DNA from: an uncultured Acidobacteriota bacterium
GTDB lineage: Bacteria > Acidobacteriota > UBA6911
Direction of reading: 5' to 3'
Length of the DNA stretch: 64,000 nt
Assembly: GCA_963827655.1 (NCBI GenBank)
Contig: CAWHCF010000045.1
Span: 56,830 to 120,829, forward strand
Shown here: positions 1 to 64,000 of the stretch, in pieces
Layout: each line of letters starts with the position of its first letter
How positions within the stretch are numbered: the first letter of the stretch is position 1
Notes under the pieces: generated by a model
Databases searched by the model: none
Told to the model about the DNA's origin: nothing
Seen by the model: only the letters and a program-made list of their open reading frames with translations
Translations under genes and position numbers: made by a program

Positions 1-89
1 GCATTCGCATATCCTTTGTGATGTATCAGCTCTTGTAGCATTTCAAGCATGATCGTTATTTTACCTGAGGTTGGGTTCAAAATAACCTG

Positions 90-406
90 ACCGACCGGCT
101 GAACTTCACGATCCGACAGGGCTCCGCCTGTCTTTTTCGGCGGATGATCTACCACCGGGATGGAAGGAGCGTCTCGAAGATCACCAGGAGTTGCTTCGCT
201 GCTACCCACTACGACTTCGTGAGCCTCACAGGGCGTTGAAATTCGGTAGCGAGATGAGGACACCAGCGATGCAAGCGGGGCTGACCACCCGACGGCTCAC
301 GTTAAGGGAGATCTTCCCGTCAGCGATGGTTCTTTCGATAGCGGAGAAAGTTATGTTCGGACCATCGACCGTTTGGTCATTGTCGACGAGACGCGATGCC
401 TGTTGA
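90..406 (+). mobile_element. C-terminal remnant of IS1-like transposase (pseudogene)
   Basis: Fragments NFTIRQGSA...PHRALKFGSEMRTPAMQAGLTTRRLTLREIF. The TPAMxAGLT tail is typical of IS1-like transposases. A second copy lies at 28185-28430. Confidence 0.6.
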
Positions 407-639
407 AACACGGCGCGTTGATGCTCGGATTTACTGCCCTCAGTGAACGAGAAATACTCGCGGCTGTGCGCTGCCTGAGAATGGCGCTTTGCCGAGGTTC
501 ATGGCGAGGGTGGCGACCGTGAGCATCGTGAAGAACGGGCGATTGCCAGTTCAGCGCCGTCCGGTAAAAGCAACTCACGGACACGTAGACGCCGGCATTT
601 CTCGCGCAGGGCTTCAGCGGTCTTGCCGAAACTCATGAC

Positions 640-3600
640 TCAGAACTCCAGCCGCAAACCGAGGTTGATCTCGCGTGTCGCCGGCTCGCCGTTCAGCACG
701 CGCGCCATGGAGCTGATTGTCCCCACGGTACCGGGCGCGCTGATGTTAACCGCTGGCACGGCAAAGTTGGGGTGATTGAGAGCATTCACCATGATCAGGC
801 GAAACTGCAGTCGCGTATTCTCCCTCAGGGTGAAATACTTCCCCAGAGCGAAGTCCAGGTTGGAAATGCCAGGACCTTCAAGGATATTGAGCCCCGAGTT
901 GCCGAATCGGCCCACGTTGGTTCGGGCGCTTTCCGGGCAGATTGGATTGCTGTCCGGGCACCCTGGAATCTTGAAGGCCGAGGCGTCGAACCAGCGACCG
1001 AGGGAGCGGTCGGCGGTGGGAAGGTTTCCATCGCCGATACGATCCGGCCGCCCTCCTATCGTGTTGGTGTTGGAAGGATCCCGGCCTGTAAACGTGGGAT
1101 TAAAATATTGCCCGGATTGCAGGTTGACATTCCAGCTCGTTTGCCAGCCTCCCAGAAGCCCTTCGACCCAGCCGCTGGCGCCACTCAGGAAGCGCTGACC
1201 TCGTCCGAAGGGGAGGGCGTAAATAGCGTAGCCAAACGCGCGATGCTTCAGAACCAGTGCGTTATCGGCTTTCTCCGCCTGGCGGTCGTATTGGTCTTGA
1301 ATCACCTGGCCGCCAAAGGAGGTGCCGCCTCCACCGGAGTCCTGAGAGTCGGTCAAGTCGCGCGCCCAGGTCCACCCGGCGCCGAATGAAAAATTCTTGC
1401 CGTACCTTTTCGTCGCCGAAACCTCGAGGCCATTGTAGAACTCGTTGCCGCCATTTTCCGTCCAGATGACCTGGTTGTACTGCGGGTAGGTCCTGCGGAT
1501 GGCCGAGAACGGGATCGTGCTCGGCGGCGGCAGATTCAGATTACGCCGATAGGGCAAGTTCACGGTCCGGGTCCCCATATAGGAAACCCGCAAAGCCGTC
1601 TCTTTCACCTCCTGCTCGATCGTCAGATTCCACTGCTGCGTGTACGGGTTCTTCAGGTTCGGGTCCTTGCCCTGGACATTCTGCGTGCCGACTGCGCCAA
1701 TGGCGGAGGTCAGGAACGGTTCGGGAAAGCTGAACAGAGGCACGCCGTTTTGATCGAATTGACGAAGGTGGCGCTGCCCGCAAAAGGCCCCCCTCCCATG
1801 TCCCGTGCCAACGGCCGGTAAATGAGGTTGCCGAAGATTCCATAGGCGCCGCGGATCACCATGTTCCCGCCGGCGAACGGTTTATAGGCGAAACCAAACC
1901 GTGGTTGAATGGAGTCTTTGGGAAAATCGACCAGAGCGTCCTGCGGATAGCCGGCCTGCGAAGCGGTCTGGATGGGAATGTTGGTCGGGAAGTATGGATT
2001 GATCCGGTCGACGGCATTGTCAGGAATGACCAGGGCGCCGGTTTGCGGATTGAAGCTGTAGATCGCTCCGAACTGGTGGTAGAACGGCCCGGCCAGTTGC
2101 CACCGCAACCCGTAATTCAGCGTGAGCTTGCGATTGACTTTGAACTGGTCCTGGGCATAAAAGGCCCAGGTGGTAGCTCGCAGGTAGCGTGGAGGAGTAT
2201 CTACGGCCAACTCGGTGCTTTGCGGGATTCCGAGCAGAAAATCCGCGTAGCCAAAGTTTGTGTAGATCCCCGTAAAGTTATACCTGCCGTAGATCAAGGG
2301 GCTGATGGACGTCTCGTTCAATCGGTCCCGGATCACGTCGATCCCGAACTTCAGAGAATGCGCCCCGCGGGTCCAACTGAGGTTGTCGATCAATTGTATC
2401 GAGGTGCTGGGGTTATTGAAGGCGACGTCCGTCAGGAAAGGATCCACCGGGTCGACCCTGAAGATTGGTTCGACCGGGGCGCCGGTCGCGGTGATCCCCT
2501 TGATGCCCCATTGCTGTATCAGGTCGCTACCGATGGTGTCGTAGTGGTAGCTGTTGCGATGGTAGGTCACGCCGGTGCGAAACTCATTCAGCAGCGCCGG
2601 GGAGAAGGTGTGCGACCACGAAATGACACCGCTATGGCCATAACGGCGCTGCGGGTAGTGACCAATGGCGGGGGGGTAATCGACGCCGTCCAGAGGCATG
2701 CGCCGCCAACTCATACGGCCGAAGATCAGATCGCGCGAGCTGAGATTATAGTCGATGCGGCCATCGACCATGTTGAAACGCGTGAAGCCGGTGGTGCCTA
2801 CGAACAATTGACGGTAGTTTCCGGCTTGCAGGGTGGGAGCGCCGAAGTTGGGCAGCGGAAAGACCTCCTGGACATTCTTCGAGACAGGGCTGATCCGACT
2901 GTCCGGAATCCGATTACCGGGAAAGGGAGTGGGCCTGCCGGTGGCGTCGAGATTGGTGGGATCGACAATCGTGGTTGCGAGGCCGCCGAAGTCCCCACTC
3001 CGCCACGGTACCAGCGGCACAGCGGCAGTCATCAGGCGACGGGCTGCCTCTCGCGAACCTTCGTAGTCGCCGAAAAAGAAAAGTTTGTTCTTCTTGATCG
3101 GTCCACTGAGGCTGCCTCCGAAGTTATTGTAAACGCGCAGTGGCCTCTCGGTGCTGAAGAAGTTGCGCGAGTTCAGCACGTGGCTATTGTAGTTGTAGAA
3201 CATGGTGCCGTGAAAATCGTTCGTGCCCGATTTCGTAACCACGGTGTAATTCGCCGCCACGGCAAACTCTGCTGTCGGATTGGCGGTCAGGACGTTGACC
3301 TCCTGTATCGCTTCAAAGCTTGGCTGGACTGGACTCGCGCCTCCGGAGTAAGCCGTCACTGCAATGCCATCCATCGTGGGCAGAGTTCCAGACTGTGTCC
3401 GCACGCCGTTGATCACCGGAATGCTCGTCGATCGTAACCGAGCTGGTTCCCGTGCTGAGAAACGTGTAGGTGTAGAAGCCTTTATCAGCCGCGTGCCGGC
3501 TCATTTCCAACGGCAACTGCTGCAAGACCTGGTTCGACTTGACGTCGCTCAGGGAGCTGGTCTCCGTGCTGATGGCAGGCGTGGCCGCCTGGACCTCCGT

Positions 3601-3942
3601 TACGGTGGCGGTGGTCTCCAGCTTCAGGCTGGCGTCTATATTCAGCACCTGGTTGGAGCTCAGCACGAGCCCGCTCCTCTCGTACGTAGCGAATCCCGTG
3701 GCGGTGACCGTGACCCGGTATGTTCCGACATCGAGGTTCGGCACATTGAACACGCCGCCAGAGCTGGTGACTACTTTGCGGTCGAGCCCGGTGCCCTCGT
3801 TGGTCACGGAGACGGTGACTCCCGGAACGACGGCTCCGCTAGGGTCCGTCACTACTCCAGTAATCGAGCCGAAAGTGGTTTGTCCGGCGGCTTGGGAAAC
3901 AAAGAACAGAAACATCGTGATCAACAGAGTGAGCTGCCTCAT
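640..3942 (-). CDS. TonB-dependent receptor-like (Oar-type) outer membrane protein with N-terminal carboxypeptidase-regulatory domain; two frameshifts (~3430, ~1750)
   Basis: Three consecutive ORFs (3313-3993, 1710-3416, 640-1743). Signal peptide MRQLTLLIT, GSITGVVTDPSGAVVPG, VTKSGTNDFHG, LNYGLRW, and C-terminal REINLGLRLEF. Confidence 0.9.
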
Positions 3943-4183
3943 TGAAGGCCTCCTCTCAGGTGGGATTCGGTTCTCATGTTCCAGTTTCTGCAAGTATACA
4001 TCCGGTTGTCTTTTCGCTCCAGCCCCGAGAAAAAGTTGTCCGCCGCAAATTTGGGCGGCAAGATCATCAAGACGGATCTGCCAACCGCGTGGCCGGCGTA
4101 AATTCGCGCCGGATCGGGTTTCACTGGCGCAATCGTCCCATCTCTTCTAAGATCGCCCGGGGTTTTTGACTGGAGGACGGAGG

Positions 4184-4750
4184 ATGATTGAAATCCGGCG
4201 CATCGGTTTCTTGGCCGACACCCACTCTCGCAAAGCGGATGGCAGCGATCTCCCTCAGCAGGCGCTGGACGCTTTTGCCGGTGTTGACTTGATAGTCCAC
4301 TTGGGCGATATCGGACAGAAGGGTATCCTGGGCCGCCTCGGGAGCGTCGCTCCTGTGATGGTCCCGGCCGGGGCAAACCAGGGTTACATTCCGGTCGGTG
4401 GCGGGGGACCGGTCAAGGTGATCGAAGCAGGCGGGCTGAGTGTAGGGCTCACGTTCAACGTCACGCTGCCTCGCAAGGACATAGTTGTGGAGAAGGATGG
4501 CAGCCTGACGTTTCCCGAGACGCCGCTGGCGGACATCCTGCGCTCGAAATTCGCGCGGATGGTGGACGCCGTCGCTTACGGCGGCACGCATCGACAGACG
4601 CAGCTGGAGTACCAGGGCGTACTGTTCTTCAACCCTGGCAGCCCGACGCTGCCGTCCGACCGTCGCAGCGACAGCGACCTTGGCGGCGTCGCTGTGCTGA
4701 ACCTGACGGGCGGGAAGCCGCGCGTGGAACTGGTGCGGCTCAGCAAATAG
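4184..4750 (+). CDS. YfcE-like metallophosphoesterase
   Basis: ADTH, HLGD, GGTH and FFNPGSP motifs; GGAGG RBS. Confidence 0.85.
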   Translation: MIEIRRIGFLADTHSRKADGSDLPQQALDAFAGVDLIVHLGDIGQKGILGRLGSVAPVMVPAGANQGYIPVGGGGPVKVIEAGGLSVGLTFNVTLPRKDIVVEKDGSLTFPETPLADILRSKFARMVDAVAYGGTHRQTQLEYQGVLFFNPGSPTLPSDRRSDSDLGGVAVLNLTGGKPRVELVRLSK

Positions 4751-4782
4751 TCGAACGGCATCGGGGCGACATCGCCTGGTGT

Positions 4783-6069
4783 TCAGTCTTGGTGGTATTC
4801 GTTTCGCAGTGCGAATCTATAGTGACACCAGGAAAATCGAATCATTAGATGCGGGGGCTTGAATTCGACCACGGCTGAAACGGCTGGCCCTTCCACTCCG
4901 GCCAGGTTTCGGGTCCGCGCCTCGAACCGGTTTTCCCCGGTCTGGAGGGTCCAGCGAGTACGGTCGCCGGTAAAAGGTTCCCACGGGCCCCCGTTGACAC
5001 GGGAGAGATAGGTCTTGAAATTCGGCGTGGCGCTGCGAAGACGCACCTCGAGTTCCGCCGGCGCGATTTGCCGCGCTCGCAGATCCGGCACGCCCGGCGT
5101 CCACTCGATCTCGTGACGATTGCGTGTTGGGATAAAGGCGCTTGCGGCGTAGGCCCAGTGTTTGACGAGCTTGCCGCTGCCGCCCATGCGATACCAGGTC
5201 GTGTTCCGGAACGCGTCATTGTCTAAGATGAGCAGCCGGCTGCCTCCGCTCCAGTGTGGCTCCGTAAACGGATTGGGACGCAGATAATAGGATGCCCACC
5301 AGTAGCTGCGGATGGTGCCTTCCGGAGCGTCGGGTTTCTCCATAGTCGCCTGACGCCGGTCGATTCCCTGCATTTTCACAATCCCTTTTCCACCATCAGC
5401 CCGAACCGCCTCGTGGAGTTCCAGCGCCGAAAGCGGTATTCCATCCCGCTCGAAGTGGATATCGTATTTCGCGTCCAGCAGGACCCACTTCGCGTAGTCA
5501 TTCGACCAGACTTCGTTTACGCCGTGGTGGATACTGCGACCCATGTCCTCATGGTTCCGGTCTACGCCAAGGTCCCGAACGACGTAGCCCATCGAAACCA
5601 TCACGGCGTGCTGCACGGTCAGCGAATGCGAGCAGTGAAACCCGGCTCCGGTCTTTGCCTTCTCGAGGATGGCGAAGGCGTCCCCGCCCTCCTTCTGGTC
5701 GTTGTCGATCGGCCACCGGGTGTGTACCCAGTGCCGTAGCATCAACAACTTTCGGAACTCGTTTGGCTCGCCTGCGATGACTTTCTCAAGGCCATACTCG
5801 TCGCGAAGCCGCTTCAGGCGGGGATTGTGGTAATCCTCGATCGCGGCGAATACTTCCGGGGGGTAGAACCGCGGTCCGCTCACTGTCGCTCGCGCGATCG
5901 CCCCGGACGCTGATTCGATCTGCATCGGCCTTGGGTCCTGGGCCGGAGAATGTTTGGCAGTTTCGAAATATGGAAGTGGGGGCCTGGACGAGACGACCTT
6001 TACCGCGCCTGACATCGCGATGACGCACACCGCCGAAAGGGTTCCGGCAAAGAGCCACAAGCGCTTCAT
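4783..6069 (-). CDS. Secreted transglutaminase-like protein
   Basis: Signal peptide MKRLWLFAG; Cys (GFHCSH), His (HGVNEVW) and Asp (WVLLDA) triad pattern. Confidence 0.75.
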   Translation of the reverse strand: MKRLWLFAGTLSAVCVIAMSGAVKVVSSRPPLPYFETAKHSPAQDPRPMQIESASGAIARATVSGPRFYPPEVFAAIEDYHNPRLKRLRDEYGLEKVIAGEPNEFRKLLMLRHWVHTRWPIDNDQKEGGDAFAILEKAKTGAGFHCSHSLTVQHAVMVSMGYVVRDLGVDRNHEDMGRSIHHGVNEVWSNDYAKWVLLDAKYDIHFERDGIPLSALELHEAVRADGGKGIVKMQGIDRRQATMEKPDAPEGTIRSYWWASYYLRPNPFTEPHWSGGSRLLILDNDAFRNTTWYRMGGSGKLVKHWAYAASAFIPTRNRHEIEWTPGVPDLRARQIAPAELEVRLRSATPNFKTYLSRVNGGPWEPFTGDRTRWTLQTGENRFEARTRNLAGVEGPAVSAVVEFKPPHLMIRFSWCHYRFALRNEYHQD

Positions 6070-6882
6070 GTGTTTTGCACCTCTATCAAGAATGGGTAGG
6101 ACCGTGTGTTCTGGGTCAGACCAGCTCCGAGCAACTTCATATCGCACGGGTTTGTGCCACAAGCGACATTCGCACAGTAGTCCGGTAGCCTCGCGACGCC
6201 CGGGAATGATTTCGGTGTGGTCTGTGACGACAACGGTTATCCCTGCCTCCTGGTGAATAGATGAATGCATATTGTAACAGAGTTGACTGAGCGCGTCCGC
6301 TTTGAACACCCGCGCTATGACCATTCCAAGTTGGGTTAAAATACCACGTGACGAAGGAGACTGGCCAGCGCGTCAACGTCGCTACCAACTGCTTGCGCGA
6401 CTCAAAGAAGGCCGCGCGCCGAGGGCGAGATCCCAACGGCACACCCAGACACATCCGGGACACAAGGAGACTCGTGACACGCCGATTCCACGCCCCCGCA
6501 AAAGTATTTCGTGTATGATCGCACGGACGGTGCGGAGCCGGCGGAAACCGTTGATGGAGCAGCGGTGACCGGATTGGAATCGGCGATCTCCGCAAGACGC
6601 TTTGCGGCGTCGGGTTCAACCATAGCAACTCTTAGGGTTCGCGCAGAAATAAGTTCGTGGCCTGCGGGCCGCAGCCCGAAGGGGCGCGATCCTCAGCGTG
6701 CTTAGCGAACAGAAACCGGTTCAGGATTGACACCGACTCTCGCGCCAGAATGTGAAGTTATTTTTGCGCGAGCCCTTACCCTTGCAGGCTCCCAACGCGA
6801 GCACTCAGACTAACAAATCCACGATGTCGTGATTTCGAGATCCTGGTATTCATCAAAGCGGCGGAGAAGAGAGCGCGGCCCC

Positions 6883-8202
6883 ATGGCTATGTGCATGTTG
6901 GCGGTTGCTGCCCTCGCGATGGTCGCGGGTTCGGTCGTGGCCGAGGACTGGCCACGGTGGCGCGGCCCGCGTGGGGATGGAACCTGGAACGCCCCCAAAC
7001 TCCCCGAGAAGTGGCCGGTTAACGGACTGAAGGTTGCCTGGAAGCAGCCCGTCGGGGGTGGCTACGCCGGCATCATCGCGGCGCAGGGCCGCGTCTTCAC
7101 GCTCGACCTCGAAGCGGCGATTCCACCACGGCCAAAGGGTGCGATCGAGGACGGCAATCCCGATGGCACCGAGCGCGTGTTGTGCTTCGACGCGAAGACC
7201 GGCGAAGAACTCTGGAAGCACACTTACGCCGTGAAGTATCGAGATCTCGGCGGGTACGGGAACGGCCCACGCACAAGTCCCACCCTTCACGACGGCAGGG
7301 TCTACACGCTCGGTGCAGTCGGCCACCTTTTCTGCTTCGACGCGAAGACCGGCAAGATCATCTGGCAGCACGACACCGTCGCCGATTTCAAGGCCCAGGT
7401 GCCCGAGTGGGGCTTTGCCGGCTCACCGATCATCGAGGGCGAGAACGTCATCGTTCACATCGGCGCGAAGGACGGCGGGTGTGTAATCGCATTCGACCGC
7501 CTCACGGGCAAGGAACGGTGGCGTTCGCTGGACGACCCCGCAGGCTACTGCACGCCCGCGGTGTTCGACACGCCGGCGGGGCGTGTGATGGTATTGTGGA
7601 CTCCGAAACACATCCACGCTCTCGACCCAGCCAACGGCAAACCGCTCTGGAAGGTGCCCTACGAGGTGACGTACGGCGTCTCGATCGCGAGTCCGATTTA
7701 CCGCGACGGGATCGTCTTCGTCACGGGCTACTGGGAAGGCTCGAAGGCGATCAAACTTGGCGCGAAGCCGACCGACCACGAACTCATCTGGACGGATAAC
7801 AAGAACCTCCGCGGGCTCATGGCCCAGCCGCTCTACCGCGATGGCCACGCCTACTCGATCGACAAGAATCTTGGCCTGACGTGCTTCGAGCTGAAAACTG
7901 GCAGGAAGCTCTGGGACGACGACAACCAACTCACGCCGAAGGCCCGCAACCCGCACGCCAGCATCGTCTGGCTGAACGACGGTGACCGGGCGCTGTCGTT
8001 GAACAGCACAGGCGAACTTGTGCTGTGCCGGCTAAACCCCAGTGGGTATGACGAGCAATCCAGGACGAAGGTGTTATCGGGCCAGGTGTGGGGACATCCG
8101 GCGTTCGCCGGGCGGTTCATGTTCGCGAAGACGGACGGTGCGGAGGCATGGCGAAGGGCTGGTCAGAGCGAGTTGGTCTGCGTGGAGTTGGTAGAGAAGT
8201 AA
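6883..8202 (+). CDS. PQQ-binding-like beta-propeller repeat protein (Planctomycete type)
   Basis: EDWPRWRGPRGDG, GPRTSPT, repeated CFDAKTG.W motifs, WGHPAFA. Confidence 0.9.
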   Translation: MAMCMLAVAALAMVAGSVVAEDWPRWRGPRGDGTWNAPKLPEKWPVNGLKVAWKQPVGGGYAGIIAAQGRVFTLDLEAAIPPRPKGAIEDGNPDGTERVLCFDAKTGEELWKHTYAVKYRDLGGYGNGPRTSPTLHDGRVYTLGAVGHLFCFDAKTGKIIWQHDTVADFKAQVPEWGFAGSPIIEGENVIVHIGAKDGGCVIAFDRLTGKERWRSLDDPAGYCTPAVFDTPAGRVMVLWTPKHIHALDPANGKPLWKVPYEVTYGVSIASPIYRDGIVFVTGYWEGSKAIKLGAKPTDHELIWTDNKNLRGLMAQPLYRDGHAYSIDKNLGLTCFELKTGRKLWDDDNQLTPKARNPHASIVWLNDGDRALSLNSTGELVLCRLNPSGYDEQSRTKVLSGQVWGHPAFAGRFMFAKTDGAEAWRRAGQSELVCVELVEK

Positions 8203-8482
8203 ACACAACTCGGTCTACACATTGGGGGATTGACACTGCGGGAGGCTTTGGCAGAAGGGACCATTTTCAATCTGATCCATCGCCGTCCTGGTGATTTTGT
8301 CCTGGGGAGCCGGACCTTGCTTTACGCCTACCTGATTGGATTGGTGACGATCAGGCGCGATGGCTCCTTTGCCACACCGGTCATGCTGATGACAGAACTC
8401 TTTTCAACCAGAGAAGCCTGCCATGCTTTCGAATCGAAACCATCCATCCGGCAACGGAGCAGCTCCCGGAGGTTACATCATC

Positions 8483-9832
8483 ATGCAACGTCGTGAATTC
8501 CTCGGAATCACCACCGCGGCGGGCACAACCGCCGTTTTCGCCAACCGACTGCCCGCTGCCAATGAACCGGCGCAGACGCCAACACCGCCCGGCCCTGTGC
8601 CGCGTTACGAAGAGTGGCTCGCGGCCCGCCACGAGCGAGTGATCCCACCGGCGCACGTGGATGCCTTCCTGCGGCCACCGCCCCACAATCAGTGGGCGAA
8701 GTTCGACCCCGAACTAGGCTACGTTCCGAGCGACAGCATCCAGCGCGACGGCATCGACGGTTCCTGTACCGTTTATCGGTACGGGCCGGCGGGCGAACGC
8801 AAACTCATCCACTACGCCGACCGCAAATGTCGCTTGAATACCTACGGCGACAGCTTCACCCAGTGTCATCAGGTCAGCGATGGTGAGTCGTGGCAGGAGT
8901 ATCTGGCGGCACACCTCGGCGAGCCGATCCGGAACTTCGGCGTCGGCGGCTACGGCGTGTTTCAGGCCTTTGCGCGACTGCGGCGGATGGAGCAGACCGC
9001 GGTGAAGGCTCCGTATTTGATCTTCAACATTTATGACGACGATCACCGGCGCACGCTGATGCCGTGGCGTGGCTTCATCACGAATTACCAGCGCAGCTCA
9101 GAAATGTATCATGCCAACCCCTGGACCCACCTGCGCGTGAATCTCGACTCCGGACAGTGGGAGGAAATGCCGAACCCGTGCCCGTCACCCTCGGCGCTGC
9201 GCACTATGCTTTCCTTCGAGCGAGCGCGCGCGGTTGTGGCCGACCACGAATTCATCCAATTGCATGCAATGTTCGAGGGAGTTCCCGACGTGCCGCAGGA
9301 TCGGATTCGCCGGCTCGCCGATTGGGCGAAGGTCAAGTTCGACTTCACCGACGTCTCCAGCCGTCGTGCCTCGGCGGAAAAGCTTATCGACGTCGTGTCG
9401 CGAGCGAGCACGCTCCACGTGATGGAGAAACTGCACGCATTCGCCACACAACACGGACGCCGCCTGATGGTCGTTTTCAGCTACGGCACGCGCGCTATGC
9501 TTCGCGCGTGCGAAGGCGGGCCGAAGCTCGCGACCGACCTCGCCCTGCTGCAGTGGTTCAAGGAGCGCGGCATCCCGACTGTCGATGCGTTCGACGCGCA
9601 CGTGGCTGACTTCACGCAATTCCGGATCCCCGCCGGCGACTACATCAAGCGCCTCTATATCGGGCACTATTCGCCCGCCGGAAACCAGTTCTTCGCTTTT
9701 GCGCTCAAGAAGGCGGTGGTCGATTGGCTTGAACCGAAGCCGATCGCCTATCAGCCGTCCGGCACGATTATCGATTTCCAGGACGGACGCTATCTGGACA
9801 AGCCACCCGGTGGTGTGACGCCGAAGCCGTGA
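8483..9832 (+). CDS. Tat-exported SGNH/GDSL-like hydrolase
   Basis: Tat motif QRREFLG; GDSFT, NFGVGGYG and GHYSPAGN blocks. Confidence 0.7.
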   Translation: MQRREFLGITTAAGTTAVFANRLPAANEPAQTPTPPGPVPRYEEWLAARHERVIPPAHVDAFLRPPPHNQWAKFDPELGYVPSDSIQRDGIDGSCTVYRYGPAGERKLIHYADRKCRLNTYGDSFTQCHQVSDGESWQEYLAAHLGEPIRNFGVGGYGVFQAFARLRRMEQTAVKAPYLIFNIYDDDHRRTLMPWRGFITNYQRSSEMYHANPWTHLRVNLDSGQWEEMPNPCPSPSALRTMLSFERARAVVADHEFIQLHAMFEGVPDVPQDRIRRLADWAKVKFDFTDVSSRRASAEKLIDVVSRASTLHVMEKLHAFATQHGRRLMVVFSYGTRAMLRACEGGPKLATDLALLQWFKERGIPTVDAFDAHVADFTQFRIPAGDYIKRLYIGHYSPAGNQFFAFALKKAVVDWLEPKPIAYQPSGTIIDFQDGRYLDKPPGGVTPKP

Positions 9833-9869
9833 TCAGGCTTGCCAGGTGCGGTTCGATCGCCGCACGAGC

Positions 9870-10075
9870 GGCGGCGAATGCATTACGCCATTCGCAGGGT
9901 CGATAGCCTGCGCCGGCCGTTCAGGTACCAGTATCTCAGGTCGGGAACCAGGCGAGCGCTGCTGCGCCGTTTTCCCTAGGCCGTCTACTTCGCCGTTGAG
10001 GGCGATGCGGTCGTCGTCGCAGTACTGCACGCAGCGCACGATGCCGCAGAATGGCAATTGTGGCGGGCGATGCAC
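9870..10075 (+). pseudogene. RelE/ParE toxin remnant
   Basis: Reads TRRALLRRFP*AVYFAVEGDAVVVAVLHAAHD with an internal stop. Confidence 0.6.
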
Positions 10076-10147
10076 CAGTGCCGCGACGGCGAAACTCTTA
10101 CGGAAGCACCGAGTTTTTCTGGAAGGTATGTAGAATGAAACTTTCAA

Positions 10148-10867
10148 GTGCGGCGAATGATAATGACAGCGTTTGATGTACATGTCATCCGGTTTCTGAA
10201 TTCCTATGCCAATCGATGGCAGCCATTTGATTCAGTCATTCTTTTGCTGCGTAATACAAATCTTATCAAGGGTGGTGTTATCGCCGCATTAATCTGGTGG
10301 GCGTGGTTTCGTACCAAAGGTGATCAAAAAAGAACTCGGGCCGTTATTCTGTCAACATTGGTTGCGGCGTTTGGCGCGATGTTTACTGCCCGCGGGCTTG
10401 CCTTAATACTGCCGTTTCGTTACAGGCCTATTCACAACGCGGAAATAGGATTCCAGCTTCCCTATGGAATGATGCGTGAAGCCCTTGATGGGTGGAGTTC
10501 GTTTCCCAGTGACCACGCCGCCTTATTTGTTTGCCTTGCTGTGGGCTTGTGGTTTGTCTCGCGACGTCTTGGCATCGTTGCGCTTTTGCATACTTTTGTT
10601 GTGATTTCATTTCCCCGCCTCTACCTGGGACTTCATTATCCGACTGATATTCTGGCTGGAGCAGTTATCGGTGTAGCGTGGTTTGGCATAGCCAACATGG
10701 CATTCATCGAAAATCTTGTTCTTCCTGCCGCAATGTTGTGGCTGGAGAAGCATCCCATGTCGTTTTATGCGGTGTTCTTTTTGCTCACTGAACAAATTGC
10801 GACTGTTTTTGAAGATGCACGAACTGTAGCCAGAATGATACTCGCTGTTTTAGCAAGACGGTTCTGA
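10148..10867 (+). CDS. PAP2-family membrane phosphatase
   Basis: RP, SFPSDH and RLYLGLHYPTDI motifs; visibly lower GC than neighbours. Confidence 0.9.
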   Translation: MRRMIMTAFDVHVIRFLNSYANRWQPFDSVILLLRNTNLIKGGVIAALIWWAWFRTKGDQKRTRAVILSTLVAAFGAMFTARGLALILPFRYRPIHNAEIGFQLPYGMMREALDGWSSFPSDHAALFVCLAVGLWFVSRRLGIVALLHTFVVISFPRLYLGLHYPTDILAGAVIGVAWFGIANMAFIENLVLPAAMLWLEKHPMSFYAVFFLLTEQIATVFEDARTVARMILAVLARRF

Positions 10868-10896
10868 TCGCTTTCCTTTTTCCGCTCCGACGCCGA

Positions 10897-12363
10897 TTAA
10901 TTCGCCTCCTTTTCTTCGGCGTCGCGCCGGGCCTTTAGCCCCCGCTTGCCGTCGAGCGCGTCCGCGGAGCTCGATCCGCGCGGCGGAGGCGTATTGACCT
11001 TCGGAAAGTGGCGCGCCAACGCAGCTTTCAACGACGCATACTGGGGTTTCAAGGCCAGGTTAGTCCATTCGAGAGGGTCCTTCGACTCATCGTAGAGCTC
11101 CTCGCCGCCGTCGTGATACCGGATGTAGCGCCACTGTTCCGTTCGAACGGCGTGGTTGTTGAACAGATATGTGGTGAGGGCGGGGCGGTCCCACGCGCTG
11201 TCGGGATCTTTGAGCAGCTTGCGGATGCTCACCCCCTCGACGTGTTTGGGTGTCGGGATGCCGCAAAGATCCATGAGCGTCGGATAAAGGCTCATGAAGT
11301 CGACCGTCCGGCGGCACACCGAACCCGGCTTGGTGAGTCCTGGTACTATCCAGATCAGCGGAGCGCGCGTAGCTTCTTCCCAAAGAGTGAACTTACGCCA
11401 GTGAAGCTTCTCGCCCAGGTGCCAACCGTGGTCTCCGAAGACGACCACGATCGTGTTGTCCTTGTAGGGACTGCGGTCCAGGGCGTCGATCAAACGGCCG
11501 ATGTTCATGTCGGTAAAGGTGATCGTTGCGAGATAGGCCTGCACCGCCTGCTTCCACCGGCCTGACTTGACGATCTCCGCGTGGTCGCCCCCGGGCTCGG
11601 CCATCTGGACGCCGACGGGAGGCACGTCCTCAAGATCGGTTTCGAGTGTCCGAGGAAGCTTGATTTTGTCCAGAGGGTACATGTCGTAGTACTTTCGCGG
11701 AACGTTCCAGGCTAGGTGCGGCTTGTGGACGCCGGCTGCGAGAAAAAACGGTTTGTCGTGCTTTGCCTCGAGCTGGTCGATCGCCCAGCTCACGATCCGG
11801 TAGTCCTGCATATCTTCGTCCTTGCAGTCGAGGGGAGCGAACCACCTGAATGTGCCGGCGCGGTCGTTCGGTCCGGCCGGCTTCGGATCGACGCCTTCAT
11901 CATCGAGGTAGGCGTCCCACTCGCTCCTGCGCCGGAATCTTTCGTGGTAGATCTTCCCGGCCCCGGCGACGAAATAGCCGTTCTTGCGAAACTGCGTCGT
12001 GAGCGTCAGTGACTCCGACACGATGGGTCTCCAGTCGGTGTTGTTATCGTAGACGCCGCTCGTGGAAGGCAGGAGACCGGACATCAGGGCCGTGCGCGAG
12101 GGATTGCATACCGGTGCGGAGCAGTAGCTACGCGTGAAGTGGAGCCCGCGCTGCGCGATTCGGTCGAGATTGGGCGTTTTGACCTGGTCGTTCCGGTCGA
12201 GATAGCGCACCCAGTGGTTCAAGTCGTCGACGGCGATGAATAGGACGTTTGGCCTGGTGGGGAGCGTTGCGCGGGACGTCCTGGGAAGACCGGAAGTGGA
12301 CAGAGAACCGGTCGCCAGCGCGACCAGTGTAAGGGTGCGAACTAAAATGCGCGGCTGTAGCAT
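10897..12363 (-). CDS. Sulfatase (iduronate/choline sulfatase-like)
   Basis: PNVLFIAVDDL, CNPSR (CxPxR), GKIYH, KPH, GDHGWHLGEK. Confidence 0.92.
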   Translation of the reverse strand: MLQPRILVRTLTLVALATGSLSTSGLPRTSRATLPTRPNVLFIAVDDLNHWVRYLDRNDQVKTPNLDRIAQRGLHFTRSYCSAPVCNPSRTALMSGLLPSTSGVYDNNTDWRPIVSESLTLTTQFRKNGYFVAGAGKIYHERFRRRSEWDAYLDDEGVDPKPAGPNDRAGTFRWFAPLDCKDEDMQDYRIVSWAIDQLEAKHDKPFFLAAGVHKPHLAWNVPRKYYDMYPLDKIKLPRTLETDLEDVPPVGVQMAEPGGDHAEIVKSGRWKQAVQAYLATITFTDMNIGRLIDALDRSPYKDNTIVVVFGDHGWHLGEKLHWRKFTLWEEATRAPLIWIVPGLTKPGSVCRRTVDFMSLYPTLMDLCGIPTPKHVEGVSIRKLLKDPDSAWDRPALTTYLFNNHAVRTEQWRYIRYHDGGEELYDESKDPLEWTNLALKPQYASLKAALARHFPKVNTPPPRGSSSADALDGKRGLKARRDAEEKEAN

Positions 12364-12973
12364 CGGAAAACCTCTTGAAGTCGTCTCAAAATCTGCGCCA
12401 TTCGGTTGAAGATCATTCGGGGAAGCTTCTGGGCCGGGCCAGGAGCGTGTGAATCGTGATTTACCCCGCAGCCATATAATAGACGGGAAGCGGCTGTTTC
12501 GCGGCTCCTTTTTCAACGGGTCGACGGATCATTCCTTGAACCCGCCATGAGACAGAGCAACCGCGCGGCTAGGGGGCTGACGGAACTCAAGCCGCCGCTG
12601 TGCGGATCGACTACTGGGCGGAGGCCGACTCGCCTTGTCTCGTACCGGAAGATTGCTGCCCGGATCTCAGTCTCGGCTTCATCATGAGTTCGAAGGGACT
12701 TGTCAACGGCGAGTGCCTCTCGACCCGCTCGACTTCTTGGTGTGCGTGCTATCTTAGAACTGTCCTCTAACTTGATCGGACGTGATCTCGTGGAGCAATT
12801 GTGGACATCTCGAAATAGTACGAAGAACCTGCCTGCGCTCCGAGATATTGGTCAAATGTCCGCTCACGGACGATACTCTAATGATCGCAAAGAAGCATCG
12901 AAGGTCTGAGGCCGGGCTGCCGAATCGTTCTAGAAAGTTTTTGCATCATGCTAGTCTACTCCAGGCGCGAGGG

Positions 12974-13087
12974 GCCCAACAAAGCGTTGAAGCTGACGGG
13001 CGCCTCGCGGAGCCGCCCGCGCCAGGATGGAGCGGACGCCGTGTGCATTCGCGCACCGGCGCCCGCAGCTTAACGCGTTGGTTGGCT
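12974..13087 (+). other. Integron attC-like recombination site
   Basis: R'' GCCCAAC, 5 bp, L'' GTTGAAGC ... L' GCTTAAC, 6 bp, R' GTTGGCT, with an imperfect palindrome between; lies upstream of a cassette-type VOC gene. Confidence 0.7.
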
Positions 13088-13161
13088 TGGACCGCGAGAG
13101 GCTGTTCACCGGCAACTAGAGGAAGAACGCTCTGAATCTCCGCACACCAAAGGAGCAAAGC

Positions 13162-13533
13162 ATGGAACTCGGCGCTTTTTCAATCAGCTTGGCTGTCAAG
13201 AACCTTGAAGCTTCGAGAAAATTCTATGAGAAGTTCGGTTTCAAGGTCTTCGCTGGAGACGCTTCACAGAACTGGCTGATCCTGAAGAATGGTGATCACG
13301 TCATCGGCCTTTTTCAGGGCATGTTCGACAAGAACATACTAACCTTCAACCCTGGATGGGACAGCAATGCCCAAAAACGAGCTGCTTTCACAGACGTGCG
13401 CGAACTGCAGCGACAGCTCAAGGCGCAAGGCGTGCAGATGGTGAGCGAGGCAGACGAAAGCACGACGGGCCCAGCCAGCTTTATGGCTGTGGACCCCGAC
13501 GGAAATCCCATTCTCGTCGATCAACACGTCTGA
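13162..13533 (+). CDS. VOC (glyoxalase-like) family protein
   Basis: MELGAFSISLAVKNLEASRKFYEKFGF ... DPDGNPILVDQHV; AAGGAG RBS. Confidence 0.9.
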   Translation: MELGAFSISLAVKNLEASRKFYEKFGFKVFAGDASQNWLILKNGDHVIGLFQGMFDKNILTFNPGWDSNAQKRAAFTDVRELQRQLKAQGVQMVSEADESTTGPASFMAVDPDGNPILVDQHV

Positions 13534-13827
13534 GTTGGAGGCGCGGCGTCAGGATTCGTCGGGTATGGAGTTGAAGCCGAACCAGCTGCGCTTGACCGGG
13601 CGCCGCCCTGCTGGCTTCGTGTGGCATCACGCTGTCGCAGGCGGCCCCGGCACCAATCCAGGTAAGGGAGTCGACTATATGCGTTTCTCGATCAGACTTC
13701 ACGGTGAAGTGATTTGTTCGCAACTCATCAACGGCGGAAACGAGACCCAGACTTAATGGTTTTCTAACCCAAACGTCACACGAGTGGCAACCTTAAGAGG
13801 TTGGACTCATTCGACAAGAGGTTCACC

Positions 13828-14253
13828 ATGCAAATCAACCCGTATCTGAGCTTCAAAGGAGAGTGCGAGGCGGCGTTCAAGTTCTATGAACAGTGTCTCG
13901 GCGGCCAACTTGGGGCGATCTTCCGTTACGGCGGGTCGCCCCTTGCGGGTCAGGTTCCGGCCGACTGGTCGGACAAGGTCATGCACGGCAACCTGACACT
14001 CGGCGACCAGGTGCTGATGGGTGGCGACGTAGCGCCGGATCGCTATGAGGAACCCAAGGGCTTCTCGCTCTCGATTCAGATCAAGAGCACGGCTGACGCC
14101 GAGCGTATCTTTCGCGAACTGGGTAAGGACGGTAGGGTTGTAGTGCCGCTCGAGAAAACGTTCTGGGCAGCGCGTTTTGGCATGGTCGTCGATCGCTTCG
14201 GCATACCGTGGCTGATCAACTGCGAGGAATCCGATCAGCCTCCGGTAGAGTGA
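13828..14253 (+). CDS. VOC/PhnB-like protein
   Basis: MQINPYLSFKGECEAAFKFY; TFWAARFGMVVDRFGIPW. Confidence 0.9.
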   Translation: MQINPYLSFKGECEAAFKFYEQCLGGQLGAIFRYGGSPLAGQVPADWSDKVMHGNLTLGDQVLMGGDVAPDRYEEPKGFSLSIQIKSTADAERIFRELGKDGRVVVPLEKTFWAARFGMVVDRFGIPWLINCEESDQPPVE

Positions 14254-14295
14254 CGCGGTTATCACTAAAGGCCCGGAACTCGTGCGCGCTCAGTC

Positions 14296-14508
14296 GTGAA
14301 GCAACTGCAAGGTCCGAGTGTCCCGTTGCCCAGCAAGAAGAACGTAATGGCCATCCTCAGAGACTTCCTCGAGACCGGGAAGATTACGCCGATCATCGAC
14401 AGTACCTATCCGCTCGCTGAGACCCGCGAGGCTCTACGGCACATGATTGAGGATGAACTCCGGGGAAAGGTCGTCATCATTGCGCCCGCGGCTCAGTCCG
14501 AACATTAG
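14296..14508 (+). pseudogene. C-terminal fragment of an NAD(P)-dependent (MDR) oxidoreductase
   Basis: GKITPIIDSTYPLAETREALRH...RGKVVI; N-terminus absent. Confidence 0.65.
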
Positions 14509-14819
14509 CCGGACCTCCATTTCGCCATTTAGCATGTCTCGGTTTGATAAAACCTTGCCGAACGCTCGGTTCGTGACGGCGATAAAGGAGTACCGCCATC
14601 TCCACGCTGACCCAGCGGATGCTGGCTCAAGCACGGGTTGCCAAGGGCAAACGGATTTCGGATTCGATAGCGAATTGTTGCAGATCGACTTTCTCTCCGC
14701 CGGCCTTTCGTTGCCTTGCGCTCGAGATAGAATGCCCTGCAGATCCTGAACACGATTGTGATTCCGGAAGAAAGTAACGATCGTTTATACTCCGCTCCTT
14801 CGTGACAAGGAGAGATTCG

Positions 14820-15518
14820 ATGCAAGACTCCGCGCGGCAGCGCGAAAAGCGCCGCGTCTATCGTTACTACGACTTTATGATGGCGGGGTTTGTTACGATT
14901 CTGCTTTGCTCCTCGCTCATCGGAGTGCAGAAGGTCTCCACGATCGCAGGCTTCACCTTCGGTGCTGGAGTTCTTTTCTTTCCGATCAGTTATGTGTTCG
15001 GGGACATCCTGACAGAGGTGTACGGCTATGCCCGGTCTCGCAGAGTGATCTGGGCTGGATTTGCCGCCCTGATCTTCGCTTCATTCATGAGTTGGGTCAT
15101 TGTGAAACTGCCCCCGAAGCCCGGCTGGCCCCTGCAGGAGACTTACGAAACCATCTTCGGTCAGACTCCGCGAATTGTATTCGCGTCCCTGGCGGCTTTC
15201 TGGTCGGGCGAATTCGTCAACTCATTCGTGCTCGCCAAGATGAAGATTTGGAGCGGAGGCCGCTGGCTCTGGACTCGGACCATCGGCTCCACAATAGTTG
15301 GGGAGGGGGTGGATTCGCTGGTCTTCTATCCCCTCGCTTTCTTGGGAATCTGGCCGCTCGCCGATGTGTTTCAGGTCATGTTCAGCAACTACCTTGTCAA
15401 GGTGGGCTGGGAAGTCCTGGCGACTCCGGTGACCTACAGGGTCGTGAATTTCTTGAAAAGGGCAGAGCACGAGGACTATTACGACCGGACGACGGATTTC
15501 AACCCCTTTGCGCTCTGA
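14820..15518 (+). CDS. Queuosine precursor transporter (YhhQ/VUT family)
   Basis: FFPISYVFGDILTEVYGY, RTIGSTIVGEGVDS; multi-pass membrane protein. Confidence 0.88.
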   Translation: MQDSARQREKRRVYRYYDFMMAGFVTILLCSSLIGVQKVSTIAGFTFGAGVLFFPISYVFGDILTEVYGYARSRRVIWAGFAALIFASFMSWVIVKLPPKPGWPLQETYETIFGQTPRIVFASLAAFWSGEFVNSFVLAKMKIWSGGRWLWTRTIGSTIVGEGVDSLVFYPLAFLGIWPLADVFQVMFSNYLVKVGWEVLATPVTYRVVNFLKRAEHEDYYDRTTDFNPFAL

Positions 15519-15539
15519 GCATGCACTCAGAAACAGAAT

Positions 15540-15629
15540 TTCTTGAATGCCCTCGGACGCGACGTCGAGATCGTCATTCGGCGTCCCCGTTCTCGGCGGA
15601 CGCCTTGCATCCATGTGACTGCCGCTTGA
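15540..15629 (+). pseudogene. C-terminal remnant of an XRE/HTH antitoxin-like protein
   Basis: FLNALGRDVEIVIRRPRSRR...VTAA*. Confidence 0.5.
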
Positions 15630-15693
15630 ACTGTCCCTGCGCCGCGGGTTCAAGCGTGCGACAGCGAGAACGGGGGTGTGTCGAAACATGGCT

Positions 15694-16341
15694 CTATGAG
15701 GACCGTCGTTTCATTCTGCGCAGATAGCGCTCCTTCCTTCGTTTCTTGACTTGGTCCTTCTCGTGGGGATCCGCCGCCCGGCACTCGTCAGGTCGTGCCG
15801 CAGATTTCTCAAGCTCGGCGATCTCCATGCGCTGGTCGCCAAAGACTTCGAGCCAGTGCTCAGTCCCACTCTGGTTAGGCTTCGGCTTTTCGGGATCATC
15901 GTTTACTCGCTCACCGCCCTGCCGGAGAGGTGAGAACTCCATGATCCACTTCTCGGGATCAATGACCCGGGCCCCCAGCTTCTTGGCTTCCCACCCGAGG
16001 TCTCGGTCCGCCGTTATCACGGCGACGTGGCTTGTGACTGCTCGGGATTTCAAAGCAGTCAGAATGGCAAGGTCCGCATTCTGCGGTGGAATGGAAAACC
16101 GAACGTCAATTCCAGGGGGCGATGGCCCGGAATGCCGTATCCCGGTAGCTCCGTCGAAGATGACGATGACATGGGTGCTGGCCAGGAGCCCCGACGAATG
16201 GATACGATTGAGCAGTGCATTTCTCCCGGCTTCCAAGTCGTTCTGTTGTTCCACGCTCCGAAGCTCTTGCACCCGGCGAATGACGTTGTAGCCATCGACG
16301 ATGCAGGTGACACGTTCGGCGGACTTCCTGGATTTCATCAT
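15694..16341 (-). CDS. NYN/YacP-like PIN-fold ribonuclease domain protein
   Basis: IVDGYNVI, VIFDG, NADLAI, VITADRDL. Confidence 0.8.
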   Translation of the reverse strand: MMKSRKSAERVTCIVDGYNVIRRVQELRSVEQQNDLEAGRNALLNRIHSSGLLASTHVIVIFDGATGIRHSGPSPPGIDVRFSIPPQNADLAILTALKSRAVTSHVAVITADRDLGWEAKKLGARVIDPEKWIMEFSPLRQGGERVNDDPEKPKPNQSGTEHWLEVFGDQRMEIAELEKSAARPDECRAADPHEKDQVKKRRKERYLRRMKRRSS

Positions 16342-16538
16342 CGAGATTCTGAGTTCAGAGAATGAAAGCTATGCCCGGCTTGAATCGGTAAAGCGGAACG
16401 TTGTCGGGAACGATTCAGGATCAGGAGTTGCTGCTTGACCAGAACAGACTCGGCGACCACAGAGTGGGCGCCGGCGGGACCTGCGAGTCGGGAGATCGTC
16501 GTAATGAGATGGATGAAGAGTACTGCCAGATCACGCAT
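16338..16538 (-). mobile_element. N-terminal remnant of an integrase-core (rve) transposase
   Basis: SVVAESVLVKQQLLILNRSRQRS, a typical N-terminus of this family; truncated. Confidence 0.6.
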
Positions 16539-16989
16539 GACAGGGCATCATAACAAGATCGCCAAATCCAAGAAATGGCCCGCAATTAGCAATTCCCCAT
16601 CGACACGCTCGACGTGCTACTCGCGCCAACGGACGAGGACGGGGACAATCGAGATTCGAGCCTGAAGGCAGAGGTGTGCCAAGATTTCTTGTCTCAGAGC
16701 ATCCGGTTGACCTAAGATGGCAGTCGCCGGCGCGGCCCGGGAACTTCCAGGGGCGTCGAGTTGACGTAAGCCCCATTCTCCGAACTTGACTGACCGCGCC
16801 TTGAGCTGAAAATGACTCTTTGTTCCGCCTGTCCGCAGAGCCGGGAAGAAAGACGAAGCAGGACGAAAGACACCCGACGATCGTCGAACCAAAAAAATAA
16901 AATTGAGCTGATGACGTATATTTGGCGGCTACACATTTGGTGTCGGCGGCGCGCTGCGGCGTTTGGGGGCCCGTCCCCGGAGACCAAGA

Positions 16990-18537
16990 ATGGCACATCG
17001 GTTTAATGTGTTCCTCGCGAATCCGGCGCCCGCGGCCGAGCGTATCGGGTTTTCGTTTATAACGCCGCGCGCGTTGCCCGTCCTCGCGGCCGTCACCCAG
17101 GGCGACTATCTGGACCGTCTCCGGGTCGTGGATCAGGCGATCGATGATTTTCCGTTTGATGACGTCCGGCCAGGCGATTTAGTTGGTATCAGTATCCACA
17201 CCTTCAATGCGATTCACGGATACGCGCTTGCGCGCGAAGCCAAAAAGCGAGGTGCCGCGGTCGTCTTTGGCGGTCCCCACGCCTCGATCTTCCCGGAAGA
17301 AGCATTAGGGAACGGCGATGCCGTCGTGACCGGCGACGGCGAGATCGCTTGGATCGACCTGCTCGCCGATTACGCGGCGGGTCGAATGCAGCGAACATAC
17401 AGCGGCGGACGAATCCCCGGCGAAAGCTTCGTGCCGGCGCGATGGGATCTGATGCCGCTGAATCGATATCTCGTCGCGTCGATTCAGACGGTACGCGGCT
17501 GCCCGAAGTCGTGCTCCTTCTGCTCCGTGTGGGTCCAGGACGGCCGGATTCCCCGCGTGCGTGCGACTGACGCCATCCTTCAAGAAGTGCAGTATCTCTA
17601 TCGCGCAGGCTTTCGCCTCGTGATGTTCGCGGACGACAACTTCTACCCGTACACCCTCGAAGACATCGGGCAGCGGCGGTCTCCCGAGCTGAGCCAGCGC
17701 GCCAAGACCGGCCGCGAAGAGCGGCTCCAGCTTCTCAATCGGCTCGCCCGCGAGGTGCCGCGCGACATGCATTTTTGCACCCAAATCACGATGGAGGTGG
17801 CCGACGATCCGGAATTTCTCGCCGCGATGAAGCGCGCGCGCATTGTGGGGGCGCTGGTTGGTATCGAAACGATCACGGAGGAGGGGCTCAAAGCGACCCG
17901 CAAGCTGTTCAATTCGAGCGGCGCAGCGCTTGAGGAGAAGCTCGAAACAATCCGGCAGAAAGGGTTCCCCTACATCTTCGGCTCCTTCATCTTCGGCATT
18001 GAGTCAGACACCACCGAAACATTGGACCAGACCATCCGGTTCTCTCGGAACTGCGGCATCGCACTTGCTCAGTTCATTCCTATGACGCCCCTTCCCGGTA
18101 CGGTCGACTTTCATCAGATGCGGAAAGGCAAGAACGCGCTCAAGCTGTTGAAGCCCGACTACGACTACTGGCTCGATCCAAATCACCCGCGCGTGCTATA
18201 TCAGCATCCGCGCATGGCGGCCGATCAGATCCTGAACGGCATCGAGCGGGCCTGGAAAGAGTTCTACAGCTGGTCGTCGATTACCAGGCGCGCGAAGCGA
18301 ATCGGCCTGGTGGCGCAGCCGAAGAAGTTTCTCGCCTACCTTGTCATCTGCCGCGGCCTGCTCACACGGTACAAACGCTACGGGCTCTCGGCCGAAAGCG
18401 CCGTGCACGGCACCAACCGCAAGCTGGCGACGATACTGGGCAGGGTTGCGCTCGCGTTGATGAAGCGCAAACCGGCGACTGCGTTCGCTAACGAGCAAGA
18501 CGCGGTACGAGTGCTCGCATCCGGAGGAGGAGTGTAA
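16990..18537 (+). CDS. B12-binding radical SAM protein
   Basis: FGGPHAS; RGCPKSCSFC (CxxxCxxC); ADDNF. Confidence 0.9.
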   Translation: MAHRFNVFLANPAPAAERIGFSFITPRALPVLAAVTQGDYLDRLRVVDQAIDDFPFDDVRPGDLVGISIHTFNAIHGYALAREAKKRGAAVVFGGPHASIFPEEALGNGDAVVTGDGEIAWIDLLADYAAGRMQRTYSGGRIPGESFVPARWDLMPLNRYLVASIQTVRGCPKSCSFCSVWVQDGRIPRVRATDAILQEVQYLYRAGFRLVMFADDNFYPYTLEDIGQRRSPELSQRAKTGREERLQLLNRLAREVPRDMHFCTQITMEVADDPEFLAAMKRARIVGALVGIETITEEGLKATRKLFNSSGAALEEKLETIRQKGFPYIFGSFIFGIESDTTETLDQTIRFSRNCGIALAQFIPMTPLPGTVDFHQMRKGKNALKLLKPDYDYWLDPNHPRVLYQHPRMAADQILNGIERAWKEFYSWSSITRRAKRIGLVAQPKKFLAYLVICRGLLTRYKRYGLSAESAVHGTNRKLATILGRVALALMKRKPATAFANEQDAVRVLASGGGV

Positions 18538-18728
18538 TGATGCCCGCTACGGTGGATCTACCCGCCAGCAGTCAGTCGACGACCGTGCAGCAGCCCGTCA
18601 GGCTGCGCACGATCATGTCGACGTGGGGACAGCTGCTGAACGGCTACAGTCCGCTGCTGTCGATTGAAATCACCCGGGAGTGTCCGTCGCATTGCTGCTA
18701 CGCGTACGACGACAGGAGGTTGTCATGA
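18537..18728 (+). pseudogene. Truncated N-terminus of a second radical SAM protein
   Basis: PLLSIEITRECP..CCYAY with a collapsed Cys motif; coupled to the upstream gene by TAATG. Confidence 0.55.
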
Positions 18729-19147
18729 CCGACGGCAAGACCTATGTCGAGATCTCCAAGTTCTCGGTCAAGGAGATCTTCGACGACAAGCACAAGAGCC
18801 GTGTCATCGACCTGATGACCACTGCCGCCGAGGCAGCGGTGAAGAAGTCGGGCAAGCTATCGCTCGACAAACCGAAAGACAAGGGTGCCAAGGGCTGGAA
18901 CGTGGTCGGCAGCCTGGTCAGCCTGGGCCCGTCGAAGGACTGCAAGAAGTTCGGCGCCAAGGTGTCGCTCGCGGTAGCCACCTGGCCCGGCCAGTCGATC
19001 AAGGCAATGCCCAGCGGCGAAGCCGCGTTCGCCTCGGAACCGGGCGGCAAGATCTCGGCCAGCGATGTCGATGAGGTCGCCAAGAGCGCCGTCGCCCAGG
19101 CGATGCAGAGTGCGGTGAAGTTCATGGAGAGCAAGAAGCCCGAATAG
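18725..19147 (+). CDS. Hypothetical Lys/Ala-rich protein
   Basis: AGGAGG RBS; strong GC3 codon bias. Confidence 0.7.
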   Translation: MTDGKTYVEISKFSVKEIFDDKHKSRVIDLMTTAAEAAVKKSGKLSLDKPKDKGAKGWNVVGSLVSLGPSKDCKKFGAKVSLAVATWPGQSIKAMPSGEAAFASEPGGKISASDVDEVAKSAVAQAMQSAVKFMESKKPE

Positions 19148-19337
19148 CCGGGCGACGCGCTCACCCGCTCCGGCATGGCTTGATCGTTCAGACATACGGA
19201 CATTTTCCAGCAGCAATACCATCCGGCCCGCGCTTGCTTACGGTGGAATTTATGGAACGTGTCCATCACTGCGTCCAAACGCGGAAGTTGGGGACCTCCG
19301 GGTCACGGACGAGAAGACGCCGGGCGCGTACTTGACG

Positions 19338-20228
19338 TCAGTTGAGCGATTGGCTCCGCTTCTTCAGAATTGCGTCGACAAAGTCGAACACGGCTTTCGT
19401 CGGTTTGTCCTCGGGAAGCCCCAGATCCGAGTCGAGCGTGTTGTGGGTCTTCCCTTCGGCCGCAACTACCTGCACCGGCACGCCCGCAACCTGAAGGGCG
19501 TTCGCGAGGACCAGAGCCTGGATGGCCGTTCCGCTCTCCGGATGGCCGCCGATGTGCAGGATCAGGAACGGCGGAATGCCTTTGTCTTTCGCGACGTAGA
19601 GCACGGATGACAGCTCGCGATCGCTCCCTTCGGGGAACTTCGTGCGATAGCTGGACGGACGCTTCGCGCCGGGACGAGCGTCGACCGTATCGATCTGCAA
19701 TGCCGGATAGAACGTATCGGCGTCGACCGGGACACAGCCTTTGATGTTGGCCAGGGAGAGGCCCTCGGCCTTGACGTACCGATCGTCGGTGCAAATCAGG
19801 GCGGCCAGCTGCGCGCCGGCAGACCACCCCATCACAAAGATCGTCTCCGGATCACCGCCGTACTGCCTGGCATGATCGTGAACCCAGCGGATTGACCTGG
19901 CAACGTCTCCCGCAATCTGCTGCATGGTGACGTGAGGAATGAAACGGTAGTTGGTCGTCGCGAAGACGAAGCCCTTCTCCACGAATGCCTGCGGTTTCGT
20001 GTTCATTTCGCTCTTGTCGCCTCTTTGCCAGCCACCGCCGTGGATCCAGAAGATCACCGGCCGATTCTTTCCCTCCGCAGGCGCGTACACGTCGAGCGTC
20101 TGGCGCGCGTTCTTTGGTTCGGCATAGGCGATATCGCGATGGACCTGCTGGCCGGCGACGCGCCCGGCCTGGGAATGGTTTGCCAGGGCGGTTACGCCGA
20201 GAACCAGGAGCATGACGGCTGTTTTCAT
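19338..20228 (-). CDS. Secreted alpha/beta hydrolase (carboxylesterase-like)
   Basis: HGGGW, GWSAG nucleophile elbow, signal peptide. Confidence 0.9.
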   Translation of the reverse strand: MKTAVMLLVLGVTALANHSQAGRVAGQQVHRDIAYAEPKNARQTLDVYAPAEGKNRPVIFWIHGGGWQRGDKSEMNTKPQAFVEKGFVFATTNYRFIPHVTMQQIAGDVARSIRWVHDHARQYGGDPETIFVMGWSAGAQLAALICTDDRYVKAEGLSLANIKGCVPVDADTFYPALQIDTVDARPGAKRPSSYRTKFPEGSDRELSSVLYVAKDKGIPPFLILHIGGHPESGTAIQALVLANALQVAGVPVQVVAAEGKTHNTLDSDLGLPEDKPTKAVFDFVDAILKKRSQSLN

Positions 20229-20706
20229 CGTGTTGACTCCCTAAAGTGTCGGTTGACGGCGGCCTTGGTCAGAACCACAACTGCAGCGAAACCCGCACAA
20301 GCCGTTCGGTAAAGCATGGATTCATGCCGGCCGTTCGTGATTCTCTTGGTTGATTGCCTCCTTCGGCGTGTCGGTCATGGTTGTTCGTGTCGATTTCTCG
20401 CTTTCGAGGCGCATAGTAAGACTCTGCGCGTACAGCCTCCCTCGGGATTTATGTCAGCTTCGAGCTGTGGACTTTTCCCCTCTGCCGAACTTCAACTCGC
20501 CGGCCCCGGGATTGTAATCCCAAGCGACGTTGCAGGCGACCGGATTTTCACACACTTCCGACGAAGGGTAAGACGATGGGATGTAGAAGCCACCAGCCTG
20601 GATTCGCAAGGCCGCAAGTTCGACGACGCCTTTTGCGCAAGGGGATCTTTACGGGCCGGTGCACGAGTTGCGGCCGGAGGCTTCCGCGCCGGTAGTTGCC
20701 GCTGAA

Positions 20707-23330
20707 TCAGTCCTGCCGCAGCGCCGACATGGGGTCGACGCTTGCCGCACGCCATGCAGGCACCAGACAGGCGGCCAGCGCGACCGACAAAAATAGGACG
20801 CTCACGCCTGCCAGGGTCGGCACGTCGACCGGTCTGGTCGCGAACAACATCGACTGAATGAAACGCGAGAGGCCGACGGCGCCGGCGAGCCCCGCCACGA
20901 TTCCTACGAGCACCGGAATCGAGCCGCCGCCGATCACCAGGCGGATCAGGTCGCCGCGCGAGGCGCCCATGGCGGCGCGGATCCCCATTTCCTGTGTGCG
21001 GCGCGCGGTCACGAAGGAAAGCACGCCGTAGATGCCGGCGCACGCGAGGAACATTGCAAGCAGCGCGAAGCCGCCGAGCAGCGAAGTGGTCAGCCGGCGC
21101 CCCATCATCGAATCCGTTCTCAGTTGCTCGACGGTCTGCGGGCGGTCGAGCACCTGGTCCTTGTTCACCTTCCAGACGGCCTGCTGCACGGATTTAATCA
21201 ATGCGCCGCCTTCTCCGGCGCCCTTGGCGACGAGTCCCAGGCCGACGACGGGATTCTGCGCGAAGCTGGCGTAGGTGCCGATGTCGGTGGGACTCTCGAG
21301 CCCTCTGCCTTTTTCGTCGGCCACGATTCCCACGATCTCCCATGCGATCTGCGGGCCCAGCCCGCGGCGGGTGGGCAGAATCTTCTCCACCAGGACGCGC
21401 TTGCCGATGGCGCTTTCATTCGGCGAGTACCGCTTCACAAAGGATTCATTCACAACTACGACCGGAGGCGAACCCGCGGTGTCGCGCTCATCGAGAAAGC
21501 GTCCCGCCACCAGCCGCAGGCCGAGCGCTTTGAAATAGCCGGGCGACACGATTTTGAATCCGGTGTTGACTGGCTCGTCGGGCCTTTCGGCCATGCGGAA
21601 CGGCATGCCGTCACCCCAGCCGCGCAGCGGAAGTCCGGTGGTGACGGCGGCGTCGCGCATTCCGGGCACGGAGCGCACTTCTTCGATGAGGCGATCGATA
21701 TAGTGCTTGAGCTTGGCTTCGTCGGGGTTACGTTCCATGGCCAACGGCAGGTACGCCGCTACCAGGCCTTCGGTCTCGTAGCCGATCTCCACACTCATCA
21801 GGCGCTGAAAGCTGCGCAGCAGCAATCCCCCTCCGACGAGCAGAATGAACGCCGCGGCCACCTGCACGGCGACGAACATGTGCCGCACGTAGAGCTTGCC
21901 TCCGCCGGAGCTGCCGCGTCCGCCTTCCTTGAGTGATTCGGAGGCATGGCGGCGCGAGGCTTGAATTGCCGGCGCAAGGCCGAACGCGATACTGGTCAGG
22001 ATGGTGACCGCTGCGAGGAAGAGAAGCACGCGCCCGTCCATCACGACGTTGGCTTCTGCCGGGAAGGAGAACGGCGGCAACAAGCCGAGAATCAGGTCCA
22101 ACAGTCCATAGCCGAGTCCGATCCCCACGGCGGCGCCGCCGATCGATAGAAGGAGGCTCTCGGCCATCAGCATCCGGATCACCCGTCCCCGGCTGGCCCC
22201 TACTGCCATGCGCAGCGCGATTTCGCGCGAACGGAGGGTCGCGCGCGCCATGAAGAGGTTGGCGAGATTGGCGCAGCCGATCAGCAGCACCGCTGCGACG
22301 GACCACATCAGCACGTTCAAGGAAAGGCGCATATCAGGACCGACTATGCGGTCGATGTAGCGGTCGACGGTGGCGCCCCAGCCCTTCTTGACGGCCGGGT
22401 ACCGCTCGGCGATGCCGGCCGCGATGGCGCTCATTTCAGCCTGCGCCTGCTCGAGCGACACGCCGGGTTTCATGCGCGCGACGGCGCCAAAGCTGTGATA
22501 GTCGCGGGCCGGATTGGCGGGAAATACCAGCGGAACCCAGAGGTCGTTGGGCCTGCGGTCGAATTCGCTGCCGCGCGGTAGCACGCCTATCACGCTGTAG
22601 GGCTCGCCGTTCAGTTGAATGGCGCGGCCTATGAGGCCGGGATCGCCTCCGAAGAGGTTCGTCCAGGTGCGGTGGCTGATGACAGCTACTTTGTCTTTGC
22701 CCGGCTGGTCCTCATCCGCGGCGAAAGTCCGGCCCATTGCGGCTTTGATGCCGAAGACCTCGAAGTAGGGCGCGGAAACCACGCCGGCGCGGAGCGACTT
22801 CGGCTCGCCGCCGCCGGTGTAGCTCAGGCCGGCGCCGGTCTGTGCCGCCATCGATTCGAAAGAGCGGCTCTGCTTCGCCCAGTCCAGGTAGTTGGCGGGC
22901 GCGATGCTGTTGCGCAGTCCCCGCGGCGGCTTCTCCCACAACATGACGATGCGCTCCGGCTCGGGGTAGCCATTGGGCTTGAGCAGCACCCCATCCACCA
23001 GGCTGAAGATGGCCGCGTTGGCGCCGAGCGCAAGAGCGATGGTCATCACGGTAAAGAGGGTAAATCCAGGGCTCCGGGTCAGAATCCTCGCGGCATACCG
23101 GACGTCCTTCAGAGTTGTTTCGAAAAACGATCCCACGTGTGCCTCCCGTATCCTTGACTTGACCTGCGCCGGGCTTTCGAACTTTTTCCAGACCTCGCGC
23201 CGCGCCTGTTCACGCGAGAGGCCGCGCGCCCGCGCCCGCTCGATCAGGATCTCGTAGTAGGCCTCAACCTCGTCATCCAGTTCCGATTCCGGGCGGGCGA
23301 CGGCGCCACAATCGGCCCCAGCGCATGCTA
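20707..23330 (-). CDS. ADOP-type duplicated ABC permease (MacB/FtsX); start region uncertain
   Basis: RSPGFT, ALGANAAIFSLVDGVLL, RSREIALRMAVGA, C-terminal PAWRAASVDPMSALRQD; adjacent to PadR. Confidence 0.9.
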
Positions 23331-23660
23331 CGTTTCCTCCGCGAGCACCTGGCTCATGGCGGTGTGGACTCGTTGCCAGTTTTTCTTCTCCCTGGCGAGC
23401 TGGGCGAGGCCGGAGGGGGTGAGCGCGTAGACTTTGACGCGGCGTCCGCTCTCGGTTTCGCTCCACTGTCCGGAAATCCACCCTTTTTCAGCGAGGCGAT
23501 GCAGGGCAGGGAAGAGCGATCCGGGTCCGACCACGAATACGCCGTGAGTCACCTGCTCGATGCGGTCCGCAATGCCGACGCCATGGAGCGGGCGAAGTTC
23601 CAAGGTGCGAAGAATAAGGAGATCGAGGGTTCCCTGCAAGAGTTCCGCCGGCTTGGCCAT
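23328..23660 (-). CDS. PadR family transcriptional regulator (acidobacterial type)
   Basis: LLQGTLDLLILRTL, HGVGIA, GSLFPALHRL. Confidence 0.92.
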   Translation of the reverse strand: MAKPAELLQGTLDLLILRTLELRPLHGVGIADRIEQVTHGVFVVGPGSLFPALHRLAEKGWISGQWSETESGRRVKVYALTPSGLAQLAREKKNWQRVHTAMSQVLAEET

Positions 23661-23899
23661 GCGAAAATATATCGACGGTCGATATCGATTGTCAAGAACG
23701 GCAGCGGAAACGCTTGAGACGCGCACTCGTAAGTCTCCGCCCAACTTCTTAAGTACTATTTCTGCTAGCTCTTCGTTCTCGTCGCCCCCGCTCGCCGCTC
23801 AGGCAAAAGAACACCGTGTGTTTTTGACGCAAGGAGACGTGAGTGAACCAGCAACAGCAGGCTGCTGAAGCACCAAAATGAGGTGTAACGAACCGGATT

Positions 23900-24100
23900 A
23901 TGAAAACACAAATAGGTTATGGGCCACACGAAGTCACTGAGGGTATGTTCGATAGCTTGCTTTCTCGCACTCGGCAGTACCTATCGTTGCCTGGCAGACG
24001 CAAAGATTCAGGCGTCGTGCTGGTGTCACCTGATCAAGCACCTTACTTCGTGTGGCAAGAGCAACCCAATGGGAAGCTAAAGAGAGTGGCAGTGCAGTAG
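23900..24100 (+). CDS. Small hypothetical protein
   Basis: 66 aa ATG-started ORF of lower GC; no recognised motif. Confidence 0.35.
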   Translation: MKTQIGYGPHEVTEGMFDSLLSRTRQYLSLPGRRKDSGVVLVSPDQAPYFVWQEQPNGKLKRVAVQ

Positions 24101-24137
24101 TGGGAAGGGACCTGTCGAGAGTTCTTGTAGATTCTTT

Positions 24138-26852
24138 ATGCGTTTAATGCCAGACGGACCGCAGGAAAGCAGCCCAGACTACGACGGCCTCGTCATGAGG
24201 CTCGTGGATGAGGCACTCTCGCGTCCCCCGGAAGAACGCGAGCGTTACCTGCGAGGCTCCTGCCCGGATCCCAAAGTCTTCAACGAAGCGTGGAACTATG
24301 TCCAGTGGGACGAGCGGATGAAGGATTTCCTGGTGGACCCTCTCCTCCCTTCGGTCCATGACCAAACGCCCGCCGAGCCCCGGGACCCGCTGGACGATTC
24401 TGCTCTCCCGCTGTTTCCTCCCGGCGCCCCGCTAGGAGTGTATCGGATTGAGGTTTTGTTGGGAACCGGGGGCTCGGCCCAGGTGTATCGAGCTTTCGAC
24501 CCGCGTCTTGGCCGGCAAGTCGCCCTCAAGGTGTTTGCAGCAGGTACGGTAACCAAGCGCTTCCAGGACCGGTTCATTCAGGAGGCAAGAGCCGCCGCGG
24601 GCCTGAGCCATCCCAACATTGCTGTCATCTACGAGGTCGGGCAAGCTGCGGGAACCTGCTTTATCGCCCTGGAGTACATCGAAGGCGAGACGCTGCGCAG
24701 CAAAATGAAGGCTGCGAAAACCCCGTTGGCGGAGTTGCTGGGATATCTACGGCAGACCGCGGCCGCTCTGGCGAAGGCGCATGCCAAAGGCATCGTTCAT
24801 TGCGACCTCAAGCCTGACAACATCATGGTCACGCGGGAAGGCTTCGTGAAGGTTCTGGACTTTGGACTGGCGAAGCTCATCGAGCAATATAAGGATGCGG
24901 GTCCCCACGGTGAACAGCCGTCGACTACGTCGGGGCAGACCACTGCTCCCCTACAGCATACCGGCAGGGTCGAGGGGACGCTCGGGTACATGTCGCCCGA
25001 ACAGGCCGAAGGAAAGACGGACCTCGACGAACGCTCCGACCTCTTTTCGTTCGGATGCATCCTTTTTGAAGCCGCCACGGGCCGTCAGCCGTTCCGGGGC
25101 AGCCCGGGCGAGTCGGTCGTCCGGACCATGCACAGACTTCTGTATGAGCCTGCTCCGTCCCTGAGCGAGCTATGCCCGGACGCCGCTCCCAGTTTGCAGC
25201 GCATCGTGGATCGTTGCCTCAAGAAAGATCCCGCTCTGCGCTGCCCGAGCATGAAGGAAGTCGACCAAGACCTGGAAAGACTCCTGCAAGAGATGCAGAA
25301 CGGCCAGGCTGTCATCCCGGCATCCGGATCCCAGTCCAGTGTGGTCGCCGACTTCCCCGGTGACTTGGGGCGACATTTGCGCCCGCCCAGGCGCCGCAAG
25401 TGGGCCGTTCCGGCGGTGGTCGCAGCGTTTGCGATCCTGACAGGCTCCATTGTCCATAATCCCTTGCCCCCGGCGAGACCGCTTTCCTCTCTAGCGGTGA
25501 TTCCGTTTGTGAACGCCCAGAACACACCCGGAGGAGATTACCTGTCGGACGGCATCAGTGAGGCGCTGATCAACGCCCTGGCTCACCTCCCCGATCTGAA
25601 GGTGATCGCCCGCAGTTCCAGCTTCAAGTTCAAGGGTGAGAGAATCGATCTCCGACAGGCGGCGCGGCTGTTGGGCGTGCAGGTGCTCGTTACCGGCCGT
25701 GTCGCTGAAGCGGGCGGGCAGTTCCGGATCACCGCCGAGCTGGTGGATGGTTCCGATGGAACGCAAATCTGGGGCGCCCACTATAGTCCGACGCACTCGG
25801 AGTTGCCAGGCATGGGAGCGACCATCTCCCGCGAGATCGCCGGGCGGATCCGCTCCAAACCGACCCAAACTGAGCAGGCGACGCTGACTAAGGTAGCCAA
25901 GGTCAAACCCGAAGCCTACGAATTGCTGTTGCGGGGCCGCTACCATATGCGGCTACATACTCCGGAAACCAGCGTGAAGGCGATGAGCTACTACCAGCAG
26001 GCCCTCGCCGTCGATCCTGGATTTGCGCTGGCTCATGCGGAGCTCGCCCACGTGTACCGGTTGCTGGGCGGCTCCGCGATTCTGAGCTCCCGGGACATGA
26101 TGCCCAAAGCGGAGGCGGAGGTGCACCGGGCGCTGTCGGCAGATCCGAATCTGGCCGAAGCGCACGCCGCCCTGGGTGACATTAAAAAGGATCGGTGGGA
26201 CTGGGGTGGCGCCGAGGCCGAGTACCGTCGCGCGATCGAACTCAGCCCGAACCTTCCCGCCGCGCGCAAGGGATTGGCGATCAACCTGAGCATTACGGGC
26301 CGCCACGACCAGGCGATCTCCGAGATTCAGAGAGCGCGGGAATTGGACCCTCTCGGCGTGCCGACGGCGGTGGACTCGGCCGCCGTTTTTTACAACGCGC
26401 GGCGCCACGCCGAGGCTCTTGACGTCCTGAAACGCGCGCTCGACTTCGATCCTTCGGCGCCGGCCATCTGGACCTGGATCGGGCTCGTGAACGGGGGCAC
26501 GGGCCAATTTGTCCGGGCGACGGACGCGTTCGAGAAAGCCATGGCGCTCGGTGACGGCAGCACCGCGACACAATGCTATTACGCCCACTCTCTGGCGCGA
26601 TCCGGGCGACGGCAGGAAGCCCTCCAGATTCTGCAGCGATTGCGCCAACCCGGCCAGTTCGTATCTCGGGCGGCTTTGGCCGCTGCCTATCTCGGGCTGG
26701 ACGAGCGAGAACGAGCCCTCCAGGAACTGGAGGCGGCTTACGCCGCCCGTGACCCTTTGATGCAGTACCTTAAGATCGAGTCCCACTTCGATACTTTGAG
26801 CAGCGAGCCGCGATTTCAAGCGATCTGCGCAAAGGTCGGATTGCCCCGCTAG
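24138..26852 (+). CDS. Ser/Thr protein kinase with TolB_N-like and TPR domains
   Basis: GTGGSAQV, VALK, HCDLKPDN, DFG, YMSPEQ; SLAVIPF; TPR repeats. Confidence 0.93.
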   Translation: MRLMPDGPQESSPDYDGLVMRLVDEALSRPPEERERYLRGSCPDPKVFNEAWNYVQWDERMKDFLVDPLLPSVHDQTPAEPRDPLDDSALPLFPPGAPLGVYRIEVLLGTGGSAQVYRAFDPRLGRQVALKVFAAGTVTKRFQDRFIQEARAAAGLSHPNIAVIYEVGQAAGTCFIALEYIEGETLRSKMKAAKTPLAELLGYLRQTAAALAKAHAKGIVHCDLKPDNIMVTREGFVKVLDFGLAKLIEQYKDAGPHGEQPSTTSGQTTAPLQHTGRVEGTLGYMSPEQAEGKTDLDERSDLFSFGCILFEAATGRQPFRGSPGESVVRTMHRLLYEPAPSLSELCPDAAPSLQRIVDRCLKKDPALRCPSMKEVDQDLERLLQEMQNGQAVIPASGSQSSVVADFPGDLGRHLRPPRRRKWAVPAVVAAFAILTGSIVHNPLPPARPLSSLAVIPFVNAQNTPGGDYLSDGISEALINALAHLPDLKVIARSSSFKFKGERIDLRQAARLLGVQVLVTGRVAEAGGQFRITAELVDGSDGTQIWGAHYSPTHSELPGMGATISREIAGRIRSKPTQTEQATLTKVAKVKPEAYELLLRGRYHMRLHTPETSVKAMSYYQQALAVDPGFALAHAELAHVYRLLGGSAILSSRDMMPKAEAEVHRALSADPNLAEAHAALGDIKKDRWDWGGAEAEYRRAIELSPNLPAARKGLAINLSITGRHDQAISEIQRARELDPLGVPTAVDSAAVFYNARRHAEALDVLKRALDFDPSAPAIWTWIGLVNGGTGQFVRATDAFEKAMALGDGSTATQCYYAHSLARSGRRQEALQILQRLRQPGQFVSRAALAAAYLGLDERERALQELEAAYAARDPLMQYLKIESHFDTLSSEPRFQAICAKVGLPR

Positions 26853-26897
26853 GCCCGCAAGCGGCCGGCGGGCCCGCGAAAGGAGAAACGCACACAC

Positions 26898-28133
26898 ATG
26901 GCCCTCCAATGGACAGCGAAGCTTTCCGCACTTCCGCTATGCGTTCCACCGGAGACGTGTCCCGATGATTACATGGTGAACGCCGTCGCAATCTCCGATG
27001 ACGGGAGCCGTGTCGTCGCGGGAACCTATTATCAACACTACGAGGGGACCACCAGGGTCCGGACCGACGGCAAATTCGGAACCTACTGCTACGACACTAA
27101 GGGCGCCGGCACCCGGCTTTGGGCCGATGAATACCAAGGCCACAGGGGCATCTACTCCGTCGCCATTTCGGGCGACGGCACCGTTGCCGCAGGCGGGGGC
27201 CTACTGACCAAGGGAAAATTCCAGCAACCCAAGCGCGGACTTCTCCGAGCATTCGACGCCGCCACCGGCAGCAAACTATTGAACAGCTCGGATTTTCCAA
27301 ACCGGGTGAATTCGGTCTCTCTCTCGCGCGATGGCGGCGTTCTCGCGGCTGTGGCGGAGTCCAGCCTGTTTGTTTTCCTGCGGAGCGCCTCCGGATTGTT
27401 TTCGGCTTCGCCCCAGGAGATCGACCTCGACGGTTACTCCCAATCCGTTGCCGTGCATCCCAGCGGGAGCTGGCTGGCCGCCTGCGACCAGACAGGAAAG
27501 GTTTATGTCTCCACGATCAGCGCAGGCGTGGTCAACCCGCCCGCTACGTGGACCGCCCTGGAACGGCGAGACCCCACGCGCTCGAGTTCGCCGAGGTTCC
27601 CGGTCAAATTCAATTGCGTCTCGGTGGCCAGGGCCAGTAACTCGTTGACCGCTGGAGGCGGCAATTTCGTTTACCTGTTTACTCTGGCTTCGATCCAAAG
27701 CGGCACGCCCGGCCCCGTCGCGCGATACACCTCCTTCGATACCACCGGCCCCCACAATGTCCGATTTGTGGCCATTTCCGACAATGGCGGCTTTGTAACG
27801 ACCGTGGTGAACGACGAAGACCCCGCGGGTGTTGGCATCGGCCGGCTGATCAAGTTGTCTCCTGGCGCGGGAGGGCAGCTGAACGTAGACTGGATGGCGC
27901 CGCTGAGCCGCCTGCCGAACAGCACCAGCATCGATTCGACCGGCACTCGGATTACCGCCGCCGATGGCTATCCCGACACGGTGCCTGGCACCTTCTACCT
28001 GTTCAACGCCAGCGGTGTGAAACTGTGGCAACACGGCACGCCCAAGATGAACTGGCCGATGTTCATCAGTGCAAACGGATTAGGCATCGCCGGCGGAAGC
28101 GACGATAATACGCTCTTCTTTTTCACGCCGTAA
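26898..28133 (+). CDS. WD40-like beta-propeller protein
   Basis: Repeated (S/A)VAISxDG units; AAGGAG RBS. Confidence 0.75.
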   Translation: MALQWTAKLSALPLCVPPETCPDDYMVNAVAISDDGSRVVAGTYYQHYEGTTRVRTDGKFGTYCYDTKGAGTRLWADEYQGHRGIYSVAISGDGTVAAGGGLLTKGKFQQPKRGLLRAFDAATGSKLLNSSDFPNRVNSVSLSRDGGVLAAVAESSLFVFLRSASGLFSASPQEIDLDGYSQSVAVHPSGSWLAACDQTGKVYVSTISAGVVNPPATWTALERRDPTRSSSPRFPVKFNCVSVARASNSLTAGGGNFVYLFTLASIQSGTPGPVARYTSFDTTGPHNVRFVAISDNGGFVTTVVNDEDPAGVGIGRLIKLSPGAGGQLNVDWMAPLSRLPNSTSIDSTGTRITAADGYPDTVPGTFYLFNASGVKLWQHGTPKMNWPMFISANGLGIAGGSDDNTLFFFTP

Positions 28134-28184
28134 TGGCGCCGATCGTTCGGGCCGGAGGTCTGCAATGCGAAAAGCTCCTTCTAC

Positions 28185-28430
28185 GGTGCTTCCGTCATCA
28201 ATTGTTGTCATGCCGCCAGAGGCATCCGCGTCTCATCGACAACGACCAAAACAGTCGATTGTCCGAACTTGACTTTCTCCGAAAACCAAAGAAGCATCGC
28301 CGACGGGAAGATCTCCCGTAACGTCAGCCGCCGCGTCGTCAGTCCAGCCTGGATCGCCGGCGTCCTCAATCTCGCGTCCGAACTTAAACGCCATATGAGG
28401 CGCTGACGCAAGTCCAGGTGATTTCGAGAC
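28185..28430 (-). mobile_element. 3' remnant of an IS1-like element with its terminal repeat
   Basis: RTPAIQAGLTTRRLTLREIF homologous to 90-406; terminus GGTGCTTCCGTCATCAATTGTTG at 28185. Confidence 0.65.
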
Positions 28431-28441
28431 ACTCCTGCCAT

Positions 28442-28606
28442 GGTGCTTCTGGCATCAATTGTTGGCAAGATTGGTATAAACCATTAGATTTCAAGTATAT
28501 TAAACCGGATTTGGGGCACTGCTTCTGGTTGGTTTCAAATCGGCGATAAGGTCCTTTGCCAGAAGGTCATAGAGGCTGATCACCAACAGTAGATGGCGGA
28601 AGCACC
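28442..28606. mobile_element. MITE (165 bp) with ~23 bp terminal inverted repeats
   Basis: GGTGCTTCTGGCATCAATTGTTG ... CAACAGTAGATGGCGGAAGCACC; AT-rich interior; no clear target duplication. Confidence 0.7.
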
Positions 28607-28647
28607 CGCCGAGGCATTAAAGGCGCTTGTTCAGGAGACTTGATGTC

Positions 28648-29241
28648 ATGTGCACAATCACTGCGACGACGGCGCTCCTCGCGTTGGTGGCCTCAAGTGC
28701 GCCACACGCGTTCTCCCTCACTGAGCTGGAACGGCAACGACTGGTTGCACACTTGGAAGTGACGGCGAGCTGGCTTGTCGACGAGGTCTCCGGCCTGACT
28801 CCTGCTCAGCTCCAGTTTCGACGCGCGCCCAAGGAGTGGAGCATCCTGCAGGTCGTCGAGCATCTCGTGGTGGTCGGGCCCATCTATTGGCAGGACCTGC
28901 AAAAGGCGATGAAGGCGCCACCAAGCAGCCGCAGCAATGCCAGCACCGATGCGGACATTCTCTGGTACGGCATCGATCGCACGCGACGGGAATCAGCCAT
29001 CCCGACCGAAGTGCCGAAAGGACAGCTGCGCGACCTGCGGACGGGTCTCGAGGCATACCGCAAGCAGCATGCGCAACTCCTGCAGTACGCGCGCACGACG
29101 ACCGACGATCTTCGCCGTCATTTCGTCGAGCGGCAGGGAAGTGACGCGTATCAGTGGGCGCTGCTCATCTCCACGCACGAGCAGCGACACATTCTGCAGA
29201 TCCGCGAGATCAAGGCGGACCCGAAGTTCCCTAAGAAGTAG
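28648..29241 (+). CDS. DinB family protein
   Basis: WSILQVVEHL and HEQRHILQI motifs. Confidence 0.85.
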   Translation: MCTITATTALLALVASSAPHAFSLTELERQRLVAHLEVTASWLVDEVSGLTPAQLQFRRAPKEWSILQVVEHLVVVGPIYWQDLQKAMKAPPSSRSNASTDADILWYGIDRTRRESAIPTEVPKGQLRDLRTGLEAYRKQHAQLLQYARTTTDDLRRHFVERQGSDAYQWALLISTHEQRHILQIREIKADPKFPKK

Positions 29242-29510
29242 CCGAGTGCTCACGGCATTACCCAATTCTCGCCGGTTTCTCACCTGCCTCTCAGACGCGG
29301 ACCGCGCGGCCTTCGCATGCACCCGGAGACATAGCTGCAGGCGTGCGCGGTATATGGCTCCGCTTCAATCCCAGCGATAGCCGTGAGTACAGCAATGGCG
29401 GATATGCGGTCCTGACTCACATCGTTGTCTGGGCAGGCCCGGCAGCGGCAATCCGGTCGTTCGGTTTCACGCTTTTGTCAGACGGTGGGTGCGTGGTAGC
29501 ATGTCGCCAA

Positions 29511-32500
29511 ATGATCGCTGTGCTGCTTTTGGGTATCCTGGCCGCTGTCCGCGGTCCTGCAGCGCCGCAAGCCGGCGCCTCGCTCGACTTCATTCGCGAC
29601 GTACGGCCGATTCTGGCGGGCGCCTGCGTACGCTGCCACAGCGCGACCCTGCCACAGGGCAAGCTGCGTCTCGATTCCCGGGAGGAAATGCTGCGCGGCG
29701 GAGCTTCGGGGACTGCCGTGATACCAGGCAACGGAACCGGCAGCCTCCTCTATCAGCGCCTGGTCATCGACGATCCGCAGAAGCGCATGCCGTGGCTCTC
29801 GGATCCCTTGACGCCCGCACAGATCGAGACTGTGCGCCGCTGGATCGACGAAGGCGCCCACTGGCCCGAGGGAGTCGTTGTGGCGGTCCCGGCAGGCGGC
29901 GGGCCCACGCCCACCGCTCCCGCGCCGAGCACCGTGAGCGCAACAGCCTCCGGTCAGCGGCTTTCCTTCAACCGCGACGTCCGTCCCATCCTGGCGGACA
30001 ACTGCTACAGCTGCCACGGCCCCGATCGCAACCAGCGGCAGGCGGGCCTGCGGCTCGACCGTGAGGAGAGCGCCAAGGGGGCGCTCCCATCCGGACACGC
30101 GGCGATCGTCCCGGGCAGCCCCGAACGGAGCGCGCTTTACCAGCGTGTCACCGATTCGGATGAGCAGAAACGCATGCCTCACGTCTCGAGCGGCAAGTCC
30201 CGGTTGAGCGGCGCGCAGGCCCAGATCCTGCGCAGCTGGATCGAACAGGGCGCAGAATGGCAGCCGCACTGGTCGTACATTCCGCCTGCCCGGCCGCTGC
30301 CGCCGGCGGTCAAGCGTGCCGACTGGATGAAGAACACCATCGATGCGTTCGTCCTTGCAGGGATTGAGAGGCAGGGCCTCACTCCATCCGCCGAAGCTGA
30401 GTCCCGTGAATTACTGCGGCGCGTGAGCTTCGACCTCACCGGCCTGCCACCGACTCCGGAAGAAATGGCTGCTTTCCTCTCCGACAAGTCTCCCGGCGCC
30501 TACGAGCGCCAGGTGGACCGGCTGCTTGCCTCGCCGCATTTCGGCGAGCGTATGGCCATGTACTGGCTGGACCTCGTTCGCTACTCGGACAGCGTCGGCT
30601 ACCACAGCGACAACGCCCGCCCGCTCTGGCGTTACCGGGACTATGTCATCGATGCCTTCAACCGCAATCTGTCGTTCGACCGCTTCACGGCGGAGCAGCT
30701 TGCAGGCGACCTCCTGCCCGACCCCACGCCGCAACAGAAGCTTGCCTCGGGGTACAACCGGCTGCTTCAGACAACGGAGGAGGGCGGCGCCCAGCCCAAA
30801 GAGTACCGGGCAATTTATCTTGCAGACCGGGTCAGGAATGCATCGACGGTTTGGACGGGTGCGACCCTGGGCTGCGCCCAGTGCCACGACCACAAGTTCG
30901 ACCCGTATCTCGCGAAGGATTTCTACAGCTTCGCGGCCTTCTTCGCGGACGTCAAGGAAAGGCCCGTGGGACGGCGCCAGCCCGACTACCTGTCGGACGA
31001 GAAGCAGCGCGTCGCGCTCGACGCCGCGGAGGCTGAGGTTGAACGCCTCACCAAGGAGCTTCGAGATGCGAACAATCCCGCGGACCAGAAGCGCTGGGAG
31101 AGCACCCTGGCCGGCGCGCGAACCTACAAGTGGACCGCTCTCGAGCCCGTCGAAGCAACCTCCGCGAACGGTACCTGGGTCCTGACCCAGGGCAATGACT
31201 TCTCGATCATCGCCAGCACTGCCGCCGGACCAAAGCCGCCGCGCGATACCTACACGGTCAACTTCAAGACCTCCCTCAAGGGGATGACCGCATTCCGCCT
31301 CGAGTGTCGTGTGTTCGATGAGCTCCCGAAGGGGGGGCCGGGCCGCGACACCGACGGAGGCTTCGTCGTCTCGGAGCTGGTGATCAACGACAGTGCGGGT
31401 CAACCGATCCGGCTTCGCAACGCATCCGCCTCAACGCCGCCGCTCGGCGCAGGGAACCCAATTCAGCCCGGCGGCGGCAATTGACGGCAATACGACCGAC
31501 GGGGGCTGGGCTCTCTTGAAGGCCGACGGGCTCGACCATCGACTGGTCGTTGAGGCTGCGGAGCGCCTGGGGGCCGGCGAGGAGACGACGATTACTGCCG
31601 TAATTCACCAGAACGCCGGTCAGGGTCGTACCCTTGGCCGCGTTCGCCTGCTCGCGACCACGGACGACTGGCCGGTGCGCACGGATCCCGGCCCCGAGGC
31701 TACCGAGGAAATCATCAAGATCGCCGCCGCCGAACCCGCCCGGCGCACAGAGCAGGAACAAGAGAGCCTGACAGCTTTCTATCGGCGGATCGCTCCCGAA
31801 CTCGCGCCACTGCGCGCCGCGCTTCGCTCCGCACAGATCCGGAAGCAGGAACTGCTTGATCAGATCCCGCAATCTTTCATCACGACAACCGAGGAGCCCC
31901 AGCCGGTGCGCATCCTGGCGCGGGGGAACTGGCTGGATGAATCCGGCGAGGTCGTATCGCCCGCGGTACCGCACTTCCTGCCCCAGATCGATGCCGGCAA
32001 TCGCCGCCCGACGCGGCTCGATCTCGCGCGCTGGCTGACTTCCAAGGACAATCCGCTCACTGCGCGCGTCTTCGTGAACCGGCAATGGAAGCTCTTCTTC
32101 GGCCAGGGTCTCTCCCGAACGCTCGAGGATCTCGGCTCGCAGGGAGAGTGGCCGACGCACCCGGAGCTGCTCGACTGGCTGGCCGTCGAGTTCATGGAAA
32201 ACGGTTGGGATGTGAAGCGGCTGGTGAAAACGCTCGTTACCTCCGCCACGTATCGCCAGACTTCGCGGGCCTCCCGTGAGCTGGTGGAGCGCGACCCGTA
32301 CAACCTGCTCTACGCGCGCCAGACGCGCATCCGGCTCGACGCCGAGATAGTTCGCGACAACGCGCTGGCCATCAGCGGAATGTTGTCGGCTCGGATTGGG
32401 GGCCCGAGCGTCTACCCCTATCAGCCTCGCGGATACTGGAGCTTCCTCAATTTCCCGCCCCGTGAGTGGGAAGACTCGACTGGCGAAGATCAGTATCGAC

Positions 32501-32952
32501 GCGGGATTTACACCTGGTGGCAGCGGACGTTCCTCCAGCCGAGTCTCGTCGCTTTCGATGCGCCGTCCCGCGAGGAATGCGCGGCCGAGCGCACGCGCTC
32601 GAACATCCCGCAGCAGGCGCTCGTGCTGCTCAACGATCCGACGTACGTCGAGGCCGCGCGTGTCTTCGCCGTGCACATCCTGACGCAGGGGGGCAAAGCT
32701 TTCGAAGACCGCTTGCGTTGGGCCTATGCGAGGGCGCTCGGACGGCCGCCGGGTGCGTCGGAAATTCAAGTCCTGTCGGAGCTCTTCCGCAAACACCTGG
32801 CCGAGTACCGGGCCAAACCGGAGGAGGCCGGCCGTGCCGTGGCGGCAGGGCTCGCTCCCGTGCGGAAAGACCTGAATGTCGTGGAACTGGCGGGCTGGAC
32901 CTCCGTGGCGCGGGCAATCCTGAACCTGCCGGAGGTCATCACGCGCCCCTAG
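29511..32952 (+). CDS. Planctomycete cytochrome c / DUF1549 / DUF1553 (PSD1) protein; frameshift ~31460
   Basis: CVRCH, CYSCH, CAQCHDHKFDP; NPLTARVFVNR, PTHPELLDWLA, PQQALVLLND. Confidence 0.92.
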
Positions 32953-32979
32953 CTGGTGGCGTGATCGCAAGAGGTAGCG

Positions 32980-34456
32980 ATGGAAATCCTGACAGACGAT
33001 ATCCGAGAAATGAGGAAACGCTTCAGCCGGCGCGCCTTCCTGGGGAGGAGCAGCGCTGGACTGGGCTCGTTGACCCTGGGCCTCCTGCTCGATCCGAAAC
33101 GGATCTGGTCTGCCGAAGCGCCCGTTACTCAAGGGCTCGCTTCCGCAGGCGCCGGCGAGAAGTGGCGCGGAGTTATCCAACCTCTGCATTTTCCTGTGCG
33201 GGCCAAGCGCGTCATTCATCTCTACCAGGCCGGCGGACCCTCGCACCTCGAGCTGTTCGACAACAAGCCGAAGCTCGCCGCGATGGACGGCCAACCCATG
33301 CCCGAATCCCTGACCAAAGGGCAGCCCATCGCCCAGCTTCAAGGGAGGCCGCTCCGCTGCTTCGGACCGCAACACGCCTTTCATCGCTGGGGACAGTCGG
33401 GGCAGGAGATCTCCGTGTTGCTCCCGGAAATCGGGTCGATCGCCGACGAGATCTGCATCATCCGGTCGATGCAGACCGAGCAGATCAACCACGACCCCGC
33501 CCACACTTTCATGAACACCGGCACCCAGATCTCCGGCCGGCCGTCTGCGGGTTCCTGGATCTGGTATGGCATTGGAGCCGAGGCGACGGACCTTCCGGGG
33601 TATGTCGTGCTCGTGTCTCAAGGCCGTGGCGGACAGATGCAACCCATCGCGGCGCGCCAGTGGCACAGCGGTTTTCTCCCCAGCAGCTTCCAGGGGGTGC
33701 AATTCCGCTCCAAAGGCGACGCCGTTCTCTACATGCGCGACCCGGACGGGCGTCAGCCGTAGCCGGCAGCGCGATGTGATCGATGCCGTGACAGCCCTCA
33801 CCCGGAGCCAGCCCGGCTGGGTGGACGATCCTGAGGTCGCGGCTCGGCTGAGCCAGTACGAGATGGCGTTCAAGATGCAGATGAGTCTACCTGCGCTGAC
33901 GGATTTCTCACAGGAGCCCCGTTCAGTTCTTGATGCATATGGCGTCGAGCGGCTGGACGGCTCCTTCGGCGCCAATTGCCTCCTCGCCCGCCGACTGGCT
34001 GAACGGGGAGTGCGTTTCATTCAGCTCTATCACCGCGACTGGGACCACCATAGCCGAATCAAAGGGGACATCGTGATGAAGGCGAAGGAAGTGGACCAGG
34101 CCTCGGCCGCGCTCGTGAAGGATTTGAAGCAACGAGGCATGCTTGACGAGACCCTTGTGATCTGGGGCGGCGAATTCGGACGCACGCCGATGGCACAGGC
34201 GGACGGCCGCGACCACCACATCAAGGGGTTCTCGATCTGGCTCGCCGGGGGTGGGATCCGCGGGGGTATTACCCACGGGGGCACGGACGAGCTAGGTTAC
34301 ATGGCGGTCGACGACGTGGTCTCCGTTCACGACCTCCACGCCACCATGCTTTATCTCCTCGGCATAGACCACACAAAGCTCATATTCAAGTTCCTGGGGA
34401 GAGACTTCCGCCTTACCGACGTTCACGGCCAGGTGGTCAAGAAGATTCTGGCCTGA
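32980..34456 (+). CDS. DUF1501 protein (Tat-exported); frameshift ~33755
   Basis: SRRAFL, AKRVIHLYQAGGPSHLELFD, WGGEFGRTP, GRDFRLTDVHG; usual partner of PSD1. Confidence 0.92.
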
Positions 34457-34800
34457 GTGTTTTCTTCACGGAAGTTGTATGACCTTGCGCCGGCGCCGCC
34501 CGCAGCCGTTTGGCCTGTTTGACACCGATTTGGCGGATCCGATGTCCGACGCGATCGAGTCGTCCCACATACCGAATCGGGTGACACGACAGACACTCAG
34601 TGTCGAAGTCTGCCCAGCGACTGCCTGGACCAACCACACGCGGCGCCGTATCCCCCTTTCGCGATGGCCACGGAGGAGGAGCAATCCGTGATGAGGAAGC
34701 TCTCCAACGCAAACCACGCCCTGACGGATGTGGCTAATAACTGTCGGCCCGTCGATCCTGAATCAATTTATTCACACGTTCGAAGAGCCGGTGAGGGAGC

Positions 34801-35091
34801 TTATTTCTTTTTCCGGCGCTGCACATAGTGGAAGCGGATGAGATAAATCCTCTCCCCGCGGCCATGCTTCGCGACTTTCAGCAGATCGAGCACCCCCAGG
34901 AAGCCGGACTCGCGCGCCAGCTCCGGCGTGATGTCCGTGAAAGTGATCGGCTCGATTGAGTCCACCACAATCTCTCCTCCATCCATCGGATAGCGCCCGC
35001 CGACTCTGACGTGAGGGCGCATCCAGATGCGCACGCTGCACGTGATGTCCCCATTCCGAACACCTTCACGCAAGCGCTTGGCAAATAGCAC
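34801..35091 (-). CDS. ASCH/PUA-like small protein
   Basis: GDITCSVRIW; DITPELARESGF. Confidence 0.7.
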   Translation of the reverse strand: MLFAKRLREGVRNGDITCSVRIWMRPHVRVGGRYPMDGGEIVVDSIEPITFTDITPELARESGFLGVLDLLKVAKHGRGERIYLIRFHYVQRRKKK

Positions 35092-35230
35092 GTCGTCCGC
35101 CTATTTCAACCTGAACCAAGCTGCGGCTTGGTGCCCAACCTCCCCAGCTGAGGATACTCCTGCAGCTTCTGATGCCGGTGTTATGTCAGCTTCGAGCTCT
35201 CGGCCTTGCCGAGACCGGTACGCACCCGCC

Positions 35231-36583
35231 TTAAGCTGGTGCCGGCTTAAACGTCAATCGCCGCCCGAACTCGCGGCGGAGCAGCAGCAGGCTCAGTACC
35301 AACTGGACATACACGCTGGCGACGGAAACGTACCAGATCCACCGCAGCTCAAATCCCGGCATCCGTGCCAGCATCAAGGTAGGTACTGCTACGATCGTGA
35401 TCCGCACAGCGGACGTAAGCAGCGACGGTATGGTGTTGCCCATCGCTTGAAACATGCTCGACGTCACGAAGATCAGACCGGACGCAACGTAGTTCCAAGA
35501 GATGATGCGCAGGTACTCGGCGCCGATCGCGATGGCCGTAGCGTCGTTTGTGAAAATTCCGACCAGCGCGTCCGGAGCGATGTGGCACGCGATTGCGAAC
35601 AGCGCCATCACTATACTCGCCATGAGCGCCGCGTTCTTGAAGGTCGCTTTCACGCGATCAGCCAGACGGGCTCCGAAATTCTGACCTGCAACCGGAGCGA
35701 CGGCAAAGCCGAGCGCCACTACAGGCATGAACCCCGCCATAATGATCCGCTGTCCGATTCCGAAGCCGGCTTGTGCGGCCGTCCCGAACGGGCGCGTAAT
35801 CGAATAGACGAGAACGAGGTAGATGGATATCACGGCAAACTCGAAGCCCGTGGGGAGGCCGATCCCGAGCACCTTACGCCACACTGCGAACTGCGGTCTC
35901 CAATTGCCGACATTGAAGCGGAGGTAAGCATCCTTGCCGACGAAGTACATCGCGAGCCAGACGTTGCCGGCCACTACTGCAATGAAAGTCGAGATGGCGG
36001 CTCCCGTCACGCCGAACGCTCGGCCGGTTCCCCAACCAAATATGAGAATCGGCGCCAGAATCATGTTGAGGATGACGGTCGCCGTGGCCACTACCGTCCC
36101 CGGCTTGAAGTTGCCGATGCCACGCAGCGCCGCTCCCATGGCAACCATCGCGAACTGCAGCGCCATCGCGGGTATGAACCAGAGGAGGTAGTCGGCGGCC
36201 AGGGAGGCTGTGTTTGCGTCGGGACTCATCGAGCTCGAGTACGGCAACCGCGTCAGAAGACCGACGATCAGAAACGCAAACCCGGTGACCATCGCGAGCA
36301 CTTGCGATTGGTTGAAGAGCAGGCGGGCCTGGTCGTGGTCCTTGCGGCCAACCGCATGCGACACGACCGCAGTCGTGCCCACGCCGAGCATTTGCGTGAA
36401 CGCGAGGACGAGGAAGCTGACGTTGCCCGCGATCCCCACCGCGGCGACGGCGTCGGTGCCGAGCCGTCCCACCCAGTACAGATCGATCAGGAAGTACAGC
36501 GTCTGAAAGACCATCATCACGAGCATGAAACTCGTGGTCTTGAGCAGGTGACGCATGAGCGGGCCATTAGTGAGATCCTGCAT
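35231..36583 (-). CDS. MATE family efflux transporter
   Basis: MQDLTNGP, DLYWVGRLG, LRGIGN, GQNFGA; about 12 transmembrane segments. Confidence 0.92.
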   Translation of the reverse strand: MQDLTNGPLMRHLLKTTSFMLVMMVFQTLYFLIDLYWVGRLGTDAVAAVGIAGNVSFLVLAFTQMLGVGTTAVVSHAVGRKDHDQARLLFNQSQVLAMVTGFAFLIVGLLTRLPYSSSMSPDANTASLAADYLLWFIPAMALQFAMVAMGAALRGIGNFKPGTVVATATVILNMILAPILIFGWGTGRAFGVTGAAISTFIAVVAGNVWLAMYFVGKDAYLRFNVGNWRPQFAVWRKVLGIGLPTGFEFAVISIYLVLVYSITRPFGTAAQAGFGIGQRIIMAGFMPVVALGFAVAPVAGQNFGARLADRVKATFKNAALMASIVMALFAIACHIAPDALVGIFTNDATAIAIGAEYLRIISWNYVASGLIFVTSSMFQAMGNTIPSLLTSAVRITIVAVPTLMLARMPGFELRWIWYVSVASVYVQLVLSLLLLRREFGRRLTFKPAPA

Positions 36584-37173
36584 CAGAGCTCTCGGGGGTC
36601 GGCTAGCTGTGCTGCCGGCCATAACTTGGGAAAAATCTTGTCGCTATCGGGCCACCAGAAGCACAACCTCCCGATCGACAACCTGGTGACGTCCGGCGCG
36701 TAGGGTCAGTGCGACACTCTACTCGCGTGCCATCACCCGGCATGCAGGCACGGTACATCCGCGCAGGAAGCCGCGGCAGGGCGAATAACTCGTTCCAATC
36801 GTTCCAGTCATTGGGTCGGATCACCATCTCGTTTTAAGGCGAAGGCCAGACGATCCATTGCCTCCCATCGCCGTAGAGCCCGCCGGTATGATGGGCGATA
36901 GGATAGATGGATACGCCTGCGCCCCTCAGCTCCGGGGAATGGTGCCAATTCTACCAAAATATTTGGGTGCGCGAGGAGGTTGAGATTGCGGATCGCAGGA
37001 TTATTTCGACTGATCCGACTGGATCATCGACTACAACACCGTCGTTCGACCTTCGACGAAGTCGCCGCACTCAGCGTCGAGGGCCTGAACAAACTCTGCC
37101 ATCGCTCAGGTAAAGCGCATAACACCCGAAACTGCGAGGCGCTCTCGGCCTGGCGCGCCGCGGCGCGGCCGCG

Positions 37174-39049
37174 CTAAGACCGCTCCCGCCCGAACGTGTT
37201 TCCGAAGTCGACGTCGACCTGGATCGAGTACGCGCGGCTATCGGGCTGCCGTAGCGCGGCCCCGTCCGCGGCCAGGATCATCACCCGCGCGCCGGCGGCG
37301 GGCGAAGTGTAAGCGATGACGCCGTTTTCGGGCTGAACGAAGCCGAAATAGCAACGCTTCGAGACCTGCATCGCCTTGGGCAGAACGACTTGGTGAAAGC
37401 CCGCCCCGTCGATGTTTAGCGTCTCGGTCTCCGCGAGCACGCGATACTCTTCGTCGTACAGGCGCACGCGCAAGGAGCCCGGTCGCTTGGCGTAGACCCG
37501 CAGAACCCGGACCGGACCGAGCATGGTAATGGGCCGGTCGACGAAGGCGATCTCGACGCCGGCGGACGTGTCGACGTTCGGCCGATCGATGACCGCCAGC
37601 CCTTGCGGGTACGAGAAGACAAGGTCGTCGATTCGTACGGCGGGCGCGAACCCTGTCTCATAGAAGGTGACGCCGTTGTCGGGGGTGCCGTTCTCCCCGG
37701 CCGAATCGTAGACGAAGACGTCGGCCTTGTCGGTGGGCGTGAGCGAATAGACGCGTCGATGCTGGCTGCATTTCAAGGCCGCCCGCGGTCATCGAGAAGG
37801 TGATGGGCCCGTAGATGTCGTTGCGGTAAACCCCCGCGTGGTGCCCGGGGTCTTTGACCGGCTTGTCGCTTTTCTGATAACGAAATCTGGGCGGCGGGTG
37901 CAGCTCGGTGCGCATCGCCTCGACGATCACGTCGAGCAGAGTCTCGCCGTGGGTCTGGGGGTCGAGGTCCGTTCTGGTCTCGAGGTCGCGGGCGGTCAGC
38001 TCCGGGCGATGGCGCAGCAGTTCGAAGGCCGCGCAGATCGCCTCCGGCGCGCCCAGCGGCTCGCCGTTGGTCAGCGCGACGATGCCGAACTTGTCTTGCG
38101 GGAACAGGCTGACGCAGGTGGCGGCCCCCAGAGCAAAAGCGCCCGAATGGCCCAGCCGCTCGAGGAGGCCCCTGTCGTCGGCCTGCATGATCCAGCCGAG
38201 GGAATACACCTTCGGTGCCGGCATCGTCCGGGACAAGACCGCGGTGAGGTACTGGTGATACTTCTGGTCGGAGGCGTCGAGATCGATCCCCAGCCAGAGG
38301 CGCATCCACTGGGTGAGGTCGACGATCGTCGAGCTGACCCCGCCGGCCGGCGACTGCGCATCCGGGTTGCGCTCCTCGCCCCCCACGTGCCAGGTGCCGT
38401 CGGCGCCGCGCCGGTGAAGGGAGGCGCGGTTGGGCCGCCCGACGAAATCACCGTAGCGCGCGCTGGTTTGCGTCATCCGCGCCCGCTGAAAGAAGCTCTG
38501 GGCCAGGGCCTCCCAGGTGGTGCCGGCGGCGGCTGCGGCCGCGACCGCCGCGGCGGTGAACCCGAAGTTGGTGTACGCATAGGGGGCGGGCTCCGGCTCG
38601 CGGGGCAGCTTTCGTATCGCCTCGAGCACCTCGTCGCGCCCGTGACCCTGATCTTCGAGCTTGTCTCCCGCGTGGTCGGACAGGCCGCTTCGGTGCGAGA
38701 GCAACTGGTCGAACGTCGGGGGATGGTCGCGCCAGGCCCCGGGGACCTTGTCGAGCCACTTGAGCTTGCCGCCGGCCGGCGCGGTCAGCCCCGCGAGGAC
38801 TGTGGTCGTGATGGGCTTCGACACAGACGCGAGCTGAAATACGGTGTCCCTATCGACGGCCAAACCCGGGGCGGCCAAGCTGCGCACGCCCGCGCACTTC
38901 TCGCCGAGGAACGGTCCCCGAGCGCCGGTCGCGCCGCCGACCACGGCGACGGCGACCCCCGGGACCCCGAGCTTGTCTTTCACATGGTCGATGTACGAAC
39001 AGAGCTCACCCCAGAACTTGAGTTCGCCTTGCTGCAAAGCTTTTGGCAT
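37174..39049 (-). CDS. Serine hydrolase (beta-lactamase class C-like) with C-terminal extension; frameshift ~37780
   Basis: ASVSK (SxxK), YTN (YxN), HSG; continues in ORF 37174-37776. Confidence 0.82.
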
Positions 39050-39110
39050 GATGACGTCCTCCTCGAATCAAGGCCCAACACGCAGCGGTACACACCAGAA
39101 ACGACCGTCC

Positions 39111-39752
39111 TTACTTCAGATCGTGAAGCTGGACGTACTGCAACACATTTCCTTCCTTCAGAGCCTTGTCGATCGCGCTCGCATTGGGCGCGTAGATGAA
39201 CGGCCGGCGAGGATAGATCCGGTCGTTGACCCAGTTCGCGTTCCAGCCGGTCGTGGTGCGAATGAATTCCTGCGTGAACGAGCCCTTCACCCCGCGATAC
39301 AGCGACTCCAGCTCCAGGCAGCCGTTGATACAGATATCGACGTACGACTGAACCATCGGAAACGTGGGGGTCGGCTCCTTGGTCTTGGAGATCGACTTCG
39401 GATTGCTGACGAAGATATAGACGTTCACGTCGCCGCCGACTTTCAGCGGCCCGCTGCCATCCAGCATCACGAAGTCATCCGCTTTGAGTTGAACGGCCGT
39501 GTACCCGGTTTCCCGCTGTTTGGTGGCCTCGATATCGTTGACCGGGTAGACAGCCCCGTTGATAGTCTGGCCCTTGGCTGGTTCAGCGCCCAGATAGGTA
39601 CAGGTGCTGCCGACGTTGTCGGCGAACTGGTGGAACCATCCGCGTTGATAGCCGGTCACGCGCGCCGGCCAGGCGCCAACGGCCTCCGGGTTCGTGCGCG
39701 TCCGCGACGCCCGCTCGAGGAGTGAACCATATCCAAACACGTAGCTTGTCAT
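39111..39752 (-). CDS. Gamma-glutamylcyclotransferase-like protein
   Basis: YVFGYGSL, RETGY, QSYVDIC; GGAGG RBS. Confidence 0.8.
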   Translation of the reverse strand: MTSYVFGYGSLLERASRTRTNPEAVGAWPARVTGYQRGWFHQFADNVGSTCTYLGAEPAKGQTINGAVYPVNDIEATKQRETGYTAVQLKADDFVMLDGSGPLKVGGDVNVYIFVSNPKSISKTKEPTPTFPMVQSYVDICINGCLELESLYRGVKGSFTQEFIRTTTGWNANWVNDRIYPRRPFIYAPNASAIDKALKEGNVLQYVQLHDLK

Positions 39753-40435
39753 GTCGCAGCCTCCTGATTCCTTTGATGATTGGATGTCCTGGCACGTTTG
39801 AACGGAAGCACCTCCCAGGACATGACGCAAGTACTCGACCATCAATACAAGCTGCTCTACGAGTCGCAGATTCCCCGGATGACAAATTCCACTGATTATC
39901 AGCAGCCGGCGTTGTGACAATTTGGTGTGACCGTAAAGCGCAATTCAGCCTCACAGAATTCATACCGACGGGTCTAAGTCGTTTATTGCCGATTGTCTGC
40001 CCGATCTGGCACCGAGATGCAGACTGCCATGAGGTTTTTCATCTTGCAACGGTATTCGCGCATGGCCTGAAGCACCAAGACTATTACCCATTGAAAGAAA
40101 AAGAGGGATTCGAAATGACAACAGGAACTGGAGTCGCTCCTAAGAGAGCTCTTCAAATGACACTGGAACCACTTTTTGTGGACGACCTCGGTTCAAGGGG
40201 CGCGCGATCCGGCTGCACCTTGGTTTCACGCTGAGAGTCCGATCGCTTTCTACAATAGTTGAGGCAGGGATTGTGAACACTTTGCGCAAGGTCATACTGA
40301 GAGGGCCCTGTTTACATCGCACGGCAGCAGTTACTGGTGATGTGCGTCTTTATCATTACGCTCGGTATTGTTGCTGCGCTATGCCGGAATCGATCGCCTG
40401 CGTCGAGTTTATCCCGGACCGGAATCATACTGTGG

Positions 40436-40678
40436 GCAGCGGGACGCTCGTCCTCTCACCCTGATGAACCGGTCTGAGTGACCGCCCGATCGCCGCCGTG
40501 GCGAAAGCCTGCAAAATTTCATCCCAGCCTAAAAGTTTTGGTCTATGATCGGCCAATCGGATGCCGCAGAACGGTCGGACCGGGCGCTCGAGTTGACATA
40601 ATGTCTGCCTTATCGGAAACTGGGCCGACCCCGCAACCGGGGGGCGCGAGGAAAACGGCTCTTGTTCGGCCTATCCGC
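40436..40678 (+). repeat. dif+oriIS-like unit, copy A; dif-like core 40591-40620
   Basis: AGTTGACATAA-TGTCTGCC-TTATCGGAAAC, then a GC hairpin and GAAAACGGCTCTTGTTCGGCCTATCCGC; nearly identical to 56962-57199. Confidence 0.9.
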
Positions 40679-40810
40679 TTCGTGGTTCGCTTGGTTGGCG
40701 TAGGTGGCCGACGTCTGGTTGAAAGGGATCAACTGCAGGAGAACTGTGGATCCAAAACGCAGTTTATTTCGACCATCCGCGCAACTATAATGAACAGCTA
40801 GCTACGGGAG

Positions 40811-41443
40811 GTGGAGATGGCAGCGCCGGCGTGGAACATAAGCGGCCAGTATTACGAAACCTGCAATTGCGACTTTGTTTGTCCGTGCCTGCCCGGAAAG
40901 ATGGCAGTTAGCCCGACGAAAGGGACTTGCACGTTTGTGATGGCATTTGAGATCGAGCGGGGGAGCTACGGCAGTCTGCCGCTTGACGGGTTAGGCTTCA
41001 TCGTCCTCGGTTTTACGCCTGGGGCGATGGCTAATGGCAACTGGTCAGTTGGGTTGATCGCCGATGAGCGCGCGAGCGTCCAGCAGCGCGACGCCATCAC
41101 TGCCATCGCGAGCGGCGCAGCAGGAGGGCCGATGGCAGCGCTGTCGGGGCTCGTGGGTCAGTTTCTGGGTGTGGCGTCTGCGCCGATTCGCTTCGATCGC
41201 ACCGGGGCCAGATGGTCGGTGGAAGCGCAGGGCCTGGTGGATATGGCTGCGGAAGGCGTGACCGGGCTGGATCCAAATGCAACAGAGCCTCTCCACCTCG
41301 ACAACACAGGCCATCCGGCTGCAGACCGCTTTGCTCTCGCCCGTGCGTTGAAGACCCACGTAAACGCGCTAGGGCTGAAGGTGGCCGAGGCCACAGGCAA
41401 GAACAACGGACAATATGCGCCGTTTTCCTGGCAGGGGTCGTAA
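40811..41443 (+). CDS. DUF1326 family protein
   Basis: YYETCNCDFVCPC; standard pairing with DUF2182. Confidence 0.88.
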   Translation: MEMAAPAWNISGQYYETCNCDFVCPCLPGKMAVSPTKGTCTFVMAFEIERGSYGSLPLDGLGFIVLGFTPGAMANGNWSVGLIADERASVQQRDAITAIASGAAGGPMAALSGLVGQFLGVASAPIRFDRTGARWSVEAQGLVDMAAEGVTGLDPNATEPLHLDNTGHPAADRFALARALKTHVNALGLKVAEATGKNNGQYAPFSWQGS

Positions 41444-42239
41444 CTTGCCAGCTTCACCGACCGCGACTGTCGCGGCTCTTCCCGTACCGGACCGCGTTCT
41501 CATCGCTGCGTGCATTGCTCTGATCACATTTCTCGCGTGGCTCTATCTGGTTCATCTCGATCGTCAAATGGCGATTGATCTGCGGCACGTGCAGATGATG
41601 GCAGAGCGTGGCATGACAATGGACATGCCGTGCATGAGCACCGATGTCTCTCTCACGTTCGCTATGTGGGTAGTCATGATGGTAGGCATGATGGCGCCTT
41701 CGGCGTCACCGATGCTTATGCTATTCGGTGCATCCAGGGCAGGCCGCGGCGAGCGCGGCGTGTCGATGGCAACGCTGGCGTTCGGGCTCGGATACGTGGC
41801 AGTTTGGGCCGGGTTCAGCTTGTGTGCGACTTTTGCTCAGTGGGCGTTGCACCAAGCCGCAATGCTGTCTTCGGCTGGAATGGCTTTGTCCAGCGGACAT
41901 CTGAGCGGCGGCGTTCTGATCGCCGCAGGCATCTATCAACTGACTGCCTGGAAAAGCAGATGTTTGACACATTGCCGGAGCCCGCTCGGATTCCTCATGA
42001 CGAATTGGCGCGATGGGACCAGCGGCGCGTTCGGCATGGGATTGCGCCACGGAATTTATTGTCTTGGATGTTGTTGGGCGTTGATGTGCGTGCTGTTCGC
42101 TGTGGGTGTGATGAATCTTGTATGGATAGCAATCTTAGCCGTCCTAGTTCTGGCTGAGAAGATCGGACCGGCCGGCGCCGCGTTGGCTCGCTTTGCAGGG
42201 GTTGCTTTGGTGCTGGTGGGTGTTTTGCGCTTGTTCTGA
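41415..42239 (+). CDS. DUF2182 metal-binding membrane protein (start uncertain)
   Basis: MWVVMMVGMMAPS, KSRCLTHCRSP, YCLGCCWALM. Confidence 0.9.
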   Translation: MRRFPGRGRNLPASPTATVAALPVPDRVLIAACIALITFLAWLYLVHLDRQMAIDLRHVQMMAERGMTMDMPCMSTDVSLTFAMWVVMMVGMMAPSASPMLMLFGASRAGRGERGVSMATLAFGLGYVAVWAGFSLCATFAQWALHQAAMLSSAGMALSSGHLSGGVLIAAGIYQLTAWKSRCLTHCRSPLGFLMTNWRDGTSGAFGMGLRHGIYCLGCCWALMCVLFAVGVMNLVWIAILAVLVLAEKIGPAGAALARFAGVALVLVGVLRLF

Positions 42240-42492
42240 GCTGACCGTGAAGTGAGCACATGACACGCATAGAGGTTGCCTACTTCTGGTAGGCTTTCGC
42301 CTTCCCGTCGGAGTTGCTGATGAGCATGGTCACGTGGCTGATCGTGGGCGTTGTCGTTGTCGTCCTGTATGTCTGGTAACATAAAGCCCCTTCTCAGAAC
42401 CTGAGACTCGAGCTGAAAATGACGCTTGTTTCCGCTTGTTTCTCTTATCCTCTTGCTAGAGGTGGAAGACAGAGTGGGTTAGCGCTTCAATC

Positions 42493-42658
42493 GGTGCTTC
42501 CGTCATCAAGTGTTGCTGGGATGGACTTAAAACTTTATGAGGCAGGATATTACAGACGAATTTGACTTCAGCAGTTCTAATCTGAGCTAAATCGGACATA
42601 AGTATCTTAGACACAATTAGATGGGACCGAGCCAGCAACAGTAGATTGCGGAAGCACC
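42493..42658. mobile_element. MITE (166 bp), same family as 28442-28606, followed by an extra terminal repeat (42659-42679)
   Basis: GGTGCTTCCGTCATCAAGTGTTGCTGG ... CCAGCAACAGTAGATTGCGGAAGCACC, then ACAATTGATGACGGAAGCACC. Confidence 0.72.
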
Positions 42659-42756
42659 ACAATTGATGACGGAAGCACCAGGATTGCGACAATTCGTCCT
42701 GGTCGCGTGGATGATGACGGCAAATTCGGAATTCGCCAGGGACAGGAAGTAAGCCG

Positions 42757-44578
42757 ATGCTTCGATCCGCGTTTCTGATCGCGACGATCCTGATTGTTCG
42801 CGCTCCTGCGGACGCACAGCCCGTCCGCATCACGCACGGTCCAATGCTGGGCCATGTAACGAGCAACGGCATTGCAATCTGGGCTCGCACCTCACGTCCG
42901 GGCGAGTTTCGTGTCCGTTACGGAATGACCGCGGAGCGGTTGGATCAAGTCACGACTCCGGTGTCTACGGCCCTGGATCGAGACAACACGGCATGGGTTA
43001 CGATCGCGGGTCTGCGGCCCGATACACGCTACCACTATCAGCCGGTCACAGTAAACGACGTTGGTCCCGCCGGCTCATTCACGACGCTGCCTTCGGCCGA
43101 CGAATATCGAGATCCGGTCACCAATCCTCGCGGGTTGTTCAACTTTCGTTTTCAGTTCGGCTCGTGCGCGAATCAGAAGCCGGGGAACGGCACCGGCCCC
43201 GGCTTGCCCGCTTATGGCACGATGCTCGAGCGCTTGCCGGGCAAGATCCTTTTTTCCGTCATGAACGGCGACTGGCTCTACGAAGACAAGCGCGAGTTTA
43301 CGGTGGATCAGTGGCGGGACCAGGTTGCGCTGAAGGGCGACGTGCCGCGCATTCTCCAGTTGGCGCCGTCGCTCGCGGGTGTCTGGGAAAACTATAAGTA
43401 CTTTCTGGAACGTGGCGCAAATTTGGCCGCGTGGCACCGAGTGATGCCCTCCTACTACACTCCGGACGATCACGAGATTCTGAACGATATCTACGGCACG
43501 GCCGAGGTGGGACGCCGCGACAGACGGACGGTTTTTCGCGACATCGGAATGCGCGCCTGGTTCGACTACCTGGCCGGCTCACAGCCTGTGCCGTATGCAC
43601 AGCCGGCTTATATGGGCGAGGCGACACTTACCGGCCGGGTCCGATGTCCTGGTGGACAAGTCGGCGAATTTCATGAAACTCGACCGGAAGCAGATCTCGA
43701 ACCTGCATGTGCACTGGGGAGGACAGTACGCCGGCGTCGACGAGGGTCGCTTTCCCGTCGGCAGCGGAGACCCGAACGCGGGCGTCTATGAGCTTGTTGA
43801 GGTAATGGACAACAACCGGCTGCGAATCCGTCCGGCCGCATCTGAGAGCCGCAGCTCTGTTTACTCCCTCGGCCGAATGTCGTTCTCGAGTTTCCGTGTC
43901 GGCAACGTGGAGTTCTTCCTCCTTGACACGCGCTCTCTTCGCGATCTGCAGGATACGAAGAACCCCAACAAGCCGGGCACGTCCCTGTTGGGACGCACAC
44001 AGCGCGAGTGGCTCATGAACTCGATGAAGAACAGCGACGCGGATTTCTTCTTCATCGCCTCTTCCGTCAACGTCACCGTGCCGCATGAGGGACCGCCGGG
44101 AGGCGGCCTGATCGAGAACAAGGACGACGCCTGGACGGCGTTCCTCGAAGAACGCGAAGCGATGATCCGGTTCTGGGACTCGCTCGGGAAGCCCGTCATG
44201 ATCATGACCGGCGACCTGCACAATAGCTGGGCCGTGCGCATCACGGACCGCGTCTGGGAATTTGCGTCGGGCCCACTGGGCTCACAGAATCATCCAGCCA
44301 AGAGCGAAGGAGGCCGGCCGCCCAACGGCGAGTTCGATTCACGCGGGCGCAAAGTGGACATCCGCTGGTCCAGCTACATCCGCGATGACATGCCCACCGC
44401 GCTTCGCAAGATTCCCTACTACGCAGTGGCTCAGATCAACAACGTGTTCGACAATCCGGCGGAACCGGGTAAGTCGCGCTGGGTGGCGTACCCACGGCTG
44501 CACGTCGTCATCCAGTATTACGACGGCCGAACGGGAGATCTTGTCTACGCCGAATCGGTCCACGCGGGGAAGCGCTGA
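42757..44578 (+). CDS. PhoD-like alkaline phosphatase / metallophosphatase; frameshift ~43630
   Basis: FGSC, NGDWLY, DDHE, LLDTR, TGDLH. Confidence 0.85.
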
Positions 44579-44640
44579 CTGTAGAGTCGTCAGGCGTAAA
44601 GAGTTGGCGACGGACAGCGGGCTAAAAGTCGGCAACTACT

Positions 44641-44898
44641 TCATCGGCCATCACCGACCAGCACGAATCCCGCCCAGTAGAACGGATGACTGGTCTCAGG
44701 ATTCTTCATCAGCTTCAAGGCCGCCCGTCGCAACGCTTCGGCCTTGGCCGCTCTCGTATTCTGGACGGCAAGCTGCGACTTGAGGTTGCCATGAAAGCCC
44801 ACCATCAAATCGCGTGTGCTGGCCGACTCAACCTTCCACTGACTAACCACAGTTGCCGGCACTCTGGCGACGAACAGTGCCCAGGTCAATCCAATCAT
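44641..44898 (-). pseudogene. C-terminal fragment of a CHAT-domain protein
   Basis: GLTWALF, VVSQWKV, HPFYWAGFVLVGD. Confidence 0.8.
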
Positions 44899-45097
44899 CT
44901 CTTGGCGCTCGGCGTGCCGTTCGGCAGCGCGGAGAACTGCCGCCTATCGCCCGATGCGGACGACAGGTAGGTTGTTGGCAGTCGCGTCGGATGACCGTCA
45001 TGGACGTTGAGGAGCACCGTGAGCCACACTGGCGCTCTCACGGGTCTGCGGTGGTACCGACGAGACCAATGCGGTGTCTGCGGAGTACAATGGATTT

Positions 45098-45367
45098 GTG
45101 CCAGAACTCAGCCGGTTCTTCGGAATCATCATCCGAATGTTTGCAGAAGTAGGCTCGCCTCATCACGGAGCCCATTTTCACGCCTACTACCAAGACGAGG
45201 TCGCAATTTTCAACATTGATCCTGTAGAGATGATCGCAGGCTCACTTCCCAGGCGCCAACGGCGGCTAGTTGAAGCATGGGCCGAACTCCACGTGGCTGA
45301 ACTGAAGGCCGATTGGAATCGATTACAGGAGGGGCAAAAGCCTTTGCCGATTGAACCCTTGAGGTAG
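45098..45367 (+). CDS. DUF4160 protein (putative toxin)
   Basis: PELSRFFGIIIRMF, HFHAYY, LVEAWAELH. Confidence 0.88.
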   Translation: MPELSRFFGIIIRMFAEVGSPHHGAHFHAYYQDEVAIFNIDPVEMIAGSLPRRQRRLVEAWAELHVAELKADWNRLQEGQKPLPIEPLR

Positions 45368-45374
45368 CTTTCTT

Positions 45375-45671
45375 ATGAGTCACCCAATCTGCCGTGTTCG
45401 ATGGTTTAAAGTTGTCGCCGCCTACACCCTTCGGGTCGGGTTTGATGACGACACTGAACAGATAATCAATTTCCGACCAATCCTGGCCGGAGAATTGTTC
45501 GGACCACTTAGGGATTCCAAGTTGTTCAATCAGGTTCAGATTGATCCGGAAGTTCACACACTAGTATGGCCCAACGGTGCTGATTTTGACCCGGCTACGC
45601 TACATGACTGGCCCGTACATGAATCAGCTTTCCGTGAGCTTGCCAGGCGTTGGGAAACGGTAAAGCTGTGA
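45375..45671 (+). CDS. DUF2442 protein (putative antitoxin)
   Basis: LRVGFDD, TLVWPNGADFDPATL; paired with DUF4160. Confidence 0.88.
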   Translation: MSHPICRVRWFKVVAAYTLRVGFDDDTEQIINFRPILAGELFGPLRDSKLFNQVQIDPEVHTLVWPNGADFDPATLHDWPVHESAFRELARRWETVKL

Positions 45672-45919
45672 GAATGTCTTGGCAGAACCTACCTAATGAC
45701 CTGATGACCTGCAGCCGACGACCGAGAATACTGTTGCCATTCATCCCAGACTTCTTGCCGAGCCCGACTCGCACTGCCTTAATACAAGTAGTCTGGACAG
45801 AACTCGCGCGGATTATTGCTCGCGATTCAGTTAACTATGCAGCCAGCTTTCTCGCCGCGCGCAAAAAGCGCGCTCTCCGGCGGCTGCTGAGCGCTAAAAT
45901 CGTTGGACGGGATTGAAAC

Positions 45920-46183
45920 ATGGAACTCGATAACGACAAAATCGACGAGGCAGTCTTGGCACTCCTGTTGCTAGGTATCCACGATGGAGCGCGCGCTTGG
46001 AAAGGGTTCAACTGGGAATCAATGAACCGGCTTCACGCGAAGGGCCTTATTTCGGAGCCACGGGGAAAGGCGAAATCAATTGTCTTCACGGAGAAGGGCC
46101 TTCAGGAAGCAGAGCGTCTTCTGGAGAAGCTGTTTTCCAAAGACAACGCCGCCGGCGCCCGTCAACCCGGCGAACGCATTTAA
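45920..46183 (+). CDS. DUF6429-like small protein
   Basis: KIDEAVLALL, RAWKGFNW, KAKSIVFTEKG. Confidence 0.75.
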   Translation: MELDNDKIDEAVLALLLLGIHDGARAWKGFNWESMNRLHAKGLISEPRGKAKSIVFTEKGLQEAERLLEKLFSKDNAAGARQPGERI

Positions 46184-46419
46184 GCAATTGTCCCGTTCGA
46201 CCGATCTGAGGAGTTGTCCGAGAATTCTTTCACGGTGAAGGAAATCGTCAGCACCCAAGCTATCGCTGAATGGGAGGTCAAGCGACTCAATGGACTCAAT
46301 GCCGACAAGAACTGCATCTTTTTCTTGGCATGTGGCGCGTGGTTGTTTCCTGAAGATAAATCGACGGGTAACAGATGAAGCGAGACGTTCTAACACCACC
46401 GCTGGAGACCCGGCGTGAC

Positions 46420-46690
46420 GTGAGTCCGTCCTCTTTGCTCGGTGGAAGCCGGCCGTTGGAATAGCCTCAACCAAAGACCGGAGAATATTCCTCTGACACC
46501 AGAGCAGCGCGATGAACTCGACCGCCGCCTCGACGACCTGGAGCGAGAGGGGCCGGTCGGCATTTCCTGGGAAGAAGTTCTGCGACAGATCCGAAGCCGG
46601 CCGCGGTGAAATCTCTCAGCTTTCATCCTGCGGCGGCTGCCGATGTTGAGGAGGCGTACGACTGGTACGAGTCGAGACGTGGTGTTTCTG
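46420..46690 (+). pseudogene. Degraded addiction module (TIGR02574-like antitoxin plus ParE toxin N-terminus)
   Basis: LTPEQRDELDRRL...GISWEEV, then GTGA overlap into KSLSFHPAAAADVEEAYDWYE, truncated. Confidence 0.7.
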
Positions 46691-47021
46691 GCGATCCACG
46701 AAGACATGCTGCTGCTGCTGATCATGGACATCATCGAAGACGCCGGAACTTCGGGAGCCTTTCAGTCGCAGACAACCTACATGGTCCGCAACGCAGGACT
46801 CGATTCCGACAGAGGCCCGGGAGGCGATGGAGAAGATTGAGGAGTGTAGAGAGCGCAGCGACCTGCCATTCCCTGATTTCCCGAGTGAGCAAATCGCGGA
46901 ATTCAGCGGCACGATTCAGTACCCTCCTGCCGGGTCTGCCGTAAGATCCCGAGGGATGCCCATGCCGGTTTGCCCCATTCAAACAATCTGACCTTCGAGT
47001 AACTGCTTAGGAGAAAAGAAC

Positions 47022-47666
47022 ATGACAAATCTGAACAATGAAATCCGTAGGACTGAAACCAAAGAAAGGAACGTCGCAACGGTCGACATGAAGCTCGAGG
47101 TCGTCGTCATCCCCGTCTCGGATGTTGACCGCGCGAAGGAGTTCTACGCTAGGCTCGGGTGGCGGCAGGACGTCACGCCGCCCGGCTCCGGCGTGTTCCA
47201 GTTCACACCACCCGGCTCCGCCTGCTCGGTCCAGTTCGGCAAGAACCTAACGTCGGCCGCGCCCGGGTCGGTCCAGAGAACGTACTTGATCGTTACCGAC
47301 ATCGCGGCTACCCGGGACGAGCTGGTCGCCGCCGGCATCGAGGTGAGCGGGATCTTCCACCTCGGCCCAGATGGGCCGGTCGGCGGTCCGGATCCCGAGC
47401 ATCGAACCTACCGCTCGTTAGCCACGTTTAGCGATCCCGACGGAAACAGCTGGCTGCTGCAGGAGATCACCAGTAGGCTTCCGGGGCGCGTCGACACTGG
47501 TGTGACTTCGTTCGGCTCCGTAAGCGATCTGTCGAGCGCGCTTCGACGTGCGGAGGCGGCCCACGGCGAGCACGAGAAGCGCACCGGGCAGCGCGACGCG
47601 AACTGGCCCGACTGGTACGCCACGTACATGGCGGCGGAGCAGACCGGCCAGGAACTGCCGCAATGA
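47022..47666 (+). CDS. VOC/glyoxalase family protein
   Basis: MKLEVVVIPVSDVDRAKEFY, FSDPDGNSWLLQE. Confidence 0.9.
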   Translation: MTNLNNEIRRTETKERNVATVDMKLEVVVIPVSDVDRAKEFYARLGWRQDVTPPGSGVFQFTPPGSACSVQFGKNLTSAAPGSVQRTYLIVTDIAATRDELVAAGIEVSGIFHLGPDGPVGGPDPEHRTYRSLATFSDPDGNSWLLQEITSRLPGRVDTGVTSFGSVSDLSSALRRAEAAHGEHEKRTGQRDANWPDWYATYMAAEQTGQELPQ

Positions 47667-47712
47667 ACGACGACGGGTGAACGCATAGAAGGAAAGAACA
47701 TGGGAATGGGCT

Positions 47713-48010
47713 TTAGCTGCTTGTTCTCGCGGCGCAGCCGCTGCAGCTCCTGGCGCTCCGCCGTCTTGAGCTTGCCCTTGCTACCCCGGCCTTCGTCGAT
47801 CTCGGCCTGGCTGAGCCAATTGCGAACAGCTGACTCGGAAAGGTCGAGGTCACGCGCGATCTCCGCGACTGTCTTCCCGCTCTCGCGAATCAAACGCACC
47901 GGGTCTTGCTTGAATTCATCCGTGAATTTTCGCTTTTCGTTTCGTCATGGTTAGCCCCTCAAGGCATTATCCGCCTCATTGGGGGTGTCCACAAAACTGA
48001 GGAAGAGCAA
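47713..48010 (-). mobile_element. IS3-family left-end remnant (IRL plus OrfA, frameshifted)
   Basis: FTDEFK..VRLIRESGKTVAEIARDLDLSESAVRNW...ELQRLRRENKQL; IRL-like TGCTCTTCCTCAGTTTTGTGGACACCCC. Confidence 0.8.
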
Positions 48011-48019
48011 TGGAACCGG

Positions 48020-48200
48020 AGTCCTCGCCGCCATCCATCCACCGGATGCGATCCGGGCGATCCTCGAATGCCTCGGCCTGCCTTCGCGGGCAGCCGCCGA
48101 TTGCCAAGCCCTCACAGGACGGCCCCATCGGACTCTATCTATCAGTCCAGCCGCATTATCCGCGCGCCCGAAGGTTCGGCCTATGATTCGGCTTTTTCGT
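48020..48200 (+). mobile_element. IS91-family transposase C-terminal remnant and downstream region
   Basis: VLAAIHPPDAIRAILECLGLPSRA(PP), a typical IS91/ISCR transposase tail. Confidence 0.7.
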
Positions 48201-48456
48201 GAACGGTTGAAGCGGGCCGTGGATCCTTGACTGCCAGATCCAAAACCCGCCCGGTCGTTTATCACTCAACGAGTCCACCGAGGAGCCGGCGACCGGTAGG
48301 GTAGCATCGCCACCCTCGACGAGGTGATCGAATCGACAAGGGGTGGTAGCCGCGCGTCAGGCCGGGAGCCGGACGCGGCTGGCTCACCGATCTGGAAAAT
48401 CCATCGCTTGTTGGCGTCTCTGCGCATTTTTACCGGCCTAATGAGGTGCTTCGGTC

Positions 48457-48753
48457 CTACCACACCTTGCGGAGGTTCTGCAGGCCTTCAAGATAATCCT
48501 CTTTCTCGAAGTTGCTCTCGACACCGTAATCTGCTAGCAAGGTCACCATGCGGCCTATAGGAAGGCCTGCGATTTCAGCCGCCTTGCCCAGTGATGCTTC
48601 CCTTTTCCTGTACTTCTCCACCGCCAGCAGAACCCGGCCTCGGTGGACGAGTTCTCGCACAGCTTTGGAGAGGTCGCCCTTCTCTTCTCTAGAAAGCTTG
48701 GTAATGAAATCGTAGCTTTCCTTATCTATTCGAATGCTCATGGTCTTGGTCAT
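48457..48753 (-). CDS. UPF0175-like antitoxin
   Basis: SKAVRELV, ASLGKAAEIAGL; coupled to the PIN gene. Confidence 0.8.
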   Translation of the reverse strand: MTKTMSIRIDKESYDFITKLSREEKGDLSKAVRELVHRGRVLLAVEKYRKREASLGKAAEIAGLPIGRMVTLLADYGVESNFEKEDYLEGLQNLRKVW

Positions 48754-49254
48754 TTAATCTCCCTCTAGCCTGGATCGCGCATCAGCCACAATATCCGCTT
48801 TGTAGCGCCCGTACTGCTCAAGCGCGCCCAGCTTGGCAGTCGCAGTTTCCCGGTCGATCAGCCCCTTCTCGTGCATGCGCACCAGGATGGCCAGTGCCGT
48901 CGTGAAGGCAACCCTTAGCAGCTTGCAGGCATTGATACCGCTCTTGTCGTCAATCGCAACGAGCGTTGCCCGGCGCGCAATGGCTAGTGCAATCGCCTCA
49001 GCCTCTCCGAGGGCCAACGCGAAATCCCGCTGCAGCTGCGCGACCAGGTTCCTGTCCTTTATGGCTTTGACGGCAATCTTCTTCTCGCTGATGGCCCTCT
49101 GGATGATCAGGGCATCAAATGACTTCTTGACACGGCAGCTCTCGCGCTCAACCTCCTTGGGAATGACCACTTCCTGCGCAATCTGTTCTAGGAACTTCTC
49201 AAGAAGCTCCGCCTTTGCGAGCAGGATCAGGGTCGACGCATCCACCACCATCAT
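48754..49254 (-). CDS. PIN-domain (VapC/DUF3368-like) toxin
   Basis: VVDASTLI, LGEAEAIALA, IDD. Confidence 0.85.
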   Translation of the reverse strand: MMVVDASTLILLAKAELLEKFLEQIAQEVVIPKEVERESCRVKKSFDALIIQRAISEKKIAVKAIKDRNLVAQLQRDFALALGEAEAIALAIARRATLVAIDDKSGINACKLLRVAFTTALAILVRMHEKGLIDRETATAKLGALEQYGRYKADIVADARSRLEGD

Positions 49255-49315
49255 TATGACAGATTATTACATCCGTAAGGACTAAATCAAATACTGCGGT
49301 TGCCGATGTGTGTCG

Positions 49316-49365
49316 GGTCCTTCTGTCATCAATTGTTGGCAGGATTTAGTATAAAGATTTAGATG
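49316..49365. mobile_element. Single-ended remnant of the MITE family
   Basis: GGTCCTTCTGTCATCAATTGTTGGCAGGATTTAGTATAAA resembles the left end of 28442-28606. Confidence 0.55.
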
Positions 49366-49452
49366 CTTCTGTGCGGAAATGGACCGCATTACGCAGGCGT
49401 ACTTAACCTTCAGTTTTTGACAGTTTATGAAAGGTGCGTTATTATAGTCCAC

Positions 49453-49794
49453 ATGGGCATGACTTCACTGAACATATCCTTGCCTCAACCACTTAAGGAC
49501 TTCGTGGAAGAACGAGTCAAGGAGGGGGGCTACAGCACTCCCAGCGAATACGTCCGTGAGTTGCTCCGCGAAGACCAGAAACGCCGGATCGAGGAGAGAC
49601 TCGAAGCTCTCCTCCTGGAGGGCCTGAACTCAGGCAAGCCCATTGCCGTCACGCCGGAATATTGGGAAAAGAAACGCCAACAGCTCATTGAGCGGCACAA
49701 CGCGAAAAACAAGTCAGGCGGTGAGCGCTCGATACGTCGTTCTCCCGAAGGCCCACGGGGACCTGGACGACGCCGCAGATTACCTGGTAAATGA
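49453..49794 (+). CDS. parD: ParD-family (CC2985-like) antitoxin; 3' end may be extended by an indel
   Basis: LNISLPQPLKDFVEERV..GGYSTPSEYVRELLREDQ..LLLEGLNSG. Confidence 0.85.
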   Translation: MGMTSLNISLPQPLKDFVEERVKEGGYSTPSEYVRELLREDQKRRIEERLEALLLEGLNSGKPIAVTPEYWEKKRQQLIERHNAKNKSGGERSIRRSPEGPRGPGRRRRLPGK

Positions 49795-50053
49795 AGCTGG
49801 ACTGGACGTTGGTCTCGGTTTCCTCGCGGCGGCTCAAGAGACATTTGATCTTCTCGCCAGCCAACCTGCCATGGGGTGGCAGTGCCGGCTTAAAAATCCC
49901 GCTCTCGATTCCGTGCGAGTATTTCGCGTAACACGTTTCGAGAGATTTCTTATCTTCTACCGATCCGCACCCGAGTGCATTGAGATTCTGCGCGTTCTTC
50001 ACAGCTCTCAGGACCTGGACGCGCTCTTTGCGAAAGAAGGAGCCACGGATTAG
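49721..50053 (+). CDS. parE: ParE/RelE family toxin
   Basis: AHGDLDDAADYL, PAMG, FLIFYR, IEILRVLHSSQD. Confidence 0.85.
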   Translation: MSARYVVLPKAHGDLDDAADYLVNEAGLDVGLGFLAAAQETFDLLASQPAMGWQCRLKNPALDSVRVFRVTRFERFLIFYRSAPECIEILRVLHSSQDLDALFAKEGATD

Positions 50054-50230
50054 CTACTCGCAATACGTGTGTCGATAAACCCGCGAATCCCTGCAGTTAC
50101 GAGGCTGGTGACTGTTTTGTGGATTGGTCACCTCTCCTACCCCCTCCTCATAGGGTTCGGACTACACGGCGATACCTGTGGAATTGGATGTTCTCGAGTG
50201 CCCGCGCTGTCTTGGGCGCATGCGGATTCT

Positions 50231-50341
50231 GAACGGTCGGACCGGGCGCTCGAGTTGACATAATGTCTACCTTATCGGAAACTGGGCCGACCCCGCAGCC
50301 GGGGGGTCGCGAGGAAAACGGCTCTTGTTCAGCCTATCCGC
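50231..50341 (+). repeat. dif+oriIS-like unit, copy B; dif-like core 50253-50282
   Basis: AGTTGACATAA-TGTCTACC-TTATCGGAAAC ... CTCTTGTTCAGCCTATCCGC. Confidence 0.9.
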
Positions 50342-50367
50342 CCTGGAGGAAAGAAGAAGGCCGCCCA

Positions 50368-51762
50368 ATGAAGACGAAATCGCATCTCCGGCATTTCCTC
50401 GCGAAGGTCCTGTTCGTTGCGGCTTGGGCGGTCACACTATCGGCTGAGGCACTCACGCAGCGTCCGCCGCCGCACGTGTTCTTCCTGTTCGCCGATGACA
50501 TGCGCGCAGATTCCATCGGTGCGCTGGGCAACCAGGCGGTCAAGACGCCGAATCTCGATCGGTTGGTCAAAGAGGGATTCACTTTCACCAACGCCTACTG
50601 CCTGGGAGGGAACTCGCCGGCGGTGTGCACGCCCAGCCGCAATATGATGCTGAGCGGGAATGCTTATTTCCGCTGGAGCGATTATGTCTCGCCGATGGCG
50701 CCGAAGGCGAAGGGGATGCTTGCGCCGGGGGCGGCGCCGAATTTTCCGTTGTCGATGAAGGACCGGGGCTATGTGACGTATCATCACGGCAAGCGGGGGA
50801 ACACAGCGCTGGAGATCCAGGCGAAGTTCGACCACAACAAGTATCTCAAGAACGACGAGGGGGATCGACGTCGTGGCGAGCCGGGCAAGGAGATTGTCGA
50901 TGAGGCGATCGAGTTTCTGAAAACGCACCGGGGCGGACCGGTCTTCATGTATCTGGCCTTTGGGAATCCGCACGATCCGCGAGTGGCGGCACCCAAATAC
51001 ATGGAGCAGTACGACCCGGCGAAGCTTCCGCTGCCGAAGAATTATCTGCCGGTGCACCCATTCGACAACGGGGAGATGACGATTCGTGACGAGAAACTGC
51101 TGCCGTGGCCGCGGACCGAGGACGCGATTCGGAAAACGCTGCACGAATATTACGCGACGATCACGGGACTCGATGCGCAGATCGGGCGGCTGTTCAGTGC
51201 GATGGGAGAGAATGGATTCATGCAGAATTGCATCATCGTCTTTTCCGCGGACCAGGGCATCTCGGTGGGGAGTCATGGATTGTTGGGCAAGCAGAGCCTG
51301 TATGATGCGGCGATGAAGTCGCCGCTGGTGATTTCAGGTTACGATATCCCGCCAGGACGATCGGATGCGCTGGTCTATCTCCTCGATATCTATCCCACTA
51401 TTTGCGAGCTCACGGGAGCGAAGACCCCGACGGGCATCGATGGGCAGAGCTTCGTGCCGGTGCTGGAAGGGAAATCCGCGGCGGCACGGCCGGAGTTGTT
51501 TTTCAGCTACCGGGATGTGCAGCGAGGGCTTCGTGATGCGCGTTGGAAGATCATTCGCTATCCGCAGATCAACAAGACGCAGCTCTTCGATCTGGAGAGC
51601 GATCCGGACGAGATGAATGATCTGGCGAACGATCCGTCGCGGGCCTCGCGCATCGAGGAGATGTTCACACGATTGAAAGCGGCGCAGGAAAAGTATGGGG
51701 ATACATTGCCGCTGACTTCTTCGTCACCGAAACCCGCCGCCTGGACCCCTCCCTCCCAATGA
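50368..51762 (+). CDS. Sulfatase
   Basis: [29 protein letters not shown]. Confidence 0.92.
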
Positions 51763-52612
51763 AAACTTCGATCTACCTCGTCCTGTTTCTGTGTCTTGCG
51801 TTGAGTTCCCATGGGGAGACTGCGCGGCCCAACATTCTTTGGGTTTCCAGCGAGGATCACGGACCGCACATGGGTTGCTACGGGGACAGTTATGCGTCGA
51901 CGCCGAATGTGGATCGGCTGGCGGCGAAGGGGATGATCTACAAGCGTGTCTGGTCATGCGCGCCGGTATGCGCGCCGGCGCGGACGACGGTGATTTCGGG
52001 GATGTATCCGCCAAGCACGGGAAGCGAGCACATGCGGAGCCTGGTGGCGTATCCGGCGGGCAAGAAGATGTTCCCGCAGTTCCTGCGCGAAGCCGGCTAC
52101 TACTGCACGAACAACGTGAAAGAAGACTACAACCTCGACAAGCCGGGGCAGGTTTGGGACGAGTCGTCGAAGAATGCGCACTGGCGCAAGCGTGCGGCGG
52201 GGCAACCGTTCTTTGCGGTGTTCAACTCGACGAAGAGCCACGAGAGCCAGATTCGCACACGGCCGCACAAGGCGGTTCATGATCCGGCGAAGGTGCGGGT
52301 GCCGGCGTATCATCCGGACACTCCGGAGGCGCGGCAGGATTGGGCGCAGTATTACGACCAGGTGAGCGAAGCGGATGCGGACGCGGGGAAGGTGCTCGAG
52401 GAACTGGAGAAGGATGGGCTTGCGGAGGACACGATCGTCTTTTACTGGGCGGACCATGGTTCCGGGATGCCGCGGAACAAGCGGATGCTGAGCGACTCCG
52501 GGCTGCACGTCCCGATGGTGGTTTATTTTCCGGAGAAATGGCGCGGGCTCGCGCCGCCCGACTATCGCGCGGGCGGCAGTACGGATCGACTCGTGAGTTT
52601 TGTCGACTTCGC
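51759..52612 (+). pseudogene. Sulfatase, 3'-truncated at repeat copy F
   Basis: [19 protein letters not shown]; sulfatase-like sequence stops at LVSFVDFA, where the repeat begins. Confidence 0.85.
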
Positions 52613-52633
52613 GCTCTTGTTCAGCCTATCCGC
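52613..52633 (+). repeat. oriIS-like end only, copy F (21 bp)
   Basis: GCTCTTGTTCAGCCTATCCGC, identical to the ends of copies B and C. Confidence 0.85.
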
Positions 52634-53227
52634 TCTTGCCGTTGTGGCAGCCGTCGCAGCTTTGCATCGTCGGATTCCTCAGATCCGACAGCTTGGTCGC
52701 CTGCGGGACCTGGGCGTGACACTCGGTGCAGTCGGTCTCGGTCCTCGACTGCCGCGGGTCGGACGCGTGCGTCTCGTGCGCGAACATCTTGGAGACCGAC
52801 CACTGCGTCGCGGTCGGGCTCGACGCTCCGGCCCGTTCGCCCGGGCGATGGCAATCGCCGCACGAGCCCATCGACGGCGACGCGCTCCTGGCGTGGCAGG
52901 TCGAGCAGGTGGCGTGGCCGGAGCCGGGCGGCGGGGTTCCCTTGAACACGTCGCCGTGGCAGGACTTGCAGACGCCGTTGCGCCCGGGGCCCTTGCTCTT
53001 GACCGTCTTGAGGTGCGACTTGTGAGACATGTCGCCGCCGAACTCGCTGTCGGATCGGCGGCGCCGTCTGCTTGACGTTCGGGTCGGCGGCGTCATGGCA
53101 GACGACGCAGATCTTGGGCTTGGAGAAGAACTCGGAGGCGTGGCAGTCGGGCGTGTTGCACGGCTGGTGGTCCTTGCCCAGGGTCGGCGCCAGGACGTTG
53201 AACTGCTCGTCGAGCACGTGGCATTGC
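52634..53227 (-). pseudogene. Internal fragment of a multiheme cytochrome c (c3/c7-like), no start or native stop
   Basis: CVVCH, CKSCH, CSTCH, CGDCH, CTECH, CDGCH, CNTPDCH and a cut xQCH; one frameshift. Confidence 0.85.
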
Positions 53228-53269
53228 CCGGGGGGCGCGAGGAAAACGGCTCTTGTTCGGCCTATCCGC
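53228..53269 (+). repeat. oriIS-like end only, copy E (42 bp)
   Basis: CCGGGGGGCGCGAGGAAAACGGCTCTTGTTCGGCCTATCCGC, identical to the end of copy A. Confidence 0.88.
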
Positions 53270-53416
53270 ATATGTCGCGCTTCGAAATGCTGCCTCGCAG
53301 TTGGGTATCGCCGCTGTTGCGACCGCCTCCGACGCCGGCGGTTTTGATGCGGTATCGTGGATTGCGGCCATCGCCACACTGGCCATTCCTTTGTGTTGTG
53401 TGTGGCTGAAATACCC

Positions 53417-53950
53417 CTACGACTCCATTTTTCTTTCCTCTAATTGGGTCCCGCAGTTGGCACAAAACGCATGAGTCGGGCGTATGGCTGTCTTGCACTG
53501 CGGGCACGTCGGGTTAAAACTGTACCGGCAATGTGGGCAGTAGTTGGCACGTGGATCAACCATAGTTCCACACTGGGGACATTGCTTTCGTATGGGCGCT
53601 CTTAATAAGAAATAGAGAATAAATCCAATCGCATTCGGAACGAAAATGACGACCAGCGTCCAGAACGTCCGGCTCATACCACGTCTTCCAGCGTCCTGGT
53701 TCACGTAACCGATCATCAGCACCAGGAATGCCAAAAACGTCCCCGGAATAAAACCGAGCACACCGGGAAACAACGACGCCGGTTGCCCCGGTTGACCGGT
53801 GACCAGGAAAAAGCAAATAGGAACCAGAACGAAGACAAGGGCTGCCACAACGTATGCCCATCCCGGAATCAGGGAAATCTCTCGCTGAATCCCGGGCGAG
53901 TCTTCGTTAGCGGTACTTTGCGAGCTCGTCCTGTTCATAACTATCTCCAA
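53417..53950 (-). CDS. Membrane protein with double zinc ribbon
   Basis: YVNQDAGRRGM, IGFILYFLLR, four CxxC motifs. Confidence 0.85.
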   Translation of the reverse strand: MEIVMNRTSSQSTANEDSPGIQREISLIPGWAYVVAALVFVLVPICFFLVTGQPGQPASLFPGVLGFIPGTFLAFLVLMIGYVNQDAGRRGMSRTFWTLVVIFVPNAIGFILYFLLRAPIRKQCPQCGTMVDPRANYCPHCRYSFNPTCPQCKTAIRPTHAFCANCGTQLEERKMES

Positions 53951-54443
53951 TTATTCTCGGTTCTGTGGCCCACGCACTATCCGTATCGCGACGGGCGTTA
54001 TGCTGCCATGCCGAAACGGCAGCAAGAACAGTAACCGGCAAGAACCACCAAATGAGAAACCCCATCTGCCAGATCACATCGGAAACCTGGAACAAATGCC
54101 CCAGCCATGCGAATGCGGCCCACGTGAAGGGTGTTGTCAGGATCGCCCACACACTCGCCATCGCCGCAGCGACACACAGGAACGCAGCCGGTTCTTGCTT
54201 CCGGCTGCGCTGCTCTGCCAGCCGATGAACCGCGAGGCTGGTCCGGCGCACGACATCCACTGGAGCGGTAACACTCAGTGCGCGCAGCGAGTCCATCGCG
54301 GCGGCCAGCGACCGTGCCTCGATCGAACACTCGACGCAACCCTCCAGGTGAGCATCCAGCCACTGACTTTCGCCGGAAGAGATACCTTCGATGCGAGCTG
54401 TGCGCAGCAGCGCTCTTGCGCGTTCATGACTTTCCGGATTCAT
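53907..54443 (-). CDS. zf-HC2 anti-sigma factor
   Basis: HLEGCVEC (HxxxCxxC) plus transmembrane helices; downstream of the ECF sigma gene. Confidence 0.82.
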   Translation of the reverse strand: MNPESHERARALLRTARIEGISSGESQWLDAHLEGCVECSIEARSLAAAMDSLRALSVTAPVDVVRRTSLAVHRLAEQRSRKQEPAAFLCVAAAMASVWAILTTPFTWAAFAWLGHLFQVSDVIWQMGFLIWWFLPVTVLAAVSAWQHNARRDTDSAWATEPRIIGDSYEQDELAKYR

Positions 54444-55001
54444 ACCTGTGCTCCCTCAATTTGTTGGCGCAGCGAATCCAGCCCGCGGTAGAGACGGGAC
54501 TTTACCGTCGAAAGCGGCGCTCCGACGATCGTTGCCATCTCATCTAAGCCCAGGTCTTCCTGAAAACGCAGCAGCAACACTTCGCGATAAGCCGCTGGAA
54601 TTCGGGCCAGAATCCGCGCCATTTGCGCGCTTTGTTCTCCGGCCAGGACTTGCTCAAAGGGCGATGGCCCCGCAGCCGGCGGCTCGAATGCTGCTCCCTC
54701 TTCCGTATTCATCAACTCATTAAGGCTCTGGCTTTTTTTGCGCCGTGCCAGATCGATCACCAGGTGGCGGGCAATGCTGAACAACCAGACTTCAAATTTC
54801 CACTGCGCGCGATATTGATGCCCTCGCTGCAGGACGTGGAGCCATGTTTCCTGAAATACGTCTTCGGCTCGTGGCCCGGTTACCCGTGACCGATAACAGG
54901 TACCGAAAAAGCCGGTGTTGATACTTCTCGATAAGACCATCCACAACATCTGGATTACCACCGCGCAACTCTTGCGCCAGTTTCGCCCTCTCATGCTCCA
55001 T
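54440..55001 (-). CDS. ECF RNA polymerase sigma factor; frameshift ~54875
   Basis: YQHRLFRYL / AEDVFQETW, WLFSIARH, TVKSRLYRG. Confidence 0.88.
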
Positions 55002-55113
55002 AGGATTCTCAATCCAGCAAATTACAGCGTCCATCAACGAACAATACGCAACAGGGCGCTGAAAAGACGCATGCTGCAACCTTCTGTACAATGGGCCGCG
55101 CAGAGTTGGATGC

Positions 55114-55214
55114 CGGCCCGGGCGCTCGAGTTGACATAATGTCTGCCTTATCGGAAACTGGGCCGACCCGCAGCGGGGGGCGCGAGGAAAACGGCTCTTG
55201 TTCAGCCTATCCGC
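55114..55214 (+). repeat. dif+oriIS-like unit, copy C; dif-like core 55129-55158
   Basis: AGTTGACATAA-TGTCTGCC-TTATCGGAAAC ... CTCTTGTTCAGCCTATCCGC. Confidence 0.9.
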
Positions 55215-55230
55215 TCATATAATAGGGCGT

Positions 55231-62005: not shown

Positions 62006-64000
62006 TCACCTCAGTTTTGAAAATAAAGGAGTTCTGTTTTCAGATGTCGGTATTCTCGGGTGTGCCTTGCGGGCACGGACTCGCTCGAAGAGCTCGCGAA
62101 CTTCAGCGCGGTCAAGATGGTGGCGTCGCAAAACCCAAGGTCCACGGCTCAGCGGGTGCAGTGCCTCGACCTTGCCGAGTTCAACGTACCGGCGAACGGT
62201 TAGGGGCGTGACGCCCAGATACGTCGCGGCCTCTCCGAGTTTCAACCATCCCTCCTCCTGCTGCCGGGCACGATCGTATACAGGGATCTGGTAGGACCGC
62301 CGCACGTCTTTCACTCTGGATCGCGTCCAGACGTGGCCCTTGGCCGTCTCCGACCCGCTTCGATTCATTGCCTGGGCAATGCGCTCGTCGGTGCACACTC
62401 GTGCAAGCACGCGAATCGCATCCACGGAATCAGGTGAGGTGGCCTGCAGGTGCTGGCCTCGGCGCCGCCGGGTCACGTGCACTTGTGTATGTACGCCCCC
62501 TTTCCAGTGGATCACCAACTCGATCACCGATCCTTGCGGAGAGAGGTCCACGATGATCTCCTCGATGAGCGTCCGGGCAATGCGCTTCTTGAGGCGTATG
62601 TTCGCCGGCTCCATGTTCCACACCCGGTCCAAGTCCTTACCCAAGGTGTGCAGAATCGCCGGGTCAGGCGGTCCGGATGTTGGGCGCCGAGACCTCTCTT
62701 CCTCGAGACGCTCCTGCAATCGGATCGTCTTCTCCAGGGCTTTGTTCCAACGCGACTCGAACTCCCCAGCCACCAATCGGTTCTCTGGGTCCACCGCGTC
62801 GTATTGTCGCCGCGCCCGTGCTGCTTCGAAGCGCGCGGCTTCGAGCTCCAACCGCAATGCTTCGAACTCCCCCTGCCACTCCTGACCCAGCTCCTCCGCA
62901 GCTCGGGCTGATGCCTCGATCGCGGCCGGGGCGATTACTCGTACGAGCTCGCGCGACGCGGCATCGTCGACGGCCGTCCCGCCGAATGCAATGCACGTCC
63001 CGGTTCCACTGTTCACCTGGGCTTGGTCGCACACATAGCGCACCAATCGAGGTGAGCCCGTATAGTTCACACGGAGTTTGCGCCCACAGCGTGCACACCG
63101 TAGTAGACCCGCCAGCAGGCCCTTGCCCTGCTTGGCGGCACCGGGTGAGCCTCCGCGTTGCATAGCATTCTTCGACAGCACGTCTTGGACCCGATCGAAG
63201 GTTGTCCGAGAAACATAACCTTCGTGATGATCATTGATCAAGACTTCGTATTCTCCTCGAGGCCTGCACCGCGTGGCCTTCCTCGGTATCCCGTCTTCGA
63301 CCTGCATGACGACGCGGCGCCTGCCGTAGGTGTAGGTCCCAGCGTACATCGGGTTCCTCAACATACGCACGATCATTCCGCTCGTCGGGTGTCGCCAGAC
63401 AGTTCGCCAGCGAATTCCGTCGTGGTACTGGACTGGAATATCCAACGCGTGCTCGAGAAACCACAAAGCGGCCTGCCGTGCCGAGCCGAGTTCCAGGGTC
63501 TTGTGAAACAGCAGCTCGATCGCATGTTGCACTCTCCGGTCAGGATCCTTCTCCAGAAGTCCGTCTTCCGTCTTGATGAAGCCGGGCGGCAGAGACATCA
63601 AAAGCTCCCCACGGCGCGCCTTGGCGCATCGAGCTTCTAACGCGCGATGCCGCAGTTGATCCAGCTCGTAGGCGCTGAGGTTGCCCTTCAGCCCCAGCAG
63701 CAGCCGATCGTTGCTGTTGCGCGGGTCGTAGACCGTCTCGTGGTCTATGAGCAGCGTATTCACGATCCCGCAGATCTCCACAAGCTGATACCACTCTCGA
63801 TTGTTCCGAGCAAACCGGGAAACCTCGCGAGCTGCCACAGCCCCCAACTCGCCCAGACTGACCCGCGTTAGCATGCGCTCAAATCCGGGACGCTGCGAGG
63901 TGCCGCTTGCGGTCCGACCCAGGTCGTCGTCGACGACCTCGACTTCGGACCACCCGAACTTACGTAACCGGTCCTTCATAGCATATTGGAGGCGACGGCT
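62006..64000 (-). CDS. Large serine recombinase (resolvase, recombinase, zinc ribbon, C-terminal HTH); 5' end outside the window
   Basis: DDDLGRTASG..RPGF, EVSRFARN, LAGLLRCARCG, YDAVDPENRLVA. Confidence 0.92.
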   Translation of the reverse strand, partial: SRRLQYAMKDRLRKFGWSEVEVVDDDLGRTASGTSQRPGFERMLTRVSLGELGAVAAREVSRFARNNREWYQLVEICGIVNTLLIDHETVYDPRNSNDRLLLGLKGNLSAYELDQLRHRALEARCAKARRGELLMSLPPGFIKTEDGLLEKDPDRRVQHAIELLFHKTLELGSARQAALWFLEHALDIPVQYHDGIRWRTVWRHPTSGMIVRMLRNPMYAGTYTYGRRRVVMQVEDGIPRKATRCRPRGEYEVLINDHHEGYVSRTTFDRVQDVLSKNAMQRGGSPGAAKQGKGLLAGLLRCARCGRKLRVNYTGSPRLVRYVCDQAQVNSGTGTCIAFGGTAVDDAASRELVRVIAPAAIEASARAAEELGQEWQGEFEALRLELEAARFEAARARRQYDAVDPENRLVAGEFESRWNKALEKTIRLQERLEEERSRRPTSGPPDPAILHTLGKDLDRVWNMEPANIRLKKRIARTLIEEIIVDLSPQGSVIELVIHWKGGVHTQVHVTRRRRGQHLQATSPDSVDAIRVLARVCTDERIAQAMNRSGSETAKGHVWTRSRVKDVRRSYQIPVYDRARQQEEGWLKLGEAATYLGVTPLTVRRYVELGKVEALHPLSRGPWVLRRHHLDRAEVRELFERVRARKAHPRIPTSENRTPLFSKLR

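Follow-up and report, generated by a model that had tools for sequence, protein, structure and literature searches.

What is the sequence that recurs, always in the same orientation, between gene-sized segments in this acidobacterial genome, and how did a truncated sulfatase gene and an internal piece of a cytochrome gene come to be bounded by its copies? The window, by which we mean the whole 64-kb stretch of DNA that was analysed, holds at least six good and two diverged copies of the repeat, all on the + strand, at a density of six to eight copies in 41 kb (Table 1). The good copies are shortened at their 5' ends to differing extents (243, ~238, 111, ~104, 42 and 21 nt), and we detected no homology among copies outside the repeat, upstream or downstream.

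Table 1. Features of the window, in window positions. R is the reference copy c40; E values of copies are from the profile built without R.
Feature	Position	Strand	Description
c16	16759..16836	+	diverged oriIS-tail copy, end GCCTGTCCGC; radical-SAM gene 126 nt downstream
c40	40436..40678	+	reference R, longest tail copy, 243 nt, non-coding, end GCCTATCCGC; E 2.3e-10
c42	42377..42431	+	partial, diverged, c16-type tail copy
Transposase relic	48000..48110	+	~residues 441-471 of the 489-aa P0277; tblastn 74% over 31 aa, E 3e-7
Transposase relic	50184..50231	+	DVLECPRCLGRMRIL, P0277 residues ~434-449; tblastn 75-87% over 16 aa
c50	50231..50341	+	tail copy R134-243; E 1.5e-9
Sulfatase gene 1, intact	50368..51762	+	Pfam Sulfatase and SGSH_C; NCBIfam arylsulfatase-like
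Sulfatase gene 2, cut	51759..52612	+	ends after codon 285 (FVDFA); ~200 C-terminal codons missing
c52 (earlier copy F)	52613..52633	+	21-nt remnant R223-243; exact 21-mer match, blastn
Multihaem cytochrome c fragment, internal	52634..53227	-	594 bp, residues ~66-264 of the 283-aa homologue P0125
c53 (earlier copy E)	53228..53269	+	42-nt remnant R202-243, identical to c40 sequence; E 5.4e-6
c53-c55 segment	53417..55012	-	zinc-ribbon membrane protein, putative anti-sigma factor, ECF sigma factor; Pfam, NCBIfam
c55	55111..55214	+	tail copy R~138-243; E 1.1e-9
Tannase/feruloyl-esterase gene	55231..56754	+	Pfam Tannase E 8e-120; starts 16 nt past c55 terminus
c57	56962..57199	+	long tail copy R1-238; terminus degenerate (..GGCCTAGCGCGG); E 7.6e-5
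Transposase relic	61856..62011	+	P0277 residues ~322-371; abuts 3' end of large serine recombinase gene
Large serine recombinase gene	62006-63979

The repeat is the oriIS tail of an IS91/ISCR-family element

Comparison with related elements identifies the repeat as the non-coding right end, the oriIS tail, of a rolling-circle insertion sequence of the IS91/ISCR family. A profile trained solely on 19 related tails, with R left out, found c40, c55 and c50 in the window (E 2e-10 to 2e-9), then c53 (5e-6) and c57 (8e-5), then c42 (0.005, covering profile positions 5-47) and c16 (0.009, the alignment reaching the profile end), and nothing beyond the listed copies, all on the + strand. The last 30 nt of R were matched at 19 or more positions in 18 loci, with the match ending 213-351 nt 3' of the transposase match; at least 450 nt of downstream sequence is available in 54 loci. 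Among 18,496 positions this makes 18 matches, whereas the 1,053,444 positions elsewhere yielded 23. The four best window matches to the terminal 30-mer of ISCR2 (plasmid locus L001), each 20/30, lie in exact register with the R ends, and R is 243 nt long compared with 232-235 nt for the tails of ISCR1 and ISCR2. Transposase codons immediately precede the copy c50, and a TTGACATAA...TTATCGG box of the tail is kept in related transposon tails, immediately 3' of the transposase genes. The ori-like character that the first-pass annotation had seen in these ends thus has a concrete basis: they are oriIS tails, with transposase relics nearby.

The copies support one another internally. The terminal 21-mer occurs five times in the window and never in 100 shuffles; the first 171 nt of c57 are identical to c40; and c16 aligns locally to R146-243 through the common terminus with a score of 32, against a shuffle maximum of 30. 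The tails nearest to R come from Acidobacteriota MAGs. An exact 20-mer of the R end had no match in a collection of one genome per species, apparently without this species, and R had no match among plasmid sequences. A protein-coding role for R is ruled out by stops in all frames. A structured RNA or riboswitch was likewise rejected: searching Rfam across all 64 kb gave nothing at the gathering threshold, near c40 nothing convincing appeared at E<=10, and the RNA fold was no better than that of shuffles. One further ori-like word, on the - strand at 60072-60101, matches ISCR1 and ISCR2 at 19/30 and was missed by the clade profile; we take it as chance.

Tail copies keep the exact terminus CCTATCCGC, with the exceptions of the degenerate c57 and the partial c42. 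The same word ends the relatives' own tails exactly in 9 of 18 cases, and by this comparison CCTATCCGC is the element's own conserved last word. It had been suggested that a shared (C)CGC marks a target preference at the ori end; these letters instead belong to the element's own terminus, and no word to the right of it is common to the window copies or to the relatives. IS91 proper needs CTTG or GTTC next to oriIS, a requirement defined for IS91, IS801 and IS1294 according to PMC13181058. Neither tetranucleotide adjoins any of the five exact termini in the window, where the bases are TTCG, CCTG, TCTT, ATAT and TCAT. The requirement is not established for ISCR elements. Members of the family have a terIS left end, lack terminal inverted repeats and target-site duplications, and are expected to move as a single-stranded circle with an ori-ter junction. 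The left part, including terIS, is missing from every window copy; in relatives, multi-copy genomes allowed the left ends to be located, and nothing in the window corresponds to them.

An intact transposase gene is absent from every tail copy, and no whole one lies within the window. What remains is three relics, on the same strand as the tails. The relic at 61856 scores 18.2 bits against Pfam Y2_Tnp, below the cut-off, and E 1.4e-9 against the NCBIfam ISCR_clade_Ia model; it matches plasmid ISCR/IS91 transposases by tblastn and is 76-85% identical to Y2_Tnp proteins. Downstream of the relic at 48000 (match 48000-48092) lie ori-like debris, near 48170-48230, and a GTTCGGCCTAT word. The relic at 50184 (tblastn E 4e-4 to 4e-3) abuts c50. 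The closest full-length relatives, P0277 and P0278, both combine Zn_Tnp_IS91 and Y2_Tnp domains. About 250 nt are missing from c50, from transposase codon ~449 to tail position 134; because of this internal loss, deletion is demonstrably at work in the array.

Genes cut between the tails

Cargo genes are cut at both kinds of junction, the fixed terminus and the variable short-tail end. Sulfatase gene 1, which starts 26 nt past the c50 terminus, is whole. Its neighbour stops at FVDFA where the next copy begins, as had been noticed from the sequence: translated from 51759, the ORF has ...RLVSFVDFA immediately before the 21-nt copy, whereas eight aligned homologues go on ...FVD(F/L/Y/C)APTxLSLAG(I/V) and then for some 200 further residues. 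The Pfam Sulfatase match reaches only position 292 of the 301-position profile, Pfam found no SGSH_C domain in this gene, and the 21-mer is not present at the matching site of the homologues.

The segment between c52 and c53 is an internal piece of a multihaem cytochrome gene with one CxxxxCH and six CxxCH motifs (CNTPDCH, CVVCH, CKSCH, CSTCH, CGDCH, CTECH and CDGCH), as the first-pass annotation had it. That account overlooked a frameshift near 53038-53048, which splits the motifs over two reading frames that align to P0125 residues 66-128 at 66% identity and 120-264 at 48%. Both ends of the gene are indeed lacking. It is cut about 19 codons short of its end, and c53 begins within a haem motif, so that the window reads ..GQCH where P0125 has CENCH; the fragment can serve no function. 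The description of this piece as very GC-rich holds in direction but not in degree: at 68.2% it lies above the window mean of 60.5%, only moderately so given that 3.4% of 594-nt windows are equally rich.

Neither other pieces of the cytochrome gene nor the missing sulfatase C-terminus occur elsewhere in the window. A search for intact donors, proposed earlier as a check, found none for sulfatase gene 2 or the cytochrome piece: the best sulfatase relative is 78% identical and verrucomicrobial-labelled, cytochrome relatives in a whole-library search reach 40-57%, and the closest full-length one is 48-66% identical, depending on the frame. The 2-3 bp microhomology proposed earlier for the variable end is therefore conjectural, deduced as it was from guessed donor sequences. 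The modest GC difference and the 78% identity to verrucomicrobial-labelled sulfatases would be compatible with a foreign origin of the cargo. In the c53-c55 segment, the putative anti-sigma factor has no family match and was assigned from its position beside the sigma gene.

Among 80 loci related to this one, taken with 4-kb flanks and including Acidobacteriota and Myxococcota assemblies, the arrangement recurs. A second direct tail copy, 21-302 nt long, lies 0.6-3.3 kb downstream in 13 of the 45 loci (~29%) that have at least 1 kb of downstream sequence. These second copies are mostly 100% identical; identity ends at the common terminus in 10 of the 13 (the others, L047, L070 and L075, are internal or diverged), and the 5' start lies 82-96 nt from the terminus in 7. 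A 21-nt remnant also occurs at L011, from an unrelated genome, where it lies beside a cut AsnB-like gene; at L051 a cut DUF499 gene adjoins the terminus. None of the relatives has a break point matching the -42 boundary of c53. The claim that capture ignores gene boundaries is largely right, with cut gene pieces between the ends here and likewise in L011 and L051. The variable end is, as these break points suggest, not purely random: the 21-nt remnant recurs in L011, and seven of 13 second copies start at 82-96 nt.

For 10 related loci we removed the second copy in silico, sought ORFs spanning the join, and ran Pfam on 16 flanking pieces. In the two informative loci, L011 and L051, the cut domain was not continued across the removed copy; in the remaining loci at least one side of the second copy had no Pfam family match. 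Nor was the missing part of DUF499 found on the left side of the L051 element. Removal of the copy restored no gene in either informative locus, and by these two cases simple insertion of a short tail into an intact gene is not the route.

Proposed one-ended transfer and its alternatives

Our main explanation, to which we assign a probability of roughly 0.58, is that the segments are units of arbitrary DNA plus tail plus terminus, piled up by IS91/ISCR one-ended transposition and later decayed. One-ended transposition with alternative or random termination sites is described for IS91 (PMC13181058, PMC5737581), and for ISCR28 a captured gene lying between two oriIS, a "sandwich", is reported (PMC12772301). 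A Y2 HUH transposase would nick at the oriIS terminus and peel the strand leftwards through the element; on failed termination, transfer would run into whatever DNA lies to the left, and the unit would therefore consist of arbitrary DNA, tail and terminus. Units that would fit this form are the two sulfatase genes with c52, the cytochrome piece with c53, the sigma/anti-sigma genes with c55, and the tannase gene with c57; each segment begins exactly at the terminus of the preceding copy. Transfers that start at one oriIS and stop, or whose units insert, at the next oriIS upstream would yield a head-to-tail pile. The fixed boundary would be the enzyme's cleavage site and could therefore fall within a gene, as in the cytochrome. 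The variable junctions (sulfatase codon 285 with tail -21, haem motif with tail -42) would have formed earlier, when termination or cleavage went astray within the tail or through ordinary deletion; later deletions may also be the source of shortened ends. Frameshifts and transposase relics would reflect decay of the array since then.

Several observations count against this explanation. The window has no intact transposase or terIS, and so no sign that the copies were active there; CTTG/GTTC is missing, the short remnants lack the box, c50 carries a deletion, and the -42 boundary is unmatched. Because c52 and c53 are without the TTGACATAA...TTATCGG box, it is unlikely, judged from the conservation of that box, that the 21- and 42-nt remnants are working origins, and they could hardly launch units of their own. 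The junctions had been called the clearest record of the mechanism, which is too strong where ordinary deletion also acts, as in c50.

Decay in place, without transport, is possible but doubtful. Successive full IS91-family insertions in the same orientation, one of them in the cytochrome gene, would have hit resident or once-acquired DNA, and illegitimate deletions would then have taken the body of each copy with neighbouring DNA, leaving 3' stumps. The region has decayed, as attested by the frameshifted cytochrome, the split PhoD, the CHAT-domain stump and the three small transposase relics, and both the internal loss of ~250 nt in c50 and a -42 boundary of c53 that is no recurrent break point in relatives fit this history. 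Deletions that removed a terminus would be invisible, so that the exclusive 5' shortening of the copies may partly be an ascertainment effect. Yet at least two independent deletions, both ending inside a tail, would be needed within 650 bp, together with a single orientation for all insertions; GC differs between the segments (0.60, 0.68, 0.56 and 0.625); and neither the 21-nt stump in L011 and the 82-96 nt starts in 7 of 13 second copies, nor the succession of element, cargo and shortened tail in 13 of 45 loci with mostly 100% identical copies, is explained.

The remaining alternatives are each very improbable. Gene segments separated by same-orientation repeats recall site-specific recombination, with the repeat as recombination site of integron-like attC cassettes or of tandem islands made by a tyrosine or serine recombinase; three genes begin 16-139 nt past a repeat end, there are toxin-antitoxin pairs, which chromosomal integrons also have, and a large serine recombinase gene lies in the window. 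We give this little credence: the scanned ORFs contain no tyrosine integrase, whether of integron type or other, folding gives no hairpin signal for the repeat (z +2.2 as RNA, +0.17 as DNA), Rfam has no match to it, it is specifically akin to IS91-family tails, and its conservation runs 14 nt beyond the sole GTT-core-like word. To our knowledge, serine recombinase sites leave no long direct repeats. An assembly artefact, in which short common words of 21 and 42 nt joined unrelated contigs and made the cut gene and the fragment chimeric, would suit two shortest copies near a small k-mer size and an intervening piece of different GC. Such misjoining is scarcely credible, given that the cargo/short-tail junctions must exist in some molecule on either path, that independent assemblies, including records titled whole chromosomes (the source of L016), show like architecture, and that the sulfatase homologues lack the 21-mer at that site. 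Equally hard to sustain is a duplicated promoter or leader region placed before several genes with no mobile element. R contains a TTGACA word, four copies precede + strand genes by 16-139 nt, and outward promoters are known in the ISCR1 tail (PMC6218425); a simple sigma-70 scan, however, found none in c50, no gene follows c52 or c53, and the conserved box belongs to related transposon tails. A promoter role is compatible with the transposon origin merely as a side effect.

Within the transposition framework, the oriIS-bounded segments might be true mobile cassettes, which we consider unlikely. A transposase supplied in trans would start at one oriIS and terminate at the next oriIS upstream, releasing circles of cargo plus short tail that could re-enter at any other oriIS; the recurrent break points (21 nt here and in L011, 82-96 nt in seven loci and in c55/c16) would then be secondary cleavage sites. 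If so, such arrays would be a rolling-circle counterpart of the integron, with arbitrary DNA in place of pre-formed cassettes, and the two-origin form (13 of 45 loci) would be general in an IS91 clade that is widespread in the environment.

Relation to known systems

The locus probably belongs to known phenomena, IS91 one-ended transposition and ISCR remnants, in an unusually dense array; our literature search found no description of this acidobacterial array. With IS91, IS801 and IS1294 it shares what appears to be a related transposase type (the relics match Y2_Tnp, and the closest full-length relatives have Zn_Tnp_IS91 and Y2_Tnp), two unlike ends, a conserved oriIS terminus some 200-350 nt past the gene, and the carriage of variable DNA from the other side on failed termination (PMC13181058, PMC5737581). 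It differs from them in termini without adjoining CTTG/GTTC, in the lack of an intact element, and in units that have lost the transposase and most of the tail. For ISCR1, the oriIS region is described as non-coding, ~232 nt long and sharply delimited on its 3' side, and the genes found first downstream fall into 93 groups (PMC6218425); the window likewise has a sharply bounded non-coding tail followed by diverse genes, a similar terminal word (GAAAA.GGC..TT.TTC..CCTAT.C), and a relic at 61856-62011 that fits the NCBIfam ISCR clade model. Enclosure of a captured gene by two successive oriIS is likewise reported for ISCR28 (PMC12772301). A difference from these ISCR elements is the host, probably an acidobacterium to judge by the ADOP permease and by the nearest tails. 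Where ISCR elements carry resistance genes, the cargo here is made up of metabolic genes and pieces of genes, and the window has six to eight tail copies in 41 kb with no whole transposase gene.

Integron cassette arrays also have same-orientation repeats between gene-sized segments, with genes soon after the repeat end, but the window has no integrase and no attC-like fold, its repeat is a transposon end, and its segments include fragments. Helitrons, the eukaryotic rolling-circle transposons, have one defined end, read through or misplace termination, and capture DNA without regard to exon or gene boundaries. The likeness is in mode of action only, and implies no membership: their protein family (Rep/helicase), termini and eukaryotic hosts are all different.

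An odd repeat thus gains a concrete identity, and with it a dense accumulation of derelict IS91-family right ends, interspersed with passenger DNA, is placed in an environmental, probably acidobacterial genome; work on IS91/ISCR elements has dealt almost solely with clinical bacteria, in which they carry resistance genes. The window and its relatives in Acidobacteriota and Myxococcota suggest that DNA carried between two origins is frequent in nature and is picked up regardless of genes. The related loci offer many natural examples for locating where rolling-circle transfer stops in the IS91 family.

No tRNA or tmRNA was found in the window, which rules out tRNA/tmRNA attachment-site repeats. 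The window further carries toxin-antitoxin pairs, a PhoD coding sequence split across two ORFs, a CHAT-domain stump in the same region, and an ADOP permease (870 bits).

The repeat as the tail of an IS91-family element

All copies of the repeat lie on the plus strand and share the 3' end ...GCCTATCCGC, with varying start points. The reference copy R is non-coding, all frames being interrupted by stops, has no Rfam match, and folds no better than shuffled sequence as RNA or DNA; no tRNA or tmRNA gene occurs in the window, and copies show no similarity to one another outside R, left or right.

A weak match to Pfam Y2_Tnp at 61625-61993 gave the first lead to its identity. The transposase relic in this region also matches NCBIfam ISCR_clade_Ia (E 1.4e-9) and, by tblastn, plasmid ISCR/IS91 transposases, and is 76-85% identical to Zn_Tnp_IS91 and Y2_Tnp proteins. 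In plasmid-borne ISCR2 (L001) the DNA 235 nt past the transposase stop ends ...GAAAAGGGCGTTTATTCTTCCTATACG(T), and three ISCR2 copies with unlike neighbours part ways exactly there; the ISCR1 terminus, ...GGTTTATACTTCCTATACCC, lies 232 nt past its gene. When the ISCR2 terminal 30-mer was slid over both window strands, the four best matches, at 20/30 (background mean 7.2, sd 2.3), were the ends of c40, c50, c53 and c55, exactly in register. Another word, at 60072-60101 (minus strand), scores 19/30 against the terminus of ISCR1 and likewise of ISCR2 and is missed by the clade profile, so is probably a chance match; the ORF around it (59788-61284) carries a HELGH motif and matches eCIS_core weakly.

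We compared 80 loci carrying relatives of the 489-aa full-length transposase P0277, with flanks to 4 kb, mostly labelled as Acidobacteriota/Terriglobia and Myxococcota assemblies; 54 had at least 450 nt downstream. In 18 loci the last 30 nt of R found a match of at least 19/30, whose end lay 213-351 nt past the transposase match (18 per 18,496 positions, vs 23 per 1,053,444 elsewhere), and exact CCTATCCGC ends 9 of these 18 tails. Nineteen aligned tails share a TTGACATAA...TTATCGG box and, after it, GAAAA.G.C.CTT.TTC..CCTAT.CGC as their last bases; the longer spacer of R is common to the acidobacterial tails L034, L007 and L048. Built without R, the profile of these tails finds c40, c55 and c50 (E 2e-10 to 2e-9), c53 (5e-6), c57 (8e-5) and two diverged copies, all on the plus strand, and nothing else in the window. 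Searches with the relatives' transposases (tblastn) added two plus-strand relics, one covering residues 441-471 and the other residues 434-449 (DVLECPRCLGRMRIL), the latter continuing directly into c50. R is thus the 3' tail of an IS91-family element and carries its oriIS.

The "ori-like ends" of the first-pass annotation are therefore borne out by the leave-R-out profile, the terminus register and the abutting relic; the (C)CGC that it read as a target preference is instead the element's own conserved terminal word. Bases to the right of the terminus (TTCG, CCTG, TCTT, ATAT, TCAT) have nothing in common, and the CTTG/GTTC required by IS91 proper, according to excerpts of PMC13181058, is absent there. 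The locus has the oriIS of the IS91/ISCR family, with the target tetranucleotide absent beside it, and of the transposase it has relics only.

The C-terminal relic at 48 kb (within 48000-48460) holds VLAAIH..., residues missing between the later relic and c50. Two short repeats link this spot with the 59-62 kb region (59421-59445, 61507-61528), as might be seen in an element copy that has been rearranged or permuted. A large XisF-like serine recombinase gene, with Resolvase, Recombinase and zinc-ribbon domains, touches the relic at 61856-62011 with its 3' end, and may be the edge of another integrated element running off the window.

Repeat copies, transposase relics and other features of the window
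Feature	Position	Strand	Remarks
c40	40436-40678	+	243 nt; reference R
c57	56962-57199	+	R1-238; degenerate terminus
c50	50231-50341	+	111 nt
c55	~55111-55214	+	~104 nt
c53	53228-53269	+	42 nt
c52	52613-52633	+	21 nt
c42	42377-42431	+	diverged tail copy; profile without R, E 0.005
c16	16759-16836	+	diverged tail copy; profile without R, E 0.009
Transposase relic	48000-48092	+	residues 441-471
Transposase relic	50184-50231	+	residues 434-449
Intact sulfatase	50368-51762		SGSH_C (Pfam)
Cut sulfatase	from 51759		runs into c52
Cytochrome piece	52634-53227	-	594 nt
PhoD-like phosphatase	42757-44578		overlapping ORFs 42757-43791 (N-terminal domains), 43595-44578 (rest)
CHAT stump	44644-44943	-	last 93 profile positions only
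Asparagine-synthase-like gene	58249-59334	+	partial
Serine recombinase	62006-63979	-	XisF-like
GGTGCTTCCGTCATCAATTGTTG repeats	28168-28210, 28425-28467, 42476-42518, 42640-42690, 49299-49341		fourth copy inverted

Genes cut at repeat copies

The sulfatase ORF reads ...RLVSFVDFA and then enters the 21-mer GCTCTTGTTCAGCCTATCCGC of c52. Eight homologues of 389-498 aa, with 62-70% identity across the aligned part, have FVD(F/L/Y/C)APTxLSLAG(I/V) here, followed by about 200 further residues. The Pfam Sulfatase profile is matched only to position 292 of 301, the Pfam search found no SGSH_C domain on the C-terminal side, as the intact neighbour has, and the missing part was not found elsewhere within the window. 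Translated in the sulfatase frame, c52 gives LLFSLSA vs (V/L)LSLAG in homologues, a likeness that is probably coincidence. The best sulfatase matches are 78% identical and labelled Chthoniobacteraceae or Verrucomicrobiota.

Directly after c52 lies a piece of a multihaem cytochrome c, in two frames separated by a frameshift near 53038-53048: one reads QCHVLDEQ...CNTPDCH...CVVCH, the other contains CKSCH, CSTCH, CGDCH, CTECH and CDGCHNGK. The haem motifs had been counted correctly at first pass, but the frameshift was missed. The frames align with residues 66-128 (66% identity) and 120-264 (48%) of a 283-aa homologue (P0125), relative to which the piece falls short by about 65 residues at the N-terminus and 19 at the C-terminus; neither missing end of the gene was found anywhere else in the window. 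The piece stops within a CxxCH motif (GQCH vs CENCH in P0125), and c53 starts at this break. Its GC content is 68.2%, vs 60.5% for the window, and 3.4% of 594-nt windows are equally rich. The microhomologies proposed for these junctions (GC at the sulfatase, CC(G) at the haem motif) would fit the protein sequences of the homologues; overlaps of 2-3 bp are often expected by chance.

Second tails in related loci

Comparing each of the 80 loci with itself gave 22 pairs of direct repeats, 13 of which, by position, are the element's own tail again, 0.6-3.3 kb downstream; the two-tail form thus occurs in 13 of the 45 loci with at least 1 kb downstream, the choice of pairs and their start points being our judgement from the self-comparison. 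These second copies measure 21-24, 62, 72, 82, 91, 92, 96, 96, 172, 230, 239, 241 and 302 nt. In identical pairs identity runs to the terminus, and the flanks are unlike. In seven second copies (L008, L051, L016, L023, L047, L075, L077) the start lies 82-96 nt from the terminus, and five share the same starting word, L008 and L051 coming from one assembly and so not independent; c55 and c16 begin at the equivalent place.

The second copy in L011 is 21 nt, the length of c52, and is preceded by an AsnB-like gene cut within its amidotransferase domain. In L051 the second copy's terminus adjoins a cut DUF499 gene, whose match breaks off at position 155 of the 1024 in the profile. In both loci the rest of the gene is absent beyond the second copy, and in L051 also left of the element. 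Gene pieces between two origins are therefore not unique to the window, and the claim that capture ignores gene boundaries holds. The L011 fragment (5948-7210, minus strand) has a possibly coincidental counterpart in the partial asparagine-synthase-like gene right of the window's array, the loci being unrelated.

In L016 (7970-7990) the 9-nt terminus CCTATCCGC stands once more in tandem after the second tail copy, as if from two rounds of cleavage and joining at one site. In one Acidobacteriota assembly (L076 6624-6868, minus strand; L048 5440-5684) one element type's tail lies inverted just past both tail copies of another type, so that different members of the family leave tails at the same places.

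Probable transport, decay and setting

According to excerpts of PMC13181058 and PMC5737581, the IS91 transposase initiates at oriIS and terminates at terIS, 1-10% of events fail to terminate and carry a variable length of adjacent DNA, and the inserted form is a bottom-strand single-stranded circle. With the tails on the plus strand, transfer would run leftward and the DNA left of each tail would be its passenger. Each segment begins exactly at the preceding copy's terminus and finishes with its own shortened tail. This pattern agrees with units that left from between two origins, or went in at one, and in this way built up head to tail; excerpts of PMC12772301 report a similar "sandwich", with two oriIS, for ISCR28. 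The proposed mechanism does not account for how a cut gene was first joined to a shortened tail.

We favour transported units with later decay, at a probability of roughly 0.58, and the recurrent break points argue for enzyme action. That insertions and deletions in place produced the array is a distinctly less probable reading; c50 has lost about 250 nt internally, between transposase codon ~449 and R134, so plain deletion has also been at work. Site-specific recombination, assembly error and a mere promoter repeat share the small remainder.

The locus works like IS91/ISCR-family elements and derives from them. Its closest parallel is ISCR1, for which excerpts of PMC6218425 describe a 232-bp oriIS region with a sharp boundary, beyond which 93 different groups of genes occur. 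New are the setting and density: 6-8 tail copies and 3 transposase relics share one strand within 46 kb of what is probably an acidobacterial genome, and the cargo consists of metabolic genes and one gene fragment that is dead. How often environmental relatives show the two-origin form is, to our knowledge, likewise new. The literature searched, which covers ISCR reviews incompletely, yielded no account of arrays of this kind for these phyla.

The split PhoD-like gene is probably a frameshifted pseudogene within the array; the CHAT protease stump is followed by small DUF4160, DUF2442 and DUF6429 ORFs. That the host is probably acidobacterial is judged from an ADOP permease (870 bits) and OMP_b-brl_4 receptors encoded in the window. 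Just left of c50 (48457-50053) are two toxin-antitoxin pairs, one on the minus strand (UPF0175 and a PIN-like ORF) and one on the plus strand (a ParD-like ORF and ParE). A second repeat family, with core GGTGCTTCCGTCATCAATTGTTG, adjoins small ORFs and also lies immediately upstream of the ParD/ParE pair; at 42.5-42.7 kb a pair of opposed copies, separated by about 130 nt, resembles an operator or a miniature inverted-repeat element.
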